Source: an uncultured archaeon
GTDB taxonomy: Archaea; EX4484-52; JAADEF01
Assembly: GCA_964407715.1 (NCBI GenBank)
Contig: CAYOWP010000001.1
Location: 16,622-80,621, forward strand
Direction: 5' to 3'
DNA length: 64,000 nucleotides
Position numbers and translations under genes: made by a program. Shown here one piece after another: positions 1 through 64,000 of the stretch (positions are counted from its first letter, which is position 1; every line of letters starts with the position of its first letter). The notes under the pieces were generated by a model. It saw only the letters and a program-made list of their open reading frames with translations, ran no database searches and was not told where the DNA came from.

Positions 1-388
1 CAAGAGGTTACCATGCTGCAATGTGGTTGTGAAAGGAATTTCCTCCCGTTAACCATATTTTATCTTAAAATAACTGGTTAAGGGGAAGCATAGCCATTCA
101 TTCGGCGTATCACAGCATCTAACCTTTTCAAGAGGTTAGAGAGCATCTAACCTTTTAAAATGGTTACCATGCTGCAATGTGGTTTGATAAGAGTTTTCCC
201 CTTAACCAGTTATTTTAAAAAATGGTTAACGGGAAGCGTAGCCTCTCAAGAGAGCATATCAAAGCAGCTAACTTTTCTAAGCGGTTGAGAAGCACCTATC
301 CTTTTGAAGTGGTTACAATGCTGTGAGGTGGTTTGAAAAAGCATTTTTCCGTTAACCAAATTTTCAAAATACATTATTGGGCAAAATC
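1..388. repeat. Structured intergenic repeat array, locus A (module 1 units in reverse orientation, truncated by the window start)
   Basis: Repeated arms tggttaaggggaagcatagcc / ttccccttaacc and inner palindrome partners ggcgtatcacagcatctaacc ... ggttaccatgctgcaatgtgg. About 2.5 units. Ends with gttaaccaaattttcaaaatacattattgggcaaaa, as at 12180. Confidence 0.85.
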
Positions 389-397
389 GATGAGATA

Positions 398-991
398 TCA
401 TGATAGCATGTTTTCTATATCTCTTTCGGTTTTTATTTTTATTTTTTTAAGAGTTTTTTCTTCATTAAAGGCATCTATCAGGTATACTCTTACGTTATAA
501 TCAATCTCCTTGAATCTGTTTTTTATTATCTCAAAGCTTGTTAATATGTTGATCAAGGAAGGGTTTTGGGTTTCATAATAAGCATAGGAAAAAATTGTCT
601 TTAGGAATAGCTTGTCAGTAAAGTGCTTGTTATATTCATATGAGGAAAATATCTTATCAAATAATTGTAGATGCTCTCTAAACAAACTCCTATAGTTTTT
701 TATTTGCGAGATGAGTATGAATTTAAATTTTTCTCTATGCTTTTCAATCCATCTGAGTAGAGAGGTATCAAGATTTATATATAGCTCTTCATATAGATTT
801 CTCTTTAAAAGTACTCTATAATCATATCCCACGCTTTCCTCTGATGCTAAACCTTTAAATATTAGCTTTGTTTTCTCATATAAATATGAGGTCTCTGATG
901 GAGAGACAGAGAAGATTTTTTTAAACTTCTCTTCAAGTGAGGACCAAGAGATAAGAAGTTCTGATGTCATTATAATGTATGGTTTACTCAT
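398..991 (-). CDS. hypothetical protein (197 aa)
   Basis: ORF with no recognisable motif. Confidence 0.4.
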   Translation of the reverse strand: MSKPYIIMTSELLISWSSLEEKFKKIFSVSPSETSYLYEKTKLIFKGLASEESVGYDYRVLLKRNLYEELYINLDTSLLRWIEKHREKFKFILISQIKNYRSLFREHLQLFDKIFSSYEYNKHFTDKLFLKTIFSYAYYETQNPSLINILTSFEIIKNRFKEIDYNVRVYLIDAFNEEKTLKKIKIKTERDIENMLS

Positions 992-1048
992 CTTATCCTC
1001 CCTTTGTGAAATTAAATTTAATATATTTTATCTCAATAAATATTATTT

Positions 1049-4000
1049 ATGTTAAACAAGTATAAATATTTAAATATTGTTTTTTATCTAATAGCGCTCT
1101 TTTTGTTATTTAAGTTTTCTTATTCTACTCCTGTTGTGATATCTGATGTTGAGGATTTCTATGATCCACTTCCATATAATGATGGAAACATAACTATAAC
1201 CGCGGTTATTAACAGAATAGATGCTGGGGAAAAGGAGGTATGGGTCTCCATACTTTCTCCGGTAGAAGAGAACCTTTCTTGGATAAAAAAGGAATTTATT
1301 GATAGCCAAACAAATAAATACTACTTTACATATAATCCTTCGCAGATAGGAACATATTTATATAAGGTATATGCTATTAACACAAATAATGAGACATCAG
1401 AATCCCAAACACATACATTTGAAAGTGCTAAGTTCCCATATTTTGAGAGCATAGCCTACAACTCTTCTGTTAAATGGGACAATGGAAGTGTTGAGTTCTA
1501 TATTACAATGAGAAGATGGGTGGATTATAGAAATAATTCCATGATAGAATACAATGTTTCTTCAGTCATTGTTATGATTAAGGAACCTGAGATAGCAAAT
1601 GTTTCTTTAACAAAGATTTCTGAGGAAGGGAATTTATCGCTATGGTATGGAAGTTTTGATCCTTCAATAATATCGCTCTATAAATATGGAGTTTTTGATC
1701 CCATTTATAAATTTCAAGTTTTTTCAAATGATACCTATGGAAATGTATCAGTTAGTGAGGAGATGAGTTTTGTTTCAGAGGGATATTATCCAAAGATACT
1801 TGGTTCTTATATCTCTCATAAAGGAATATTGAGCGTAGGTGAAAACATAACAATATATGCAATAATAAACGATACCACAAATGCAACAAATTATTCCCCA
1901 AACATAAACAGCACAAAAATATATCTACTTAAACCAGATTTAAGTTTGATGATTTATAACATGACAAAGATAAATGATTCATATTATTATCTTAATTTTA
2001 CTATAGATATTGAGGGAGATTATTTCTATAAAATCTTTGTTAGTGATGAGGAAGGAAATGAGGTGGAATCAGGATATTTTGGTTTTTCCTCTTCTCCACA
2101 TATATATGATATTGTAAATATTAGTGTAAAGGTTGCCCCAAGTTGTCAGGCAAGTATTTTTCTATTGCCTGATGAGGATAAGTTATTGGTTAATACTACT
2201 GTGATTTGGCTGAGCATATTTGAAAATCTTGGTAATGTGCCTCTTAACGAAACAACCAACATCTCAGTTGAAAAGGATGTCATATATCCAGGAGAGGAAA
2301 AGTTTGTTATTCTACCTCCAAATATTGTAGCGTATGCTCGTGATAAAGAGGAAGAGGTTGATCCTTTAGATGACACCTTTTTCTTCTTGATATGGTACAC
2401 ATACGGCTTACCTCTTGGGAACTATACAGCAAGAACATATTCCACATACTATGCAAATGTATCTTATGAAGGAGGATATTTTACATGTAATGGTACTGTC
2501 AATGATACCGTGCATTTTGAATTGGTAGAAGCTATAGGTGAAACAACACCTTCTCCTATTCTTGTTATTCGTGAGATGCCGGAGCAAATATATCAGGATC
2601 CAGATTGTATAAACGATTCACAATCCTGTATAACAACAAAGGTTAGGTTGGTCTTATTTAATAGAGGAGACAAAGTTGCAGAGAACATAACATTAAAAGA
2701 GAGAATTTATTTGTATGATTGCGCATATTCCAATTCATCTCTTTGCGAGAAAATCTCACTTAAATGTGTAAATTCATCCCAGTATTCTTGTGCTGTTACC
2801 ACAAATAAATCAACAGGTGAGATTGGATCATTGCAGTTTAATATGTCTGAGTCTCTTTCTCCAAGAGATTATGTAATTTTGGAGTATGAGCTTACACCAC
2901 CTCCATATTTAGTGGTGTATAATGATTCGGTATATAAGTTTGAGGCAAAAGGTTCTCATAAATGTGAGGGAGATAAAAAGAAGTATGAGATTTCCGAGAA
3001 TGACTTACATTATAACAAGGAGGAATACAAATTAATGCATCTTTCGCCTTTGCCTTCATTTATGTTTGATTTGACTGTTCTCTCATCTAATACAACTGAG
3101 AAAAGAAGGACATTCTCAGCAGAAAAAGACGAGGAATTTTTGATTTCAGCAGATTATATTTCCTCAATTTCCACATCAAATTGGACCATAAACATATCAT
3201 TCCCAGAGGTGTTTATAATAAAATCATGTTCATTTGTAGATGGTGTTCAATGTGAATGTCGCGTGGATAATGCGAGCAATATTGTATATTGTGATGGCTC
3301 TTCTCTGATTTCAGAGAATGACAAGGTAGAGTTCAAAGTGACGGCTCGAACAAATATATATTCTGAATATATTCTTCCAGCATATTTCAACGATTCTATT
3401 TATATGGCAGATGAAGATTTCTTACCAGGTTTATTTATGATAAGCATACCGAAAACTGAGGTTGAAGTTCCTACTCCTCAGCCAGTTCCACAGCCAACTC
3501 CTCAGCCACAACCTGAGCCACAACCTGAAACTGGACCTGAGATTAGTGAATATCATCTTCCAAAGGTTGAGATAGTTTTGAGACCACTAAATGATACATA
3601 TGTGGTATATCAAGGAGATACTTTTCCAACATATTTTGAGGTAGAGAATATAGGTAACTCAACAGCCAATAATATCACAATCGAAGCGATACTTCCATCA
3701 GCATTATGGAATCAAAGCAAAGCATATATAGATGTTCTTAATCCTGGAGAAAAGGTTAATAGAACTTTGATGTTCTCTGTTGATGAGAATGTTGCTCCTG
3801 GTATATATGTGATACCAGTTAAGGCAATGATTGGAGATTCCATAGGGGATATAGCGTATATCACCATAAAAGTTTTATTTGCTAAGAAATTGGCTAAGAT
3901 GAAGATTATTGAGATGGCACAGGAGATTGAGATCAGAGAGGATAGCAATCTTACTGTGCCTATTTTGATAAAAAACATAGGAAGAAAGGTGCTACATAAT

Positions 4001-4429
4001 GTGAGTGTGAGAATAGAGAATGTGGAAGAGTGCATAGAAAAATATTCTTCTTCACGAGAAACATTAAATCTTAATGAGTCAAAGACAATATTCCTATACC
4101 TAAAATCAAAGCCTGTAAAATCAAAGGAATGCAAAGCAATAGTGATTGCATATTCTGATGAAGGAGCATATGATTTTATGCCTGTAATCATTAAGGTATA
4201 TCCAAAGCCTCCTTTATTGGCTTTGAGACGAAATCTTACGCCAATAATCTCTTTATTGTGGACATTAATATTTATACTTTATGCAGTAATAAGAAAGAGA
4301 AAGGCTATGCGTGGTGAGAGACCGAAAAGCAAGGTTCCAAGATTAATACTTTATCTTTTAATGTTAGGAGAATTATTAATAATTATTTATGTAATTTTAT
4401 GGTTAATTGGATTGGTGAGTTTGTTATGA
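1049..4429 (+). CDS. large secreted or cell-surface glycoprotein-like protein (1126 aa)
   Basis: N-terminal hydrophobic signal, dozens of N-x-S/T sequons, a Pro/Thr/Gln linker (PTPQPVPQPTPQPQPEPQPE), and a C-terminal TM helix followed by basic residues (AVIRKRK). Confidence 0.6.
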   Translation: MLNKYKYLNIVFYLIALFLLFKFSYSTPVVISDVEDFYDPLPYNDGNITITAVINRIDAGEKEVWVSILSPVEENLSWIKKEFIDSQTNKYYFTYNPSQIGTYLYKVYAINTNNETSESQTHTFESAKFPYFESIAYNSSVKWDNGSVEFYITMRRWVDYRNNSMIEYNVSSVIVMIKEPEIANVSLTKISEEGNLSLWYGSFDPSIISLYKYGVFDPIYKFQVFSNDTYGNVSVSEEMSFVSEGYYPKILGSYISHKGILSVGENITIYAIINDTTNATNYSPNINSTKIYLLKPDLSLMIYNMTKINDSYYYLNFTIDIEGDYFYKIFVSDEEGNEVESGYFGFSSSPHIYDIVNISVKVAPSCQASIFLLPDEDKLLVNTTVIWLSIFENLGNVPLNETTNISVEKDVIYPGEEKFVILPPNIVAYARDKEEEVDPLDDTFFFLIWYTYGLPLGNYTARTYSTYYANVSYEGGYFTCNGTVNDTVHFELVEAIGETTPSPILVIREMPEQIYQDPDCINDSQSCITTKVRLVLFNRGDKVAENITLKERIYLYDCAYSNSSLCEKISLKCVNSSQYSCAVTTNKSTGEIGSLQFNMSESLSPRDYVILEYELTPPPYLVVYNDSVYKFEAKGSHKCEGDKKKYEISENDLHYNKEEYKLMHLSPLPSFMFDLTVLSSNTTEKRRTFSAEKDEEFLISADYISSISTSNWTINISFPEVFIIKSCSFVDGVQCECRVDNASNIVYCDGSSLISENDKVEFKVTARTNIYSEYILPAYFNDSIYMADEDFLPGLFMISIPKTEVEVPTPQPVPQPTPQPQPEPQPETGPEISEYHLPKVEIVLRPLNDTYVVYQGDTFPTYFEVENIGNSTANNITIEAILPSALWNQSKAYIDVLNPGEKVNRTLMFSVDENVAPGIYVIPVKAMIGDSIGDIAYITIKVLFAKKLAKMKIIEMAQEIEIREDSNLTVPILIKNIGRKVLHNVSVRIENVEECIEKYSSSRETLNLNESKTIFLYLKSKPVKSKECKAIVIAYSDEGAYDFMPVIIKVYPKPPLLALRRNLTPIISLLWTLIFILYAVIRKRKAMRGERPKSKVPRLILYLLMLGELLIIIYVILWLIGLVSLL

Positions 4430-5181
4430 GAAGATATGTAGATTTAATGATTTGTCCTGAAAGTAAGGATGCTCTGAGAGATATGCTCGCATTTATTGAC
4501 AAAATAAAACTTGAGGTAATGGGGATTTGCGTTAATGAAGAGAGCGCTAAGGAAATGATCGAATACATGGTTAATGAGTCATTAATTGATAGATTCATAA
4601 TTTTTTATATGATAAAGGCAGAGGAAATAGAGGAGTTCAGGGAGAAAAAAAAGAAATTTATAAATCAAATGAAAAAATATAAAGGTGTTAAGGCATTGAT
4701 CTTAGAATCTCGTAATTATAAAGTTTTGAGATATGCCGTTGATAAAAGAGAAGTTGATGCTTTATACAATCTTCCGCTATCCTTTAAGATGTTTGGAGTT
4801 GATCAAGTGATTATAAAGTTATGCTCTGAGAAAAATATTGCATTGATTTTTGATTTTAATTCTTTCAAAAGGATGAGTAAAAATGAGAGAGTTGTTTATC
4901 TTAGAAATATGAGAAAGATATTGCAGATTGCCAAAAAATATGATACTATGAGCATAGCCGTATCTTGCGCTAGAAATGTAATGGAAATAAAGCATCCAAG
5001 GGATTTGGCATCTTTCTTCTATATCGTATACAGAAACCTCGAGTTTTCCCTTAAGTCCACATCAGATAATCCTTTACAGTTTTCTGATTTTATTAAAAAG
5101 TTAAATAATTCTAAGAGAGTATTACCAGGGCTATACATAATTGAGGATGATAGCAATGTTAAAGCCGAGTTTAAGAGATAA
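4399..5181 (+). CDS. rnp3: RNase P protein component 3 (Rpp30 family)
   Basis: Similar to archaeal Rpp30 over blocks KVLRYAVDKREVDAL, DQVIIKLCSEKNIALIFDF and HPRDLASFF. Overlaps the next gene. Confidence 0.6.
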   Translation: MVNWIGEFVMRRYVDLMICPESKDALRDMLAFIDKIKLEVMGICVNEESAKEMIEYMVNESLIDRFIIFYMIKAEEIEEFREKKKKFINQMKKYKGVKALILESRNYKVLRYAVDKREVDALYNLPLSFKMFGVDQVIIKLCSEKNIALIFDFNSFKRMSKNERVVYLRNMRKILQIAKKYDTMSIAVSCARNVMEIKHPRDLASFFYIVYRNLEFSLKSTSDNPLQFSDFIKKLNNSKRVLPGLYIIEDDSNVKAEFKR

Positions 5182-5515
5182 AAAAAGGTACATTATTGTG
5201 AAAATTTATGCGAAAGAGAAAGATGAAGAGATAAATATAGAGGACATTATCTCTGCTGTTTGGAAAAAGGCATATGAGTATGGTGGTTATGCTTATGTCT
5301 CCCTAAGCAATATGAATGTAATAAAGGATTTATATTTTAAGGAGAAGCATATTTTTGTGATTAGTGTCATGCCAAAATATGTGGAAGATTTAAGGTTTAT
5401 ATTGATGCAGGTTGATAAGATAAAGTCCTGGGATGTTACATTACATGTTCTTGGTGTGAGTGGCACAATAAAATCTGCTAAGGAGAAATATATAAATAAG
5501 GAGGAAGACATATGA
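5141..5515 (+). CDS. rnp2: RNase P protein component 2 (Pop5 family)
   Basis: N-terminal LKPSLRDKKRYIIVKI is typical of archaeal Pop5. Adjacent to rnp3. Confidence 0.65.
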   Translation: MRMIAMLKPSLRDKKRYIIVKIYAKEKDEEINIEDIISAVWKKAYEYGGYAYVSLSNMNVIKDLYFKEKHIFVISVMPKYVEDLRFILMQVDKIKSWDVTLHVLGVSGTIKSAKEKYINKEEDI

Positions 5516-6417
5516 TATTTCATTTTGGAAATTTGGAATCTCTATATTTTGGAATTATGTTGCTTATCGCTATTATTTTTTTATTGGTTGTTAGTTATTG
5601 TGATTTAAAAACATCTCTGATTGATATTAGAGCAGTTATTTTCTTTGATTGTTTAGCTTTAATTTGCCATGGTTTGTTTGCGTTCCTTCTTCATGAATAT
5701 AAATATATTCTTTTTGGTATCTCCTCTCTTGCAATTTTTCTTTTTATGGGGTATCTGTTGTATTTCTTTTCTAAATGGGGAGAGGGAGATGCCATTGTTT
5801 TGGGAAGCATATACTTCATATATCCTTTTCCTTATTTTGTTCCGTTGCACTTTGTTATTATTAACAAGGTCATATATTATTGGTATGTGCTATTTTTTAA
5901 TATTGCCATTTTTGGTGTATTTTATTCATTGATGTATGCTTTTATATTTTCCTTAAGAAATAGAGAATTCTATGCGCATCTTAAGAAAGAGCTTTCTTTA
6001 AAACATGCTTTTCTTGTGTTTCTTCTTGGAAGTTGTTTGGCTTTCGTGATGTATTTTTTTGTTGAATCATCTTATTATGTGATTGCTTTTCCGCTAATTT
6101 TATTTATATCTTACTTTTTTTATGTGTTTGCTAAGTTATCAGATGAGATATTATTTACAAAAAAAATAAAACTAAAAGATGTGAAAGAGGGAGATACTGT
6201 TCTTGGAACATTTAAAAAAGCAAATTTTGAATGCAAGAGATTAGATGCTATTAGTAAAGAAGAGATTGATGCCCTTATAAAGGCATATGGGCCAAATAAG
6301 GTAGTTGAGGTAAAGGATATGGTTAGATATATTCCCTCTTTTCTTTTTGGATTCATCTTTACTGTTCTCTTTGGGGATGCAATACTCTATTATCTTTCCT
6401 CCTTAATTATCGTTTAA
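5512..6417 (+). CDS. A24-family archaeal prepilin/preflagellin peptidase-like membrane protein
   Basis: Polytopic membrane protein with SYCDLKTSLIDIR (first catalytic Asp motif) and KWGEGDAIVLG (second Asp motif, GxGD-like). 4-nt overlap with rnp2. Confidence 0.55.
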   Translation: MIFHFGNLESLYFGIMLLIAIIFLLVVSYCDLKTSLIDIRAVIFFDCLALICHGLFAFLLHEYKYILFGISSLAIFLFMGYLLYFFSKWGEGDAIVLGSIYFIYPFPYFVPLHFVIINKVIYYWYVLFFNIAIFGVFYSLMYAFIFSLRNREFYAHLKKELSLKHAFLVFLLGSCLAFVMYFFVESSYYVIAFPLILFISYFFYVFAKLSDEILFTKKIKLKDVKEGDTVLGTFKKANFECKRLDAISKEEIDALIKAYGPNKVVEVKDMVRYIPSFLFGFIFTVLFGDAILYYLSSLIIV

Positions 6418-6450
6418 TTTAAAATATTTTTGAAATAAAAATACTAAATT

Positions 6451-7131
6451 ATGATATCAAGCTTAAGGATTGTATCTAATAGAAAAGGATCAAATCCAGG
6501 AGGTTTTGCATATCTTAATGATCTCTATGTTTATGTGAAATACTCTTTTATTGGAGAAAATCTTACAGGTACTCCTTTAAAGGTTGAGCATCAACCAATC
6601 TATGAGTACATTACAGGGGAAATCTTGAAATTTTATGGGTTTAAAGTACCGAAGAGATATGTTATTGAGGGAGAGAGAATAAAGATAATTAATGAGATTA
6701 ACAATCCTGATTTCTATAAAAAGAGACCTTATTATTTATTATCTGTATATGTTAAATACGAGCCTAATGGCAAATTTGATATATCTCAAAAATGTATGCT
6801 AGATAAATTGGGGATGTGTGATATTATAGGAAAGGGAGATAATTATGGCATGATTGAGGAAGGATCCTTTATAATTATTGATTGCGGTTGTTCTTTTGTT
6901 GAGAGTGTAAACGGAAGAATGAGAGTTAAAGAGGAATATAAAAGAGCATATAATGAACAAAAAATAAAAATTAAATCAAGAAAGATAAAAAAGGAAATCT
7001 CAAAAATTATTAAATATATAGGGGATATCACAATAGATACCTATTTCTCAAACATTCCAATAAATAAGATTTTGAACAAAGACGAAATTGAATTTATCAA
7101 ATCCTACTATATATGGAAAATGTGCCAATAA
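6451..7131 (+). CDS. hypothetical protein (226 aa); weak small-kinase-like motif
   Basis: MCDIIGKGDNYGMIEEGSFIIIDCGCSF resembles the catalytic loop plus DFG region of Bud32/RIO-type kinases. Weak. Confidence 0.35.
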   Translation: MISSLRIVSNRKGSNPGGFAYLNDLYVYVKYSFIGENLTGTPLKVEHQPIYEYITGEILKFYGFKVPKRYVIEGERIKIINEINNPDFYKKRPYYLLSVYVKYEPNGKFDISQKCMLDKLGMCDIIGKGDNYGMIEEGSFIIIDCGCSFVESVNGRMRVKEEYKRAYNEQKIKIKSRKIKKEISKIIKYIGDITIDTYFSNIPINKILNKDEIEFIKSYYIWKMCQ

Positions 7132-7142
7132 TCTTGATAAAG

Positions 7143-7848
7143 AGTTTGTTAACGCAATAAGAATTTCTCCACCTATCAACCTCTTTATAATGTTACCATG
7201 CTACGATATGCTCTCTAGAGGAGGTATATTTTGCGTTAACTAAATTTTTATTTAAAAAATCTGGTTAACGCAAGAAATCGCTTTCCAATGCACATAGCAG
7301 CATGCTAACCGCTTTCAATGGTTAGCTGCTTCAATATGTTTTCTTGATGATATGCAGTTCTCCTTAACCAAATTTTCAAAAATAAAAAATGGTTAACGGG
7401 AAGCATAACCATCACTAAAAGGTTTGCAGCATTCTAACCTCTATCAATGGTTAGCTGCTGTGATGTGCTGAATGAATAGGTTATGCTTCCCCTTAACCAT
7501 TTTAAAAAATAATAAGATATGGTTAACGCGAGGAAATCCCTCTCATAAAAGGTTTGCAGCATGCTAACCTCTTGAAAAGGTTAGCTGCTTCCATACGCAA
7601 AATGAAAAGGTTATTTTTCCCCTTAACCATTTTATTTTATTTAAAAAATCTGGTTAACGCGAGGAAATCGCTTTTACAACCATATTGCTTTAAAATGGGT
7701 TAGCATGCTCCAAGGTGCTTGTGGAAGCGATTTTCTTCCGTAACCAATTAACAAATTCAGGCATTGTCCAATAATTCTTTATTGTTAAGCGGAAATTTAA
7801 CGCGCAAATAGCACTTTTTTTGTTAATAGAGAATTATCGGACAATGCC
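7143..7848. repeat. Structured intergenic repeat array, locus B (degenerate unit, 4 forward module 1 units, TIR mini-element at 7760-7848)
   Basis: Units ggttaacg(g/c)gaag...gcagcatgctaacc...ggttagctgcttc...ggttatgcttccccttaacc with AT-rich spacers. Terminal ggcattgtccaataattctttattgttaagcggaaa ... ttgttaatagagaattatcggacaatgcc inverted pair. Confidence 0.9.
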
Positions 7849-7895
7849 ACCAATTCAGTTAATTAAAATGTATTTTTAAATTTTACTTTTTTATA

Positions 7896-8741
7896 ATGGT
7901 ATTAATTATGGAAGAAAAACCTCCTATTGAGTATGAGAGGATTTTGAATTCTTTTTTGGAGTTGTATGAGGATAAAAGAGGAGGAAAAATTGTACGTAAG
8001 GTATGTGATAAAGCATATGATTTCATGCTTAAAATTTATGGTATGGGAGCAGCACCAGGATTGTTCTTAAATTATAAGCAAATAGATGGAATAATGAACA
8101 AGGCTGAGGCATTTGTAAAAAGCAATCTCTATTTTTGGCAAGAAACTTTCAAGTTTGTTACTGATCCTCAAACATATAAAATGGCTAGTCATTTCTTATA
8201 CAATCTTTATCATAATAAACATTTCACAATGTTCGATGTTTTGCCATATCAAGCTCAAATAGAAAAGATAGGAAAGGTGTTCTATCATATTGATAAGGGA
8301 TGGAAGAACATAATATATAACTTTCCGATATATATGGGCTTAGGATTATTAGTGATAGGTTTTGCATTGATTACTACAGAGACATTGAATGGCATAGTAA
8401 GAGGTTTCATCTCCAAGAAAGAGATACATATAGAAGATTTAAAAGAAAGGGAAAAAGAGATTATTATAGGACATATTCTTTTAGGATACGAGAGATGGGC
8501 AAGCTATGAGGAAGGAGAATGGAAAAAGCTTAAAGAAGAATATGATGAAATCATTAACAGATTGGGAGAACTTATTTTTAAAAGAGAGAATTGGAAAGAA
8601 GAAGGAGAACTTTTGAGGTTTTTATATATAAGAGAAACAATTAAAAAGGAGAGAAAAGTGAGAAAGGCTGATAAGTTCTTTATGAATGTTTATAGAGAGA
8701 TAAAAGATGAGATAATAACTCAACCAAAAATCTCATCTTAA
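7896..8741 (+). CDS. hypothetical membrane-associated protein (281 aa)
   Basis: ORF with a central hydrophobic segment and no motif. Confidence 0.4.
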   Translation: MVLIMEEKPPIEYERILNSFLELYEDKRGGKIVRKVCDKAYDFMLKIYGMGAAPGLFLNYKQIDGIMNKAEAFVKSNLYFWQETFKFVTDPQTYKMASHFLYNLYHNKHFTMFDVLPYQAQIEKIGKVFYHIDKGWKNIIYNFPIYMGLGLLVIGFALITTETLNGIVRGFISKKEIHIEDLKEREKEIIIGHILLGYERWASYEEGEWKKLKEEYDEIINRLGELIFKRENWKEEGELLRFLYIRETIKKERKVRKADKFFMNVYREIKDEIITQPKISS

Positions 8742-9571
8742 ATCTTTGATATCTTTGTTATTTCATAAAGCGCATAAAATATATCTCTTTGCGATGTTTT
8801 TGCTTTTAATATTGCGATATCTTTATCTGGGTTATTCAAAATTATGTTTGTTACTTTTTTCTTTAGTTTTTTATAAAAACTCTCGTGTAGGTTGCTTCCT
8901 ATTCCTCCTCCAAAAATGAATGTTTTTATTCCTAATATTTGATATATTGTGGCTAACAAACATGAAAGGGCATCGAGAGTATATTCCTCGAACAATTCTT
9001 CATTCTCTCTATATATCTGCAAAGGATACCTAACAGCATTGTATTTCTTTTTGTACTCTTTCATGATACCCTCTGTTCCAAGCAATTGCTCATATGTTTT
9101 TTTAGTTTTGTAATCGCATATCGCATGCCCAATCTCACCAGCAAACAAGTTTTCTCCTTTAAAAATTTTTCCTTTATGGATTATTCCTGCACCTATTCCA
9201 GTTCCCCACACAATACCTACTAAGTTTTCAATTTTGGTTTTAAGAAACTGCGAAAAAGCAAACACATTTGCATCATTTTCAACATATATCTCTTTTATTG
9301 GAAATATCTTCGCAAAATCTAAATTATTCATCCACATAGCATTTGGAGAAATTAAAATGGTTGTATTCTTCACGAATCCTGCAATAGAGATTGAGATTTT
9401 ATTTGGAGAATATCTAATAAATAAATCATTTAGCGTGTTGATAAACACCTCTTTATCAAAGATGTTATGTTCATCGTAATATATCTTTTCCTCAAATAAA
9501 AGATTCCCTTCTTCTATAAGAGCATATGCTATTTTACTGCCGCCTATATCAAGACACAGGACTTTTTGCAT
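8738..9571 (-). CDS. ROK-family sugar kinase (glucokinase-like)
   Basis: N-terminal LCLDIGGSKIAYAL, then GTGIGAGIIHKGKIFKGENLFAGEIGH ROK signature. Confidence 0.65.
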   Translation of the reverse strand: MQKVLCLDIGGSKIAYALIEEGNLLFEEKIYYDEHNIFDKEVFINTLNDLFIRYSPNKISISIAGFVKNTTILISPNAMWMNNLDFAKIFPIKEIYVENDANVFAFSQFLKTKIENLVGIVWGTGIGAGIIHKGKIFKGENLFAGEIGHAICDYKTKKTYEQLLGTEGIMKEYKKKYNAVRYPLQIYRENEELFEEYTLDALSCLLATIYQILGIKTFIFGGGIGSNLHESFYKKLKKKVTNIILNNPDKDIAILKAKTSQRDIFYALYEITKISKI

Positions 9572-9730
9572 TGTTTCACTTTATCAATAACTTTCCACCC
9601 TTTTTAACATCTCTTCAAGTGCTGCCTTTTTTGGATCCTGAAGTTGAGATTTCTTTCTTTTATTTTCTGGCTTATATTCTGACAGCATTTTTATCTTGTC
9701 ATATAAATCCATTGTGATCACCTCTTTATG

Positions 9731-10288
9731 CTATTCCTCCGATTCTCTTCCTACAATATCAGTCACGCTAACAATAATAAACCCTATTGTTACTAATGTT
9801 ATAGTTATTGCAACAGTATATGGATCTATAACTATCCAGAAATCTCTAAACATATATCCTAAGGTTTCATAAAACAATATGAAAATCACAATCGTTATAA
9901 TACCTGCTATCACATATTTCAGCGTGTTATTCTGTTTAACAATATCTGTACCAAATTTTACTCCCAATATTGATAAGGTTAAAGGTATTAATAACAAAGT
10001 TACAGCCAATACACCCCACTTTGTAAATAACTCAGATAAGAACTCAGTTATTGTTCTTGTTTGAGGAGCATAATAAATAATCAAAGTAGCCATTGTTATT
10101 GCAAGTAATCTATTAATTCTCTCTACATTCTTTCCTTTCTCTTTACCAAATATGTTTACCCTTGATAATAAACCATAGATAATAACAAAATACAATAACC
10201 AAGGTAAAGCATAATCAAACAAGCCCATATCTTCAAAAATATAAAGCACATTCCCAATTAAGGATGAATCAAACCACCCATGAAACAT
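9731..10288 (-). CDS. polytopic membrane protein, copy 2 of a duplicated gene
   Basis: 185 aa with 4-5 TM segments. Nucleotide-identical to 10768-11367 except the C-terminus. Confidence 0.55.
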   Translation of the reverse strand: MFHGWFDSSLIGNVLYIFEDMGLFDYALPWLLYFVIIYGLLSRVNIFGKEKGKNVERINRLLAITMATLIIYYAPQTRTITEFLSELFTKWGVLAVTLLLIPLTLSILGVKFGTDIVKQNNTLKYVIAGIITIVIFILFYETLGYMFRDFWIVIDPYTVAITITLVTIGFIIVSVTDIVGRESEE

Positions 10289-10297
10289 TTTTACACC
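9753..10297. repeat. 545-bp perfect direct repeat, copy B (partner at 10832-11376)
   Basis: Line-by-line identity at a constant offset of 1079 nt. Confidence 0.9.
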
Positions 10298-10299
10298 TT

Positions 10300-10761
10300 T
10301 TATCCTGTCACAATTTCATAACTTTCAATTTCTATGCTGTTTTCTGGACATTCTTTGACTGTTATGGTAATGAGATCTATTTTATCTATTATACTTGAAT
10401 TTATTTTAAATGAAATTCTTTTTGTTACTCCTATATCCACTCTATAAGTGTTGTTTATCTCTTGTATATTTCCATTATGCCCAAATACCGAGATATTTGA
10501 TAATGTGAATGGTATTCTTCCTTGATTTTTAATGTACATCCTGAAATAGTTATCTCCTGTAACATTGAACTCCATTCCATAATATGAAAAATCAATCTTT
10601 TCACATTGCCTAATTTTGGTATATTGATTTTCATATTCCTCTGTTTTTCCTTTAACTAATGTTGAGTACCAACCTGAAAGAAAAAACCCAACACTTACAG
10701 CTATAACTACTAGCATTACAGCACCAACGTATGGTGAGATTCCTTTCATAGATGATTTCAT
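10300..10761 (-). CDS. archaeal type IV pilin-like protein with class III signal peptide
   Basis: MKSSMKGISPYVGAVMLVVIAV: KG|ISP cleavage-site motif followed by a hydrophobic helix. Confidence 0.6.
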   Translation of the reverse strand: MKSSMKGISPYVGAVMLVVIAVSVGFFLSGWYSTLVKGKTEEYENQYTKIRQCEKIDFSYYGMEFNVTGDNYFRMYIKNQGRIPFTLSNISVFGHNGNIQEINNTYRVDIGVTKRISFKINSSIIDKIDLITITVKECPENSIEIESYEIVTG

Positions 10762-10767
10762 GATATC

Positions 10768-11367
10768 TCACTCTGTTTCTTTCTTTTCTTCCTCTTCTCC
10801 CTCCTCTTCACTTTCTTCTGATTCCCTACCCACAATATCAGTCACGCTAACAATAATAAACCCTATTGTTACTAATGTTATAGTTATTGCAACAGTATAT
10901 GGATCTATAACTATCCAGAAATCTCTAAACATATATCCTAAGGTTTCATAAAACAATATGAAAATCACAATCGTTATAATACCTGCTATCACATATTTCA
11001 GCGTGTTATTCTGTTTAACAATATCTGTACCAAATTTTACTCCCAATATTGATAAGGTTAAAGGTATTAATAACAAAGTTACAGCCAATACACCCCACTT
11101 TGTAAATAACTCAGATAAGAACTCAGTTATTGTTCTTGTTTGAGGAGCATAATAAATAATCAAAGTAGCCATTGTTATTGCAAGTAATCTATTAATTCTC
11201 TCTACATTCTTTCCTTTCTCTTTACCAAATATGTTTACCCTTGATAATAAACCATAGATAATAACAAAATACAATAACCAAGGTAAAGCATAATCAAACA
11301 AGCCCATATCTTCAAAAATATAAAGCACATTCCCAATTAAGGATGAATCAAACCACCCATGAAACAT
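10768..11367 (-). CDS. polytopic membrane protein, copy 1 (acidic C-terminal extension)
   Basis: Identical to 9731-10288 plus a C-terminal SEEEGEEEEKKETE tail. Confidence 0.55.
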   Translation of the reverse strand: MFHGWFDSSLIGNVLYIFEDMGLFDYALPWLLYFVIIYGLLSRVNIFGKEKGKNVERINRLLAITMATLIIYYAPQTRTITEFLSELFTKWGVLAVTLLLIPLTLSILGVKFGTDIVKQNNTLKYVIAGIITIVIFILFYETLGYMFRDFWIVIDPYTVAITITLVTIGFIIVSVTDIVGRESEESEEEGEEEEKKETE

Positions 11368-11376
11368 TTTTACACC
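10832..11376. repeat. 545-bp perfect direct repeat, copy A (partner at 9753-10297)
   Basis: See the partner entry. Confidence 0.9.
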
Positions 11377-11384
11377 CTATCTAA

Positions 11385-11939
11385 TTAACTTACAGGCAAA
11401 AGATCAGAGATTGTGGCTACAGGAGTATCAAATGCAGGCCATCCACCATAAGGTTTAGCTATAAGTGCGGTGATGCCTTCACATTCTGTATATAATCTGA
11501 TTTTATCTAAATCATTATCATCTGAGATTTTCAACTCATCATATGGAAGAGTAATATTTACATCTATATATTTGCTTTCATCTTTGTTCAAAGAAATTGG
11601 ATTTTTGAGATTATACACCCTTGATCCCTTTCCTGATGTGTCATATATTTGTATTTGGGTTATTGCAATAGGTTCAAGACCGTTATTAACAACATAAGCC
11701 TCTACTATTACATCTCCATTATATGAGGAATTAAGCCGAGAGAATTCGTTTCTCACATCTATACTTGCATAGCTACACTCTATTTTCTTCTGCCCTTCTT
11801 CAACCTTCTCCTTACTTGATTTCGTGATATTTGTTACCCATGCTGTTATAAGAGCCCCTACTGCCATAGTAAATGCTATTAAAAGCACAGCAGCAACCAA
11901 TGGAGATATAGCCTTATATATGTTTTTTTCCCTTAACAT
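11385..11939 (-). CDS. archaeal type IV pilin-like protein with class III signal peptide
   Basis: KA|ISPLVAAVLLIAFTMAVG N-terminus. Confidence 0.5.
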   Translation of the reverse strand: MLREKNIYKAISPLVAAVLLIAFTMAVGALITAWVTNITKSSKEKVEEGQKKIECSYASIDVRNEFSRLNSSYNGDVIVEAYVVNNGLEPIAITQIQIYDTSGKGSRVYNLKNPISLNKDESKYIDVNITLPYDELKISDDNDLDKIRLYTECEGITALIAKPYGGWPAFDTPVATISDLLPVS

Positions 11940-12049
11940 TTCCTATCACCTTTTCATACATTTTGAATTGAATTGAAATTTTTAACTAATACATTAAATA
12001 TAATTAAGTTTTTCCACATATATATAATTAATTCTTATTGAGGCGTTTT

Positions 12050-12370
12050 AAGTATGCTCAATAATTCTTTATGGTTAAGCGGAAAGTATACCTTATCAAT
12101 AGCACATCAAAGCAGCCAACACTCTTGAAAAAGGTTAGCATACTGCAAAACTTTAGGTAAAGATATGATTTCTGTTAACCAAATTTTTAAAATACGTTAT
12201 TGGACAAAACTGGAATTGTCAAAAAATTTTTGATGAAGGTCTGTTAACAAGAAAACTTATTCTTGCAATCGCATTAGCTCTCTAAGGTTTGCTTTCTCTA
12301 ATACGCTTCTTTAAAAGGTTACTTTTCCGCTTAACAAAATTTTGTTAATAGAGAATTATTGGACAATGCC
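12050..12370. repeat. Composite module 2 element bounded by TIR-like ends, locus C
   Basis: Left gctcaataattctttatggttaagcggaaag, right ttgttaatagagaattattggacaatgcc. Interior aatcgcattagctctctaaggtttgctttctctaatacgcttcttt is homologous to 63560-63610. Confidence 0.85.
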
Positions 12371-12425
12371 GACAAAACTGGCTTTTCATAAAAATATATA
12401 ACTATGTGTGAAATAAATTATTAAT

Positions 12426-12965
12426 ATGGGTAAATTTGAAATTATAGAACATCTTTATCCTGAGAGAAGATGGATATCCTTCACAATTAAAGGGCATAAC
12501 CCTTGGGCTTGGGTTTTTAAAAAATATGTTAAATTAGTTGCCCATATTTTTGAGATTTCAAGTTCAAAGATATATTTGCGTTTTTTGATGGTTGATGATT
12601 TTGAGACATATAAAGGAGGAAGCACTATATATTATAGATATCATGTTGATTTCGTTAAGCCTTGGGATAATTTCACAAAGTTTTGGGTAGAGACACGTCT
12701 TAGTGGTTCACAGGATATAAAGACAAAAGAAGGGGTTGTGGAATTTAAATTTCATCCATATCTAAGAACTAAATTTGAGTATGTAAATCAAATTCAAAAG
12801 AGTTTGATAGATTTATATTGGCTTGGCTATTACCAGAAAAGAGTTAATACATTAAAAGAACAAAATAAGGCATTATTTGAAAAAACCATGTTGGAGATCA
12901 AATCTGCATTGGGTGTGAAGTTAGTAGAGGAAAAAGTAGAAGAGGGATGGAAGGAAGGTTTCTAA
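12426..12965 (+). CDS. hypothetical protein (179 aa)
   Basis: ORF only. Confidence 0.4.
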   Translation: MGKFEIIEHLYPERRWISFTIKGHNPWAWVFKKYVKLVAHIFEISSSKIYLRFLMVDDFETYKGGSTIYYRYHVDFVKPWDNFTKFWVETRLSGSQDIKTKEGVVEFKFHPYLRTKFEYVNQIQKSLIDLYWLGYYQKRVNTLKEQNKALFEKTMLEIKSALGVKLVEEKVEEGWKEGF

Positions 12966-13018
12966 AAATTTTTAGTTTTTTATATGTTTATTTATATTCT
13001 ATGAGGACAAGTTATTAT

Positions 13019-13093
13019 GGGACCGTGGGGTAGCCTGGACTAGCCTTCCACCTTGGGGTGGTGGCGACCCGCGTTCAAATCGCGGCGGTCCCA
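13019..13093 (+). tRNA. tRNA-Pro (anticodon GGG)
   Basis: Acceptor GGGACCG/CGGTCCC, anticodon arm CCACC-TTGGGGT-GGTGG, T-arm GCGCG-TTCAAAT-CGCGC. CCA not encoded. Confidence 0.8.
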
Positions 13094-13230
13094 TCATTCG
13101 AATTTGTGAAATTTTTATCTAAAGAGCAATCGATTTATTTTTGTTTTAATGAAATCTATCCTCAATCTTCTTTGATAGATCAATAGACCCTTTCATTTTG
13201 CAATATCTTCAACTAAAGCAAATAAAATTT

Positions 13231-14625
13231 TTAATAACCGATTGCAATAAAACTCCATTTACTAGGACCAGCACGTTGGAATCCATTGTAAAATCTAAAT
13301 TGTGATAAGGAGGTAGGATAATATACCCAATTATCTTCGTATTCATCTGCGTCATAAGGTTTACCGGTAAAATCAGAATTTGTTTTAGGAGTCACAACTA
13401 ATGAAAAAAATTGGTGAGTAAAAGAAATCGGCAGATTAATTAATCTAACCGATGATATAGGACAATAGAATTCCCCCCACTGAATGATTAAACCATTTGA
13501 AAACTTTATATATCCATTGGTAGATAAAGAAGAATCTATAATCCCTCCTCCTTCCGGCCAGCTAGTTCGACAATCATTGCCAATACATAAGCCATCTCTT
13601 CCTTTGACATAACCAGCAACATCTAATTTCGCTTGTGGATTTGTTGTACCTATACCTACATTACCATTTCCTTTTATAATTACTTTATCATCCCCAGCAA
13701 TTTGAAATCGAATATTGTCGCTATCTTGTTCGTTATTAATTACCACATCTTTTCTATCAGATCCATAATCACGTAATCCAAACATTGCTAAATCTGAATC
13801 CCAATGAACAGTGAAACCTCTAAATTTACCAGAGGGAATTTGGCTTCCACCACAACATGTAGGATCATATCGACCGATATATTGATGTGCATTTTGATCA
13901 AAAATCTCTAATTTTGACTGTGGATTTGGCGTCCCTATGCCAACATTACCATTATTTTTAATAACAAACATATCCCACTGAGTAACTCCGCTATCAGAAG
14001 TATATCCAATAGTAATCCTCTCCTGACCACTTGGATTTCGAATATGCCAATATCCAGAACCAGCAGTTCTTTCTAAGGTAATCCAATCTCCATTTCCTTG
14101 TTTGATTCCAAGTTTACCATGTGGAGATGTTGTTCCTATACCTACTTTACCTGTGCTAACATCCACAAACAATTTCCCACTTCCAATGTTAAGATTTCCT
14201 GATCCTGTAATAGAACCAGAGATTTTTATATCTCCACTAACATCCAACTTTGCTGTTGGTGAAGCTGTCCCTATTCCAACTCTTCCAGTGCTAACATCCA
14301 CAAATAACTTTCCACTACCGATGTTCAAGTTACCTGATGCGATAATAGCGCCAGCAGAGTTTAATCCGCCTACATTGATTGTGTGCGTAGTGGTGGCTCC
14401 ATTGTTTGTTATGTCTTGTAATGTATCTTCTATGATTCCAGCATCTATCCTTCTATTCTCGTCTGCATCAATGGTTGTTAAATCACTTTTAGTTTTTGCG
14501 ATTTGCGAGAGATAATGCCATGGTCTTGTTATGTCAACTTTTACAGCTAATGCTATGGAATATAAAAGCATAAGCGTTATCAAAACCTGAATTCCTATTG
14601 ATATGAGTTTTTGTGAGCGTTTCAT
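13231..14625 (-). CDS. secreted beta-helix repeat protein (tail-fibre-like GxxGIGTxxPxxKLDV repeats)
   Basis: Signal/TM N-terminus and repeats GSGNLNIGSGKLFVDVSTG(R/K)VGIGT(A/T)SP, GNVGIGTPNPQSKLEI, GNVGIGTTNPQAKLDVAG. Internal nucleotide tandem repeat 14133-14205 vs 14268-14340. Confidence 0.55.
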   Translation of the reverse strand: MKRSQKLISIGIQVLITLMLLYSIALAVKVDITRPWHYLSQIAKTKSDLTTIDADENRRIDAGIIEDTLQDITNNGATTTHTINVGGLNSAGAIIASGNLNIGSGKLFVDVSTGRVGIGTASPTAKLDVSGDIKISGSITGSGNLNIGSGKLFVDVSTGKVGIGTTSPHGKLGIKQGNGDWITLERTAGSGYWHIRNPSGQERITIGYTSDSGVTQWDMFVIKNNGNVGIGTPNPQSKLEIFDQNAHQYIGRYDPTCCGGSQIPSGKFRGFTVHWDSDLAMFGLRDYGSDRKDVVINNEQDSDNIRFQIAGDDKVIIKGNGNVGIGTTNPQAKLDVAGYVKGRDGLCIGNDCRTSWPEGGGIIDSSLSTNGYIKFSNGLIIQWGEFYCPISSVRLINLPISFTHQFFSLVVTPKTNSDFTGKPYDADEYEDNWVYYPTSLSQFRFYNGFQRAGPSKWSFIAIGY

Positions 14626-14660
14626 ATATTTTTATAGAGGTTAAAGTGGTATATATAGGT

Positions 14661-15866
14661 TTATCTTCCAAAGATTACCTCCAATACATCTCTATGCTTT
14701 AATATATAATCCTTTCCATGTGCTCTTTTGGTTCTTGCATCTATTACCTTAATGAAATTTTTGGCAAAATCTTCATGAATAGCCCGAGCAAAATCCAAGG
14801 CTGTTGATCCAGTTGGCAAAAGAAAGCAATCAGGCAATACTCTTCCCTCTTTATCAGCCAATTTGTTTACTCCAGCAGGGAATACAGCAATATATTTTAA
14901 CACATCAAATACTACTTTATCCAATATATTTTGTACTCCTGTATTTCCATACACCTTCAACACCTTTTCCTCTATATATTTTAAACCCTCTTTTTGTTTT
15001 TCATTTAGTTTTGAGTCATCAATTATTTTGAAATGACCCTCTCCCGGAATGTATTCTATAATTCCATTTTTATCAGCTTTTCTAAGTGCTATCTCTGCTA
15101 CTGCAGATGTAGGAACTATTAACATTTCCTTATATTTCTTCTTTAACATTTCTATGTTCTCCTTTGCAGATGGCAAATCTGCTTTGTTAGCAGCAATAGC
15201 TATCTTTTTTGATACCTCTCTAACCATTGATGCAAATCTTTTTTTATCATCATTACTCCAGTTTTGCATACTTTTATCTTCCAATCCTAATTCAATAAGA
15301 GAGCATTTTATATCTTTTTCACTGATTTTTAATCCAGAAAGTATTTCATGAAGTATTGTTTCTTTTGGCTTTATCTTTTGAACATCTAATCTGACGCTTT
15401 TATTCCAATTCCTTTCTAAGATTGAGTATATCCACATATCCAATTCCCTTATAAGGAAATCAATATCTTTTGAGGGATCATAATTTCCATAGCCTATAAA
15501 TTCTCCTTCTTCATTTGTGGAACCTGAGGCGTCTATTACTAAGATGAGAGCATCAGCTTGACGCAAATTATCTAAGAATTTATTTCCTAAGCCTCTTCCT
15601 TCATGGGCTCCCGGAACTAGGCCTGGTACATCTATTATCTCTATTGGCACAAATCTATACTTTCCTTTAAGGAAACCATATCGAGGATTAGAAGCAACAC
15701 CAAATTCATATCCTGGATCCTCAACTCTTACATATCCAATTCCTTTATTTGCCTCTATAGTTGTAAAAGGATACTCTGCTATAGCAACATCCACGAGTGT
15801 CATTGCCTTAAACAAACTGCTTTTTCCCACAGAAGGTTTCCCTACTAATCCTATAGTAATGCTCAT
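14661..15866 (-). CDS. Obg-family GTPase (YchF/OLA1-like) with C-terminal TGS domain
   Basis: G1 GLVGKPSVGKSS; EYPFTTIEANKG; C-terminal TGS-like block. Confidence 0.6.
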   Translation of the reverse strand: MSITIGLVGKPSVGKSSLFKAMTLVDVAIAEYPFTTIEANKGIGYVRVEDPGYEFGVASNPRYGFLKGKYRFVPIEIIDVPGLVPGAHEGRGLGNKFLDNLRQADALILVIDASGSTNEEGEFIGYGNYDPSKDIDFLIRELDMWIYSILERNWNKSVRLDVQKIKPKETILHEILSGLKISEKDIKCSLIELGLEDKSMQNWSNDDKKRFASMVREVSKKIAIAANKADLPSAKENIEMLKKKYKEMLIVPTSAVAEIALRKADKNGIIEYIPGEGHFKIIDDSKLNEKQKEGLKYIEEKVLKVYGNTGVQNILDKVVFDVLKYIAVFPAGVNKLADKEGRVLPDCFLLPTGSTALDFARAIHEDFAKNFIKVIDARTKRAHGKDYILKHRDVLEVIFGR

Positions 15867-15912
15867 AAAAGTAAATTTTATATTGAATTAATTTTTTAAA
15901 AAGACACAAAAT

Positions 15913-16193
15913 GGATAGGTTATGTTTTCCGTTAACCATTTTTAAAATAATTGGTTAACGGGAAGCATAACCTATCCAAAGCATATTGCAGCAAGGTATC
16001 CTTTCAAAAAGGTTAGCTGCTTCAGTCTGCTGGATAAAAGGGTTATGTTTTCCGTTAACCAAATTTTTATTTTAATGAAAAATGGTTAACGGGAGGAAAT
16101 CGCTTTCTCAAGGCACATTAGAGCATGCTAACCCTCTACAAAAGGTTAGCTACTTCAATACGCCAAATGAAAGGGTTATACTTCCCGTTAACC
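15913..16193. repeat. Structured intergenic repeat array, locus D (two forward module 1 units plus a perfect 25-bp hairpin)
   Basis: GGATAGGTTATGTTTTCCGTTAACC-15 nt-GGTTAACGGGAAGCATAACCTATCC, then gcagcaaggtatcc...ggttagctgcttc...ggttatgttttccgttaacc, then ggttaacgggaggaaatcgc...gagcatgctaacc...ggttagctacttcaatacgc...gggttatacttcccgttaacc. Confidence 0.9.
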
Positions 16194-16254
16194 GATTATT
16201 TTGCATAAATAAAAAATAGAAAAATTTTTTAATTTATGTGAGAAAGGAAGATTT

Positions 16255-17571
16255 ATGCCATTAAAGAGATCTTTGGGTTTGTTTGAGGTTACTCTTTATG
16301 GTGTGGGAATGATTATAGGAGCTGGTATCTATGTTCTTATAGGTAAAGTTGCTGGATTGGCTGGTTATGGAATATGGCTAAGCTTTCTACTCTCCTCGTT
16401 CATCGCTATTTTTACAGGTTTAAGTTATGCTGAGCTATCTAGCATATTTAAAGAGGATGGAGCAGAGTATGTGTATGTTAGAGAGACAATACAAAAAGAA
16501 TATCTGGCATATCTTGCAGGTTGGTTTGTGCTTTTTGGGAGTATTATATCAGCATCTGTTGTAGCATTGGGTTTTGCTGGATATATGAGTGGCATACTAA
16601 ATATAAATTATATAACTCCCATAGCTATAGGGATGATTTTTCTATTAACATATATTAATTATCGCGGAATAAATCTCTCTGCAAAGGTAAATGATATCGC
16701 TACTTTTTTAGAAATAGGCGGTTTACTTTTTCTTATTATAGGTATCTCGGCTATAACACTAAAAGAAAACATTTCAATACCAGACTTTACTTCCTTTCAT
16801 ATTGGAGGAGTTCTTAATGGTGTCATTTTAGCTTTCTTTGCTTATTTAGGTTTTGGAAGTATAGCAAAGATAAGCGAGGAAGTCAAAAATCCTGGAAAAA
16901 CTGTGCCTCTTGCCATTATATTATCCATCTTAATAACCACTTTATTATATGTTTCTGTAGCCTTGATAAGTGTAATTGCTGTTCCTCCCGAGGAGTTAGC
17001 TAAATCGAATGAACCTGCTTCTTTAATAGCATCAAAAATTCATCCTTCATCAGCATTTCTACTCTCCATTATTGCTTTATTTTCAACAGGAAATACTCTA
17101 CTACTTATCTTAGTCTCGTCATCGCGTATGCTTTATGGATTATCAAAGTATGGTGTGTTTCCAAGATGCTTTACCAAGATAAGTAAGAGCACCTCAACCC
17201 CATATTTGGCTGTTTTAATGGTTGGGCTAATCAGTGCTATATTGTCGCTATTTAAAAAGATTGAAATTGTAGCATCAGTAACCAATATATGGGTCTTCAT
17301 AGCTTATATCTTTGTAAATCTTTCAGTAATATTTCTCAGAATAAAAGAAAGACCTTTTAAAGGATTCAGAGCACCTATGAACATTGGAAAATTTCCTGTG
17401 TTTGCGGTATTGGGGATTATCTCTTCATTAATAATGATTATATACCATTTTGCTTATACTCATACAAGCATTAAACATCCAGATGTATATCTAACAATTT
17501 TGCTTATTACAGCTGCAACAATATATTATCTCTATAAGAGGAAAACCGCGATTACACATTCCACTCATTGA
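16255..17571 (+). CDS. APC-family amino acid/polyamine permease
   Basis: 12-TM profile, GIYVLIGKVAG motif typical of APC transporters. Confidence 0.6.
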   Translation: MPLKRSLGLFEVTLYGVGMIIGAGIYVLIGKVAGLAGYGIWLSFLLSSFIAIFTGLSYAELSSIFKEDGAEYVYVRETIQKEYLAYLAGWFVLFGSIISASVVALGFAGYMSGILNINYITPIAIGMIFLLTYINYRGINLSAKVNDIATFLEIGGLLFLIIGISAITLKENISIPDFTSFHIGGVLNGVILAFFAYLGFGSIAKISEEVKNPGKTVPLAIILSILITTLLYVSVALISVIAVPPEELAKSNEPASLIASKIHPSSAFLLSIIALFSTGNTLLLILVSSSRMLYGLSKYGVFPRCFTKISKSTSTPYLAVLMVGLISAILSLFKKIEIVASVTNIWVFIAYIFVNLSVIFLRIKERPFKGFRAPMNIGKFPVFAVLGIISSLIMIIYHFAYTHTSIKHPDVYLTILLITAATIYYLYKRKTAITHSTH

Positions 17572-18328
17572 AGAATCTTCTTAAGAACTCCTCCATAAAT
17601 CTATACCTTTCCTGAGCCATCTCTTTTGCAGTAGGTGTGTTCATCAAATCCTTGAGTTTTAATAGTTTCTCATAGAAATGATTGATACTTGTGGATTTGG
17701 CTTTCTTGTATTCCTCAAATGATTTGAATTCCTTTGGATGTATATCAGGATCATATATTGCTCTACCTAATTTACCTCCTGTAGCAAAGCATCTTGCTAT
17801 GCCTATTGCACCCATTGCATCTAATCTATCTGCATCTTGAACTATTTTTCCTTCCTTTGAGGATGGAACACTTTTACCAGTGCCTCTAAATGAGATGTCC
17901 TTTATGATCTCAAGAACCTTTTGTGTTGTTTCCTTATCAACGCCAAATTTTTTTAGTATCTTGCGTGCATTTTTCAACTCTTTGCTTTTTTCATTTAATT
18001 TCCAATCATCTAAGTCATGCAAAAGAGCTGCCAATTGCAGAACTCTTAAGTTTACATTTCCTTCTTTTTCAGCAATCTTCAAGGATAGTTTCCATACCCT
18101 ATAGATATGCCACCAATCATGACCGCTACTTTCATTATAGGTTATTTTCTTTATGTGTTCAGCTATCTCATTGATAAGAGAATCGTTGCTGAGCTTCATA
18201 AAAACAAAAATAAGAGAGGATAAATTTAAAAACTTTACTAAATTATATCTACTTATAGGTGGTTGCAGTGGAGAATAAAGAGAGATTATCAAGAGCATTA
18301 ATGTTTGAATTTGAGAAGATAGATTCAA
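17552..18328 (-). CDS. HD-domain phosphohydrolase
   Basis: WHIYRVWKLSLKIA...LLHDLDD (H..HD motifs). Confidence 0.6.
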   Translation of the reverse strand: MNLSSQIQTLMLLIISLYSPLQPPISRYNLVKFLNLSSLIFVFMKLSNDSLINEIAEHIKKITYNESSGHDWWHIYRVWKLSLKIAEKEGNVNLRVLQLAALLHDLDDWKLNEKSKELKNARKILKKFGVDKETTQKVLEIIKDISFRGTGKSVPSSKEGKIVQDADRLDAMGAIGIARCFATGGKLGRAIYDPDIHPKEFKSFEEYKKAKSTSINHFYEKLLKLKDLMNTPTAKEMAQERYRFMEEFLRRFFNEWNV

Positions 18329-18504
18329 ATGAAGGAATAGTAAAGGAACTTATGATAGTTGAGAATCCGTTAGCGGGAAGTTTTAAGGTAAGTAATGGAG
18401 AGATTACAGCATACATTTATATGCACAATAAAACTGTAGAGGTCTTTGTGATAGACGAGAATGGAAACATAAAGAATAAAGAAATTTCCTTAGAGTAAAA
18501 AGAT

Positions 18505-18723
18505 TCAACCTCTTGATGCTATTCTAAAAATTTTTATTTCATCCTCATCATTTATTAAATCTTCATCAGTTACTATCTTATTATTTCTTTTCACTATCAC
18601 TTCTTCAGGATTAATGCCGAGGTTTAAAAGTAGTTCTTTGAGTTTTATTTTCTTTTCTATCTTTATTTTATCAATGCCTTTTTTATAATTATAGGATATC
18701 TTTACCATGACTTTATTTAACAA
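18505..18723 (-). CDS. small ThiS/MoaD-like beta-grasp protein (putative)
   Basis: 72 aa ending ...EIKIFRIASRG. Weak resemblance to ThiS/SAMP but ends in a single Gly. Confidence 0.3.
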   Translation of the reverse strand: MLNKVMVKISYNYKKGIDKIKIEKKIKLKELLLNLGINPEEVIVKRNNKIVTDEDLINDEDEIKIFRIASRG

Positions 18724-18770
18724 ACTTAAGATTTTAAATATGTTGACCTTATAGTATTGAGCAGCAAACT

Positions 18771-18874
18771 TTGTTAACGGGAAGCATAGCTTTATACAAA
18801 GGGTTAACTGCTCTCATACACTTCTTTGAGAGGTTATGTTTCCGCTTAACAATAAAGAATTATTGGACAATGCC
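18771..18874. repeat. Intergenic repeat, locus E (module 1 left arm plus module 2 right TIR)
   Basis: ttgttaacgggaagcatagc ... ttatgtttccgcttaacaataaagaattattggacaatgcc. Confidence 0.85.
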
Positions 18875-18907
18875 TGACCTTATATAACTGCAGAAACTTA
18901 TTTAAAT

Positions 18908-20167
18908 ATGGTATATTTTATTCCTTATATGCATACAAAAACTAAGGAAGATCTAAAGGAAATTGATTTACCTGTGATGAATATAGGCATAGTAGGGCAT
19001 GTGGATCATGGAAAAACAACTCTTACACAGATGCTTACAGGAAAGTTCACTGATGAACATAGCGAGGAGTTAAAGAGAGGGATATCAATAAGATTAGGAT
19101 ATGCTGATTTAAAAATAAAAAGATGTCCAAAATGCGGGACATATACTACATTGGATATATGCTTCAATGATAACACTCCAACACAACTATTGAGAACATA
19201 TTCTATAATTGATGTACCTGGACACGAGACATTGATAGCTACAGTATTAACAGGAACAGCCCTGATAGATGCTGCTATCTTAGTAATAGCAGCAAATGAG
19301 CCATGTCCTCAACCACAAACAGAAGAGCATTTAACAGCATTAGAAATTGCTGGCATTGACAAAATAATCATTGTACAAAATAAAATAGATTTAGTAACAA
19401 AGCAACAAGCAATTGAACATTACAAACAGATAAAGGAATTTATAAAAGGCACAATTGCAGAGAATGCTCCTATTATTCCTGTATCAGCTCATCACAATAC
19501 CAACTTAGAAGTCCTTTTGGAGTACATTTATAATCTCTTTGTTCCTCCAAAGAGAGATGAAACCTTATCACCAATAATGTATGTTGCGAGGAGCTTTGAT
19601 GTCAATAAACCCGGAACAAGAATAAAGGATTTGGTTGGAGGTGTATTAGGTGGTGCTATAAGGCAGGGAATATTTAAGATTGGTGATGAAATAAAGATAC
19701 TTCCCGGTATAAAGAAAGGAGAAAGGTTTATGCCTGTATATACAAAGATAGAGAATATGATGCAGTCTAATAGGAAAATAAAAATAGCGAGACCAGGCGG
19801 CTTGATAGCTATTTCCACTCTTTTGGATCCTTATTTTACAAAGGGAGATAGTATGGTTGGAAATATAGTGGTCAAGAAAGATAATGAGGAAGTAGAGGTA
19901 TATGAGGTGTTACGAGTTAAATATACTCTTATTGAAAGAATTATAGAAAATGAAAGAAAGAAAATTGTTGAGGATATCAATGTAAATGATGTGATTTTAA
20001 TAAACATAGGAACAGCAAGAACCATTGGGATATGCACAAAAAAAGAAAGGGACGTTATTGAATTAAAACTGAAATTGCCTATTGCAGCTTTTAAGGGAGA
20101 TAGATGCGTATTATCAATGCAAGTAGATGGTAGGTGGAGATTAATAGGCTATGGAGAGGTGGTGTAG
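18908..20167 (+). CDS. eif2g: translation initiation factor aIF2 gamma subunit
   Basis: GHVDHGKTTL G1, zinc ribbon CPKCG...DIC, and the overall EF-Tu-like layout. The true start is probably downstream near MNIGIVGH. Confidence 0.8.
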   Translation: MVYFIPYMHTKTKEDLKEIDLPVMNIGIVGHVDHGKTTLTQMLTGKFTDEHSEELKRGISIRLGYADLKIKRCPKCGTYTTLDICFNDNTPTQLLRTYSIIDVPGHETLIATVLTGTALIDAAILVIAANEPCPQPQTEEHLTALEIAGIDKIIIVQNKIDLVTKQQAIEHYKQIKEFIKGTIAENAPIIPVSAHHNTNLEVLLEYIYNLFVPPKRDETLSPIMYVARSFDVNKPGTRIKDLVGGVLGGAIRQGIFKIGDEIKILPGIKKGERFMPVYTKIENMMQSNRKIKIARPGGLIAISTLLDPYFTKGDSMVGNIVVKKDNEEVEVYEVLRVKYTLIERIIENERKKIVEDINVNDVILINIGTARTIGICTKKERDVIELKLKLPIAAFKGDRCVLSMQVDGRWRLIGYGEVV

Positions 20168-20513
20168 AATGGCAGAGAAGCAATTTGATAAATTAAAGAA
20201 TCATTATTGTGAATCTTTTATTAAGGATATTGATGATACATTCCTTAGATGCAGGATATTGGGAAAAATTATAGAGATTAAAGATGTCTCTCTTATTATT
20301 GATGATGGTACAGGTATTATTGAGGTTATATTTAATGAGGACATAACCAAGAATCGAACATCTTTTGAGGTTGGTAAAGATGTGTTAATTTTTGGTAAGG
20401 TGATAAATATAGATAATCAATATAAGATATTTGCTGATATAATAAGGGATGTTGATGATTTGAGTTTAAAGCATTATCGTAAGATTGTTAAGATATGGAA
20501 AGACTTTGTTTAA
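20151..20513 (+). CDS. OB-fold nucleic-acid-binding protein (hypothetical)
   Basis: GKIIEIKDVSLIIDDGTGIIEVIF pattern of an anticodon-type OB fold. Confidence 0.4.
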   Translation: MERWCRMAEKQFDKLKNHYCESFIKDIDDTFLRCRILGKIIEIKDVSLIIDDGTGIIEVIFNEDITKNRTSFEVGKDVLIFGKVINIDNQYKIFADIIRDVDDLSLKHYRKIVKIWKDFV

Positions 20514-20544
20514 AATATTAGAAGTGTTTTCTTGGTGTTAGGCT

Positions 20545-21081
20545 ATGAGGATTGCAGTATGTGGATTATCATCTTCAGGGAAATCTACATTGGCAAAAAG
20601 AATAGCAAAAGAATTTAACCTTGAGCTGTATTCCTCTGGTGAAATTTTTAGGGAAATTGCTAAACAGAGAGGCTTGAGGTTGGAGGAATTGAGCAAAGCA
20701 ACCGAGAAGGAAATAGATATAGAAATAGATGAAAAAACAAAAAGAATATGCAAAGAAAAAGATAATTTTGTTATTGAAGGAAGATTACCATGTTTTTTTT
20801 GTAAAGATTCCTTTAAGATATATTTACATGCTCCTTTGAATGTAAGAGTTAGAAGATGTGCCTTAAGGGATGGAATATTGTATGAAGATGCCTTAAAATT
20901 GGTTGAGGAGAGAGATATGAATGATTTGAGAAGATATAAGATTCTGTACGGAATAGATGACTATGACAAAACAATGAAGGAAATTGCTGATTTGGTTATA
21001 GATACTGAGCGCTATTCCATAGAGGAGATGTGCTCTTTAGCGTTTGAAGCTATAAGAGAGCATATCTCATTTAATCCTTAA
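20545..21081 (+). CDS. cmk: archaeal-type cytidylate kinase
   Basis: MRIAVCGLSSSGKSTLAKRIAKEF P-loop and EIFREIAKQRGL, as in archaeal Cmk. Confidence 0.6.
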   Translation: MRIAVCGLSSSGKSTLAKRIAKEFNLELYSSGEIFREIAKQRGLRLEELSKATEKEIDIEIDEKTKRICKEKDNFVIEGRLPCFFCKDSFKIYLHAPLNVRVRRCALRDGILYEDALKLVEERDMNDLRRYKILYGIDDYDKTMKEIADLVIDTERYSIEEMCSLAFEAIREHISFNP

Positions 21082-21622
21082 TTGGCTTAACATGTCTTAA
21101 TGTAGTGATATACCATATCATTATTACTATGAAGGAATTAAGAATTGCTAAAAGGATGTGGTCGTATATTCTATAAAATTGTGCATTTGTCATCATTACC
21201 AATATTAAAGCAAGAGAAATTCTGCAGATGTTTATGAATAAAGCAAGAAAGGGAGAGATAGCAAGCAAGACAATTTTTCTTTTGATGGAGACATTTGGAG
21301 TGGCTAATATTAAAGCAAAGAGAAATGCAAATGTTTTGAAACCTATGCATTCCTTTGTAATTGAGATGTATAACCCTTGGTCGTGCATTTGTAATGTGTT
21401 ACCTAATCTTTCCAAATTGAATATATACGATAGTATAAGAGCTTCATATATCTGGAAATTATAAAAGTCATGCTTATAATAAATCCAAAACATAAAAGAA
21501 AGCGAAGAAAACAGGATTATTGAGAATTTAAATAATGCAAGTAGCTTTTTATTTCTTATGTTGTTAACCTGCAATCCCCTCTTCGCTTTTCTTTTCATCT
21601 TTAACTCCTTCTTGCGTTTCAT
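21071..21622 (-). CDS. exosortase/archaeosortase-family-like membrane protein (putative)
   Basis: Polytopic protein with TKECIGFKTF (C-x-G candidate active site) and a downstream Arg in a TM segment. Short (183 aa). Confidence 0.35.
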   Translation of the reverse strand: MKRKKELKMKRKAKRGLQVNNIRNKKLLALFKFSIILFSSLSFMFWIYYKHDFYNFQIYEALILSYIFNLERLGNTLQMHDQGLYISITKECIGFKTFAFLFALILATPNVSIKRKIVLLAISPFLALFINICRISLALILVMMTNAQFYRIYDHILLAILNSFIVIMIWYITTLRHVKPIKD

Positions 21623-21742
21623 TTACTAAAGACTCTATATCAAGTTTCTCTTCTTTTTTGCTTTTTTTCTTTACTATCACCATAAAATCCCCTATTATCT
21701 TATATGTTTGTGGTTATATATATAATTTAAAGTAAAAATTTT

Positions 21743-22240
21743 GGTTAACAGGAAAAATCCATTTTACAACCACATTGCAGCGTGATAACCTTTTTATTTT
21801 TGGTTATCTGCTTTGCAATGAGCTTTTTAGCAGATCCTGTTTCCTGTTAACCATTTTTGTTTTGGTTAACGGGAAACATACCTTATCGAGAAACCACATT
21901 ACAGCATCTAACCATTCTAAAGAGGTTAGCATGCTGTAATTTGGCTTTGAAAAGCGATCTCTTCCCGTTAACCATTTTTGTTTTGGTTAACAGGAAACAT
22001 ACCTTATCGAGAAACCACATTACAGCAGCTAACCCTTTAAAGCGGTTAGCATGCTGTAATGTGCCTCGGAAAAGTGATTCTCTCCCGTTAACCAATTTTT
22101 ATTATTTTTTAAATTGGTTAACTGGAAACATACCTTTTTCATTTGAGGTATTAGAGCAGCTAACCTTTCACTTGGGTTAGCATGCCGCAAGAGCTTTATG
22201 ATAGCGATTTCTTCCCGTTAACCATTTATCTGCGTTAACC
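21743..22240. repeat. Structured intergenic repeat array, locus F (about 4 units with fully palindromic inner cores)
   Basis: Near-identical units ggttaacgggaaacataccttatcgagaaaccacattacagca(t/g)ctaacc...ggttagcatgctgtaat(t/g)tgg...cttcccgttaacc-atttttgtttt. Creates spurious ORFs 21857-22180(+) and 21883-22095(-). Confidence 0.9.
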
Positions 22241-22325
22241 ATTATCTTTAAAATAAATCAAGAGATTGTTTCAGAGAAGCAGAGATATTGTGGTATCAAA
22301 GAAATTTGTGTAAATATGAAGAGAA

Positions 22326-23270
22326 TCAATACTGTATTTCGCCTTCTTTATGGAGCCTATCAAGAACATTGAACATCATCAATGGAAAGAGGATTGTGGC
22401 ATCTCCTCTAATTGTAATGCTGTCTGCATCACTGCTTATTTTACCCCAGCTCTTACCTTCATTTGTTGTGGCTCCGCTTAAACTTCCAGAGTACTCGCTT
22501 GAAGTTGTGATATATACAGCATAATCAGTTCCGCCATTTATTAATGTAGCAAGAAGAGCATAGTGCTTGCTTACTCCTCCACCTAATGCAATTAGTCCTT
22601 TTTTGTCATCATAAGTTAAATAAGAAATCATCCTACCAAAATCATCTATCACATCCACAATAAAATCTTTATGATCCTGCTTTAACATAAAAAGGTGAAA
22701 GCCAATAGCACCATCTGCAATTGCTGGACAGAAAATGGGCACTTTCTTAAGATATGCCTGCCTAAGTATGCTATTCTTATCATTTAATCTTTTTCCTATT
22801 TCCCATAATAAATCGCAAGTTGCCATATGTTTTCTTTCTTTATAAATTTCCTCTAAAACCCTATGCATGAACCCTTCAAGTTTCATATAGGAATCTGTAG
22901 TAATATAAAGGTTTCCTATTCTATTATATCCCTTTTCATAAAGATCAATATCATCAGCCTCGAAACGCGTAATATAAAATCTTTCACCTATTGCTTTCAT
23001 AATATCTTCTTCTATGCTTCCTGCTGTGGTAACAACCATATCAACAAAACCTAGGGAAATAAGTTGTGCAAAGAAACCTCTCAAACCTGTGGTAACAAGG
23101 TTAGATGGAAAAGACAAGATTATCTTAGCATTTTCTTTTTTCATTTTATACACTATATCAGCGCCCTTTCCAAGATGTATGCTTTGAAATCCTACATTTT
23201 TGAGAGATTCAACAAGAGATGATGCTGAGGAATTAGGAGACCAAAGAACATCTTTAACATAATCAGACAT
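22326..23270 (-). CDS. dys: deoxyhypusine synthase
   Basis: VVTTAGSIEEDIMK motif plus length and the ALGGGVSKHYAL block. Confidence 0.7.
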   Translation of the reverse strand: MSDYVKDVLWSPNSSASSLVESLKNVGFQSIHLGKGADIVYKMKKENAKIILSFPSNLVTTGLRGFFAQLISLGFVDMVVTTAGSIEEDIMKAIGERFYITRFEADDIDLYEKGYNRIGNLYITTDSYMKLEGFMHRVLEEIYKERKHMATCDLLWEIGKRLNDKNSILRQAYLKKVPIFCPAIADGAIGFHLFMLKQDHKDFIVDVIDDFGRMISYLTYDDKKGLIALGGGVSKHYALLATLINGGTDYAVYITTSSEYSGSLSGATTNEGKSWGKISSDADSITIRGDATILFPLMMFNVLDRLHKEGEIQY

Positions 23271-23330
23271 AAAAATAATAAATAGGAAAAAATTTAAAAT
23301 AGTTGATATAAGTATAATTTAATTTAAAAG

Positions 23331-24518
23331 GTGCTTAAAATGATGCGACATTATCAGGATAAAAAGAAAATTGCTTTTCATTTTGTTCTTCTTATGGGTA
23401 TTGTTAGCCTCTTTGGAGATATAACATATGAAGGAGCAAGAAGCATCATAGGCCCTTATCTGGCTATATTAGGTGCAAGCGCTACTGTAGTAGGTTTGGC
23501 ATCAGGTTTAGGGGAATTTGTTGGATATGGATTACGATTAATTTCTGGTTATATTGCAGACAAAACTAAAATGTATTGGCTATTCACCGTTATAGGTTAT
23601 GGATTAATTCTCTCGATACCTTTATTAGCCTTTGCTGGTCATTGGGAGATTGCTGTTCTCCTTATTATCTTAGAACGAATGGGAAAAGCCATAAGAACAC
23701 CTGCCAGAGATGCTATCTTATCACATGTAACAACGCAAATAGGAAGAGGCTTAGGCTTTGGCATTCACGAGGCTTTAGATCAAGTTGGTGCTTTCATTGG
23801 TCCGCTGGTTTTTTCTGTGCTACTTATGTTGGGTGGTGAATACAGGTATGGATTTATTGCCCTGTTGATACCTGCTATTTTGACATTGATTTTTCTTATG
23901 ATAGCAAAAAGTAAAGTACCTTTGCCAGAGAAATTTGAAAGAACTCATAGTACAAAGACCAATAAACTTCCAAAGGTTTTTTGGTTCTACATGTTGTTCA
24001 CTATTCTAAGTGTCATAGGATTTGCTAACTTTCCATTGATTTCATATCATCTTAAGGTTCAATCAATTCTTTCAGATTTCCAGATTCCCATACTCTATGC
24101 GATTGCAATGGGCGTAGATGCTTTAATCGCGGTTTTTATAGGCAGGATATACGATAAGATAGGATTGGCATCTTTGATAACAATACCTCTATTATCTCTT
24201 TTTATTCCTTTCTTTGCTTTTTCTCATAGCTTGACCTTTGCAGTTATAGGAATGATATTATGGGGATCAGCAATGGGCATCCAAGAAACAATAATGCGAG
24301 CAGCCATCGGAGATATAACGCCAATTGCACATAGAGGGTTTGCATACGGTATATTTAACGCGGCATATGGAGCATCTTTATTTGTTGGGAGCACAATTAT
24401 GGGGTTGCTATATGATGTCTCTATAAAGTATATTATTGTTTTTGTAATTTTTATGGAAATGCTCTCCATATTTGTGTTCCTCTCACTTAAATGGCAATAT
24501 AACAAGAGAGCATTTTAA
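23331..24518 (+). CDS. MFS transporter
   Basis: 12 TM segments and a LERMGKAIRTPARDA loop motif. Confidence 0.55.
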   Translation: MLKMMRHYQDKKKIAFHFVLLMGIVSLFGDITYEGARSIIGPYLAILGASATVVGLASGLGEFVGYGLRLISGYIADKTKMYWLFTVIGYGLILSIPLLAFAGHWEIAVLLIILERMGKAIRTPARDAILSHVTTQIGRGLGFGIHEALDQVGAFIGPLVFSVLLMLGGEYRYGFIALLIPAILTLIFLMIAKSKVPLPEKFERTHSTKTNKLPKVFWFYMLFTILSVIGFANFPLISYHLKVQSILSDFQIPILYAIAMGVDALIAVFIGRIYDKIGLASLITIPLLSLFIPFFAFSHSLTFAVIGMILWGSAMGIQETIMRAAIGDITPIAHRGFAYGIFNAAYGASLFVGSTIMGLLYDVSIKYIIVFVIFMEMLSIFVFLSLKWQYNKRAF

Positions 24519-25468
24519 AGTTTTCTTTTTAAAATAACCTGAGTATCTCCCCAACTATAAGCATTAGCAATGAACCCATACTTTTGAAAACCTAATCCTC
24601 TATAAAATCTCAGTGCTCTCTCATTTTTGCTTGATGTTTTTGCAACTACAAAATCCTTATTTTTCTTTTTTGCAAGATATAAAGCATGCTCAACCATGGC
24701 ACTTCCAATACCTCTATTCTGATAATCCCTATGTACAGCTAACCATTCAATCTCGATCTCATGTGCTCTTTCAATCAAACTCATAAAACCAACTTCTTTT
24801 CCTTCATAATAAGCAAAATACATCTCTCCTTTCAATGCTTCTATCTCCTGTTTTGATGGATTATAAAATTTAAAATTTATAGAACCACAGTTCTTATGTA
24901 TTTCAAATGCCTTATTCACATCTCGAGACCTTTTTATTTCTATCTTAGCATGCTTTTTTCTTTTAACTCTCTTAAAATCAAACACATATTCCATTTTAAG
25001 GTTATTTCTCCATCTATTGGAGTATTTTATTTCTCTCTCCTCAAATGCCGAGTATTCAAATCCTACACTTTCATAGCATCTTCTAGCCCTAATATTTTCC
25101 TCATCTACATCCAAGCATACTTTATAAAATCCTTTTTCTTTTGCTATGTTTATAAGTTTTCTAACAATCTCTTTGCATAATCCCTTACCCCAAAATTTCT
25201 TTCTTATCCATAATCCTATTTCTGCATATCTTTCCTTAAATCTTATTTCTCCTATGCCTGCAGGTTCACCATTGTAAAGGATTATTATATTTTTAGATGT
25301 CTTCTCCCTCAACTTTTTTCTGATCCATTCTTTTTCATCTTCTATACTGAACTTTTTATTACACAATTTAGCAAAATTCAAAAGGTGTTCTCTTATTTCT
25401 CTATCATTTATCTCTATCAACCACTCCGCATCTTTTACATGTAAATCGCGAAATGATATCTTTTTCAT
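24515..25468 (-). CDS. tandem GNAT-domain acetyltransferase
   Basis: Two acetyl-CoA binding blocks (RKKFWGKGLCKE and HRDYQNRGIGSAM). Confidence 0.6.
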   Translation of the reverse strand: MKKISFRDLHVKDAEWLIEINDREIREHLLNFAKLCNKKFSIEDEKEWIRKKLREKTSKNIIILYNGEPAGIGEIRFKERYAEIGLWIRKKFWGKGLCKEIVRKLINIAKEKGFYKVCLDVDEENIRARRCYESVGFEYSAFEEREIKYSNRWRNNLKMEYVFDFKRVKRKKHAKIEIKRSRDVNKAFEIHKNCGSINFKFYNPSKQEIEALKGEMYFAYYEGKEVGFMSLIERAHEIEIEWLAVHRDYQNRGIGSAMVEHALYLAKKKNKDFVVAKTSSKNERALRFYRGLGFQKYGFIANAYSWGDTQVILKRKL

Positions 25469-25557
25469 TTTTATACCTCTTCAACTCTTATTCTTTAGGG
25501 TGACATTAACATCCCTACCCCATTAAGCCACCTCATGCGTAGGCTCAGTGACTATCG

Positions 25558-26886
25558 CTATCCCTTCAATAGCCATTTCCATAATGGAACAAATCTTATC
25601 TTCCCGCGTTTCCTCCGCCACTCCACTTCGCGAGTATCCTCATAATCCCATGTTATCACTGTTAGAGGTACATTATCACCAAGCTTTAGTTCTTCTTTAG
25701 CATGTAATAAAGCGCGTATCTCTCTTTCAGGTATTTCCTCATAGGAATTTGCATAGCATACCTGCATCAATTCCTTTATTTTCATACCTTCCTTAATCAA
25801 GAAATCTACCTCATAACCTTCGCGTGTTTCGTAAAAATAATATTCATAGAAAGGATGATTGTTTTGCTGTCTAAGTAACTCAACAAATACCAAATTTTCC
25901 ATTATTCTTTCTTTGCTTAGTTCAAAATTAAAGTAATGTGATAGTCCTAAATCAACAACATAAATCTTCTTTGGCCAATTCTTTCTGATATATATTTTCT
26001 GAGAATATCTCTCTAAAAAGAAAATACATAATGTATCTTCTATGAGTGATAAATACTCATATAATGTTTTTTTGGATAATGGAACTTTTGATTTCAAATA
26101 AGATTCCACTTTTGAGATGCTCAATTTTGTTGAATAATTCTGAAAACAAAACTCAAAAAGAAATCTGCTGAGATCTACACTTTTAATTTTATGTCTTTCA
26201 ATAAAATCCTTTAAGAAAATCTCATCAAGGTATGTCTTCAAAATTTTTTTCTTTATTTCTTCTTGATTAGAAATCACAACTTCTGGATATCCACCATATT
26301 TTATGTATTCTTCTAAAAGTTCAAGTATAGATAACTTTTCTGATAAAGATAAAAAAGGAAACTTCTCTAATAATGATTGATCTTTATATTTTATGAATTC
26401 TCTAAAACTAAAAGGCAAAAGAAAGTACCATAAAGATCTTCCTCTCAATTGAGTTGCAATTTCTTTGCTTGAAAGTTTAGAAGATGAGCCAGTAATCACA
26501 ATGTTATACTCCCTATCAATTAAACTTCTTAAAACAGACTCCCAATCCTTAATCTCTTGAATTTCATCTAATAAGAGTAAAGAAGGCTCCTTTCCTTTAA
26601 TTTTTTTAAAAAGAAAGATTATCTCAATTAAGTCCTTAAAACTTATGTTTTTTAAAAACACTTCTTCAAAATTCAAATACAATACTTCTTTATCTTTGTA
26701 TTTATTTAGAAGATAAATCATATAAAAGGTTTTCCCTGCCCTTCTTGGACCAAGCAAAGAAATTATTTTATGTGGTATAATTTTTATATTAAGTTCTCTT
26801 AATACACCTTCAAATTTTCTTTCTTTTTTTAAATACTCCACGATAATTTCCTTATCTATCATAATATCATATAATGATATTTTCAT
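25558..26886 (-). CDS. AAA-family ATPase (DUF4143-type, archaeal ATPase)
   Basis: Walker A LLGPRRAGKTF and Walker B LLLLDEIQ. Confidence 0.6.
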   Translation of the reverse strand: MKISLYDIMIDKEIIVEYLKKERKFEGVLRELNIKIIPHKIISLLGPRRAGKTFYMIYLLNKYKDKEVLYLNFEEVFLKNISFKDLIEIIFLFKKIKGKEPSLLLLDEIQEIKDWESVLRSLIDREYNIVITGSSSKLSSKEIATQLRGRSLWYFLLPFSFREFIKYKDQSLLEKFPFLSLSEKLSILELLEEYIKYGGYPEVVISNQEEIKKKILKTYLDEIFLKDFIERHKIKSVDLSRFLFEFCFQNYSTKLSISKVESYLKSKVPLSKKTLYEYLSLIEDTLCIFFLERYSQKIYIRKNWPKKIYVVDLGLSHYFNFELSKERIMENLVFVELLRQQNNHPFYEYYFYETREGYEVDFLIKEGMKIKELMQVCYANSYEEIPEREIRALLHAKEELKLGDNVPLTVITWDYEDTREVEWRRKRGKIRFVPLWKWLLKG

Positions 26887-26939
26887 TTTAAAAAGTTTCT
26901 TGAGGAAACTATTTTCATAAATTTTAGTTCCCTAAGGGG

Positions 26940-27878
26940 TCAAAAATTTTTACTTTTATGTAATTCAGAAATTTTTTGCAAATATTTCTTTATCTCTCTT
27001 TTATCTTCATAAAATGTAATAGCAAAATATTTATTATCATCCTTTTTTCTAATATAAAATTCTTCATGCTCTTTCTGGAGGAGAAGAGGAGCATTATATC
27101 CTAAGAATAGACTATCCACTAACCAGTTATCAGTTGCTTCATTAGGTTGTGGAGAAAGTTTAATATAAATCTTTGAAAGATTTTCAGCTATGTTTTTTAC
27201 TCCTACAGATTGAACAAATCTCTTTGCAGTACAATAAGCCTTTTCTAATTCTTTTTTATTTTCATGAAGCTTGTAAAAATGATATCTAAGCAATTCTAAA
27301 TGTTCTGGAAACTTTTCTGGTTCAGCACGACAAAGTCCAAGGAAAGCCAATGGTGCAAGAGAAAACTCGAATTTTGAGCTATTAACAAGATCTCGAAGAT
27401 AATCTGCTACTCTATACCCCGAAGACATTTCCGATATAATATATAATCCAATAGGGAACAATTCTTTATCTTTTTCTTCTTTAATAGTATCACAAGTGAT
27501 ACTTTCAACTATAGCGGGAATAGTTTCAACAGCTTTGACTTCAAGAACTAAAAATAACAGGTACTTTAAAATTTTCTTGGAAAATTTTTCTTCTGGAATG
27601 TTGAGAATAGCAATTTTCAGTCCTTCTCTGAATTTTTTCTTTCCTCTATATGACAGCGATTCATAAATACTCTTTAAAATTTCTATCATATCTTCATATT
27701 TCTGACTTAAGATATATCTTTGTTGAGATGTTCTTAATTCTGTTACCAGCCATTTACTAATTTCTTTGCTATTCATATTTTCTATCTTCTTTTTTTCTTC
27801 TTTAATGATAATATAATCATATATATCCTTAAGCATGCTATTTTGTTTTTTACCTTCAATTTTTTCTTTAAATTCCAT
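26940..27878 (-). CDS. hypothetical protein (312 aa)
   Basis: ORF only. Confidence 0.4.
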   Translation of the reverse strand: MEFKEKIEGKKQNSMLKDIYDYIIIKEEKKKIENMNSKEISKWLVTELRTSQQRYILSQKYEDMIEILKSIYESLSYRGKKKFREGLKIAILNIPEEKFSKKILKYLLFLVLEVKAVETIPAIVESITCDTIKEEKDKELFPIGLYIISEMSSGYRVADYLRDLVNSSKFEFSLAPLAFLGLCRAEPEKFPEHLELLRYHFYKLHENKKELEKAYCTAKRFVQSVGVKNIAENLSKIYIKLSPQPNEATDNWLVDSLFLGYNAPLLLQKEHEEFYIRKKDDNKYFAITFYEDKREIKKYLQKISELHKSKNF

Positions 27879-27970
27879 TTTGTTCTCCCTCCTATCTTCA
27901 TATTAACAAGTTTTTGATATACTGGAAAACCGTTAAATATATATATAAGTTTGAACTATAATATATTTTA

Positions 27971-28029
27971 CTCTTGGTTCATTTAGAACCAAGAGGGTTC
28001 CCCTAGGAAGGTCCTTTATAGGACCTTCC
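27971..28029. promoter_or_regulatory. pair of GC-rich perfect palindromes in a divergent promoter region
   Basis: CTCTTGGTTC-ATTTA-GAACCAAGAG (27971-27995) and GGAAGGTCC-TTTATA-GGACCTTCC (28006-28029). Confidence 0.5.
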
Positions 28030-28032
28030 TTT

Positions 28033-29142
28033 ATGCTCTTTCTATTATACAATAATTTTAAAATTTTTAGTCTTATATTTGACTATATGAAAAAATTTAA
28101 GAGATGTGTACTTTATGAGAAATTGGAAAATAAGAAAGTGAGATGTTTCGCATGTAGGCATAGATGTGTAATCAATGAGAATCACACAGGTATTTGTGGT
28201 GTAAGAGCGAATTTTTCTGGTGATCTCTATCTCATAGTGCATTCTAAACCTTCAGCATATCACATAGATCCCATAGAGAAAAAACCTTTCTATCACTTTC
28301 TACCATCAGAACAAGCATTATCCTTAGGTACAGTAGGATGTAATTTTAGATGTGCATGGTGTCAAAATCATGATTTGAGCCAAGGAATTAAGGAATACTC
28401 TATGTTTAATGCAGAAAAGGCAGTGAAATTTTTAGAGCACAATTCATTTGAAGGTTTAGAACCAGAGAGGATTGTTGAAGATGCTATTAATTTTGGAGTG
28501 AAAATAATAGCATATACATATAATGAGCCTACGATATGGATGGAGTATGCGATAGATATTGCGAAACTTGCGAAAAAGGAAGGTATAAAAAATGTATTTG
28601 TTTCATCAGGATATGAGAGCGAGGAAGGATTAAAGTTTATCTCGCGCTACATAGATGCCTTTAACATTGATCTCAAGGCATTTAGAGATGAAACCTACAG
28701 GAAATACATAGGAGCAACATTAGATGGTGTGTTAAAAACCATAAAGGAGATAAAGAAAAAAGGAAAATGGTTGGAGATAACAACACTTTTGATACCTGAT
28801 ATAAATGATAGCATTGAGGAAATAGAGGAGATAGCAGATTTTATATGTTCAATAGATAAAGATATTCCTTGGCATATATCAAGATTTTTTCCACATTATA
28901 AGATAACAAACAAACCTCCAACACCAATATCTAAATTAGTAAAAGCAAGAGAAATAGGAATAGAACATGGTTTAAGACATGTGTATTTGGGCAATATTAT
29001 CGATAAAAAATATGAGAGCACATACTGCCCAGAATGCAAGAATATAGTAATAGAGAGAGAGGGATATTTTGTAAAGAACTACCTTGATGAAAACGGAAAA
29101 TGCCCTTATTGTGGTTATAAAATAAAAGGAGTTTGGAAATAA
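28033..29142 (+). CDS. AmmeMemoRadiSam-system radical SAM enzyme
   Basis: N-terminal Cys cluster CFACRHRC...GICGVR and radical SAM CNFRCAWCQN. The likely true start is the internal MKKFKRC. Confidence 0.7.
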   Translation: MLFLLYNNFKIFSLIFDYMKKFKRCVLYEKLENKKVRCFACRHRCVINENHTGICGVRANFSGDLYLIVHSKPSAYHIDPIEKKPFYHFLPSEQALSLGTVGCNFRCAWCQNHDLSQGIKEYSMFNAEKAVKFLEHNSFEGLEPERIVEDAINFGVKIIAYTYNEPTIWMEYAIDIAKLAKKEGIKNVFVSSGYESEEGLKFISRYIDAFNIDLKAFRDETYRKYIGATLDGVLKTIKEIKKKGKWLEITTLLIPDINDSIEEIEEIADFICSIDKDIPWHISRFFPHYKITNKPPTPISKLVKAREIGIEHGLRHVYLGNIIDKKYESTYCPECKNIVIEREGYFVKNYLDENGKCPYCGYKIKGVWK

Positions 29143-29149
29143 AAATCTC

Positions 29150-29551
29150 CTATCTTTTTACTTCCTTTACCACATATATATCTCCTTTTTCATCTCTAGC
29201 ACCAACTCCAATCGTATCAAGACCGTCTATCACTGGAATATCTTGAAATACCTTTCTAAGAGAAAAGCTACCTGCTGCACATCCAAGAGAGACAATAGCA
29301 TCAATATCTCCTTCTAAGTTTATTTGCTTTTTTATCATATCTATATCGCACATTATTGGAATAACATTTTTGTATGCTATATTAAAACCCTCTTTCTTTA
29401 AAGCCTCACTAACCTCTTCTAATCCTTTATCTCCACCAGTACCACATATCCTTGCACAAGCGTTACATGCGATTACAGCAATTCTTTTGGCATTTATTTC
29501 CTCTAATTGTGCCTTTATTACGCCGAGAGGTTTTCTGTCGGTTACTATCAT
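29150..29551 (-). CDS. hypothetical Cys-containing protein (133 aa)
   Basis: CNACARICGTGG and LGCAAGS motifs, not assigned. Confidence 0.4.
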   Translation of the reverse strand: MIVTDRKPLGVIKAQLEEINAKRIAVIACNACARICGTGGDKGLEEVSEALKKEGFNIAYKNVIPIMCDIDMIKKQINLEGDIDAIVSLGCAAGSFSLRKVFQDIPVIDGLDTIGVGARDEKGDIYVVKEVKR

Positions 29552-29619
29552 AATCTCACCTCACATAATTATTATAAAATCTTAAAATTATATATAATTT
29601 AATTTTGTTTTTATAGGGT

Positions 29620-29754
29620 GAGCATTGTCCAATAATGTGTTTTGAGAAATTTTGTTAACGGGAAACATAGCTATATTTAAAGGATTAAACTGCTATAAGT
29701 GTTATTTGCGCGTTAAGTTTCCACTTAACAAATGGAGGATTATTGGACAATGCC
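29620..29754. repeat. Complete small module 2 element with about 60-nt TIRs, locus G
   Basis: gagcattgtccaataat...ttgttaacgggaaacatagc...ctataagtgttatttgcgcgttaagtttccacttaacaa...attattggacaatgcc. Overlaps the annotated 5' end of the next ORF. Confidence 0.85.
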
Positions 29755-30754
29755 TATAAGGTGCAAATTTATGGTAACATCCATAGAAAAGAGTATAAAT
29801 CACTTTGTAGATTATTTCAAAGAAGCGTTTGAGATGTATAAAAACATAGATGTGGAAGATATTAAAAACAAATTCTCTTCAAATAAAGAGATTATCATTT
29901 GTGGTATGGGAGGTTCTGGAATAGCAGGCATGATTGTTGAGCGTTTATTCGAAGATAAAAATATCATAGGAATGACAACAGATGAAATACCTAGCAAATA
30001 TAAAGACGCAAATTTTATATTGGTCAGCTATTCTGGGAATACACATGAGGTATTAAATGCGTTTGATAAATATAAAAATAATGTAGTGTGTGCTATAACA
30101 ACAGGAGGTAAATTAAAAGAAAAATGTGAAAACAATGGAATAAAAGCTTTTGAATTACCTTCGGGATTTATCCCCAGAAGTACATTACCCCATATGATCG
30201 TATTGCTCTCTTATATTCTTAATAGACTAGGCGTAATTTCTGAATCAGACATAGAGAAAATAAGGGAAGCTATTAATGAACTTGAAGTTGTGAAAGATAT
30301 GCTTTTGAATAATGCTAAAGAGATTGCAAAAAACATAAATCATGATGATATTTTAGTATTTCTTACATCCTATACCTTATATCCTGCAGCATACCGAACA
30401 AAAACTCAAATAAATGAAACTTGCAAAATGCATTCATATGCAGAGTTTTTTTCTGAGCATAATCACAATAGTATAATGGCTATAAAGCAACATGTTAAAA
30501 ATGTTTTCTATGTAATATATAAAGATCCATTTGATAATCAACTCAAAAAAAGGTTTGAGTTCTTTATTAACAAACTTAGAGGATTTAGATATAGATATGT
30601 GGATATAGAGATAGAGGCAAAAAGCAGAGAAATGGCTATGCTATCATATATACTATATGGAGATTATTTAAGCGTTGAAATAGCAAAAAGGTTTAATATA
30701 GATATGGAAACAGGAGATATTATCAAGGAGTTAAAAGAATTTTTGAATGGATAA
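29732..30754 (+). CDS. bifunctional phosphoglucose/phosphomannose isomerase (SIS domain)
   Basis: CGMGGSGIAG and VSYSGNT SIS motifs. The first 7 codons lie inside the repeat, so the true start is probably M7 (29750) or later. Confidence 0.65.
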   Translation: MEDYWTMPIRCKFMVTSIEKSINHFVDYFKEAFEMYKNIDVEDIKNKFSSNKEIIICGMGGSGIAGMIVERLFEDKNIIGMTTDEIPSKYKDANFILVSYSGNTHEVLNAFDKYKNNVVCAITTGGKLKEKCENNGIKAFELPSGFIPRSTLPHMIVLLSYILNRLGVISESDIEKIREAINELEVVKDMLLNNAKEIAKNINHDDILVFLTSYTLYPAAYRTKTQINETCKMHSYAEFFSEHNHNSIMAIKQHVKNVFYVIYKDPFDNQLKKRFEFFINKLRGFRYRYVDIEIEAKSREMAMLSYILYGDYLSVEIAKRFNIDMETGDIIKELKEFLNG

Positions 30755-30869
30755 ATATTTGATTAACCTAAAAATTGCTCTCAAAAAGGATAGTGTGCTA
30801 TGATATGCTTTTTGGGATATTTAATCTTTCAAGTTTTACTAATAGAAAGCTATTGGACGATGTTCATTT

Positions 30870-31115
30870 TTGAAAGGAAGAATAGAAGAACTGGGGCGTT
30901 ATAATAAAAATTTTGAAGGATATATCATAAAGATAGATAACATCGCCTCTTTTATTTCTCCTAAATTAAAGGATTTCTTATGGAGAAGAGGAGAGAAATA
31001 TAGAGATATTGACCCTCGAATACCATATAACTATAAAAGATATGGAAATGAGCTAAATGAAATCTATTGGAAAATTCTATCTGAAAAGAAATATTCTTCT
31101 GTTAACCAAAAATAA
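30870..31115 (+). CDS. small hypothetical protein (81 aa); its 3' end runs into a repeat
   Basis: The ORF terminates inside ctgttaaccaaaaataa of locus I. Doubtful. Confidence 0.25.
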   Translation: MKGRIEELGRYNKNFEGYIIKIDNIASFISPKLKDFLWRRGEKYRDIDPRIPYNYKRYGNELNEIYWKILSEKKYSSVNQK

Positions 31116-31358
31116 AAAATGGTTAAAGGGAAGCATAGCCTATTCATTTGGCATGTTGAAGCAACTAACCTTTCATAGAGGTTAGCATGCTGTAATGTGC
31201 CTTGTAGAAGGGATATTCTTCCGTTAACCTTTTATTTTAAATAAAAAATGGTTGGGTGAAACATAACTTCTTAAGAGAGTATGTAACAGCAGCTAACCTG
31301 CTTAGAAAGGTTAGCTGTCTTGATATTCTGAATGAAGGGAGTAGCCTTTTCGTTAACC
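31099..31358. repeat. Structured intergenic repeat array, locus I (two reverse module 1 units)
   Basis: ggttaaagggaagcatagcc...gcatgttgaagcaactaacc...ggttagcatgctgtaatgtgcc...cttccgttaacc, then a second degenerate unit. Confidence 0.85.
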
Positions 31359-31380
31359 TTTTTCATCAAATTTTTTGATG

Positions 31381-32247
31381 TTAGGATAAAAGTTCATCTA
31401 TCATGGCCTCGCATAGATCTCTTAGAAGTCTTACTGGTTCTGTGGTGTAGGAGTATTTTGTTTTTCTCAATTTTATATTCAATTTTTTTAAATCTTGGGT
31501 TATTGAAGAAAGCTCCTTAATATTTCTGTATGTATAGTATTGTACAGCTAAGGAAAACTTTTCTTCTAATATTTGAAGTATGGTACTTATAGTTTCTTTA
31601 TCTTTTTTTGAAAGTCTTTTTAACTCTCCTATATTTATGAGAGAATCTGCCATGTTTTCTATTATGGTTGCATATCTTGAGAGATATTCATTTGGATAGA
31701 GTCTCATTGAAAGATAATAGTATTTATCAACCTCTTTGTCCATTTCATCCATTTGCGAAAGTTTCTTTTTAGAGAATTTTGTGGTAATGCTATCACGTGA
31801 AATTTTCAAAAACCATTCTACCAAATAAAAGAGATGATATAAGATTTTGTGCCTGCTGAGTGAATATTCATCTGTTATAAAAAATATCTCCAATTCCTTC
31901 TGAGATGGTTTATATTCTATAAAACTTCCAAATAGACATTCTTCAACGAATTTTTTTATCTCAGGAAGTTTTTCTTTGGTTAGATTCGTAAGTACTATTT
32001 TGTCTATATTTCTTATATAAGCGCCTATTATTATCTGCTCTATTAAATGTTTTGGATATTTTTCAACATTCTTTTCTATTTTTGTTTTTTCCATATCCTT
32101 TGGTTTTATTATAAGAAAGTTATTGAAATCCTCAATTAACACATCTTCATTTTTTTGTAAACTACATTTTCTGATCCAATCTATAGGTAAACTTACGGTG
32201 TATGTGGTTTTACTTGTCTTTTGAATTTTTCTTTCATATTTTATCAT
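31381..32247 (-). CDS. SpoVT/AbrB-PhoU family regulator (phosphate uptake regulator-like)
   Basis: N-terminal swapped-hairpin YTVSLPIDWIRK, then two helical PhoU-like repeats. Confidence 0.5.
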   Translation of the reverse strand: MIKYERKIQKTSKTTYTVSLPIDWIRKCSLQKNEDVLIEDFNNFLIIKPKDMEKTKIEKNVEKYPKHLIEQIIIGAYIRNIDKIVLTNLTKEKLPEIKKFVEECLFGSFIEYKPSQKELEIFFITDEYSLSRHKILYHLFYLVEWFLKISRDSITTKFSKKKLSQMDEMDKEVDKYYYLSMRLYPNEYLSRYATIIENMADSLINIGELKRLSKKDKETISTILQILEEKFSLAVQYYTYRNIKELSSITQDLKKLNIKLRKTKYSYTTEPVRLLRDLCEAMIDELLS

Positions 32248-32314
32248 TTTATCACCTTCTTAATGTGGGTATATACATGTATATACATAAAAAACATAAC
32301 ATTTAAATAATTTA

Positions 32315-32671
32315 TTGATATGTTATTATATCCTTATGGTAGAAAAAAGAGACGTGATTAAGGAAATCTCTGAATATGAAAAGAAGGCGAGGGAGATTGT
32401 AGAAAAAGCAAAGAAGGATGCTTCTAAGGAAATAGCGAGATATGAGGAAAACTTAAAGAAAAGAAGAGAAAAAATGAAGAAGGAGTGTGATGAGAGGCTT
32501 GAAAGATATGAAAAAGAGAGATATAAAGATATAGAAAGAAAAATAAAAGAGTATAAAAAGAAGATGGATAAAGAAATAAAAACATTTAGAGCATTGCTCG
32601 ATTCAAATTCTGAAAAAATTAAGAAAAGTCTTTCCTCGATTATATTAGAAACTCTTAAAGAAATTCAATGA
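32315..32671 (+). CDS. atpH: A1AO ATP synthase subunit H
   Basis: Small E/K-rich coiled-coil protein heading the operon. Confidence 0.6.
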   Translation: MICYYILMVEKRDVIKEISEYEKKAREIVEKAKKDASKEIARYEENLKKRREKMKKECDERLERYEKERYKDIERKIKEYKKKMDKEIKTFRALLDSNSEKIKKSLSSIILETLKEIQ

Positions 32672-32690
32672 GATATTTTGGTGATCTTCA

Positions 32691-34574
32691 ATGATTATAC
32701 CTGAGAAAATGTGTAGGGTAACAATCATTGGATTAAAAGATAATATGAATAAAATTATAAATTATTTATATGCAAACTCTGTTATGCATTTAGAAAAGGT
32801 TAAAGTTGAGGGAAAAAGCATATCTCTTGCGGATGATGAATTAAGATATTTGGATTTGGATTCTAAGATAAATTCTTTATTCTCAAATTTAGAGAAGGTT
32901 ATAGAGATAAAGGAGCCTAAAACTTTTAAGAGAATAAATGATAAAGAATTGAAAAAAGGAGAGAAATTAATTGAAAGATTTGCAAATTTATTTAGGGAAC
33001 TTGATGAAATGGAAAAAGAGATGTCTTGTTTGAAAGAAGATTATGAAATCATCAATTTATTGGTTAGGATGGGCATCTCAGATTTGGGATATATGAAAGA
33101 CATAGTGAAGCATCTTATTGTTGTTGGAACAATTTCCAAGGATAAAACATCAAAATTTATAGATACATTAACATACCTCAAAAAGAAGGAAAATATAGAG
33201 GTGTATCTAAAAAGAGGAAGGAACAGGGATTATGCTTTAGTTATTACACTAAAAGATAATCCTTACATAGGAGAGATCTTTTCATTGATGGATACTCATT
33301 ATATCTTAGAGGAAGTATATAAAAGGTTTAAAACTAAACAAAGAAATGTACAAGCGTTGTTCAAGGAGATTTCAAATAAAATCTCAAGAATTGAAGAGAA
33401 ATATAAAAGAACTCTTTCTGAGATTTGTATGCTATATAATAGTAATAAAGAACTGCTTTGGAATATGAGATATGACCTCGCTAATAAAGTAAACAAGATT
33501 AGAGGTTATGATAAGTTCAAAGAAAGGGAATATGTATACATCATTAAAGGATATATTCCTTCAAACAGAACAAAAAGCATAATTAACGGAATAAAAAAAA
33601 TAGATCCAAATGTAATGATAGAGATTGAGGAAATAGATGAAGGCGATGCTCCTGTGAGCTTAAAATATCCAAAGATTCTTAAAGGCATACATTTTCTCCT
33701 TGAGGCATATGGTTTACCGGCATATGGATATATAGATCCAAGCATCATTATGCTCTTTACTTTTCCTTTGTTTTACGGATTTATATTGGGGGATATTGGA
33801 TATGGTCTTTCTTTGCTTATTGCTTCTCTACTTCTTCGCAGAGTTATTAAATCTCAAGGCATAAAACTCTTAAGTAATGTTTTAATTTTGTCATCGATTT
33901 CTTCTATTATTTTTGGAATAATTTTTGGGGAGTTCTTTGGTGCTGAAGAAATTTTTGGATATAAAATGCATCCTTTGCTACATAGAATGCATGAGATAAA
34001 TGAGTTAATCATCATAAGCATAGTTATTGGAGTTCTTCACATAAATATGGGTTTGATTCTTGGAGTTATTCAGGATATCATTCATAAAAAATATCTTCAT
34101 GCATTAACACATAGAATTAGTTGGATGCTTCTTCAGTGTGGTGTTGCATGTCTAGGTTATGGGTATTATAGCAATATTTCTTTATATGTTCTTATGGGAT
34201 ATTTTCTCTTGATTTTTGGAATTGGAATGATTTATTATGCAGAGAAATTGAAAGGTATATTTGAGTTGCCTAGTATTTTCACTAACATTCTTTCGTATGT
34301 TAGGTTGGGTGCTGTTGGGTTGAGCTCTGTTTCAATTGCTTATGTTATTAATCTTTTTGTTGAGATGTTCTTTGAAAAACATGCATTGTGGGGATATCTT
34401 ATTGGCATGCTTATCTTTTTGATAGGACATGTTTTTAATCTTATATTAGGTGTTATTGGTCCTTTTCTTCACAGTTTAAGGTTGCATTATGTTGAGTTCT
34501 TTACAAAGTTTTATAAATCAGGTGGTGAAAAGTATACTCCTTATGGGTGGATAAAATACTTGAACACAAAATGA
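32691..34574 (+). CDS. atpI: A1AO ATP synthase subunit I (a-subunit homolog)
   Basis: 627 aa with a hydrophilic N-terminal half and a polytopic C-terminal half containing a conserved Arg helix. Confidence 0.8.
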   Translation: MIIPEKMCRVTIIGLKDNMNKIINYLYANSVMHLEKVKVEGKSISLADDELRYLDLDSKINSLFSNLEKVIEIKEPKTFKRINDKELKKGEKLIERFANLFRELDEMEKEMSCLKEDYEIINLLVRMGISDLGYMKDIVKHLIVVGTISKDKTSKFIDTLTYLKKKENIEVYLKRGRNRDYALVITLKDNPYIGEIFSLMDTHYILEEVYKRFKTKQRNVQALFKEISNKISRIEEKYKRTLSEICMLYNSNKELLWNMRYDLANKVNKIRGYDKFKEREYVYIIKGYIPSNRTKSIINGIKKIDPNVMIEIEEIDEGDAPVSLKYPKILKGIHFLLEAYGLPAYGYIDPSIIMLFTFPLFYGFILGDIGYGLSLLIASLLLRRVIKSQGIKLLSNVLILSSISSIIFGIIFGEFFGAEEIFGYKMHPLLHRMHEINELIIISIVIGVLHINMGLILGVIQDIIHKKYLHALTHRISWMLLQCGVACLGYGYYSNISLYVLMGYFLLIFGIGMIYYAEKLKGIFELPSIFTNILSYVRLGAVGLSSVSIAYVINLFVEMFFEKHALWGYLIGMLIFLIGHVFNLILGVIGPFLHSLRLHYVEFFTKFYKSGGEKYTPYGWIKYLNTK

Positions 34575-34587
34575 TGTCTTTTAGGAG

Positions 34588-34818
34588 GTGTTTTGTATGG
34601 TAGAGGAGATTGGAATGAAAGCATTGGCTGCTTCATTAGCGCTGGGTATAAGTGCTTTGGGAAGTGGTATTGCAGAAGCAAAGATAGGTGCATCTGCTGT
34701 TGCCGCTATGGCAGAGGATGAGAAATTCTTTGGAAAGGGATTGTTGATGACTGTGATTCCTGAAACATTGGCAATATTTGGTTTTGCAGTAGCGTTGTTA
34801 ATATTGTTTGTGATGTAG
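34588..34818 (+). CDS. atpK: A1AO ATP synthase subunit K (proteolipid c)
   Basis: 76-aa two-helix hairpin with Glu in IPETLAIFG. Confidence 0.8.
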   Translation: MFCMVEEIGMKALAASLALGISALGSGIAEAKIGASAVAAMAEDEKFFGKGLLMTVIPETLAIFGFAVALLILFVM

Positions 34819-34854
34819 CAGTAGAGATTTATTTTTTGATTTTGTTTCATTAAT

Positions 34855-35421
34855 ATGTCATTTGTGGTGATGATAATGAATAAAGGAGAAAGGTTAAAAG
34901 AAATCATATTGCTAAAGGCTGAGAAAGAAGCATTAAAGATTGAGGAAGACATTAAGAGAGAGATAAGTGAAAGAAAGAAGAAAGATGAGAAGGAGCTTAA
35001 AAAAGAGATGAAAGATTATGAGGAATCAAAAAAGAGAGAGATTGATAAAAGGATTGAGGAGGAATATTACAGAAGAATTTATGAAATAAAAAAATCTGTT
35101 AATCTAGAGAAAAAGAGATATGTTGAGGAGAAAATTGAAGAAATTTTGGGAGAGGTATTGAATATAAAAGATAAAGACAAAAGGAAGATATATGAGGAGA
35201 TGAGAAGAATAATAGAAAGTTCATCGTTAAGAAATCCTGTAATTGTTTATCCTGAAAAAGATAAGGAAATTGTTGAGGATGTCTTTCAAGGATATCAATT
35301 GAGATCCTCAAATGAAATAAAATTTGGTGTTATGGCTGTTGAGAAGAATGAAATCATAGATTTATCATTAACAGGAATAAGGGAGATTTTAGATGAGAAG
35401 ATAAAGGCGATGTTAATATGA
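34855..35421 (+). CDS. atpE: A1AO ATP synthase subunit E
   Basis: Position and size in the operon; coiled-coil N-terminus. Confidence 0.65.
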   Translation: MSFVVMIMNKGERLKEIILLKAEKEALKIEEDIKREISERKKKDEKELKKEMKDYEESKKREIDKRIEEEYYRRIYEIKKSVNLEKKRYVEEKIEEILGEVLNIKDKDKRKIYEEMRRIIESSSLRNPVIVYPEKDKEIVEDVFQGYQLRSSNEIKFGVMAVEKNEIIDLSLTGIREILDEKIKAMLI

Positions 35422-36401
35422 TGGAGCATATTTACACAAGGATGAGGAGCAGGAGTGTTAGATTATTAAGGAAAGAGGATTGTGAGATGTTATTAGAAAA
35501 ATCTGCTCCAGAAATCATAGAATTTTTGAAACCACACAGTAGATTCTATCGCATTTTCTCGCAGGAATATGCTTTGTTCTATTCTTCTGAGGATTTAATA
35601 AGCATAATAAGTAAAGGAAGGTATCTTTCACCTTTACTTGAATTTAAAGGATATGCTGAGCTGCTTAATGATGACAAAGCTAAGGTTCTGTTGGATTCTT
35701 ATCTATATCAGTTCAAATCTAAGATTCTTATGGTATTGCTTGCAGGATTATATTCAAATAAGCCATTTGAGGAGATCAAATCACTAATTATTACAACTCC
35801 TGCAATTAATAAGGTTTTAGAAGCAAGATATGCTCCTGCTCATGTATATGACTTAACATTTATGCTTTTGGACAATAAGGAGATAAGCATAAAAGTGCAA
35901 GATTTCTTTAATAAAGGAGATTTTGATGCTCTTACCAAGCTACTTCAAATGAGCAGATTAGAGAAATTGAATATCCTGTATGATACCTTTAAAGAAGAAG
36001 ATTTCATTAGAGCATATATTTATTATGAGATATTAGATATTTGTTTGAAATTAGAGAATCTCCATCTTGAATTAGAGTCAAATCATCTTCACATCATTAG
36101 GGAGATTAACAAATTTATGAAGGATAAGGGATATGCTTATAAGATACTCAAGAGATTCTTTGGAGAAGATATAGGAGGTGATGCCAATAAGAGAGTTCTT
36201 GATAAATTAAAAAGCATGCTTTATAAAAAGGCTCGAGATGTATTTATGAGACATCCATTTACATATAGCGCTTTATTGGGATATGTGCTCTTACTTGAAA
36301 GGGAATTTAGGGTTGTAAATTTGATTGCTAAATATAAGATATATGGAGAGAAGATAGGAGAAGAAAAAATAAGAAAGACGATAAGTGAGTGCTATGATTA
36401 A
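35418..36401 (+). CDS. atpC: A1AO ATP synthase subunit C (d-subunit homolog)
   Basis: Position and size; all-helical. Confidence 0.65.
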   Translation: MMEHIYTRMRSRSVRLLRKEDCEMLLEKSAPEIIEFLKPHSRFYRIFSQEYALFYSSEDLISIISKGRYLSPLLEFKGYAELLNDDKAKVLLDSYLYQFKSKILMVLLAGLYSNKPFEEIKSLIITTPAINKVLEARYAPAHVYDLTFMLLDNKEISIKVQDFFNKGDFDALTKLLQMSRLEKLNILYDTFKEEDFIRAYIYYEILDICLKLENLHLELESNHLHIIREINKFMKDKGYAYKILKRFFGEDIGGDANKRVLDKLKSMLYKKARDVFMRHPFTYSALLGYVLLLEREFRVVNLIAKYKIYGEKIGEEKIRKTISECYD

Positions 36402-36690
36402 GATTGTTGGTTATGGAGACTTTGTGAGAGGGTTTAGATTGATTGGGGTTAAAAACATTATGCTTATCAAAATAGGTTCAGAGAGCCATGTGGAGTCATT
36501 ATTAGAGGAGGATATTCCACTAGTGATATTAGATGGAAGGGTCTTTGAGAAATTAAAACCATATATCAAGGATAAGATTATTACCTCAAAAAAACCTTTG
36601 TTTTTTGTGTTAAATCCAGAGAAAAGTGATGATGAGAGCATGAGATTAATGATTAAGAGAGCATTAGGTGTTGAGATAGAGAACATATAA
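36385..36690 (+). CDS. atpF: A1AO ATP synthase subunit F
   Basis: 101 aa, immediately precedes atpA. Confidence 0.7.
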   Translation: MSAMIKIVGYGDFVRGFRLIGVKNIMLIKIGSESHVESLLEEDIPLVILDGRVFEKLKPYIKDKIITSKKPLFFVLNPEKSDDESMRLMIKRALGVEIENI

Positions 36691-36693
36691 AAT

Positions 36694-38460
36694 ATGTGGG
36701 TGATTAATATGCCAAAAAAGGAGGGAAGGATTTATAGAGTATCTGGTCCTGTAATTATAGCAGAGAATTTGGATGCTAATATGTATGATGTTGTCTATGT
36801 AGGGGAGGAAGAGCTTATAGGAGAGGTTATCCAGATTGATGGTAATAGAGTTACTGTTCAGGTTTATGAGGACACATCAGGCTTAAAACCTGGAGAAAAG
36901 GTTATAACTTATAATCAACCTTTGACAGTAGAGTTGGGCCCAGGGATATTAAAGAGTATTTATGATGGAATTCAAAGACCACTAGATGTACTTAAGGGCT
37001 TGCAGGGAGATTTCATTAAAAGAGGAGCAAGAGTTAATGCCTTAGATAGAAAAAAGAAATGGAAGTTTAAGCCATTAGTCAAAAAGGGAGATGTAGTGAA
37101 GGCAGGAGATATTATAGGAGAGGTCAAAGAAACGGATCTCATTACTCACAAAATACTTGTGCCTCCTAACTATCGTGGAGGTAAAGTGGTTGAGATTAAA
37201 GATGGATCCTTTAGTGTTGAGGAGGTTATTGCAAAGTTGGATAGTGGTGAAGAAATAAAGATGATGCATATATGGCCAATTAGAAAACCTAGACCTTATA
37301 AAGAAAAGTTACCTCCAGTTGTGCCAATGATTACTGGCATGAGAATTTTGGATGCTCTCTTTCCTATTGCAAAAGGAGGAACTGCAGCCATACCTGGGCC
37401 ATTTGGTTCTGGTAAGACAGTCACACAACAAAGTTTGGCAAAATATTCGGATGCCCAGGTTATTGTTTATATTGGATGTGGGGAGCGTGGCAATGAGATG
37501 ACAGAAGTGCTTGAGGAATTTCCTGAATTAATAGACCCTAATAGCGGTAAGCCATTAATGAATCGTACTGTCTTAGTGGCTAACACATCAAACATGCCTG
37601 TTGCAGCAAGAGAGGCAAGTATCTATACTGGGATTACGCTTGCTGAGTACTATAGGGACATGGGATATGATGTTGCTCTTATGGCTGACTCAACTTCAAG
37701 ATGGGCAGAGGCTATGAGGGAGATAAGCTCTAGGTTGGAGGAGATTCCTGGAGAAGAGGGATATCCTGCAAAGCTTTCATCTAAATTATCAGAGTTCTAT
37801 GAAAGAGCAGGAAGAGTTGTGACTTTAAGCGGGAAAAAAGGATCTGTTACGGTTATTGGTGCTGTTTCTCCTCCTGGGGGAGACTTTTCAGAGCCTGTCA
37901 CTCAAGGTACCTTGAGAATAGTAAAAGTATTCTGGGCTTTGGATGCAAAATTAGCAAGAAGAAAGCACTTTCCAGCCATAAATTGGTTGCAAAGCTATAG
38001 CTTATATAAGGAAACCTTGTCAGAGTGGTTTGCTGAGAATGTTGCGAAGGATTGGGATAAGAAAATTAACCGAGCTATGAGCATACTTCAAGAAGAGGAG
38101 AAATTACAGGAGATTGTGCAGCTTGTTGGAAGTGATGCACTTCCTGATAAGGAGCAAGGAATTCTCTTAACTGCAAGGCTTTTAAGGGAGTTCTTTTTAC
38201 AACAAAATGCATATGATGAGAATGATGCTTATAGCAATGTACAAAAGACAAACTTAATATTAGATGTTATATTGCAGGTTGATGACCTCATTAGAGATGC
38301 CATTTCTAAAGGCATAAAAGCCAAGGATCTTACTGGAATGAGGTCGCTTAGCAGAATAGCAGAGATAAGATATTCCAAGGATTATGCGAAGATTGCAAAA
38401 GAGGTAATGGAAGAGATAAAGGGAGAGATAGAAAATATAGAGAAATTATATGCTCAATGA
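36694..38460 (+). CDS. atpA: A1AO ATP synthase catalytic subunit A
   Basis: P-loop GPFGSGKT, the non-homologous region insert typical of A/V-type A subunits, no intein. Confidence 0.9.
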   Translation: MWVINMPKKEGRIYRVSGPVIIAENLDANMYDVVYVGEEELIGEVIQIDGNRVTVQVYEDTSGLKPGEKVITYNQPLTVELGPGILKSIYDGIQRPLDVLKGLQGDFIKRGARVNALDRKKKWKFKPLVKKGDVVKAGDIIGEVKETDLITHKILVPPNYRGGKVVEIKDGSFSVEEVIAKLDSGEEIKMMHIWPIRKPRPYKEKLPPVVPMITGMRILDALFPIAKGGTAAIPGPFGSGKTVTQQSLAKYSDAQVIVYIGCGERGNEMTEVLEEFPELIDPNSGKPLMNRTVLVANTSNMPVAAREASIYTGITLAEYYRDMGYDVALMADSTSRWAEAMREISSRLEEIPGEEGYPAKLSSKLSEFYERAGRVVTLSGKKGSVTVIGAVSPPGGDFSEPVTQGTLRIVKVFWALDAKLARRKHFPAINWLQSYSLYKETLSEWFAENVAKDWDKKINRAMSILQEEEKLQEIVQLVGSDALPDKEQGILLTARLLREFFLQQNAYDENDAYSNVQKTNLILDVILQVDDLIRDAISKGIKAKDLTGMRSLSRIAEIRYSKDYAKIAKEVMEEIKGEIENIEKLYAQ

Positions 38461-38468
38461 TTAATTAG

Positions 38469-39899
38469 GTGGATAAAGAGGTGATTATTATGGGAAAAGC
38501 AGAAACCTTAAAGGAATACAAAACAATTGAGGCAATTAAAGGTCCACTATTATTTGTTAAGAAAACTCATGCTGTTGGATATGGAGAAATTGTCAAGATA
38601 AAGTTGGATAATGGTGAAGTAAAACTTGGGCAGGTATTGGATACTAGCAAGGATCTTGTGGTTGTTCAGAGTTTTGAGGAAACCACAAGTATGAGCTTAA
38701 CCACATCTGTTAGATTCCTAGGAGAGGTTTTTAGATTTAAGGTTAGTGATGAAATCATTGGCAGAATCTTTAATGGAAGAGGAGAATTAATAGATAAGGG
38801 TTTGGATATTGTAAAGGGAGAAAAATGGGATATTATAGGAAGTGCTATTAACCCTTATGCTCGTGCAAAACCTCAGGATTTTATACAGACAGGTATCTCC
38901 ACTATAGATGTGATGCATACTTTGGTAAGAGGACAGAAATTACCGATCTTCTCTGGCAGTGGTTTGCCTCACAATGATATTGCTTTGCAGATTGCAAGAC
39001 AAGCGCAAGTGCCAGGAAAGGAAGAGGATTTTGCAGTGGTTTTTGCTGCAATGGGTATTACTCATGAGGAGGCATATAAGTTCATAAATGAATTTGAGAA
39101 GACTGGTGCCATTGAAAGAGCAGTTGTGTTTTTGAATCTTGCAAGTGATCCAGCATCTGAGAGATTGCTAACTCCAAGATTGGCTTTAACATCAGCAGAG
39201 TATTTGGCATATGAAAAAGGAATGCATGTTCTTGTTATTTTGACAGACATGACCAATTATGCTGAATCTCTAAGAGAGATTGCATCTGCACGTGAAGAAA
39301 TTCCTGGAAGGAGAGGATATCCAGGTTACATGTATACTGATTTTGCAACGATTTATGAAAGAGCAGGGATGATAAAAGGCAAGAAGGGTTCTATTACTCA
39401 GATGCCTATCTTAACTATGCCTGGAGATGACATTACACATCCAATTCCTGATCTTACTGGATACATAACTGAAGGACAAATTGTGCTTGGTAGAGAGCTA
39501 CACCGCAAAGGCATATATCCACCTGTGGATGTATTGCTTGGTTTGAGTAGATTGATGAATAATGGAATTGGTAAAGGCAAAACAAGAGAGGATCATAAGG
39601 AAGTTTATGAGCAGCTTTATTCTGCATATGCTGAAGGTAAGGATTTAAGGGGATTGGTTGCCATTGTTGGTAGGGATGCTCTTAGTGAGAGAGATATAAG
39701 GTTCTTAGATTTCGCTGATGCATTTGAGGATAAATTTGTAAGACAAGGAATGTATGAGAACAGAAGCATAGAGGAGAGTTTAGATTTAGCATGGGATTTG
39801 TTTAGTATGATTCCAGAGCATGAGTTGGTTAAGTTGAAGCCAGAGACAAAGAAGAAGTATTATAAGGGCTTCAAGGGTGATTTTAGAGGGACAGCATGA
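38469..39899 (+). CDS. atpB: A1AO ATP synthase subunit B
   Basis: A/V-type B subunit length and blocks ([13 protein letters not shown]). Confidence 0.9.
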
Positions 39900-40513
39900 A
39901 AGATATAAAGCCTACACGAATGGAGCTTTTGGAGTTAAAGAAAAAGCTAAATTTAGCTATAAATGGCCATAGGCTCTTAAAGAAGAAGAGAGACGGCTTG
40001 ATTATGGAATTGAGAAGTATGCTTAAAGATGTTAGGCATATCAAGGCTCAGCTTGTTGAGAAGTTACGCATGGCTAATGAGCTAATACTTAACATAGAGA
40101 TGAATGAAAGTCCTGAGGAGATTGAGTTAGTGAGTGGTATAATGATGAAAAGTGCGCATGCAGAGGTGCTAATTAGGAATGTCATGGGTGTGCCATTGCC
40201 AAAGATAAAGGGAGAAATTTCTGGTAGGGAATTTGAGAAAAGTAAATATGCCTTGACATTTTTTTCTTTGGATGTTATTAGGGCTGTGAGATTATATGAG
40301 GAGATATTCCTTGAGATTCTCAAAACGGCAGAGATAGATATGAGCATAAGAAATCTCCTTGAGGAGATTGAAAAAACAAAGAGGAGAGTTAATGCCTTGG
40401 AGAATAAAGTAATTCCTGAAATACAAGAAAGTATTGCGTGGATTAAGATGATGCTTGATGAAATGGAAAGGGAGAATCTCATCAGATTAAAAAGGATTAA
40501 AGGAAAAAGGTGA
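39896..40513 (+). CDS. atpD: A1AO ATP synthase subunit D
   Basis: 205-aa coiled-coil central-stalk protein ending the operon. Confidence 0.75.
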
Positions 40514-40547
40514 TGTTTCACATCAACAAATTTCTCAAGAGAAATTT

Positions 40548-40809
40548 GGTTAACGAGAAAGCATCTTTTCCAAGAGGTTTAGAGCATGCTAACCATTGAA
40601 AAAGGTTATGTGCTGCAAGTCGGTTTTTGATATTGGGCATCTTCCCATTAACCAAATTTTCTAATAAAAAACAATTGTTAACAGGAAAATATCGATATTC
40701 TCCAGTGAATGCGGCATGCTAACCTTTTGATAAGGCTAGGTGCTGTAAATGTGCCATTTGAATGGCTATACTTTCCCTTAACCAATTTTAAATAAAAATT
40801 GTTAACGAG
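40548..40809. repeat. Structured intergenic repeat array, locus J (two degenerate forward units)
   Basis: ggttaacgagaaagc...gagcatgctaacc...ggttatgtgctgc...cttcccattaacc, spacer, ttgttaacaggaaaat...gcatgctaacc...ctttcccttaacc. Confidence 0.8.
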
Positions 40810-40819
40810 AAATATCATT

Positions 40820-41164
40820 CTAACAAAACTCTGTTAGATCTATAAGATATATATCACCTTTCTTAATGATATTCGTTAAAGGTACAAAGTGAATTTTTGT
40901 ATTATATTTGATTGCGTACATTCCTTCTCCATTAAATGCCTTGCTCACGTTTTCTAAGTTTTTAACTTCTTCTTTTTTTAGATAGAGTTGTGGTTTTGAT
41001 GTTACTTTGCACTCCATTACCATTATTTTGCCATCTTTTCCAGCAATCAAATCAGGCTTCTTACTCCCTGCTGACCTTATAACATACCATCCTTCCTTTT
41101 CAAGCATCTCTTTAACCTTTCTCTCAAGCTTGTACCCTTTAAAGTATTTTTTTCTGAGAGGCAT
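40820..41164 (-). CDS. hjc: Holliday junction resolvase Hjc
   Basis: ERKVKEMLEKEGWYVIRSAGSKKPDLIAGKDGKIMVMECKVT closely follows the Hjc catalytic core (E...SAGSK..DL.A.....ECK). Confidence 0.75.
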   Translation of the reverse strand: MPLRKKYFKGYKLERKVKEMLEKEGWYVIRSAGSKKPDLIAGKDGKIMVMECKVTSKPQLYLKKEEVKNLENVSKAFNGEGMYAIKYNTKIHFVPLTNIIKKGDIYLIDLTEFC

Positions 41165-41285
41165 ATATAAGATATAGGATGATGAGGAATATATTATTAA
41201 GTGTTAGGTTTCACCGATAATACTTTAAAAAATGAAAATTTTTGTGTTTTTGCATTTTCATTTATTGGAAGCAAACTTCGAAAAT

Positions 41286-41474
41286 TTATCTCAACTTTTT
41301 TAAGGTAGCCGTTTGTAAGATACTGAAAATATCTTCTCCTTCTTTTAACTTTTTAAGTAAGTTTTGAAACAGTTGACCTTCAGGATAATTTGTCTTCTCT
41401 TGAAGCATGAGTGTTTGTTCCCCTTCGTTAATCTTTAACATGTGTTTAATCTCATTCGTCCTCAGCGGCTTCAA
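41286..41474 (-). CDS. small hypothetical protein (62 aa)
   Basis: Overlaps the upstream small ORF; no motif. Confidence 0.25.
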   Translation of the reverse strand: MKPLRTNEIKHMLKINEGEQTLMLQEKTNYPEGQLFQNLLKKLKEGEDIFSILQTATLKKLR

Positions 41475-41694
41475 GAATTAGTTTTAAGTATTTCATAATT
41501 ATAGCCTTACATTTATCATCTACTTTTGGTAATATTTGTAGTATTTGGCATATCCCATTACCTCCATCCCAATAAATTACATCACACTCTTTACCCTCTG
41601 CTATCCAAACTCTCTCCCCAAGATATGGAATTTTTCTATGAGGTGTCCTATTGCCAATAATTTCTGATAAAGTATTCACATCAACTTCTACCAT
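41452..41694 (-). CDS. small hypothetical protein (80 aa)
   Basis: 14-nt overlap with the upstream 324-aa gene. Confidence 0.3.
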
Positions 41695-42655
41695 TTTGCA
41701 TCACCTCAAGATTCAAAATATTAAATAAACCCTCAAAAGTATACTCTGATTCCTGCTCTATATTTTCAAATGAATATTTCATTACCATGATATTATCAGA
41801 GAAATTTATTCTTCGTGGAAAATCTTTTGCTACGAGTATTCCACCTTTACATTCATTTCCATATTCCTGTATATAATTTTGAAGTTGCTGAAAATCTTTT
41901 ATAGAAGCTTTTCCCTTTTTCACTTCTACTAGCAGATAAATATTACTTGTCTGTGGATGCTTTAACTTAATGAATATATCTACAAAACCTTCTGGAAGAG
42001 CTTTTTCCCCTAAAATCTCAAAATCATCTGGTTTGTTGTTGATATCAAAATAATCCAATATATCCTCTATTTTTTCACTAAGTTTTTTGCGAACTAGTGA
42101 TTGAAGAATTAACTCATGGAAACAGAATTTCTCTGGAATATTTTGCTTATCTTTTCTAAAGACAATTTTTGGAGTAAAAGTGTCCCTATTTAGATCTAAT
42201 GACTCGCATTTTCCAGTAAAAACAGAACCCATAGTGGATACATTATAAAGGGTAATGGTGTCAGCTTGAAAATGTGTTTTTCTGTATCCACCCCTTAACA
42301 ATAGATTTTCTGCAACATAAGCAAATTCAGGTCTAATCATAGGTTCATCTAAAGTCCTTTCCTGTTTTAAATATAATCTGAACGGAAAATAATAGGTTTT
42401 TCCTGACATTCTAAAAGTTACCGGTGGCCAAGGTGGAAGATTTTCAGCATCCTTGTAAGCTACCTTTTTAATGACCTTGTATAGGTTTCTCACTCTTGCT
42501 CCATAGAGAAAGGAGATATAATCTCCTTCTTCTATATCAAAATATGTCCATAGTCCATTTATACTGTTAGTAAATCCTGCAAGCGCGTATTTTATACATA
42601 ATTCAAGATTTTTACGATTTGAAACAGATATGAGGAAATAATTTGGTGTTTTCAC
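41681..42655 (-). CDS. PD-(D/E)xK nuclease-like protein with a distinct N-terminal domain
   Basis: C-terminal VDIFIKL...LLVEVKKG (D-x14-E-V-K). The N-terminal 120 aa have a hydrophobic pattern loosely like PUA-type (EVE/ASCH) folds. Confidence 0.45.
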
Positions 42656-42657
42656 AT

Positions 42658-43101
42658 TTATCCCCCTACTCTCAAAATTTTCTTTAGAATATTCTCTAAC
42701 CTATCCAAAGTTAGCATTACAGCATCTATGTTTATATCAATACCAATTGCATTTCTAAAAAGTAATTTTGCTTCGATCAAAGTCGTTCCAGATCCTACAA
42801 ATGGATCTAAAATTATATCTCCTTCATTTGAATACCTTAATATCAAATTCCTTGCAACTTGAGGTGCCCAATTTCCCCGATATTTTGCATTGAGATAATG
42901 TGTAGCCCAATCACCACGCCTGGGAAAGCTCCAAACATTAGTTGCTTCCAACTCGAATTTTTCAGGTTGTAATGTTTTTATTTTCCAATTTTTACCTATT
43001 TCAAGTTTTGTATCTTCTATTACCACGAATTTATGTTCTTTGATGAATTTAAGATACTCTTCATAGGTTACCTCTTTCATGGAAAGGCATTTTTTAGTCA
43101 T
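42658..43101 (-). CDS. DNA methyltransferase-like fragment (AdoMet-binding C-terminal half only)
   Basis: [15 protein letters not shown] (motif I) and upstream VWSFP..H block of beta-class N4/N6 MTases. No (D/N/S)PP(Y/F) catalytic motif in the ORF or in the 250 nt upstream. Confidence 0.5.
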
Positions 43102-43350
43102 CTTACTTCCTCCAACTGTATTTCTTTTACCTTTTTATTCATCCCTGATCTCAAACTTTTCATGCAAACATTTTATTTTCGCTTTTAGTAATCCCCATAA
43201 GAATAGTATGATAAGTTTTAATAAAATCATTTATTTAAAATTTTAAATTTTTTACTTTATAATCTTGTGAAAAATGACATTATAAAAAAGTACACATAAT
43301 ATCTAACTGAAATGATGCTTAACTGAAGATACTCTTTTTATATTGTTAAT

Positions 43351-43893
43351 TCAAGTACCATTCCCCTCAACAACCTTAATGCAATACTCTCCTTTCGGTA
43401 ATTTCATCATGGCTCTTCTCAGAGCTTCCTTTGCTATCTCTACTTTGTCATTGTCAACTCTAATGAAATAAATTCCTTGACCTTTTGCAACTCTTGCTGC
43501 TCTTGCTTTAGGCTTACCAAATGGATGGCTCATACCTTGATAAAATCTATCAGCCTGTGCAACAGCAGCCTGGGCATGTTCCCTCAATACATGATGAGGA
43601 TAAACCTTAACCTTTAAAAAGAAGCTTTTATCATCCATCTTCTTTTTGAGATAATTCACAGCAGCCACTCTTCCTGCCTCTAATGCATTATGCCTTATCT
43701 GCACATTTTTCTTTGCTATTAAATATAATGTCTTATCAAACTCTTTTTCTTTATTTCCTATCTCAAATACTACTAATTTCATTCCAGGAACTCCCTTTAT
43801 ATATGCCTTTCTTGGAACCCTTACCGCGGTTCTTGTATAGGGTCTTTTCCATTTTCTATACACACGTGCAGGTCTTAAACCCATAACCATCAC
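43351..43893 (-). CDS. rpl10e: 50S ribosomal protein L10e (uL16)
   Basis: LRPARVYRKWKRPYTRT...KGVPG N-terminus. Confidence 0.75.
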   Translation of the reverse strand: MMVMGLRPARVYRKWKRPYTRTAVRVPRKAYIKGVPGMKLVVFEIGNKEKEFDKTLYLIAKKNVQIRHNALEAGRVAAVNYLKKKMDDKSFFLKVKVYPHHVLREHAQAAVAQADRFYQGMSHPFGKPKARAARVAKGQGIYFIRVDNDKVEIAKEALRRAMMKLPKGEYCIKVVEGNGT

Positions 43894-43930
43894 CTATAAA
43901 AGAGATTATATTGATAGATTTTAAAAAGTT

Positions 43931-44923
43931 TCAAATATCAAAGGCATCTTCAATCCTCCATCTACTTTTTATTTTTGCTTTATAAGGATCCCCTTTAAAG
44001 CCATGTTTGTAGTAATGATATCCTGCTATCGCGATCATGGCACCGTTATCACCAAGATACTCATCTTGAAGTTTGTACCACTTTGCACCTCTTTCTTTTG
44101 CCATGATCCTTATCATTTCCTGTAATCTGCTATTCATTCCAACCCCACCAACCACACATACCTCATCCTTTTTTGCATATGCCAATGCTCTTTCCACTGT
44201 TTCTGTGAGCATCGCAAAAGCATGTTCTTGAAATGAATATGCTATATCTTCTTTCTTATGTCCTTTTTTTAACATATTTATAGCATATGTTAATATTCCT
44301 GAAAATGCCACATCCATTCCCTTAACTGTATATGGCATGCGAATATAATTTCCTTGTTTTGCTAAATTCTCTATTATTTTTCCACCAGGAAAACCATATC
44401 CTATCTCCCTTGCTAATTTATCTATTGCATTCCCTATAGCAATGTCCTCTGTTTCTCCATAAACAATAAATCTTGTGTTATTCTCTAAGGATATTATTTG
44501 TGTATTTCCTCCAGATACATAAAGATAGATAGCATCATTTATGTTGCAAAGATATTTTGCTATTAATATGTGTGCTGCTCCATGGTGCACGGGTATCACA
44601 GGCAAATTATATTTTTTACCTATTGCCTTTGAAAAGATTGATGCTATTTGCAAACCACTCCCAAATCCTGGGCCATGAGAGTATGAGAGCATATCAATAT
44701 CCTTTATTGATATGCCTGCTTTTTTCAAAGCTAACAGCGTTAAAGGTTTGATTTTACTTGCATGGTGCTCAGCTATTTGAGTTGGTATGAGCCCAGTTTG
44801 AGATGTTTTAACCACATCCTTCTCATTAGATAATATATTTACCTTTTTTTTCTTTATTTCTACTATTCCAACACCTATTGTATGGGCCGTGCTCTCTATA
44901 CCAAGAATTCTCATATTTTTCAT
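43931..44923 (-). CDS. kae1: tRNA N6-adenosine threonylcarbamoyltransferase Kae1 (standalone)
   Basis: MRILGIESTAHTIGVGIV, HHGAAH and DNGAMIA motifs. Confidence 0.8.
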   Translation of the reverse strand: MKNMRILGIESTAHTIGVGIVEIKKKKVNILSNEKDVVKTSQTGLIPTQIAEHHASKIKPLTLLALKKAGISIKDIDMLSYSHGPGFGSGLQIASIFSKAIGKKYNLPVIPVHHGAAHILIAKYLCNINDAIYLYVSGGNTQIISLENNTRFIVYGETEDIAIGNAIDKLAREIGYGFPGGKIIENLAKQGNYIRMPYTVKGMDVAFSGILTYAINMLKKGHKKEDIAYSFQEHAFAMLTETVERALAYAKKDEVCVVGGVGMNSRLQEMIRIMAKERGAKWYKLQDEYLGDNGAMIAIAGYHYYKHGFKGDPYKAKIKSRWRIEDAFDI

Positions 44924-44971
44924 TATATTGTAGAAATAATTTTTTAAAACTATAATGATGTACCTTCTTTT

Positions 44972-45577
44972 ATGAAAGTGCTCTTTAGTTCTGATTTACA
45001 TCTACGCAAGGAATTGGCAGAAGAGACTATTAAAATAGCATTAAGAGAGGATGTAGAGGTAGTGGTTAATACAGGTGATTTTTTGTCATCTGATTTCGCA
45101 AATTATTTTGCTAAGTTAATTCATGATAGCGGAATGATTGGCTATTTTGTAGAAGGCAATTGGGATAATAACATTGAGATAAAGTTTGATAGCGTAAAAG
45201 TATTAAGATATACTTGTGAGAAATACAAAAGGTTCTATTTCTTTGGAGTTTATGAAAAAGTATTGTTATCTTATGAGGATTTGCTTGAGATTACTAAGCA
45301 TATTAACAATAACAAACTAATCTTTCTAACCCATGAGCCACCATATGGTATTTTGGATATCATATGGAGTGGTAAGAGCATAGGTAACGAGATATATCTG
45401 AAATTTGATATCATAAAACAACCAAAGATACATGCATTTGGTCATGTGCATGAAGGGAATGGATATCTTAAAAAGGAAAATACGCTTTTTATAAATGCTG
45501 CCATGAATGATATTCCTTTTTGTTATGTTGTTGATTTAAAAAATGATGAGATAAAAAGGATAAAGGCAAAGCATTGA
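44972..45577 (+). CDS. metallophosphoesterase (calcineurin-like)
   Basis: SDLHL, GDF, GNWD and FGHVHEG motifs. Confidence 0.6.
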   Translation: MKVLFSSDLHLRKELAEETIKIALREDVEVVVNTGDFLSSDFANYFAKLIHDSGMIGYFVEGNWDNNIEIKFDSVKVLRYTCEKYKRFYFFGVYEKVLLSYEDLLEITKHINNNKLIFLTHEPPYGILDIIWSGKSIGNEIYLKFDIIKQPKIHAFGHVHEGNGYLKKENTLFINAAMNDIPFCYVVDLKNDEIKRIKAKH

Positions 45578-45592
45578 GATAAAACTTTCATT

Positions 45593-46216
45593 TTAGATTC
45601 TATAAATATGCACATACATGATATCTTTTATCTTTTTTACATTCTCTTTGTTAATTTTGCCAGATGATATGAGATCTTTAACAATATTGTTACCCACAAT
45701 GTTTGCAGTATAGCAACTCTCAATAGCTTTTATTACTTCTCTAAATGTGCTTTCTTTTCCTTTATAAAAAGGAGAGGTTAAATCCAATACTTTGTTTTCT
45801 TCTTCATAATATTTTCCTAAGATTTCTTTATCCACCACTCCTACAATATCTCCCTTATGGGATTCGTGAACCGCTAAAATATATTTTTTGTTTAATGATT
45901 TCTTTAAGACATTCAAGCATAGTGTTGCACATCCCATGGAAGAAGGAGAAATCTCTGTTCCAATAAGCTTTTTTATTGTTTCTTCATCAATCTTTTTTAT
46001 TTCCTCTAAGGATTTTCCTTTTATATAATCAATCAATAAAGAAGCGCTTACCTGACTTATTACACATCCTTTTCCATCAAAACATGCATCCACAACAGTA
46101 TCATTATGCACATCCAAAAATATCTCAACCTCATCCCCACACAGATTGTTAGTATCTTTTGCGTGATAATCCCATATTTCTTTTCGTCTTTTATTTTTCT
46201 TTATTAACTCTTCCAT
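45593..46216 (-). CDS. IscU/NifU-like Fe-S scaffold domain protein with a C-terminal extension
   Basis: LCGDEVEIFL, DGKGCVISQVSASLL and SMGCATL three-Cys pattern. Confidence 0.55.
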   Translation of the reverse strand: MEELIKKNKRRKEIWDYHAKDTNNLCGDEVEIFLDVHNDTVVDACFDGKGCVISQVSASLLIDYIKGKSLEEIKKIDEETIKKLIGTEISPSSMGCATLCLNVLKKSLNKKYILAVHESHKGDIVGVVDKEILGKYYEEENKVLDLTSPFYKGKESTFREVIKAIESCYTANIVGNNIVKDLISSGKINKENVKKIKDIMYVHIYRI

Positions 46217-46314
46217 TTAAACACCTCTGATATTTATCTTGGAAGTACTATTTTCAAAAATTTTTTAAAATCAAAAATTTTTAATTTTTATTAAAAACTA
46301 AAAAGGGAATCTAT

Positions 46315-46818
46315 ATGGAGGAAAAAGAATTAGGTTTAAAAGTTTTATCCTTATTAGAAAAAATTGCTAAGCAATGGGGCTTAGGAAAACCTGTTGGTAG
46401 GGTATGGGGTTTTTTGGTATTTGAATCAAAACCTGTAACTCAAAAGAGAATAGAGGAATGTGTAGGATATAGTAGAGGTTTGGTTAGTATATGCTTGAAG
46501 AAGTTGAGAGAAGTAGGGCTAATCAATGTAAAAAAAGAAGGTAAGGAAATGCTATATGAAGCAAATACATCTTTAATTGATGGATTTGAAAAGGTAGTGA
46601 TGTATTTTCTTGAAAATGAGATTAAACCTTTAATTAAGTATCTCTCTGATAACATAGATAAGATAAAAGATCCTGCATTAAAATCCAGAGCAAGTAATGC
46701 GATTCAGGAGTATGAAAAATTAAAGATAGGAATCATGATTTTCTCGCGTAAAATGAAAAAGGTTTCTTCGTTTAGTGTTGAAACCTTAAAAGACATAGCC
46801 AAACTTCATGATCAATAA
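46315..46818 (+). CDS. winged-helix transcriptional regulator
   Basis: KRIEECVGYSRGLVSICLKKLREVGLI wHTH. Confidence 0.45.
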   Translation: MEEKELGLKVLSLLEKIAKQWGLGKPVGRVWGFLVFESKPVTQKRIEECVGYSRGLVSICLKKLREVGLINVKKEGKEMLYEANTSLIDGFEKVVMYFLENEIKPLIKYLSDNIDKIKDPALKSRASNAIQEYEKLKIGIMIFSRKMKKVSSFSVETLKDIAKLHDQ

Positions 46819-46824
46819 AAGGAG

Positions 46825-48003
46825 GTGTTAAGGATGAGGGAAAGTAAAGAAATGTTGCTCAAGGGAATGGTGGTGCTAATAATAGCAGTGGCATTTTTTG
46901 GGTGTCTTTCCATGCATACAGCATATGCTGATACTGAAGATTATGGAGATGCTGATATAATTGTCGAGGACATATATCCTAATATCATATATCCTGGAGA
47001 TATGTTTGATATCTATTTTAGGATCATCAATGAGGGCACGGATGACATTACTTTAAAAGATGTGAACATTACTCTTCCTGCAGGATTTGAGGTAATCTCC
47101 AAGGATCCGCTGGATGTTTCAAGGGTTTTGTGTGGTAAATGTTCATTACAAATGCATTACTCTCTTAAGACCTTGCCTTCAATAGATGTTGGCAAGCATA
47201 CCATTGAATTTAATATCATCACAAAGGATTATACTTTAAAGAAGGAATATCTCATTGAGATACAAGGCGATGAAGACATTTTTGTGAGTGTGTTATCTGC
47301 AAAAGGAAAAATTAATGGAGATGGAGAGATAGAGTTGGTTTTGTCTAACATAGGAGATGTTGATTTAAAGGATATTAAAGTTTATATTAATGATGCGAAC
47401 ATCAAAATAAAGAACGCATCCTTCATTTATATACCTTTACTTAAAAAAGGTGAAGAAAAAAGAATCGTTATACCTGTTACTTTAACAAAAGACGTTAAAG
47501 AAGGAAAATATCATTTAAATATGAACATTACATATAAAGGAAGAAAACTTAATACCAACATATATTCCATATCTTTTAATGTTTTGCCGAATGTTGAGCT
47601 GTATGTCTCTTCTATTTCTTTGGTGGAGAGACCAATCATAGGAAAAAGTACAGATTTGGTTATTAGGGTAGAGAATACTGGATATGGAAAGGCAAAGAAC
47701 ATAAGAATTTTGCTTGAAGGAGATGTAGAAATGGTGCAAAATGAATATTACTTAGGGGAACTTGAAAGTGAAGAGGATTCTTCGGCTGTGTTTACTATTA
47801 CACCTTTAAAGAGAAAATCTACACTCACTTATAAGATAGTGTATAAGGAAGGTGATGAAGAGAAATCATTTGAGGGCACATTTACATTTAATTCTTTTAT
47901 AGAGAGCCGTACCATATTTTGGATTGTTATAGGAATAGCTTTAGTGATTGTGCTATTGATTGTCTATAAGATATATAAACATAAAAAAGAGGAAAAGGAA
48001 TAA
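46825..48003 (+). CDS. secreted CARDB/S-layer-like domain protein (COG1361-like) with a C-terminal TM anchor
   Basis: Signal peptide, beta-rich repeats, C-terminal TM; directly upstream of the ABC permease and ATPase. Confidence 0.5.
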   Translation: MLRMRESKEMLLKGMVVLIIAVAFFGCLSMHTAYADTEDYGDADIIVEDIYPNIIYPGDMFDIYFRIINEGTDDITLKDVNITLPAGFEVISKDPLDVSRVLCGKCSLQMHYSLKTLPSIDVGKHTIEFNIITKDYTLKKEYLIEIQGDEDIFVSVLSAKGKINGDGEIELVLSNIGDVDLKDIKVYINDANIKIKNASFIYIPLLKKGEEKRIVIPVTLTKDVKEGKYHLNMNITYKGRKLNTNIYSISFNVLPNVELYVSSISLVERPIIGKSTDLVIRVENTGYGKAKNIRILLEGDVEMVQNEYYLGELESEEDSSAVFTITPLKRKSTLTYKIVYKEGDEEKSFEGTFTFNSFIESRTIFWIVIGIALVIVLLIVYKIYKHKKEEKE

Positions 48004-48026
48004 CAAATCTTTGAAAAGATAAGAGG

Positions 48027-49253
48027 ATGAAGAGCATGGCATATAAATATAGAAAGGATTTAAGAGTTGCTGCATTTTTAGCATATAAAAGTTTATTATT
48101 CAACAAAAAAAGTTTGTTTTTAATTTCATGTATAATAGGGCTAACATATTTGAGCGGTATATTTATTGGTGGTGTGATATATGGTATGAAGTTACGTGTA
48201 GAAAGAGAAGCAATAGATACTACATTAGGGAATATTATGCTTTTACCAAAGGAAAAAGAGGAATACATATATGATGTTGATGAAATATTGAAGAAGCTAA
48301 CAGGAATTCCGGGGATTATTGCTGTCTCTCCAAGATTTATAATGCCTGCAACATTAATGGATAAGGATGGAAAAACAACAACAGTATTTCTAACAGTGGT
48401 AGAGCCTGAAAAGGAAAGGAAGGTTAATTACGCGTTTGATAACATTATTGAAGGAAAGTGCCTCTCTAAAGGAACACAAGATGGCATAATGATAGGAGGA
48501 GTAGTAACAAAGAAATATGGTATTTTTGAATCTGTTGAGAAGATAGATGTTTCTGCTGGGGATAAAGTTAAGGTAATTACTCCTTTTGGTGAGAGAGAAA
48601 TGAAAATCTTGGGTATTTTTAAAGCAGATTTGATGGATGTAGAGCTATATACCTATGTTAATAAGGAGCAAGTAAGAAGAGTATTTAATTTAAATCCTGA
48701 AGACTTAAATGTTGCTACGCAAATAGTAATCAAGACAGGAAAAAATGTAGATGAGAAGAAAATGGTAAAGATTCTTAAGCAATTAGGGATAGATGCTAGG
48801 ATACATACATGGAAAGAAGAATTGGGTATATTGGATCAGTTTACAGGTAGTTTGATGATCATGAATAAAATAGCAATAATTGTTAGTATTATTGTTGCTT
48901 TTGGAACAATATATATTATAATGTATATCAATGCATTACAAAAGAGATCACAACTAGGTATTCTAAAAGCTGTGGGAATAAAGAGCAATGTTATTATTCT
49001 TTCATATACACTTCAAGCATTTATATATGGGTTGTGCGGTATATTAGCAGGGCTTATATTGATAAAGTTGGCAGTTAAATACTTCACTTTCTATCCTATT
49101 CATACTCCAATTGGAGGAGTAACTCCAGTAATCCAAATGGATGTTATGTGTTTTAATGCCTTATTTATATTACTTTCCAGTATATTTGCTGGATATTTTG
49201 CCTCGAGAGGTATTGTTCATGAGAGAATACTTGATATGATATTCAAAGGATGA
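48027..49253 (+). CDS. ABC transporter permease (FtsX/MacB-like)
   Basis: N-terminal TM, large extracytoplasmic domain, three C-terminal TM helices. Confidence 0.65.
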   Translation: MKSMAYKYRKDLRVAAFLAYKSLLFNKKSLFLISCIIGLTYLSGIFIGGVIYGMKLRVEREAIDTTLGNIMLLPKEKEEYIYDVDEILKKLTGIPGIIAVSPRFIMPATLMDKDGKTTTVFLTVVEPEKERKVNYAFDNIIEGKCLSKGTQDGIMIGGVVTKKYGIFESVEKIDVSAGDKVKVITPFGEREMKILGIFKADLMDVELYTYVNKEQVRRVFNLNPEDLNVATQIVIKTGKNVDEKKMVKILKQLGIDARIHTWKEELGILDQFTGSLMIMNKIAIIVSIIVAFGTIYIIMYINALQKRSQLGILKAVGIKSNVIILSYTLQAFIYGLCGILAGLILIKLAVKYFTFYPIHTPIGGVTPVIQMDVMCFNALFILLSSIFAGYFASRGIVHERILDMIFKG

Positions 49254-49972
49254 TGATTATGCAAAAAGGGAAAACTAAGGAAAATGTTATTGTTAAGGTA
49301 CGTAATTTAAAAAGATATTATGGTAAAGGTAGCGCCTTAACTAAGGCCTTGGATGGAGTTGATTTTGAGATTTATAAAGGAGAGTTTTTAGGGATCATGG
49401 GCCCTAGTGGTTCTGGCAAATCTACTCTTTTACATTTATTAGGCTTATTGGATAAGCCTACGGATGGAGAGATTTATTTTTTAGGAGAGAGAATTGATAC
49501 ATTACCTGAGCATAAAAAAACAAGATTTAGGTTGGAAAAGATTGGTTATGTTTTTCAACAATACCGATTGATACCAGAGTTAAGGGCATATGAGAATGTT
49601 ATGCTTCCTTTTGTTATGCGAACAGGAGATTTTATAAAAGCCAAGAAATGCGCGATAGAGATATTAAAGAAAGTAGGTATTGGATATGTGTGGGATCACT
49701 ATCCATTTGAGCTTTCAGGTGGTGAACAGCAAAGGGTTGCTATAGCAAGGGCATTGGTTAATGATCCTGTTATTATATATGCGGATGAACCTACAGCAAG
49801 TCTTGATACGAATTCTGGTGAAATAATAATGAATCTTTTTATGGAAATAAATAAGAAGTATAATCATACTGTAGTGGTTGTAAGTCATGAGCCAGAGCAC
49901 AAACGATATTTTGATAGAATCATCTACATTAGAAATGGTAAAATAGAGAGGATTGAGAGGAGAAAAGGATAG
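49250..49972 (+). CDS. ABC transporter ATP-binding protein
   Basis: GPSGSGKST Walker A, LSGGEQQRVAIARAL signature, IIYADEPT Walker B. Confidence 0.85.
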   Translation: MMIMQKGKTKENVIVKVRNLKRYYGKGSALTKALDGVDFEIYKGEFLGIMGPSGSGKSTLLHLLGLLDKPTDGEIYFLGERIDTLPEHKKTRFRLEKIGYVFQQYRLIPELRAYENVMLPFVMRTGDFIKAKKCAIEILKKVGIGYVWDHYPFELSGGEQQRVAIARALVNDPVIIYADEPTASLDTNSGEIIMNLFMEINKKYNHTVVVVSHEPEHKRYFDRIIYIRNGKIERIERRKG

Positions 49973-50021
49973 CCACTTCTTTTCACGAATCTATTAAAAA
50001 TTATCTTATTAAACTAATATT

Positions 50022-50462
50022 ATGGTGCGAATTTTGATTTTTGGAGATAGTATAGCATATGGAGCTTGTGATAAAGAGGGAGGATGGGTTCAAAGGTTAA
50101 GAAAATTTTTTGATGAAAATTATGAAGATTATCTAATTTATAATTTAAGTATTTCTGGCGATACTACAGAGGAGTTAATTAAAAGATTTGAATTTGAAGC
50201 AAAACAACGATTAAAGGAAAAAGATGAAACAATTATAATTTTTGCTATTGGGATAAATGATTCTCAGTTTGTTCATAGTAAAAATAAAAATAGAATAGCA
50301 TTGGAAAAATTCAAAGAAAATCTTCGAAAATTAATTCAACTTGCTAAGAAATTTTCCTCAAAAATTATTTTTGTTGGTTTGACTCCTGTTGATGAAACAA
50401 AAACAACACCAATCATTTGGGATATAAATAAATTATACAAAAATGAATACATTCAAAAATAA
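50022..50462 (+). CDS. SGNH/GDSL hydrolase
   Basis: ILIFGDSIAYGA block I, GINDS block III. Confidence 0.6.
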   Translation: MVRILIFGDSIAYGACDKEGGWVQRLRKFFDENYEDYLIYNLSISGDTTEELIKRFEFEAKQRLKEKDETIIIFAIGINDSQFVHSKNKNRIALEKFKENLRKLIQLAKKFSSKIIFVGLTPVDETKTTPIIWDINKLYKNEYIQK

Positions 50463-50532
50463 ATTCAGAAGGGCATCAGAAAATTTTTGAAATTGTAAAG
50501 GATTTCATGGTTGAAAGATTACTTTCTTCATA

Positions 50533-50615
50533 ATCGCTATGAAGTGTTAAACCGCTATAAGTGCTATTTGCGTGTTATGTTTCCGCTTAACAATAGAGAA
50601 TTATTGGACAATGCC
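50533..50615. repeat. Solo module 2 terminal repeat, locus K
   Basis: ccgctataagtgctatttgcgtgttatgtttccgcttaacaatagagaattattggacaatgcc. Confidence 0.8.
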
Positions 50616-50671
50616 TTTTTGAACCTTTATCTAAAAAAGTTATAAATATTTTCATTAATAAAATTATTTTT

Positions 50672-51526
50672 ATGCCTAAGAAAATTGCATTTAAAAAGGT
50701 GAGATTTGGGACTGCAGGTATACCTTTGAGTACAGAAAATCCCTCTACTGAGAGAGGAATTGAAAAGGTAAGAGAATTGAATCTTGATGCCATGGAGTTA
50801 GAGTTTGTGAGAGGCATAAATGTTACAATAGAGAAAGCGAAAATTATAAAGAAGATAGCAGAGGAAAATGATGTAGTTCTTACAGCACATGGTCCATACT
50901 ATATTAACCTTAATGCAAGCGAGGAAAAGAAGTGGTATGCTAGTATTGAGAGAATAATCAACTCTGCAAAAATTCTGCATTATGCTGGTGGATACAGTGT
51001 GGTATTTCATCCAGCATATTATATGAAAAGCACAAAGGAAGAAGCTTATAAAAAGGTTAGGGATGCATTAAATATTGTGGTTGAAACCATAAAAAAAGAG
51101 AGATATGATGTTTGGATTAGACCAGAAACAATGGGAAAGCCAACACAATTTGGTGATCTTGATGAACTAATTTCTTTAAGTAAAGAACTTGAAGGTTATG
51201 TTTTACCAGTAATAGATTTTGCTCATTTGCATGCAAGATACAATGGATTTTTCAAGAGTTATGAGGATTTTGCTAAGATATTTGAGAGATTGGAAAATGA
51301 GTTGGGAAAATATGCATTAAAAAATATGCACATCCATATTTCTGGTATTGAATACAATGAGAAAGGAGAAAAAAGACATCTAAATCTCAAAGAAAGTGAT
51401 TTGTTGTATAAGGCATTTGTGGAGGCTTTGATTAATTATGATGTTAGAGGAGTTGTGATAAGCGAATCTCCAAACATAGAGGGAGATGCTTTGTTACTTA
51501 AAAAGGAATATGAATCATTACTTTAA
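50672..51526 (+). CDS. xylose-isomerase-like TIM barrel protein (endonuclease IV / AP endonuclease family 2-like)
   Basis: RFGTAGIP N-terminus and His/Glu-rich metal-site pattern. Confidence 0.5.
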   Translation: MPKKIAFKKVRFGTAGIPLSTENPSTERGIEKVRELNLDAMELEFVRGINVTIEKAKIIKKIAEENDVVLTAHGPYYINLNASEEKKWYASIERIINSAKILHYAGGYSVVFHPAYYMKSTKEEAYKKVRDALNIVVETIKKERYDVWIRPETMGKPTQFGDLDELISLSKELEGYVLPVIDFAHLHARYNGFFKSYEDFAKIFERLENELGKYALKNMHIHISGIEYNEKGEKRHLNLKESDLLYKAFVEALINYDVRGVVISESPNIEGDALLLKKEYESLL

Positions 51527-51538
51527 GGGTTTGATATC

Positions 51539-52909
51539 ATGAGTATATATGCGTTCTGTGTTACAGAAAAATTGGAAATAGATTGGATTGATGACGAGGA
51601 GATTAAGAAAAAAATACGATGGTATTTCTCAAAAATTGTAAAAAGAAAAAGCATAGAGATATTTGAAAGCGCGGAAAATGTTTATGTAATTGCATATATA
51701 GAAAAGTTAAACACCATATCTTTGATGAAGAAATTTGGGGAGCTTGTGAGATTTGTTGATGGAAAATTTGAGGAAACACCAAAAATAGTGATAGATAACT
51801 TGGATGTGGATAAAGATTTTATTTATGAGATTGTTCAGTTGAGTAGATACAAATACTTTTCAAATAAAAGAGAAATCATACCTCTCAAGATAATACTAAA
51901 AAACGGCTCTCCATACAGGAATAAGGAGATAGATAATATTGTGGAGTGTGTATATAGAGCCAGAGATATAGTGAACCTTTCTTTGGCTGAGAAGTCTCCT
52001 TTAAGGGTTGTTGAAGAAGTAAAAAAGGATATTCAAGGACTATCCAACATAAATATAAAGATAATTCGTGGAAAGGAATTGATAAAGGAGAAGCTTAATT
52101 TAGTATATGAGGTGGGCAAAGGAAGCGATAATGAGCCATGCGTTTTAATTTTGGAATATTTACCTTTAAAAAAGAATGAGGTGGATTTTGCTATTGTTGG
52201 TAAAGGAGTGGTATTTGATGCAGGAGGATATAACATCAAACTAAAAATGATGGAGGAAATGAGATTTGATCTCTCTGGAGGAGTAGCAGCGCTCTATTCA
52301 TTAATTGGTTTGGCAAGGAAAGAAATTAAGAAGAACGTTATATGCGCAGTACCTCTTGTTGAAAATCTTGTTTCTGGAGGGAGCTATAAGCCTGGAGATG
52401 TTCTTTTTGCATATAACGGAAAATCTGTTGAGATAGCAAATACTGATGCAGAGGGAAGGCTAATACTTGCTGATGTCATTGCATATGTGCAAGAGAAATA
52501 TAGGATTAGGTGCTTGATTGATATTGCATCTTTAACGCTTGCATGCATGATTGCATTAGGTAGAGATATTGCAGGTATAATGGGTAATGATAAAGAACTA
52601 ATCAAAAAGTTTATGGAAGTAGGGGAGAGAATAGGAGAGAATGTTTGGGAATTTCCATTGATAGAGGAATATTTTGCGAATATGCTTGAGAGCAAGATTG
52701 CTGATATAAGAAGCTTACCATATGATCCATGGGCAGGGTCTATAATAGGAGGTATGTTTTTGAAATTTTTTGTTAATAAGAATATAAGATGGGTGCACTT
52801 AGATATAGCAGGACCTTGCTATACAACAAAACCAAAATTTATATATTCTGCAGGTGCAACAGGTTTTGGAGTGAGATTATTAACAAAGGTTATTGAGGAG
52901 GAAAGGTAG
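51539..52909 (+). CDS. pepA: leucyl aminopeptidase (M17)
   Basis: NTDAEGRL signature and GKGVVFDAGGYN. Confidence 0.8.
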   Translation: MSIYAFCVTEKLEIDWIDDEEIKKKIRWYFSKIVKRKSIEIFESAENVYVIAYIEKLNTISLMKKFGELVRFVDGKFEETPKIVIDNLDVDKDFIYEIVQLSRYKYFSNKREIIPLKIILKNGSPYRNKEIDNIVECVYRARDIVNLSLAEKSPLRVVEEVKKDIQGLSNINIKIIRGKELIKEKLNLVYEVGKGSDNEPCVLILEYLPLKKNEVDFAIVGKGVVFDAGGYNIKLKMMEEMRFDLSGGVAALYSLIGLARKEIKKNVICAVPLVENLVSGGSYKPGDVLFAYNGKSVEIANTDAEGRLILADVIAYVQEKYRIRCLIDIASLTLACMIALGRDIAGIMGNDKELIKKFMEVGERIGENVWEFPLIEEYFANMLESKIADIRSLPYDPWAGSIIGGMFLKFFVNKNIRWVHLDIAGPCYTTKPKFIYSAGATGFGVRLLTKVIEEER

Positions 52910-54299
52910 AGGTTTTATGGGCAGTGAGCATTTTAGTTTGTCTTTTATTTTCTTTATTATTGTGATAATGATAATGCTTTTTATAGAGAAAAAGAACTTT
53001 AAGAGAGAGGGAATAGTGTTTCTAAGAAGGAGCTCTAAAGGTTTAGCATTTTTGAAAAAACTTTCTAAGAAGTATGGGAGAATAATAAATTATCTTGGCG
53101 ATTTTGCCGTGGTTTTGAGTTATGGTTTGTTCTCATGGAGATATATATTCAAAGAAAGCAAAAATAAGAGATATGCCTTTTGCTTATTAGCAATATATTT
53201 CTTTATAGCGTGGTTGGTGTATGATCACTTTAAGTTCTTGGAATCTGCCATACTTGGGATATGGAACTCAGAAAGATATTCCTCCTTAATTATTAATATA
53301 TCAAGATTATTTGGATATGGGCTTGGAATAGGAGGTTTAGCTTTTTTCTTACTTTCAATAGGCTCTTTCTCCATTCTTTACAATTCTTTGTTCCTCCTTA
53401 AAGAGGTGCAACCTCCTCTTCAAATAGTTCTTCCTATAAGTGTTCCATCAAAATACAATCTTCCAGTCCTAAGCGTGCCATTTGATAAATGGCTTATAAG
53501 TGTGGTTGTGCTTGTAATAGTGCATGAATTCGCTCATGCGATAATGTCAGCATCCAACAATATTAGGGTTAAGAGTGTTGGTTATGGATTTATGCTGTTT
53601 TTGCCTTTAGGATTTGCAGAGCCTGATGAGAGACAATTAAAAAAGAGCAAACTCATTAATAAGCTCCGCGTCTATGCTGCAGGGAGTTTCTCAAATTTTA
53701 TTTTTGCATTAATATTTGGCCTTCTTTTTATTCCTTTTAATTTTGGGTTAAAGCATATGGATGTATATGAGTTTCAGGGAATATGCTATAATGGACTTGT
53801 AAAGTGGACCAATGCACCATCAGTATTGCCTGTTAATGGAACTATAACCCACATTGATGGAGTACAATTGCATAATTTCACTCATTTTGCAAAAGTTTTG
53901 AATTCATATCATCCTGGCGAGAATATAACACTCACAATAAATGGCACCAACTATACTGTTACCTTATGTGAAAGTCCTAAGAATTCATCTTTGCCTTTTA
54001 TAGGGATAATGCATGTAGGAGAGAGATATGAGATGAAGGAAGATGTAAAAAACAATCTTCTTAAGAAAATAACCTTCTATCTTCTCCTTTATTTTGGTTC
54101 TTTATTTATGTGGATAAGTCTGCTCAATTTAGGTATAGGAATCGCGAACTTACTTCCATTAATACCACTAGATGGAGGGCTTATGATTAAGGAAATGTTG
54201 GAAAGGCATAGAGCAATATATCTTACTATCTTTATCTTGACTTTCCTTCTATTAGTCTTTTCTTTGTTTGGTAAATTTATCATCAAGATATTCCTATGA
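52893..54299 (+). CDS. M50-family site-2 protease-like membrane metalloprotease with PDZ domain
   Basis: HEFAHA zinc motif in a TM helix and a C-terminal LDGG motif. Confidence 0.65.
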   Translation: MRRKGRGFMGSEHFSLSFIFFIIVIMIMLFIEKKNFKREGIVFLRRSSKGLAFLKKLSKKYGRIINYLGDFAVVLSYGLFSWRYIFKESKNKRYAFCLLAIYFFIAWLVYDHFKFLESAILGIWNSERYSSLIINISRLFGYGLGIGGLAFFLLSIGSFSILYNSLFLLKEVQPPLQIVLPISVPSKYNLPVLSVPFDKWLISVVVLVIVHEFAHAIMSASNNIRVKSVGYGFMLFLPLGFAEPDERQLKKSKLINKLRVYAAGSFSNFIFALIFGLLFIPFNFGLKHMDVYEFQGICYNGLVKWTNAPSVLPVNGTITHIDGVQLHNFTHFAKVLNSYHPGENITLTINGTNYTVTLCESPKNSSLPFIGIMHVGERYEMKEDVKNNLLKKITFYLLLYFGSLFMWISLLNLGIGIANLLPLIPLDGGLMIKEMLERHRAIYLTIFILTFLLLVFSLFGKFIIKIFL

Positions 54300-55733
54300 A
54301 GGCCTGGGTATTCGTGCTCCTTCATCTCTTAAGTGCCTCAATATCTCAATACCATAACGATACACAAGATTATTTAAAAGTGCTTCTGAGTTGTCCATCA
54401 TCTTAATCTCTTCCTTTATGATTTTTGGATCAACATATCCAAAATAATCCAAGGCTATTTTTAATTCTTTATGTTTTTTGGCATACTTTGGAAGAGCAAT
54501 ACATTTTGCTATTGCATCTGCTGCCTGTCTAAAAGACTTTGCCCCTCCCTCCACACCTAATGGATGGCCATGTACTCCACCACCTCCTTGAAATACAAAA
54601 TCTTTGCCATGAATAACACTCAAAGCATCCCCCTTGCCGGCATCTAACCCACCAGATGCTACTGGCATGACAGGCTTAATATGAGGAGAATACTTAAAAT
54701 CCAAACATCCCAAGTATGGTATTTTTCTAACTTTTCTGTTTACTGCTAACTCATGAAGATATGATATGTATTTTGATGACCCCTCCATTTTGCCAACGCC
54801 TGTACCAATATGAAGCTGATCAACACCAAGCATTCTGTATATCTTAAGCAAAATCTTGAAATCATATCCATACACTCCTCTATGCATAGCAGCATATCCT
54901 GCTCTATGTGCATGAACTATCAATCTTTTCTTATGCGCATATTTCACAAGCTCATAAGTTAAAGCAAACCCTAACATGAACACATCAAGCATTACACATT
55001 TTCCTCCTCTTTCTGCAATATAATCTATTCTCTCGTACATTCTATGAATGTCTTGATCAGTGATATTGCTTGCGTAGAGCTTCCTCTCGCCGGTTTTGTT
55101 CTCGGCTTTTGACATCTTATCAAAAACCAAATCAAAGCGATCCCTCCATCTGCAAAAATCTTGATCAACTAAATTCTCATCATCCTTTACAAAATCCATG
55201 CCATTAACATAGCATTTATATGCCACGTCACTCCATTCCTCTGGACTTAATCCAACCTTTGGTTTAACAATCGTACCAACATGAGGTCTCCTTGTTTTTG
55301 TTGTGCCTATATACTTTCTAATACCATCTAATCCATATTTTGGACCCGGAAACATATTTTGGAATCTTTTTGGAAACTTTATGTCAAGAATCATCAATTC
55401 CTCTATTTCTTTTAAACCATATACATTGCCCAAGACAGAGGCAAGGAATTGTAAGAGATTCTTGCTATCAAAATGCTCGTATGGATATGCAAGATAAACA
55501 AAACCACTATTATTTTTTACATGCACAAGATGATACACTCTTGCGCGATAATCACGAAAGATATTCTCGCTCATAGTGCTTATTTTTGTCCACGTACCTA
55601 CAGAGCTCTCTGCTGCTAATCCCTCTGCCAAAACCTCCAAGGGAGCATCTCCTTTTACCCATGCCAATACCAAAAAATCGCTTTCTTTTGGTACATAATT
55701 TAAATCCAAATAAAGATATCCACCATAACTCAT
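54294..55733 (-). CDS. rbcL: ribulose-1,5-bisphosphate carboxylase large subunit, form III (archaeal)
   Basis: GTWTK, KPKVGLS (carbamylated Lys region), GMDFVKDDEN, VHAHRAGYAA, GGLDAGKG blocks. No small subunit gene. Confidence 0.85.
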   Translation of the reverse strand: MSYGGYLYLDLNYVPKESDFLVLAWVKGDAPLEVLAEGLAAESSVGTWTKISTMSENIFRDYRARVYHLVHVKNNSGFVYLAYPYEHFDSKNLLQFLASVLGNVYGLKEIEELMILDIKFPKRFQNMFPGPKYGLDGIRKYIGTTKTRRPHVGTIVKPKVGLSPEEWSDVAYKCYVNGMDFVKDDENLVDQDFCRWRDRFDLVFDKMSKAENKTGERKLYASNITDQDIHRMYERIDYIAERGGKCVMLDVFMLGFALTYELVKYAHKKRLIVHAHRAGYAAMHRGVYGYDFKILLKIYRMLGVDQLHIGTGVGKMEGSSKYISYLHELAVNRKVRKIPYLGCLDFKYSPHIKPVMPVASGGLDAGKGDALSVIHGKDFVFQGGGGVHGHPLGVEGGAKSFRQAADAIAKCIALPKYAKKHKELKIALDYFGYVDPKIIKEEIKMMDNSEALLNNLVYRYGIEILRHLRDEGARIPRPS

Positions 55734-55754
55734 ATATTGCGCCTCCTTAATTAT

Positions 55755-56612
55755 TCATATTAGCTCATCAAGAGGATTCCTAACTTTTCTTAATTCCTCT
55801 AAACTAACCTTGGTATATATTTGGGTGGTTTGTAAGTTGGCATGTCCAAGGAGTTCTTGGATCTTCCTTAAACTTTCACCTTGCTCCAACAAATGTGTTG
55901 CAAATGTATGCCTGAGTACATGAGGAGTTACCTCTTTTTGAATTGCTGCTTCTTCCCTTAATCTTTGAATAATCTTTTGAACCAATCTAACAGAAATGTG
56001 GTTTCTTTTATGCTTGGAAAAGAACACATAATCTTCGCCAACAAGATTATGCTTGTTGAAGTATCTTCTTAGAAGATCAACAATTTTCTCTCCTAAAACG
56101 ACAATACGATCTTTTTTCCCTTTTCCTCCCCTGACCCTTAAGATTCTTTCATTCAAATCAAAATCTTTAACTTTAAGATTAACCAATTCACTCACTCTTA
56201 AACCAGTGGAATAAAGGAGGAGGCATATCATTTTGTCTCTGTCTTTTTCAGCAGTATTGATGAGCCTTTTAACCTCTTCTCGCGTTAGCACTATTGGTAG
56301 CTTTTTGTCTCTTTTTGGTGTAGGTAAATCCTCTTCGCTAATTCTAAGGTTTTTGATTCTTTTTAAGTAGAAAACGATTGCTGCTTTAACTGCAGCAATG
56401 CTTGATGGAGTATAGCCTTCTTCATCTATAAGATATGATAGAAATCTCTTTGCAGAATCTACAGATATCTTTAATCCTTTCTTTTCAATGTATCTAAGAT
56501 ACATATTCACATGAATAAGATATGACTTCAAGGTTTGCTCGGTATATCCACTCAACAAAATCTCTGACCTAAGCTTCTCCAATTCCTGCTGAATCCTTTT
56601 ATTTGTTTCCAT
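55755..56612 (-). CDS. xerA: tyrosine recombinase XerA-like
   Basis: RVSE...HVLRHTFATHLLEQG...LLGHANLQTTQIYTKV (R-H-R-Y catalytic set). Confidence 0.75.
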   Translation of the reverse strand: METNKRIQQELEKLRSEILLSGYTEQTLKSYLIHVNMYLRYIEKKGLKISVDSAKRFLSYLIDEEGYTPSSIAAVKAAIVFYLKRIKNLRISEEDLPTPKRDKKLPIVLTREEVKRLINTAEKDRDKMICLLLYSTGLRVSELVNLKVKDFDLNERILRVRGGKGKKDRIVVLGEKIVDLLRRYFNKHNLVGEDYVFFSKHKRNHISVRLVQKIIQRLREEAAIQKEVTPHVLRHTFATHLLEQGESLRKIQELLGHANLQTTQIYTKVSLEELRKVRNPLDELI

Positions 56613-56615
56613 ATT

Positions 56616-57620
56616 TTATGGCACCTCTATCCTTTCTAATATTTCATCAATTATGGTGTCTGTGTTCAATCCTATTGCCTTACCTTCATAGTTCAATATG
56701 ATTCTATGTCTCAAGACATCATGAGCCACATATCTCACATCTTCCGGCAAGACATATGGTCTTCCCTCTAAGAAAGCCTTTGCTTTTGCAGAGATGTATA
56801 GAGCAATATTGGCTCTTGGAGATCCTCCCCAGGCAATGTATTTTCCATATTCTATGCCATAATTCTCAGGATTTCTTGTTGCATCTACTATATCAACAAT
56901 ATATTTTTTGATTTCATCTGATGCATATATTCTTTTTGTAATTTCTTGCATCTTTGGAAAATCTTCTTTATTAAACACTGGCATGATTTGAAAACTCTCA
57001 AATTTATGAATAGTAGTATTCTTATCAAGAATGATTAATTCTTCCTCTTTTGTTGGATAATACACATATACTTTAAAAAGAAACCTATCAACTTGAGCTT
57101 CTGGTAATGGATACGTACCTTGCTGCTCTATCGGGTTTTGAGTTGCCATCACAAAAAAAGGTTCCTCTAAAGTAAAGATTTCCTTACCTATAACCACCTG
57201 TCTCTCCTGCATAACTGAAAGCATAGCACTCTGCACCTTAGGCGGTGCTCTGTTAATCTCATCTGCTAAAATGAAATTAGCAAATACAGGTCCTTTAACA
57301 ACATAAAATCCCCTGTTTGGATCATAAGCAGTTATACCTGTGATATCTGCTGGCAAAAGGTCAGGGGTAAACTGGATTCTTTGAAATTTTGCATTCCTAA
57401 CAGTTCTTGCTATTGTCATAACAAGCAGCGTTTTGGCTAATCCAGGTGCTCCCTCTAAGAGAATATGCCCTCTTGATAGCATTGATAAAATAGCAGCTTC
57501 AAGCACTTTTTCCTGTCCAACAAAAACTTTTCTCACTTCCTTTTTGAACATATCTATTTTTTCATTATAAAACTCAATTTCCTCTGAGATTTCTCTCATC
57601 ATTGCAGAAAGCTGTACCAT
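56616..57620 (-). CDS. MoxR-family AAA+ ATPase
   Basis: LLEGAPGLAKT Walker A, ILADEINRAPPKVQSAMLS Walker B/sensor. Confidence 0.8.
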   Translation of the reverse strand: MVQLSAMMREISEEIEFYNEKIDMFKKEVRKVFVGQEKVLEAAILSMLSRGHILLEGAPGLAKTLLVMTIARTVRNAKFQRIQFTPDLLPADITGITAYDPNRGFYVVKGPVFANFILADEINRAPPKVQSAMLSVMQERQVVIGKEIFTLEEPFFVMATQNPIEQQGTYPLPEAQVDRFLFKVYVYYPTKEEELIILDKNTTIHKFESFQIMPVFNKEDFPKMQEITKRIYASDEIKKYIVDIVDATRNPENYGIEYGKYIAWGGSPRANIALYISAKAKAFLEGRPYVLPEDVRYVAHDVLRHRIILNYEGKAIGLNTDTIIDEILERIEVP

Positions 57621-57687
57621 AATTTATATATTAATTAAGGAAACATATATTATTTATCTATTATTTGATGTCTATAAAGGTGATAAT

Positions 57688-57984
57688 ATGCCTGAAGGAG
57701 AAGAAAAAGATATCATGGAAATTTTTAGAGAGATAAAAGAGAAGATTGCGAAGATAAATGAGGAAAAGAATGAGCTTGAAAGGAAATATCACGAGATACA
57801 GGAACAATTAAAACAAGTTCAAGCAAAAGAGATAGAGCTTAGGGATGCAATTGCAAAGTTTGCTCAAAAGGAAAGTGAATTGAACGCGCAAAGAATCTCT
57901 ATTGAAAAAAAATTAAAGGAAATAAACGATAAACTTGAGAAATTAATGAAAGTTCAAAAAGAACTTAAGGAAATATGGGGATAA
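57688..57984 (+). CDS. small coiled-coil protein
   Basis: 98 aa E/K-rich heptads. Confidence 0.4.
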   Translation: MPEGEEKDIMEIFREIKEKIAKINEEKNELERKYHEIQEQLKQVQAKEIELRDAIAKFAQKESELNAQRISIEKKLKEINDKLEKLMKVQKELKEIWG

Positions 57985-58006
57985 TGCATAGAGCAAGGTA
58001 ATTACA

Positions 58007-59311
58007 ATGTCTGGAACTCAAGTTATTACAGAGAAAAATATTAAGAAAAATGTGATAGTAACAGAAAAGAATTTGGAAGCTGAGAATATCTTAAAAGATT
58101 TGGAAGAGAGCTATAAAGAGGGGTTAATATCAAAAGAGACATATGAAAAAGCAAAACGTTCTGTTTTGATGAATAAAGAAGATAAAAGTGAAAAGGAAGA
58201 AGTTCAAGAGGTTAAGGAGAAGAAAAAGGATAGAAAAAAAGAAGAGAGAGATAAGAAAATCTCTTTTATAAAGAGAAGACATGTAGAAGAACTTAAAAAG
58301 ATGAAGGAAAATTGGATAAAGGATCTCGAGTCTCTAAGAAGTTTGTATGAGCATGGCGTAATCTCTGAGGAAGAATATGAGAGAAGTAAAATAGATATCG
58401 AGGAAAAAATTGGTAAGATAGAGGAGATAATAAAAAAGGAATTGGAGGTTGAGGAATTAGAGGAATTAAAAGAGAGAATCGAGAAAGAAATAAGGGAGGC
58501 ATTTGATAAAGGGATATTTAAAGAAGAGGAAAGTAAACTAAAAAAGGATCTTGAAGCATTGGATTCGCTATTTGAAAGAGGTCTAATTTCCAAAGAGGAA
58601 TACCAGAAAAAGAGGGAACTTATAGAAAGCCAACTTGAGAACTATTCTAAGTTAATAGATTTAATTGATGCAATATTTGATAAATTCATTGAGGAAATAA
58701 ATCAGAAGATTGAAGAAAACAAGGAAGCCACAAAACAGAAAGAGATTGAGGAACCAAAAGAAGGAGAGGTAAAGAAAGAGGTTAAAAAATATCCTTGGTA
58801 TCTCAAACTTCTTCATATACTTGGATTATATGAAATAAAAGAAGAGGAAATAGCAGAGATAAATGAGATAGAAGAGCAAATCAAAAAGGCATATAAGGAG
58901 AGTGAGATGAGATTCAAAATAAGCAATATGGCTCTTGTTATAAAGAGGAGAGTTAAGGAAATAATGAATATAGATAAGGCATTAACCTATAAGGAATTAA
59001 TAGATTATATAGATAAATCTGACAAATTTGATGAGAATATTAAGGTAAAGCTTAGATCCTATTTCCAAGCTGTAATGCTTAAGGAATATCTTGAAAAGGA
59101 AGATGAGAAAGATATTGAAAACATCTATAAAGAGAGTTTAGAGATTGCTAAGTTATTAAGCAATATAGAGGAGAAAAAGAGAACTCAGAAGAAACCTGAA
59201 AAAGAGAAATCTATTGAAGAAAAAGGAAAAGAAGAGGTGGAAGAGAAAAAAGAAGAAAAAGAGAAAAAGAAAGGAATTTTTGAGAGGATAAATGAGTTCT
59301 TTGGTGTGTAA
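58007..59311 (+). CDS. E/K-rich coiled-coil protein with three SHOCT-like motifs
   Basis: YKEGLISKETYEKAKRSV, YEHGVISEEEYERSKIDI, FERGLISKEEYQKKRELI. Confidence 0.5.
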   Translation: MSGTQVITEKNIKKNVIVTEKNLEAENILKDLEESYKEGLISKETYEKAKRSVLMNKEDKSEKEEVQEVKEKKKDRKKEERDKKISFIKRRHVEELKKMKENWIKDLESLRSLYEHGVISEEEYERSKIDIEEKIGKIEEIIKKELEVEELEELKERIEKEIREAFDKGIFKEEESKLKKDLEALDSLFERGLISKEEYQKKRELIESQLENYSKLIDLIDAIFDKFIEEINQKIEENKEATKQKEIEEPKEGEVKKEVKKYPWYLKLLHILGLYEIKEEEIAEINEIEEQIKKAYKESEMRFKISNMALVIKRRVKEIMNIDKALTYKELIDYIDKSDKFDENIKVKLRSYFQAVMLKEYLEKEDEKDIENIYKESLEIAKLLSNIEEKKRTQKKPEKEKSIEEKGKEEVEEKKEEKEKKKGIFERINEFFGV

Positions 59312-59313
59312 TA

Positions 59314-59922
59314 ATGAGATATATTAGCGAGGGAAGATATGATATTTTGTTCATAATTGGCATATGCTTATATCTTATCTTTAGTAGCTATATTGTGCCT
59401 TTTACACATGAAGCAGGACATGTGCTATTCTTAAAGCTTTTTCACTGTCATTACTGGGCACATCTTGAGTATGGGTTTTTTAATTCATTTTATGGTGTTA
59501 TATATGAAAAATGTGATTTAACGCAAAGAGAATTGGCATTGGTGTATATTGGTGGAGTATTGCTTACCTTTATTATTGGTATTTTTTTGCTTATTCTTGA
59601 GTATATCCTTCACAGAAAGCACAAGACAGAAATAGCCGTCCCAATCTTGTTTGTTTCGTATTCATATCTTCTTGACATTACAAATTATCTCTTTTTTAAG
59701 GAAGGAGACATTGTAGAGTTCATGAGGACTGTTGGATTGGAAGAAAAAATAAGATATCTTCCATTGCTTGGTATACTTATCGTGGTGTTATTGTTAACAT
59801 ATCTTTATGTGGATCTTCAAAGAGAACTTCATGTAATCATCGAAGAGGAAGAGCATCTCTTAAAGAGAATAATCAAAAAAATTAAGAAGCATCTTCGTTC
59901 AAAAACCTCGTCTCACAAATAA
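59314..59922 (+). CDS. membrane protein with HExxH motif (putative zinc metallopeptidase)
   Basis: FTHEAGHVLF in the first TM helix; 4-5 TM segments. Confidence 0.4.
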   Translation: MRYISEGRYDILFIIGICLYLIFSSYIVPFTHEAGHVLFLKLFHCHYWAHLEYGFFNSFYGVIYEKCDLTQRELALVYIGGVLLTFIIGIFLLILEYILHRKHKTEIAVPILFVSYSYLLDITNYLFFKEGDIVEFMRTVGLEEKIRYLPLLGILIVVLLLTYLYVDLQRELHVIIEEEEHLLKRIIKKIKKHLRSKTSSHK

Positions 59923-59932
59923 GAAGATTATG

Positions 59933-60600
59933 CGTTTAACCTTAAAAAGCGATTTGAAACAGATAACCTTTTTAAAGCAGTTAGCTGCTTAAAAAACCTT
60001 TGTGTTATTGAGATTTTCCCGTTAACAAATTAAAAATTTTTAATAAAAATGGTTAACGGGAAGATATCACTATCACAAGCACATTACAGCATGCTACCCT
60101 CTTAAAAAAGGTTAGCTGCTTGAAAACGCTAAATGAAAGGGTTATGCTTCCCGTTAACAAATTATTTAAAAAATAAAAAATGGTTAACGGGAGGAAATCG
60201 CTATCATATAAAGTTTTGCAAGCATGCTAACCTCTACAAAAGGTTAGCTGCTTCTTAACCGCTTTAGAAAGGTTAGCTGCTTCAATACGCCAAATGAAAG
60301 GGTTATGCTTCCCGTTAACCAATTATTTTAAAAATAAAAAATGGTTAACGGGAGGAAATCGCTTTCTCAAGGCACATCGCAGCATGCTAACCTCTTTTCA
60401 GGTTAGCTGCTTCAAACCGCTCGAGAAAAGGAGCTATGCTTTGATGCGCTATTGATAAGGTATGCTTCCCATTAACAATTTTTTAAATAATTTGGTTAAC
60501 ATGAGACCTCTCTTATCAATAGCACATTAAAGCATGGCATCCTTTCTTGAGCGGTTTGAAGCAGCTAATCTTTTAACCCTTAATTTGGTTAATATGCCGC
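59933..60600. repeat. Structured intergenic repeat array, locus L (largest; 4 forward units including one with a duplicated inner element)
   Basis: ggttaacgggaag...acagcatgctacc...ggttagctgcttg...gggttatgcttcccgttaac. A second unit carries ggttagctgctt twice. The third ends ...ggtatgcttcccattaac. The fourth is degenerate. Confidence 0.9.
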
Positions 60601-60666
60601 AACTTACAGATTGACAAAAAAATTTGATATAATTTTAAAAAATTATTTTTACATAATATAATCTTT

Positions 60667-61272
60667 ATGGTTAATTCCAAGATTTTTGATTTGCTTATTC
60701 AGGCAAACGCAATAGAGTTGGGAGGGCATTATGAGATATTTCCAAATACATATTCTCCAATATATTTCGATTTTAGGAAATTCTTTGAGAATCCAAGATT
60801 GTTTGATATCTTGACAGATTTACTTGCTGATGTGACAAGAGAAATCAATCCAGAAAAGATTGCCGGTGCTTTTACTTCAGGCATTCCATTAGCTACTGCT
60901 ATCTCTTTAAAAACCAACCTACCTATTGTTTTTGTTAGAAGACAGCCAAAGGAATATGGAAGCAGGGCAATGATAGAGGGTACGGTAAAAGAGGGAGAGA
61001 ATGTGATGATAGTGGATGATATCTTTTCAACCTTAAAAAATAATGAAGCATATATAAACGCGCTAAGATCAGCAAAGGCAAATGTAAGATACTTTTTGGT
61101 TATATTTGATTATGGCATGACACCACCAGAAAAGCTATTAGAGGCTGGGATAGAGGTTATCTCTCTTATCACTGCTAAGGATTTGCTAATAAAATTAGAG
61201 AAATGGGGCAAGATAACAAAGGAGGAAAGAATGGAGTATATGAGGATACTAAAATATTCCAAGGTGTTCTAA
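60667..61272 (+). CDS. type I phosphoribosyltransferase-like protein (OPRTase-like; PRPP motif degenerate)
   Basis: VMIVDDIFSTLKN in place of the canonical VDDVxTTGxT; OPRT-like N-terminus. Confidence 0.45.
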   Translation: MVNSKIFDLLIQANAIELGGHYEIFPNTYSPIYFDFRKFFENPRLFDILTDLLADVTREINPEKIAGAFTSGIPLATAISLKTNLPIVFVRRQPKEYGSRAMIEGTVKEGENVMIVDDIFSTLKNNEAYINALRSAKANVRYFLVIFDYGMTPPEKLLEAGIEVISLITAKDLLIKLEKWGKITKEERMEYMRILKYSKVF

Positions 61273-61291
61273 GATTGGAGGAAGAGCAAAT

Positions 61292-61867
61292 ATGGTGGGA
61301 TTAGCTTATAGCGATCTAAAGGAAAAGATATTAAAGGAAAAAATGATAGAGGGATATGAAGATATTGAAAAACAATTGACGCCAAATGGTTTTGATGTAA
61401 GAGCCTGTACAATTATTGAGGTAAAAGAAGCAGGAGAAGTTGGGATATCAAAAGAGGAAAACAAATCTCCTATTTTAGGCAAGGCATATGTACTTGAAGG
61501 ACACGAGAAGATATTGGAAAATTTAAACATAGAGAAAATAATTACAATGAAATATGGAGAAAAACTTCCTTTATATAGGCTAAAACCATATCTTCTAATA
61601 ACATGTGAGAAAATAAATACTCCTGAGGATTTATATTTCAAAATTGAGATAAGAAGTACTTTGTTCAGATATGGACAGATGATACTGGAAACTGCGTTTG
61701 GAGATGCAGGTTATAAAGGAAGGCTAACTTTTTTGTTATTGCCAACATTAGATACCAAGTTGGCATTGGGTTGCAGAGTTGCACAAATATCTTTTGTTAC
61801 TTTAACATCAAGAGCACATTATGAAAACCAAAAAGAATGTGGTTATCAAGGTGGAAAGATTTTATAA
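61292..61867 (+). CDS. dcd: dCTP deaminase/dUTPase-family protein
   Basis: NGFDVRA, RSTLFRYG and FGDAGYKG motifs. Confidence 0.65.
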   Translation: MVGLAYSDLKEKILKEKMIEGYEDIEKQLTPNGFDVRACTIIEVKEAGEVGISKEENKSPILGKAYVLEGHEKILENLNIEKIITMKYGEKLPLYRLKPYLLITCEKINTPEDLYFKIEIRSTLFRYGQMILETAFGDAGYKGRLTFLLLPTLDTKLALGCRVAQISFVTLTSRAHYENQKECGYQGGKIL

Positions 61868-61891
61868 AAATAGAGCTTTTTCTTAACTCTT

Positions 61892-62584
61892 ATGAGAGTA
61901 GGAGTATTATTTTCTGGAGGAAAGGATTCTACTTTGGCATTGCATCTTGCTAAAGAACAGGGGTTAAAAATTGAATGCTTACTTTCCATTATTCCAAAAA
62001 CACCAGAAAGCTATATGTTTCACTATCCTAACATGCATCTGGTTGATGTACAAGCAAAGGCGATGGGCATACCGATAATAAATAGAATCACAAAAGGAAA
62101 TAAAGAAGAGGAGCTAAAAGATTTAAAGTATCTATTGAGTAAAGCTATCTCAAGATACAACATAGAAGGAATAGTAACAGGAGTAATAAGATCCTCATAC
62201 CAAGCAACAAGAATAAAAAGAATCGCTAAGGAATTATCTTTGAAGGTATTTAATCCCTTGTGGTTAAAAGATGATGAGGAAGTATATTCCATGTTATCCG
62301 AAAGGAATTTTAGAGTGATTATTGTTGGAGTATATGCTTATCCTTTATCAGAGAAATATTTAGGTGAAGAATTGAGCAAAGAGGTGTATGAGGAGCTGCT
62401 AAGATATAAGAAAGAATATGGCATTAGTCTTGTTGGAGAGGGAGGAGAATTGGAAACCTTTGTTGTGGATGCCCCTCTTTTTAATTTTATGATTGAAATA
62501 ATAGAATGCTCTAAGGAATATAAGAGATATGAAGGAACATTAAAAATAAAAAAAGTGAGATTGGTAAAAAAGGATAAAAAATAA
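61892..62584 (+). CDS. PP-loop ATPase of the diphthine-ammonia ligase (Dph6/MJ0570) family
   Basis: VLFSGGKDST PP-loop and GEGGELETFV. Confidence 0.65.
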   Translation: MRVGVLFSGGKDSTLALHLAKEQGLKIECLLSIIPKTPESYMFHYPNMHLVDVQAKAMGIPIINRITKGNKEEELKDLKYLLSKAISRYNIEGIVTGVIRSSYQATRIKRIAKELSLKVFNPLWLKDDEEVYSMLSERNFRVIIVGVYAYPLSEKYLGEELSKEVYEELLRYKKEYGISLVGEGGELETFVVDAPLFNFMIEIIECSKEYKRYEGTLKIKKVRLVKKDKK

Positions 62585-62658
62585 GCCCCAGGCGGGATTC
62601 GAACCCGCGGCCTCCACCTTACCAAGGTGGCGCTCTAACCAGGCTGAGCTACTGGGGC
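62584..62658 (-). tRNA. tRNA-Thr (anticodon GGU)
   Basis: Reverse complement gives GCCCCAG acceptor, anticodon arm CCACC-TTGGTAA-GGTGG and T-arm GCGGG-TTCGAAT-CCCGC. Confidence 0.85.
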
Positions 62659-62667
62659 AAACAACCT

Positions 62668-63420
62668 TCATATTTTACTGAATAACTCTCTAAGAATAAA
62701 GTACTTTTTGTTTATCTCCTTATTGCTCTTTCTTATTTTTTCTAAGCGTTTTTCCAGTTCCTTCACTTTCTCTTCAATCTTTGCCGGATGCTTTCTGATG
62801 TCCTTCTCTATGGCTTTTATAATTTTTATCTCTTTAATGATTTTTTCCTTTTCCATTTCAAATTCTTTAAATGCATTTTCTAAGCTTTCCAACTTTTTCA
62901 TTCTTTTGTCAATGATATCTGTAACGTTTTTAAGATCCTTCTCCAACTCTGCCTCTTCTTCTTTTATCTTATTGAATACCTCAAGGATCTCTTTTTCCTT
63001 CTCTCTTATTCTTTTTAACAAATCCTCCATTTCCTCCCTTTTTTTCAAGTCTCTCTCTAACACATTTTCCAATTCTTTAAGTATCTCTATTTCCTTTTTC
63101 AATACCTTTTCCTTTTCTTGAACATTATACTCAATCTCTTTAATCGTTTTTTCACTGTCATCATATAATTTTTGAGTTACTTCCTTTGATTTTTCTTCTA
63201 CATCATGCGGGAGAGTTACATAAATTCTTCCAAAGGAGTATTCCAAGTTCACTAAGCCCTCTCCTTCCAATGCCTTAGCCCATTTCTCCACTACCTCTAT
63301 TGGAAGAGAGAGAGCATTGGATACTTCTTTAATACTTACTTTACCTTTTGTGGAAACAATCTCTAAGAATTTATCTATATCGCTTCCTTTTTTTATCTCC
63401 TCTAATATCTCTTTAGCCAT
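62668..63420 (-). CDS. winged-helix plus coiled-coil protein (hypothetical regulator)
   Basis: N-terminal VSIKEVSNALSLPIEVVEKWAKALEGEGLV wHTH, then a long E/K coiled coil. Confidence 0.4.
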   Translation of the reverse strand: MAKEILEEIKKGSDIDKFLEIVSTKGKVSIKEVSNALSLPIEVVEKWAKALEGEGLVNLEYSFGRIYVTLPHDVEEKSKEVTQKLYDDSEKTIKEIEYNVQEKEKVLKKEIEILKELENVLERDLKKREEMEDLLKRIREKEKEILEVFNKIKEEEAELEKDLKNVTDIIDKRMKKLESLENAFKEFEMEKEKIIKEIKIIKAIEKDIRKHPAKIEEKVKELEKRLEKIRKSNKEINKKYFILRELFSKI

Positions 63421-63501
63421 ATATTATCCAACCTCTTTATGATAATAAATTAAATATTAAATTTGAAATTTTTTATATCTTTATGGTTCTAATGGCTTTA
63501 T

Positions 63502-63650
63502 GGCATTGTCCAATAATTCTTTATTGTTAAGCGGAAACTTAACGCGCAAATAGCACTTATAGCAGTAATCGCATTAGCTCCATAAGGTTAGCTTTCTCTG
63601 ATGCGCTTCTTTGAAATGTTACTTTCATAGGGAATTATTGGACAACACCC
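63502..63650. repeat. Complete module 2 element with TIRs, locus M
   Basis: ggcattgtccaataattctttattgttaagcggaaacttaacgcgcaaatagcacttatag ... aatcgcattagctccataaggttagctttctctgatgcgcttcttt ... gggaattattggacaacaccc. Confidence 0.85.
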
Positions 63651-64000
63651 GGCTTTATTTCTATCTTAGTGTTGCATCCTTTGACATCTTCTCCAAATAA
63701 ATATCCCAACCATAAACGAGGATATCCGAGATAAGGTATTCTATAGATTACTTTTCCCTCTACATTCTCAATTGGTATTAGCCAAGGGTCAGGTTGAGAG
63801 TTATTATCTCCCCATGCAACCACATATTTATGCGAATCTTCAAGTAATTTCTTATATGCTCTATGAACTATCAACCTATCCTGAAGAGGCTCATAATATA
63901 CAATAATTGTAGAATTTGGATCCTTCCATTTTTCATTAGCAACAATCTCATCCCACGAGACACCTTTAACAATGATTACATCTCCTCTCTCCAATGTTGG
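63635..64000 (-). CDS. signal peptidase I (S26/Sec11-like), 5'-partial at the window edge
   Basis: The reading frame continues past the ORF's first Met to the window edge as ..PTLERGDVIIV (SM-PTL-GD box, truncated by the window end). A downstream WGDNNSQPD box is also present. Confidence 0.6.
   Translation of the reverse strand, partial: PTLERGDVIIVKGVSWDEIVANEKWKDPNSTIIVYYEPLQDRLIVHRAYKKLLEDSHKYVVAWGDNNSQPDPWLIPIENVEGKVIYRIPYLGYPRLWLGYLFGEDVKGCNTKIEIKPGVVQ

Follow-up and report, generated by a model that had tools for sequence, protein, structure and literature searches.

A dense family of palindromic intergenic repeats in two homologous tiers, probably IS-derived, in a DPANN archaeon

Between positions 59933 and 60603 of the stretch of archaeal DNA analysed here (64,000 nt; hereafter the window) lies an intergenic array of five to six copies of a long palindromic repeat, relatives of which recur between genes elsewhere in the window. 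What are these repeats, how might they have spread, and do they belong to a kind of element that has already been described?

Extent and distribution of the repeats

The first-pass annotation had described one dispersed, modular, palindromic, intergenic family at 12 loci, and this general picture is upheld. Using profile searches (nhmmer + MAFFT), we found 29 unit matches in the window, which fill the same 12 intergenic loci with slightly shifted edges. A possible remnant, previously placed near 30780-30865, corresponds only to a weak profile match. In total, 3,807 nt are repeat sequence. This amounts to 5.9% of the window, just under the 6-7% first estimated, and to 58% of its intergenic DNA. 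Nearly all of this sequence (3,765/3,807 nt, 99%) is intergenic, repeats are present in 12 of the 17 intergenic gaps of at least 150 nt, and the genes flanking them are housekeeping genes, as judged by Pfam on ORFs.

That the family is real is confirmed by motif counts far above chance and by the agreement of independent assemblies. The GGTTAACGGGARG motif, with at most one mismatch, occurs 22 times in the window against 0.02 expected, and the inner pair GCATGCTAACC-N5-14-GGTTAGC occurs seven times against 0 expected. The window sequence is also present in independent ENA and Logan assemblies. Moreover, at least 129 further copies were found on 11 JGI metagenome contigs, possibly of another strain than the window, which brings the profile matches to 158 (29 in the window and 129 in the JGI loci). 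The family thus extends beyond this region. Because short-read contigs of the ENA and Logan assemblies break inside the arrays, one might suspect an assembly artefact or a degenerate CRISPR array. However, both ideas are refuted. The arrays are identical in the independent assemblies, and the family lies on 11 further contigs. The 108-nt palindromic units are diverged (65% identical), the ~22-nt spacers between them are generic AT-rich sequence rather than unique, and no cas genes or domains were found by Pfam on ORFs. The first-pass annotation, which had seen no constant repeat with unique spacers, was therefore right to set CRISPR aside.

One detail of the earlier description has to be replaced. 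Each arm had been said to contain the 8-bp palindrome GGTTAACC, which has no occurrence in the window; instead, each arm carries the 6-bp palindrome GTTAAC. This is present in 43 copies in the window, all but two of which (21563 and 59793) are within or at the edge of repeat loci. Outside the repeats, GTTAAC seemed to be avoided in the window (2 copies vs. 11.6 expected), but it occurs 18 times in 120 kb of other loci, where 20.8 are expected. Since the avoidance is absent on replication, the idea of a restriction or recognition site restricted to the repeats was rejected.

The family had also been treated as a single type, and the subfamily with GGCATTGTCCAATAAT outer repeats and 9-bp flanking duplications had been missed. 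Sequence similarity points to two homologous tiers within the family, S elements and L units: an S profile matches L units at E = 1e-12 to 1e-5, and L-type arms are found inside S element ends.

Solitary S elements and arrayed L units

S elements are solitary, non-coding and 90-250 nt long. They carry at both ends a 16-18-bp terminal inverted repeat, GGCATTGTCCAATAAT, which begins with GGCATTG and thus fits the GGnnnTG signature. The copies in the window, with their flanking duplications, and one possible remnant are the following.

7760..7848, unstranded: internally deleted S element (89 nt) with both outer inverted repeats; 9-bp duplication at 7751-7759 (ACAAATTCA) and 7849-7857 (ACCAATTCA)
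12212..12370, unstranded: S element C2, which sits within the right end of unit C1; exact 9-bp duplication GACAAAACT at 12203-12211 and 12371-12379
18753..18874, unstranded: S element E, which has a degenerate left repeat and is separated by 34 nt from the eIF2-gamma start downstream; its 9-bp duplication, TGACCTTAT, is exact (18744-18752 and 18875-18883)
29621..29754, unstranded: S element G, with an L-type arm (GTTAACGGGAAAC) inside the outer repeat; 9-bp duplication at 29612-29620 (TATAGGGTG) and 29755-29763 (TATAAGGTG)
50493..50615, unstranded: S element K, with a decayed left repeat; 9-bp duplication at 50484-50492 (TTTTTGAAA) and 50616-50624 (TTTTTGAAC)
63502..63649, unstranded: S element L, 148 nt long, which has the outer repeat at either end; 9-bp duplication at 63493-63501 (TGGCTTTAT) and 63650-63658 (CGGCTTTAT)
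30769..30862, plus strand: possible decayed S element half (weak profile match, E = 0.009)

The 9-bp flanks match at 8/9 or 9/9 positions in 6/6 window S elements, of which C2, E and K are not independent tests of duplication because the duplication was already known when their degenerate left ends were placed by eye. Nine complete S elements form an unbiased set, and in four of them the flanks match at 7/9 or more positions, the chance of this being 0.006 per element. One further element has a perfect 10-bp repeat with its register off by 1 nt, and 3/9 have no recognisable duplication. The terminal repeats and 9-bp duplications of S elements are the only direct evidence of transposition in the family, and S elements are bona fide MITEs.

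Which enzyme might have moved them? GGnnnTG ends are common to the IS6/IS26 and IS1 families, and among archaeal IS6-like elements the repeats measure 14-18 bp and the duplications 8-9 bp (PMC6807381). S elements are alike in their GGCATTG ends, repeat length and 9-bp duplication, a likeness of the ends only, with no transposase ORF, and they differ from IS6 members in that the latter usually make 8-bp duplications. Solely from the GGnnnTG ends and the 8-9-bp duplication, we infer that the mover was a DDE transposase belonging to the IS1 or the archaeal IS6-like group. Pfam on 40 ORFs revealed no transposase, whether DDE or HUH, either in the window or across 226 kb belonging to this organism; nor was a multi-copy ORF found in these sequences. 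A tblastn search of the 226 kb with IS608 TnpA (a query checked against PDB 2a6m) found no Y1 homologue, the best E value being 0.65. The IS200/IS605 (Y1) origin that had been proposed is thus not borne out, the S footprints pointing to DDE, while the naming of MITEs and REP/BIME as the nearest kinds had indicated the right neighbourhoods. Nor does either tier correspond to IS200/IS605-derived PATEs: S elements have repeats and duplications, L units have inverted arms, and no Y1 gene was found in the 226 kb.

L units are ~108 nt long (105-109 nt), with a variant of 135-139 nt. The palindrome attributed to the unit is only imperfect, and the unit is oriented. Its 13-bp arms are GGTTAACGGGAAG and CTTCCCGTTAACC, its four GGTTARC motifs alternate in orientation (→ ← → ←), and its inner hairpin is laid out as 13-9-13, the spacer measuring 9 ± 1 nt. 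The arms are unequally conserved (left AACGGG, right CCCNTTAAC), that pair being mismatched in ~40% of units, and both strands of units fold as long hairpins, with z = -4.6 to -7.7. L units share the internal modules of S elements but are without the outermost 10-16 nt. L arrays consist of 2-9 units, head-to-tail, with a period of ~130 nt and AT-rich spacers of ~22 nt. The L loci in the window, together with the single unit C1, are the following.

2..368, minus strand: L array A, represented in the window by three units, of which two are the 135-nt variant, with a degenerate outer repeat at 345-384; the array extends past the window start and spans ~1 kb, with 8-9 units, in ENA contig L125 (7252-8218)
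7143..7755, plus strand: L array B, about five head-to-tail units with AT-rich spacers of ~22 nt; its left edge overlaps the stop of the ORF at 6451-7131
12053..12211, plus strand: single unit C1, with variant outer repeats …CTCAATAATTC / …CGTTATTGGACAAAAC
15905..16202, plus strand: L array D, one right-arm fragment and two full units
21730..22240, unstranded: L array F, four units, one on the plus and three on the minus strand
31099..31369, unstranded: L pair H, two oppositely oriented units between convergent genes
40539..40810, plus strand: L array I, two units and an extra arm, directly after atpD
59933..60603, unstranded: L array J (the focal locus), five to six units; a reversed fragment is accompanied by three units arranged head-to-tail, of which one is the 135-nt variant, and the stretch 60343-60603 is an inverted pair

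Neighbouring units have the same orientation in 27/32 pairs. Recent tandem duplication was rejected as the main mechanism behind the arrays, the nearest relative of a unit being in its own array for only 10/69 units. Adjacent units are on average 69% identical, compared with 65% between loci, few adjacent pairs are close (86-88%), and the 135-nt variant is scattered across many loci. Units 2 and 3 of array F, which are 86% identical, are nevertheless the product of a recent tandem duplication. The notion that the arrays are a minisatellite inside one large MITE with outer repeats is not supported in general either, because full outer repeats are found almost exclusively on solitary S elements and are rare on L units.

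For L units, we found no target duplications, direct flank matches being at the shuffled expectation, and L units are therefore not classical MITEs. By analogy, they resemble bacterial BIME/REPIN clusters. They are old, with a mean identity of 65%, despite which the GGTTAAC and GGTTAGCTGCT blocks are >90% conserved. Since this is unlike pure neutral decay, some continuing recognition or selection may act on L units, but ascertainment bias could also account for the conservation of these blocks.

Possible origins of the repeats

We consider it probable that these are lineage-specific, non-coding, IS-derived palindromic repeats in two homologous tiers of a DPANN archaeon. A transposase acting in trans would recognise the S terminal repeat (GGCATTGTCCAATAAT), make a 9-bp staggered cut in an AT-rich target, mostly just upstream of promoters, and insert the S element, after which repair would yield the 9-bp direct repeats. 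L arrays would grow mainly by the addition of units beside existing units, through targeted insertion or through recombination or gene conversion between loci; now and then, a local tandem duplication would contribute as well. L units would survive as filler, selfish or neutral, of the sole DNA that such a compact genome can spare. Likely side-effects would be the provision of recombination substrates and of hairpin-plus-T-tract sequences between genes. Compared with related genomes, synteny is broken over 20 kb, and arrays I and J lie at the two edges of this break.

L arrays could instead be the archaeal counterpart of REP/BIME/REPIN, with GGTTARC hairpins spread as ssDNA by a dedicated HUH/RAYT or other nuclease, possibly a domesticated (RAYT/IS200-like) enzyme that makes no duplications. 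S elements would on this view represent an offshoot that had acquired transposon ends, and the host would retain L arrays for termination, mRNA-end protection or protein binding. We judge this unlikely. An alternating, regularly spaced, clustered, extragenic, high-copy motif is the definition of a BIME (PMC2817692), and L arrays show such extragenic, regular and alternating clustering. The lack of target duplication in L units is also in its favour, as are the unequal arms, which recall the imperfections that define orientation in REP and IS608 hairpins, the blocks conserved despite 65% overall identity, and a winged-helix gene with arrays on both sides (L085, 5009-5737). However, neither a Y1 nor an HUH homologue was found in the 226 kb, RAYTs are, to our knowledge, so far known solely from bacteria, and the homologous S elements bear DDE-type footprints. 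In addition, whereas REPs are imperfect palindromes of 20-40 nt with a conserved 5' GTAG-type tetranucleotide (PMC2817692), L units have no GTAG-type head, and their motif is AT-rich and lies within a 108-nt unit rather than in a 20-40-nt GC-rich palindrome. A bolder version, which we regard as decidedly unlikely, would make L arrays the first archaeal REP/BIME-like system, kept for function and spread by a dedicated putative nuclease or recombinase. It is kept alive by the conservation of motif blocks in old, 65%-identical copies under strong deletion pressure, and the functions may be bidirectional termination or insulation between packed genes, or the supply of substrates for programmed rearrangement.

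Two further explanations dispense with mobility. That motif pairs are sites for a tyrosine recombinase or a chromosome-organising protein, and arrays clusters of such sites rather than mobile DNA, is very improbable. The inner hairpin does have ~13-bp arms around a ~9-bp spacer, conservation is in sequence rather than structure, and the 20-kb synteny break between two arrays contains an integrase-family gene, but known tyrosine-recombinase cores have 6-8-bp spacers, hundreds of sites per Mb would be hazardous, and S elements show transposition, not site-specific recombination. A XerA-like gene at 55755-56612 might also be invoked, but it is uninformative because Xer-type genes are near-universal in archaea. 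Alternatively, each unit could be the gene for, or part of, a ~110-nt structured ncRNA, in which the spacer would serve as TATA box and the T-tract that follows the right arm as terminator, as suggested by the long hairpins (z down to -7.7), the TATA-like spacers, the T-tracts after arms and a slight surplus of G·U pairs relative to A·C pairs on one strand (136 vs. 85). We find this extremely improbable because the hairpin lacks compensatory covariation: apparent G-C↔A-T swaps were seen by eye, but the formal test equals the shuffled control, with pairing cells at 80.3% compared with 80.1 ± 0.4 and a covariation score (0.137) identical to the shuffled mean. Furthermore, the two strands fold equally well, units are in either orientation relative to genes and occur in convergent, divergent and tandem gaps alike, and the RNAalifold consensus structure is almost nil. 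Only tRNA attains the Rfam gathering score in the window, and the best sub-threshold matches of the repeats are generic miRNA-precursor hairpins, far below threshold (46 bits vs. a cut-off of 140).

Relation to known systems and implications

The host is a DPANN (Nanobdellati) archaeon whose relatives pack genes tightly, almost without spacers. The repeat family is absent from relatives with 72-92% identical marker proteins, has 0 matches in 185,579 reference genomes and none in phage and plasmid collections, and gives IMG/VR 16-mer matches at chance level, with no element carried. Five core-pattern matches in metagenomes other than Ga0190367 were dismissed as chance: there is no unit match, and at least three (L083, L103 and L104) are inside conserved coding ORFs. 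A literature search found no paper on such repeats and none that names the sample accessions. Together with the Rfam result, these searches agree with the initial impression that this is no described family.

S elements are like prokaryotic MITEs (Sulfolobus SM1-SM4, Neisseria Correia and DPANN MITEs; PMC11602168) in being small, non-coding and intergenic, with terminal inverted repeats, 9-bp duplications and many dispersed copies in one lineage. In contrast to these, no partner IS was found here, in the window or in the 226 kb, and the bulk of the family consists of L arrays, which lack duplications and outer repeats. MITEs are abundant in some DPANN genomes, and a survey of 183,232 genomes found that they make up at most ~1.2% of a genome, with 146 MITEs/Mb in the densest archaeon (PMC11602168). 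The density here, ~5.9% of this window, is far higher than in that census, where 1.23% of a genome was the maximum.

L units share with REP/BIME/REPIN (PMC2817692) a regular alternating motif, intergenic clusters, hairpin doublets of ~90-110 nt, high copy number and the lack of target duplications. They differ in their archaeal host, AT-rich GGTTARC motif, missing GTAG head and four motifs per unit; moreover, no RAYT/Y1 gene was found, and there is a homologous subfamily with DDE-type repeats and duplications. A MITE with an internal tandem array has a precedent in BrickBuilt of Porphyromonas gingivalis (PMC4596501), which is likewise species-specific and strictly intergenic, with a variable tandem-array body and small inverted-repeat ends. 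However, the repeat of BrickBuilt is 23 nt long without spacers, as opposed to 108-nt palindromic units with 22-nt spacers, it is present in 19 copies per genome, and the arrays described here are mostly without terminal repeats.

Minisatellite-bearing MITEs and BIME arrays are thus already known kinds, and the repeats do not bring to light a biological system of a new kind. They are a lineage-specific, unusually dense MITE/BIME-like family, novel in sequence but of a familiar selfish-DNA kind. Despite DPANN genomes being among the most compact known, one repeat family accounts here for ~6% of the sequence and most of the intergenic DNA, which shows that a streamlined symbiont can tolerate a burst of selfish DNA. 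Because contigs end in arrays, such repeats possibly explain the fragmented short-read assemblies of such lineages, and they mark at least one breakpoint pair of a 20-kb rearrangement. Finally, with one tier that has terminal repeats and duplications and a homologous array-forming tier that has neither, the family lends itself well to the question of how BIME-like arrays arise from transposon ends.

Extent of the repeat family in the window

The focal region at 59933-60603 (array J) is a run of units of ~108 nt, each beginning GGTTAACGGGA(A/G)G and finishing CTTCCCGTTAACC, with AT-rich spacers of ~22 nt between them. Allowing at most one mismatch, the arm motif is found 22 times in the window versus 0.02 expected, while the inner pair GCATGCTAACC-N5-14-GGTTAGC is found seven times versus 0 expected. 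When the window was searched with nhmmer, using single units and then a profile of 20 aligned units, we obtained 29 non-overlapping matches. The repeats total 3,807 nt (5.9% of the window), of which 3,765 nt are intergenic. The family represents 58% of all intergenic DNA in the window and is present in 12 of the 17 gaps that are 150 nt or longer; it occurs in gaps of every kind, convergent, divergent, or tandem. These matches fall at exactly the positions listed in the first-pass annotation, although its possible remnant around 30780-30865 is recovered only as a weak profile match (E = 0.009). The 8-bp palindrome GGTTAACC that it placed in the arms has no occurrence in the window; the arms have GTTAAC, all but two of whose 43 copies in the window lie within or at the edge of repeat loci. 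Outside the repeats, GTTAAC is strongly depleted in the window (2 observed versus 11.6 expected). There is no such depletion in ~120 kb of the organism's other loci (18 versus 20.8 expected), and the window value looks like sampling noise.

The family has two tiers, solitary S elements and array-forming L units. The S profile matches L units with E values of 1e-12 to 1e-5, and some S ends harbor an L-type arm 17 nt inside the outer repeat; the two tiers are therefore homologous. L units almost always lack the full outer repeat and look like S elements minus their outermost 10-16 nt.

S elements and their mobility

A second conserved motif, GAATTATTGGACAATGCC, is found with its inverse at the ends of loci. 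S elements, which are 90-250 nt long, have at their ends a 16-18-bp inverted repeat, GGCATTGTCCAATAAT; next come TCTTTA and the arm variant TTGTTAAGCGGAAAC. Each of the window's six S elements lies between 9-bp direct repeats.

S elements of the window and their 9-bp flanks
7760-7848: S element, flanks ACAAATTCA and ACCAATTCA
12212-12370: S element, flank GACAAAACT exact on both sides, left repeat degenerate
18753-18874: S element, flank TGACCTTAT exact on both sides, left repeat degenerate
29621-29754: S element, flanks TATAGGGTG and TATAAGGTG
50493-50615: S element, flanks TTTTTGAAA and TTTTTGAAC, left repeat degenerate
63502-63649: S element, flanks TGGCTTTAT and CGGCTTTAT

Since the left boundary of the three elements with a degenerate left repeat was set by eye with the duplication in view, these three lend support without counting as independent tests. 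Nine S elements, located at both ends by pattern alone, form an unbiased set; their flanks match in fixed register at 8, 8, 8, 7, 6, 5, 3, 2, and 1 of 9 positions, where random 9-mers reach at least 7/9 with P = 0.006. One of the "failing" elements has a perfect 10-bp repeat that is one nucleotide out of register. The 9-bp flanks are target-site duplications, and S elements are thus MITEs; apart from the missing partner IS, the tier passes every testable MITE criterion. S elements are more alike than L units (mean identity 76%) and keep recognizable duplications, consistent with more recent mobility. All six window elements are promoter-proximal and, where there is a downstream gene, end ~18-57 nt from its start codon. 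At another locus (L087 10029-11396), an Orc1/Cdc6 gene has an S element (11150-11396) directly upstream, the place expected for an archaeal replication origin.

As for the enzyme, no transposase domain was detected in 30 window ORFs or in 10 more taken from elsewhere, at flanking or array-flanked positions, and no multi-copy ORF in ~190 kb. IS200/IS605, initially suggested as a possible origin, makes neither inverted repeats nor duplications and is unfit for the S tier; a search for an IS200-like Y1 gene, using IS608 TnpA (query verified against PDB 2a6m), returned no homologue in 226 kb. S ends begin GGCATTG. GGnnnTG ends are common to the IS6/IS26 and IS1 families, and archaeal IS6-like elements have 14-18-bp repeats, mostly with GG at the start, and duplications of 8 bp, sometimes 9 bp (PMC6807381). 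Because the S ends and duplication length agree with IS6/IS1 features, our best guess, from these two features only, is that the S tier would be moved by a DDE transposase of IS6/IS26 or IS1 type. Elsewhere (L085 4740-6361), L arrays lie on both sides of the gene for a 242-aa protein whose C-terminal domain is a winged helix (DUF7343/TrmB-like), a layout that recalls REP-flanked RAYT genes and could be a coincidence.

L units, their arrays, and their palindromes

L units are 105-109 nt long in 47 of the 57 measured, while nine are 135-139 nt long owing to an extra GGTTAGCTGCT module, this variant being scattered across many loci. They form arrays of 2 to ~9 units (array A, at 2-368 in the window, reaches ~1 kb in contig L125 of the same organism), in which 27 of 32 adjacent pairs have the same orientation. 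Individual L units are not flanked by duplications: direct matches between the flanks are as frequent as expected from shuffling, the flanks simply following an AT-rich consensus. Each unit has four GGTTARC motifs in alternating orientation (left arm forward, inner left reverse, inner right forward, right arm reverse), which therefore alternate regularly along the array with a period of ~130 nt. The arms are unequal, since AACGGG is conserved on the left and the partner position on the right varies (G/C/A/T), leaving this pair mismatched in ~40% of units.

L units are old, with a mean identity of 65% between loci and 69% between neighbors. Only 10 of 69 have their closest relative within the same array, the best inter-locus pairs being 84-86% identical, and recent tandem duplicates among neighbors are few (86% at 21862-22106; 88% in L097). 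Arrays thus combine unrelated units as mosaics; they would probably have grown mostly by units being added beside existing ones, or by recombination/conversion between loci, with occasional local duplication.

Single units fold into long hairpins from either strand (z of -4.6 to -7.7), which is not evidence of selection for structure. We tested covariation in 48 aligned units by shuffling 3' partners among sequences 500 times. In the proposed structure, 80.3% of cells pair versus 80.1 ± 0.4 after shuffling, and 183 of 500 shuffles match or exceed the observed value; at 0.137, the covariation score is the same as the mean of the shuffles, and RNAalifold finds almost no consensus structure. Palindromy here is a feature of the conserved consensus and accords more with a DNA motif read by a protein than with a structured RNA. 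The focal array ends in an inverted pair of units (60343-60603) that have a private ~30-nt insertion in common; their joint palindrome of ~170-260 nt explains the best sub-threshold Rfam match, to a "miRNA precursor."

Host, distribution, and comparison with known systems

The window (GC ~32%) encodes eIF2-gamma, A-type ATPase subunits, RNase P proteins, deoxyhypusine synthase, Kae1, and form III RuBisCO. The nearest AtpB sequences, from a search of 185,579 species-representative genomes, have 85-92% identity and belong to MAGs labeled Nanobdellati or Nanohalarchaeota (i.e., DPANN). Two side observations concern its genes. ORFs 9731-10288 and 10768-11367 form a near-perfect tandem duplication (9731-11367; 100% aa identity over 188 residues, with a 300-nt stretch, repeat family D4, 98% identical), unusual for a compact genome and without a repeat element at its edges. 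A 464-aa ORF at 13018-14625, which adjoins tRNA-Pro, has internal ~98-nt repeats (14122-14354), a C-terminal domain like phage tail-fibre protein gp53 (PF21882, E = 4e-11), and a homologue fragment at 9274-10269 in L002, a locus of a related MAG; it may be a surface/adhesion protein or the remnant of an integrated element.

The exact 21-base core pattern has no match in the 185,579 reference genomes. In a single JGI metagenome, Ga0190367, it is found 27 times, on 11 contigs, and the profile gives 129 unit matches in these loci. Since none of them overlaps the window, the family extends across the genome of this organism or of a very close relative, which excludes the local artefact that the first-pass annotation had wanted checked. 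There is no repeat match at the AtpB loci of the nearest MAGs, where genes abut, or at the eIF2-gamma loci of organisms 81% and 72% identical. In the first of these (L129), a 418-nt gap upstream of eIF2-gamma (500-918) holds AACCAATAACGGGAAGATAT, which matches the L arm over 13 nt; the gap has no profile match at E <= 1, and the 13-mer may be fortuitous or may mark a highly diverged cousin family. Rfam, phage and plasmid collections, and viral contigs yielded no match. Window DNA is also found in ENA assembly ERZ27248328 and Logan assembly SRR7051321, whose contigs stop inside arrays, and identical eIF2-gamma is recorded in NCBI and JGI too. Five short-read contigs of this organism from ENA and Logan (L123-L126 and L128) start or stop inside arrays or S elements. 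The repeat family is probably a main cause of the fragmented assemblies of this lineage.

We also compared window 40514-60666 with loci of two related MAGs (L002 8043-9271 and L004 9089-10317), in which the homologue of ORF 60667-61272 directly follows atpD. In the window, the two genes are separated by 20.1 kb, with array I (40539-40810) immediately after atpD and array J immediately before the ORF; repeat arrays thus mark both edges of the rearrangement. Between the two genes lie a XerA-like integrase-family gene (55755-56612), MoxR, form III RuBisCO, and Kae1.

A regular layout of alternating motifs defines BIMEs in bacteria (PMC2817692); L arrays have this layout in GGTTARC, and the tier works like BIME/REPIN clusters. 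Unlike REPs, it has neither a GTAG head nor a short GC-rich palindrome, and a RAYT gene was not found. BrickBuilt provides a known example of a MITE enclosing a tandem array (PMC4596501). Some DPANN genomes are MITE-dense (146 and 105 per Mb), with a maximum of ~1.2% of any genome (PMC11602168), whereas this family, at ~6% of the window, is several-fold higher and, were the window typical, would reach hundreds of units per Mb. That motif blocks stay highly conserved in old copies, despite strong deletion pressure on the genome, may reflect real constraint or ascertainment bias and leaves room for a more novel reading. We rate the family as new in sequence and lineage-specific, and of MITE- and BIME-like kinds that are already known.

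Follow-up and report, generated by a model that had tools for sequence, protein, structure and literature searches.

Dispersed MITE-like repeats bearing IS903-type termini in the DNA of an uncultured archaeon

The locus and the copies in the window

The 64,000-nucleotide stretch of DNA analysed here, referred to as the window, is archaeal and has a GC content of 32%. It encodes aIF2-gamma and a bifunctional phosphoglucose/phosphomannose isomerase (PGI/PMI), with L21e, Rpb4 and a diphthamide synthase nearby. The aIF2-gamma has its closest relatives, at 72–81% identity, in hydrothermal-deposit metagenomes and is 58–59% identical to that of Methanocaldococcus, which was rejected as the host on account of this low figure; a dCTP-deaminase-like protein gave only weak PDB matches. 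Towards the right end of the window, a repeat element that we call the focal copy reaches into the end of a gene on the minus strand. It belongs to a family of MITEs with terminal inverted repeats (TIRs) and, at most copies, target-site duplications, and the features concerned are the following (a strand is given where one applies).

63493..63501: left copy of the focal target-site duplication, 9 bp, tGGCTTTAT, matching the right copy at 8/9 positions
63502..63649: focal MITE copy, 148 bp, with an intact A-type end on the left
63502..63519, plus strand: focal left TIR, GGCATTGTCCAATAATTC
63632..63649, minus strand: focal right TIR, GAATTATTGGACAACACC
63650..63658: right copy of the focal target-site duplication, 9 bp, cGGCTTTAT
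63635..64000, minus strand: 3′ portion of a 176-aa gene that continues past the window's end, mapped to the window from the gene call L033 2256–2786
7760..7848: MITE copy of 89 bp that has lost most of its core, with a TIR match of 22/24
12050..12211: older, decayed MITE copy, left terminus AAGTATGCTCAATAATTC, right terminus GTTATTGGACAAAACT
12212..12370: nested MITE copy, 159 bp, with a B-type left end and an A-type right end
18754..18874: MITE copy of 121 bp whose left terminus, GTATTGAGCAGCAAAC, is decayed
29621..29754: MITE monomer, 134 bp, with a B-type left end and an A-type right end
50472..50615: MITE copy whose right end is A-type and intact and whose left end is decayed, with an uncertain left boundary

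The window thus holds seven elements of 89–162 bp, intergenic without exception, and no ORF of at least 100 aa was found inside these copies. The 18-nt terminus GGCATTGTCCAATAATTC / GAATTATTGGACAATGCC, written in short as GGCATTGTCC / GGCATTGTCCAATAATTCTCTCTGAGAAT, occurs in the window at nine sites with at most 3 mismatches, against 0.12 expected, and the repeat family is real because of this excess. Facing pairs of termini are formed at 7760/7848, 29621/29754 and 63502/63649, with extra sites at 12353, 18857 and 50598. A 61-nt string (63502–63562) returns as its reverse complement at 50555–50615 with 3 mismatches, none being expected by chance from shuffles, and its 28-nt core is found at 7785, 29701 (−), 50563 (−) and 63527. 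An earlier note on this DNA had described a distinct recurring module bounded by terminal inverted repeats, and these counts bear it out. Since three independent assemblies (JGI, ENA and Logan) agree on the same arrangement of elements, it is not an assembly artefact.

The boundaries given in that note stand in part. The complete copies at 7760–7848, 29621–29754 and 63502–63649 are, to within a nucleotide, as it had them, but the stretch 12050–12370, taken for one copy, consists of two elements, one nested in the other. Its isolated right ends proved to be parts of longer copies, namely the 121-bp element 18754–18874, which has a 10-bp direct repeat, and the copy at 50.5 kb, which has a decayed left end. 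Its TIRs of about 60 nt shrink to 16–24 nt when the two ends of one copy are compared, with matches at 22/24 nt in 7760–7848, 15/16 in 29621–29754 and 16/18 in 63502–63649; the string of 45–60 nt is the A-type end. The homology that it saw between the interiors at 12.3 and 63.5 kb holds at 40/46 positions, but in the register 12270–12315 versus 63570–63615, a shift of 15 nt.

The focal copy has a subterminal deletion of about 10 nt at its right end and, folded as DNA, forms a hairpin closed by the TIRs (−22.4 kcal/mol, z = −4.3); its closest relative lies outside the window (L052:1379–1532). The last four codons and the stop of the 176-aa gene (GGT GTT GTC CAA TAA) are located inside the focal right TIR and are preceded by CCG. 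When the focal element and one copy of the duplication are removed, the gene ends in ...CCA TTA GAA CCA TAA, which suggests that the insertion took the place of the last three codons and brought in a stop of its own, giving ...KPGVVQ* from a reconstructed ...KPLEP*. The copy 29621–29754 ends 16 nt before the start codon (29771) of the phosphoglucose/phosphomannose isomerase gene, and most copy ends lie 15–110 nt from a start codon. A regulatory role was considered on the grounds of this proximity and rejected, the proximity being attributed instead to short intergenic spacers; no bias in orientation was seen.

Elsewhere in the window, a 300-nt direct repeat (9734–10033 and 10813–11112, 98% identical) lies in two adjacent minus-strand ORFs (9731..10288 and 10768..11367) and is either a recent duplication or the outcome of gene conversion between paralogues. 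Positions 13018–13095 are called tRNA-Pro(GGG) by ARAGORN and score below the gathering threshold of the Rfam tRNA model, which could reflect an intron or an atypical structure. A 98-nt repeat (14122–14219 and 14257–14354, 77% identical) within a 464-aa minus-strand ORF (13231..14625) points to a repeat-containing protein.

Copy number, target-site duplications and anatomy

A scan of metagenomes with the 21-nt terminus led to 15 loci of a single JGI metagenome, Ga0190367, whose other contigs carry at least 19 further paired elements. One of these loci (L045) is 100% identical to window positions 7673–9834; the others are likewise low in GC, and most of them have arms of module 1, the window's other palindromic repeat, so that they probably stem from the same genome or population as the window. 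Elements outside the window in Ga0190367 measure 135–157 bp, about 250 bp (the commonest class) or 307–390 bp, which brings the family to 89–390 bp overall with 1–3 internal hairpin units. The nine copies of the 250-bp class are 87–93% identical across their full length, and a 157-bp monomer is identical at 152/157 positions to one (the left) unit of a 258-bp copy; we take both as signs of relatively recent activity.

Among 185,579 representative genomes, the exact 18-nt terminus gave only 32 single chance matches, all in unrelated organisms, and the host genome is therefore outside the representative set. The metagenome matches outside Ga0190367 in L036, L040, L042–L044, L050, L054 and L055 were discarded as conserved coding sequence of other organisms or as chance. 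In L036, L040, L043, L044, L050, L054 and L055 the exact 21-nt terminus coincides by chance with part of a conserved protein-coding gene (...KKFKELLDNA...) in unrelated organisms, and searches by pattern could be misled by it. Viral contigs scanned with the terminus and arm patterns yielded only chance coding matches.

Target-site duplications, which the earlier note had proposed to look for, flank most copies. The flanks agree at 7/8 positions or better in 15 of 22 elements, against 0.9% of controls in which the left flank of one element was paired with the right flank of another (binomial P ~2e-26). The signal depends sharply on length: at k = 9, at most one mismatch is seen in 9/22 elements and in 0/462 controls. 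The modal length is 9 bp, and lengths of 10 bp (three elements), 11 bp (one) and 8 bp (one) also occur. The duplications sit exactly outside the IS-type termini and are perfect at 12212–12370, 18754–18874, L035 and L041:10986. In the window, 7760–7848 is flanked by ACAAATTCA (7751–7759) and ACCAATTCA (7849–7857), and 29621–29754 by TATAGGGTG (29612–29620) and TATAAGGTG (29755–29763), each pair matching at 8/9 positions, and the 10-bp direct repeat of 18754–18874 is TGACCTTATA, at 18744–18753 and 18875–18884. For the copy at 50.5 kb, a left boundary at 50472 gives an element that begins GGCATCAG... and is without a duplication, whereas a boundary at 50492 gives the 8-bp direct repeat TTTTTGAA at 50484–50491 and 50616–50623.

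A further case is the pair of elements at 12 kb. The right terminus of the copy 12050–12211 was the target of the later insertion 12212–12370, and the sequence, read directly, has the perfect 9-bp duplication GACAAAACT at 12203–12211 and 12371–12379; the nesting documents directly that an insertion took place. Many other duplications have one mismatch and several left termini are decayed (12050, 18754 and 50472), which argues that some members of the family are old and probably no longer move. The search for an empty site in a related strain gave none: relatives with a 72–81% identical aIF2-gamma are without the element, but their upstream synteny is not conserved, and other assemblies with the same flanking proteins represent the same population with the same insertions.

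When copies are aligned, the termini are nearly invariant and form the best conserved part of the element; the terminal repeats are thus conserved base by base between copies. Two types of end are distinguished. The A-type end, GGCATTGTCCAATAATTCTyTATTGTTAAGCGGAAAC..., is a conserved block of 45–60 nt found in either orientation depending on the copy, and the B-type end, composed of GGCATTGTCCAATAAT, TTTTGAGAAATTT and GTTAACGGG, closes the other side of the monomers of 134–159 bp. The interiors of the copies are mosaic and show deletions, and the number of internal units varies from 1 to 3. In the 250-bp form, an internal terminus that lacks its last three bases is present, ...ATTATTGGACAAT being directly followed by TTGTTAACGGG..., and the 157-bp monomer diverges from the 258-bp copy exactly at this point. 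The elements fold well (z = −4 to −5), the energy being supplied by the terminal repeats, and the A-type and module-1-type hairpin arms are not complementary to each other.

Module 1 is a palindromic unit of about 110 nt that begins TGGTTAACGGGAAG and ends CTTCCCGTTAACCA. It forms tandem arrays with a period of 121–149 nt and AT-rich linkers (window 2–358, 7199–7750, 15950–16240, 21730–22230, 31110–31360, 40545–40800 and 59945–60570), and these arrays are without IS-type termini; the copy 7760–7848 abuts the second of them. The MITE core aligns with module-1 units along the whole unit, with the invariant blocks GTTAAC, GGTTA.CTGCT and TTCC..TTAAC, as the earlier note's suggestion of a relationship between the two modules would lead one to expect, and about 28 nt of the left inner arm are missing through an internal deletion. 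The repeat families D3, D12 and D14 also show the relatedness of core and module 1. The core is thus a truncated module-1 unit, and because of this homology the MITE is best seen as a pair of IS ends enclosing a foreign core that derives from a different repeat of the host. In a related species whose aIF2-gamma is 81% identical (L068:480–930), the region upstream of the aIF2-gamma gene has no MITE and contains a degenerate module-1-like arm, AATAACGGGAAGATATTAC...; this arm hints that module 1 may be older than the MITE.

At two loci outside the window (L052:1379–2295 and L037:2326–3334), two MITEs bracket a cassette of about 510 bp that encodes a 62–63-aa protein and an 85-aa toxin of the ParE/RelE type (PF05016). 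The inner junctions of the cassette are identical at both loci. The unit in L052 is flanked by the perfect 8-bp repeat AGAACTGA, and the MITE–cassette–MITE arrangement there is an apparent composite transposon. At both loci the passenger begins and ends with TTTGATGTT, an inner 9-bp repeat for which composite transposition alone is insufficient; it would be accounted for if a small circle had integrated into a MITE already in place.

Insertion sequences with the same termini

Full-length IS with the same termini do exist, so far only in other metagenomes, which are from thermal sites. In L056, from another JGI metagenome, a terminus pair at 980–2093 spans 1114 bp and encloses a 316-aa ORF, and L058–L066 carry elements of 1093–1125 bp, each with one ORF (298–319 aa, L056 included). 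The termini of these full-length IS begin GG(C/T)(A/G)TTGTCCAATAATTC, and both ends read GG(C/T)(A/G)TTGTCCAATAATTCT in L056 and L058–L066; the inverted repeats (IRs) of the copies are GGTGTTGTCCAATAATTCT at both ends. Identity to the MITE terminus is 16–18/18. The left end of the L056 element, GGCATTGTCCAATAATTCTCTC, matches the A-type end of the MITE (focal positions 1–21) at 21/22 positions, and the focal right terminus, GAATTATTGGACAACACC, is the exact variant found on the IS copies of L059–L062, L064 and L065.

The L056 ORF matches the IS5 family transposase model NF033579 of NCBIfam with 199 bits (cutoff 140), as well as Pfam PF01609 (85 bits) and PF13737 (42 bits), and is an IS5-family DDE transposase. 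A homologue search returned close relatives at 65–92% identity, and IS copies were found on their contigs. Compared with IS903B, the transposase is 28% identical (E = 6e-30) over the IDSTG, ADGAYD and SIxE motifs, and it is at most 36% identical to other named members. IS903B itself, read from a Klebsiella plasmid (L067), is 1057 bp long with a perfect 18-bp IR, GGCTTTGTTGAATAAATC; the MITE terminus GGCATTGTCCAATAATTC is identical to the IS903 IR at 14/18 positions.

Apart from the termini, the IS and the MITE have no more than a weak subterminal resemblance in common. At positions 17–34, the A-type end agrees with the IS right end at 9–10/18, and the B-type end agrees with the IS left end at 9/18 and with the IS right end at only 2–3/18. 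Among the IS copies, a duplication of their own is seen only in L056, at 7/8; its absence from the others may be due to chimeric contigs, assembled across an IS that is present in many copies. The IS copies L059:588–1712 and L060:77–1201, which are identical and were found in different metagenomes, have a common left flank and different right flanks, which suggests recombination between IS copies or chimeric assembly.

The contigs that bear the IS all come from other samples and are without module-1 repeats. Beside the L064 IS lies a conserved GTPase with only 40% identity to its orthologue in the window, and the hosts of the IS, where they can be compared, appear to be distantly related to that of the window. 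A tblastn search with the transposase covered about 250 kb of host DNA, made up of the window and some 190 kb from other loci of Ga0190367, and found no homologue, so that present-day mobility is unproven. The earlier note had called for a TIR-recognising transposase elsewhere in the genome, or an extinct one, and the existence of these transposase-bearing IS of 1093–1125 bp, in other metagenomes only, supports it.

Explanations and comparison with known systems

The observed termini, their match to a transposase-bearing IS, the family of that transposase, the duplications, the one nested insertion and the wide intergenic dispersal together lead us to regard the repeats as very probably MITEs with the ends of an IS903-type (IS5-family) IS, mobilised by an IS903-type DDE transposase supplied in trans. 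The tips would be the 16–22-nt TIR GGCATTGTCCAATAATTC(TCT), the terminus of an IS5-family IS of about 1.1 kb with IS903-group characteristics. The transposase would bind both termini and cut out or copy the element, which would be inserted at a staggered 9-bp cut, and repair of this cut would leave the 9-bp direct repeats. We infer that this mobilisation took place in the window's host and that the transposase is present there now or was so recently. The earlier description of the repeats as non-autonomous, MITE-like derivatives is supported by their IS-type termini, target-site duplications and multiple dispersed copies. Of the two findings that the earlier note had named as refuting it, neither came about: further copies are numerous on other contigs of Ga0190367, and the terminal repeats are conserved from copy to copy.

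The family could also be a fossil, spread by an IS903-type transposase since lost, with copies that are now immobile and remain similar through recombination or gene conversion. That no transposase was found in the 250 kb of host DNA would suit such a history, as would the frequent one-mismatch duplications, the left termini decayed at 12050, 18754 and 50472, and the mosaic copies, which suggest recombination. However, the four perfect duplications listed above and the occurrence of copies 93–98% identical speak against it, the host DNA examined amounts to only about one sixth of a typical genome, and a multicopy IS is usually lost from metagenome contigs; we consider this reading possible and, on balance, doubtful. 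A different account would make the palindromic hairpin of module 1 the mobile unit, moved in the manner of REP/BIME elements by a RAYT-type enzyme, with the IS-like termini incidental. The homology of the core to module 1, the tandem arrays of module-1 units without IS termini and the one MITE that abuts such an array are in its favour, but the best conserved part of the element is its termini, which match those of an IS with a DDE transposase. To our knowledge, REP-type mobility makes no such target duplications as those seen here; their position, exactly at the outer edge of the IS-type termini, is at odds with a REP-like element, and we judge this account highly improbable.

We find it about as improbable that the repeats are genes for structured small RNAs, or regulatory palindromes to which proteins bind, and that selection maintains them in front of genes instead of transposition having dispersed them. 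As this would predict, the copies are without exception intergenic, fold well and have most of their ends close to start codons, but it is the terminal repeats that supply the fold energy, the A-type and module-1 hairpin arms do not pair, the interiors are mosaic and deleted, and the duplications and the nested insertion attest to insertion events. Rfam gave nothing at the gathering score and nothing at E ≤ 1 for 63400–63750, and only sub-threshold hairpin-like matches for 7100–7900. Within the reading of the repeats as MITEs with IS903-type ends, a more specific and rather unlikely scenario is a chimera, in which such ends captured a unit of module 1, a host repeat that would also multiply independently in tandem arrays. 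The resulting element would then have varied its number of units (1–3), and pairs of copies would have moved host genes, the ParE/RelE toxin–antitoxin cassette being the example. If so, the MITEs would be active vehicles of gene movement in this archaeal lineage, and module 1 would be tied to a second amplification mechanism.

As MITEs with IS903-type ends, the repeats make up a noticeable part of the intergenic DNA of an archaeal lineage that is uncultured and poorly known, and they explain breaks between assembly contigs, one Logan contig ending inside an element. They indicate that IS903-like recognition ends are common to enterobacterial plasmids and thermophilic archaea. They touch genes, one copy supplying a stop codon and another lying 16 nt from a start codon, and bear on gene movement, since paired copies bracket the toxin–antitoxin cassette at two loci. 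The element is of a common type, found in a host that has received little study, and knowledge of how MITEs work is unchanged; the borrowed palindromic core and the toxin–antitoxin composite add a modest extra interest.

Elements of the IS903 group measure about 1050 bp and have IRs of 15–27 bp and 9-bp duplications, whereas the other IS5 groups make duplications of 2–6 bp (PMC3281130, Table 2). Like members of the IS903 group (IS903B, ISAba12, ISPam1), the partner IS described here is 1.09–1.13 kb long, has a single DDE transposase ORF (PF01609 and PF13737) and ends in terminal repeats of 18–21 nt that begin GGC or GGT, and the duplications, here at the MITEs, are of 9 bp. Unlike IS903, the hosts are archaeal and from thermal environments, the transposase is only 28% identical to that of IS903B, and the elements in the window carry no transposase.

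Of the systems described so far, the pair MITEAba12/ISAba12 comes closest to the arrangement as a whole. MITEAba12 is a uniform, 113-bp, AT-rich, non-coding MITE with many intergenic copies and 9-bp duplications; its identity to the 1.0-kb IS5-family ISAba12 is confined to TIRs of about 16 nt, of the GGCTTTGTTGCATAAA type, the parent IS is co-resident and a transposition event was observed (PMC6382973). The present elements resemble it in being short, AT-rich, non-coding, intergenic and multicopy, in their TIR-only identity to an IS and in their 9-bp duplications. They differ in their range of 89–390 bp with 1–3 hairpin units and in a core derived from another host repeat, and no co-resident IS was found in about 250 kb.

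Among archaeal repeats, SM1–4 of Sulfolobus are reportedly MITEs, and MJRE of Methanocaldococcus jannaschii are said to be palindromic repeat elements. Both are small, non-coding, palindromic or TIR-bounded intergenic repeats of thermophilic archaea, some of which intrude into gene ends. By description, the elements of the window are similar small palindromic or TIR-bounded intergenic repeats, one copy of which intrudes into a gene end. The papers concerned, Redder et al. 2001 for the former and Suyama et al. 2005 for the latter, are cited in PMC2229807. In a Porphyromonas gingivalis MITE with a minisatellite, the number of internal repeats reportedly varies between fixed TIRs (PMC4596501). 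Unlike in that element, the internal unit here is a palindrome of about 110 nt that also occurs in free tandem arrays. Bacterial composite transposons flanked by pairs of MITEs bracket passenger genes; here the passenger is a toxin–antitoxin pair of the ParE/RelE type, and the host is an archaeon. From REP/BIME elements, finally, the present family differs by the target duplications at its ends.
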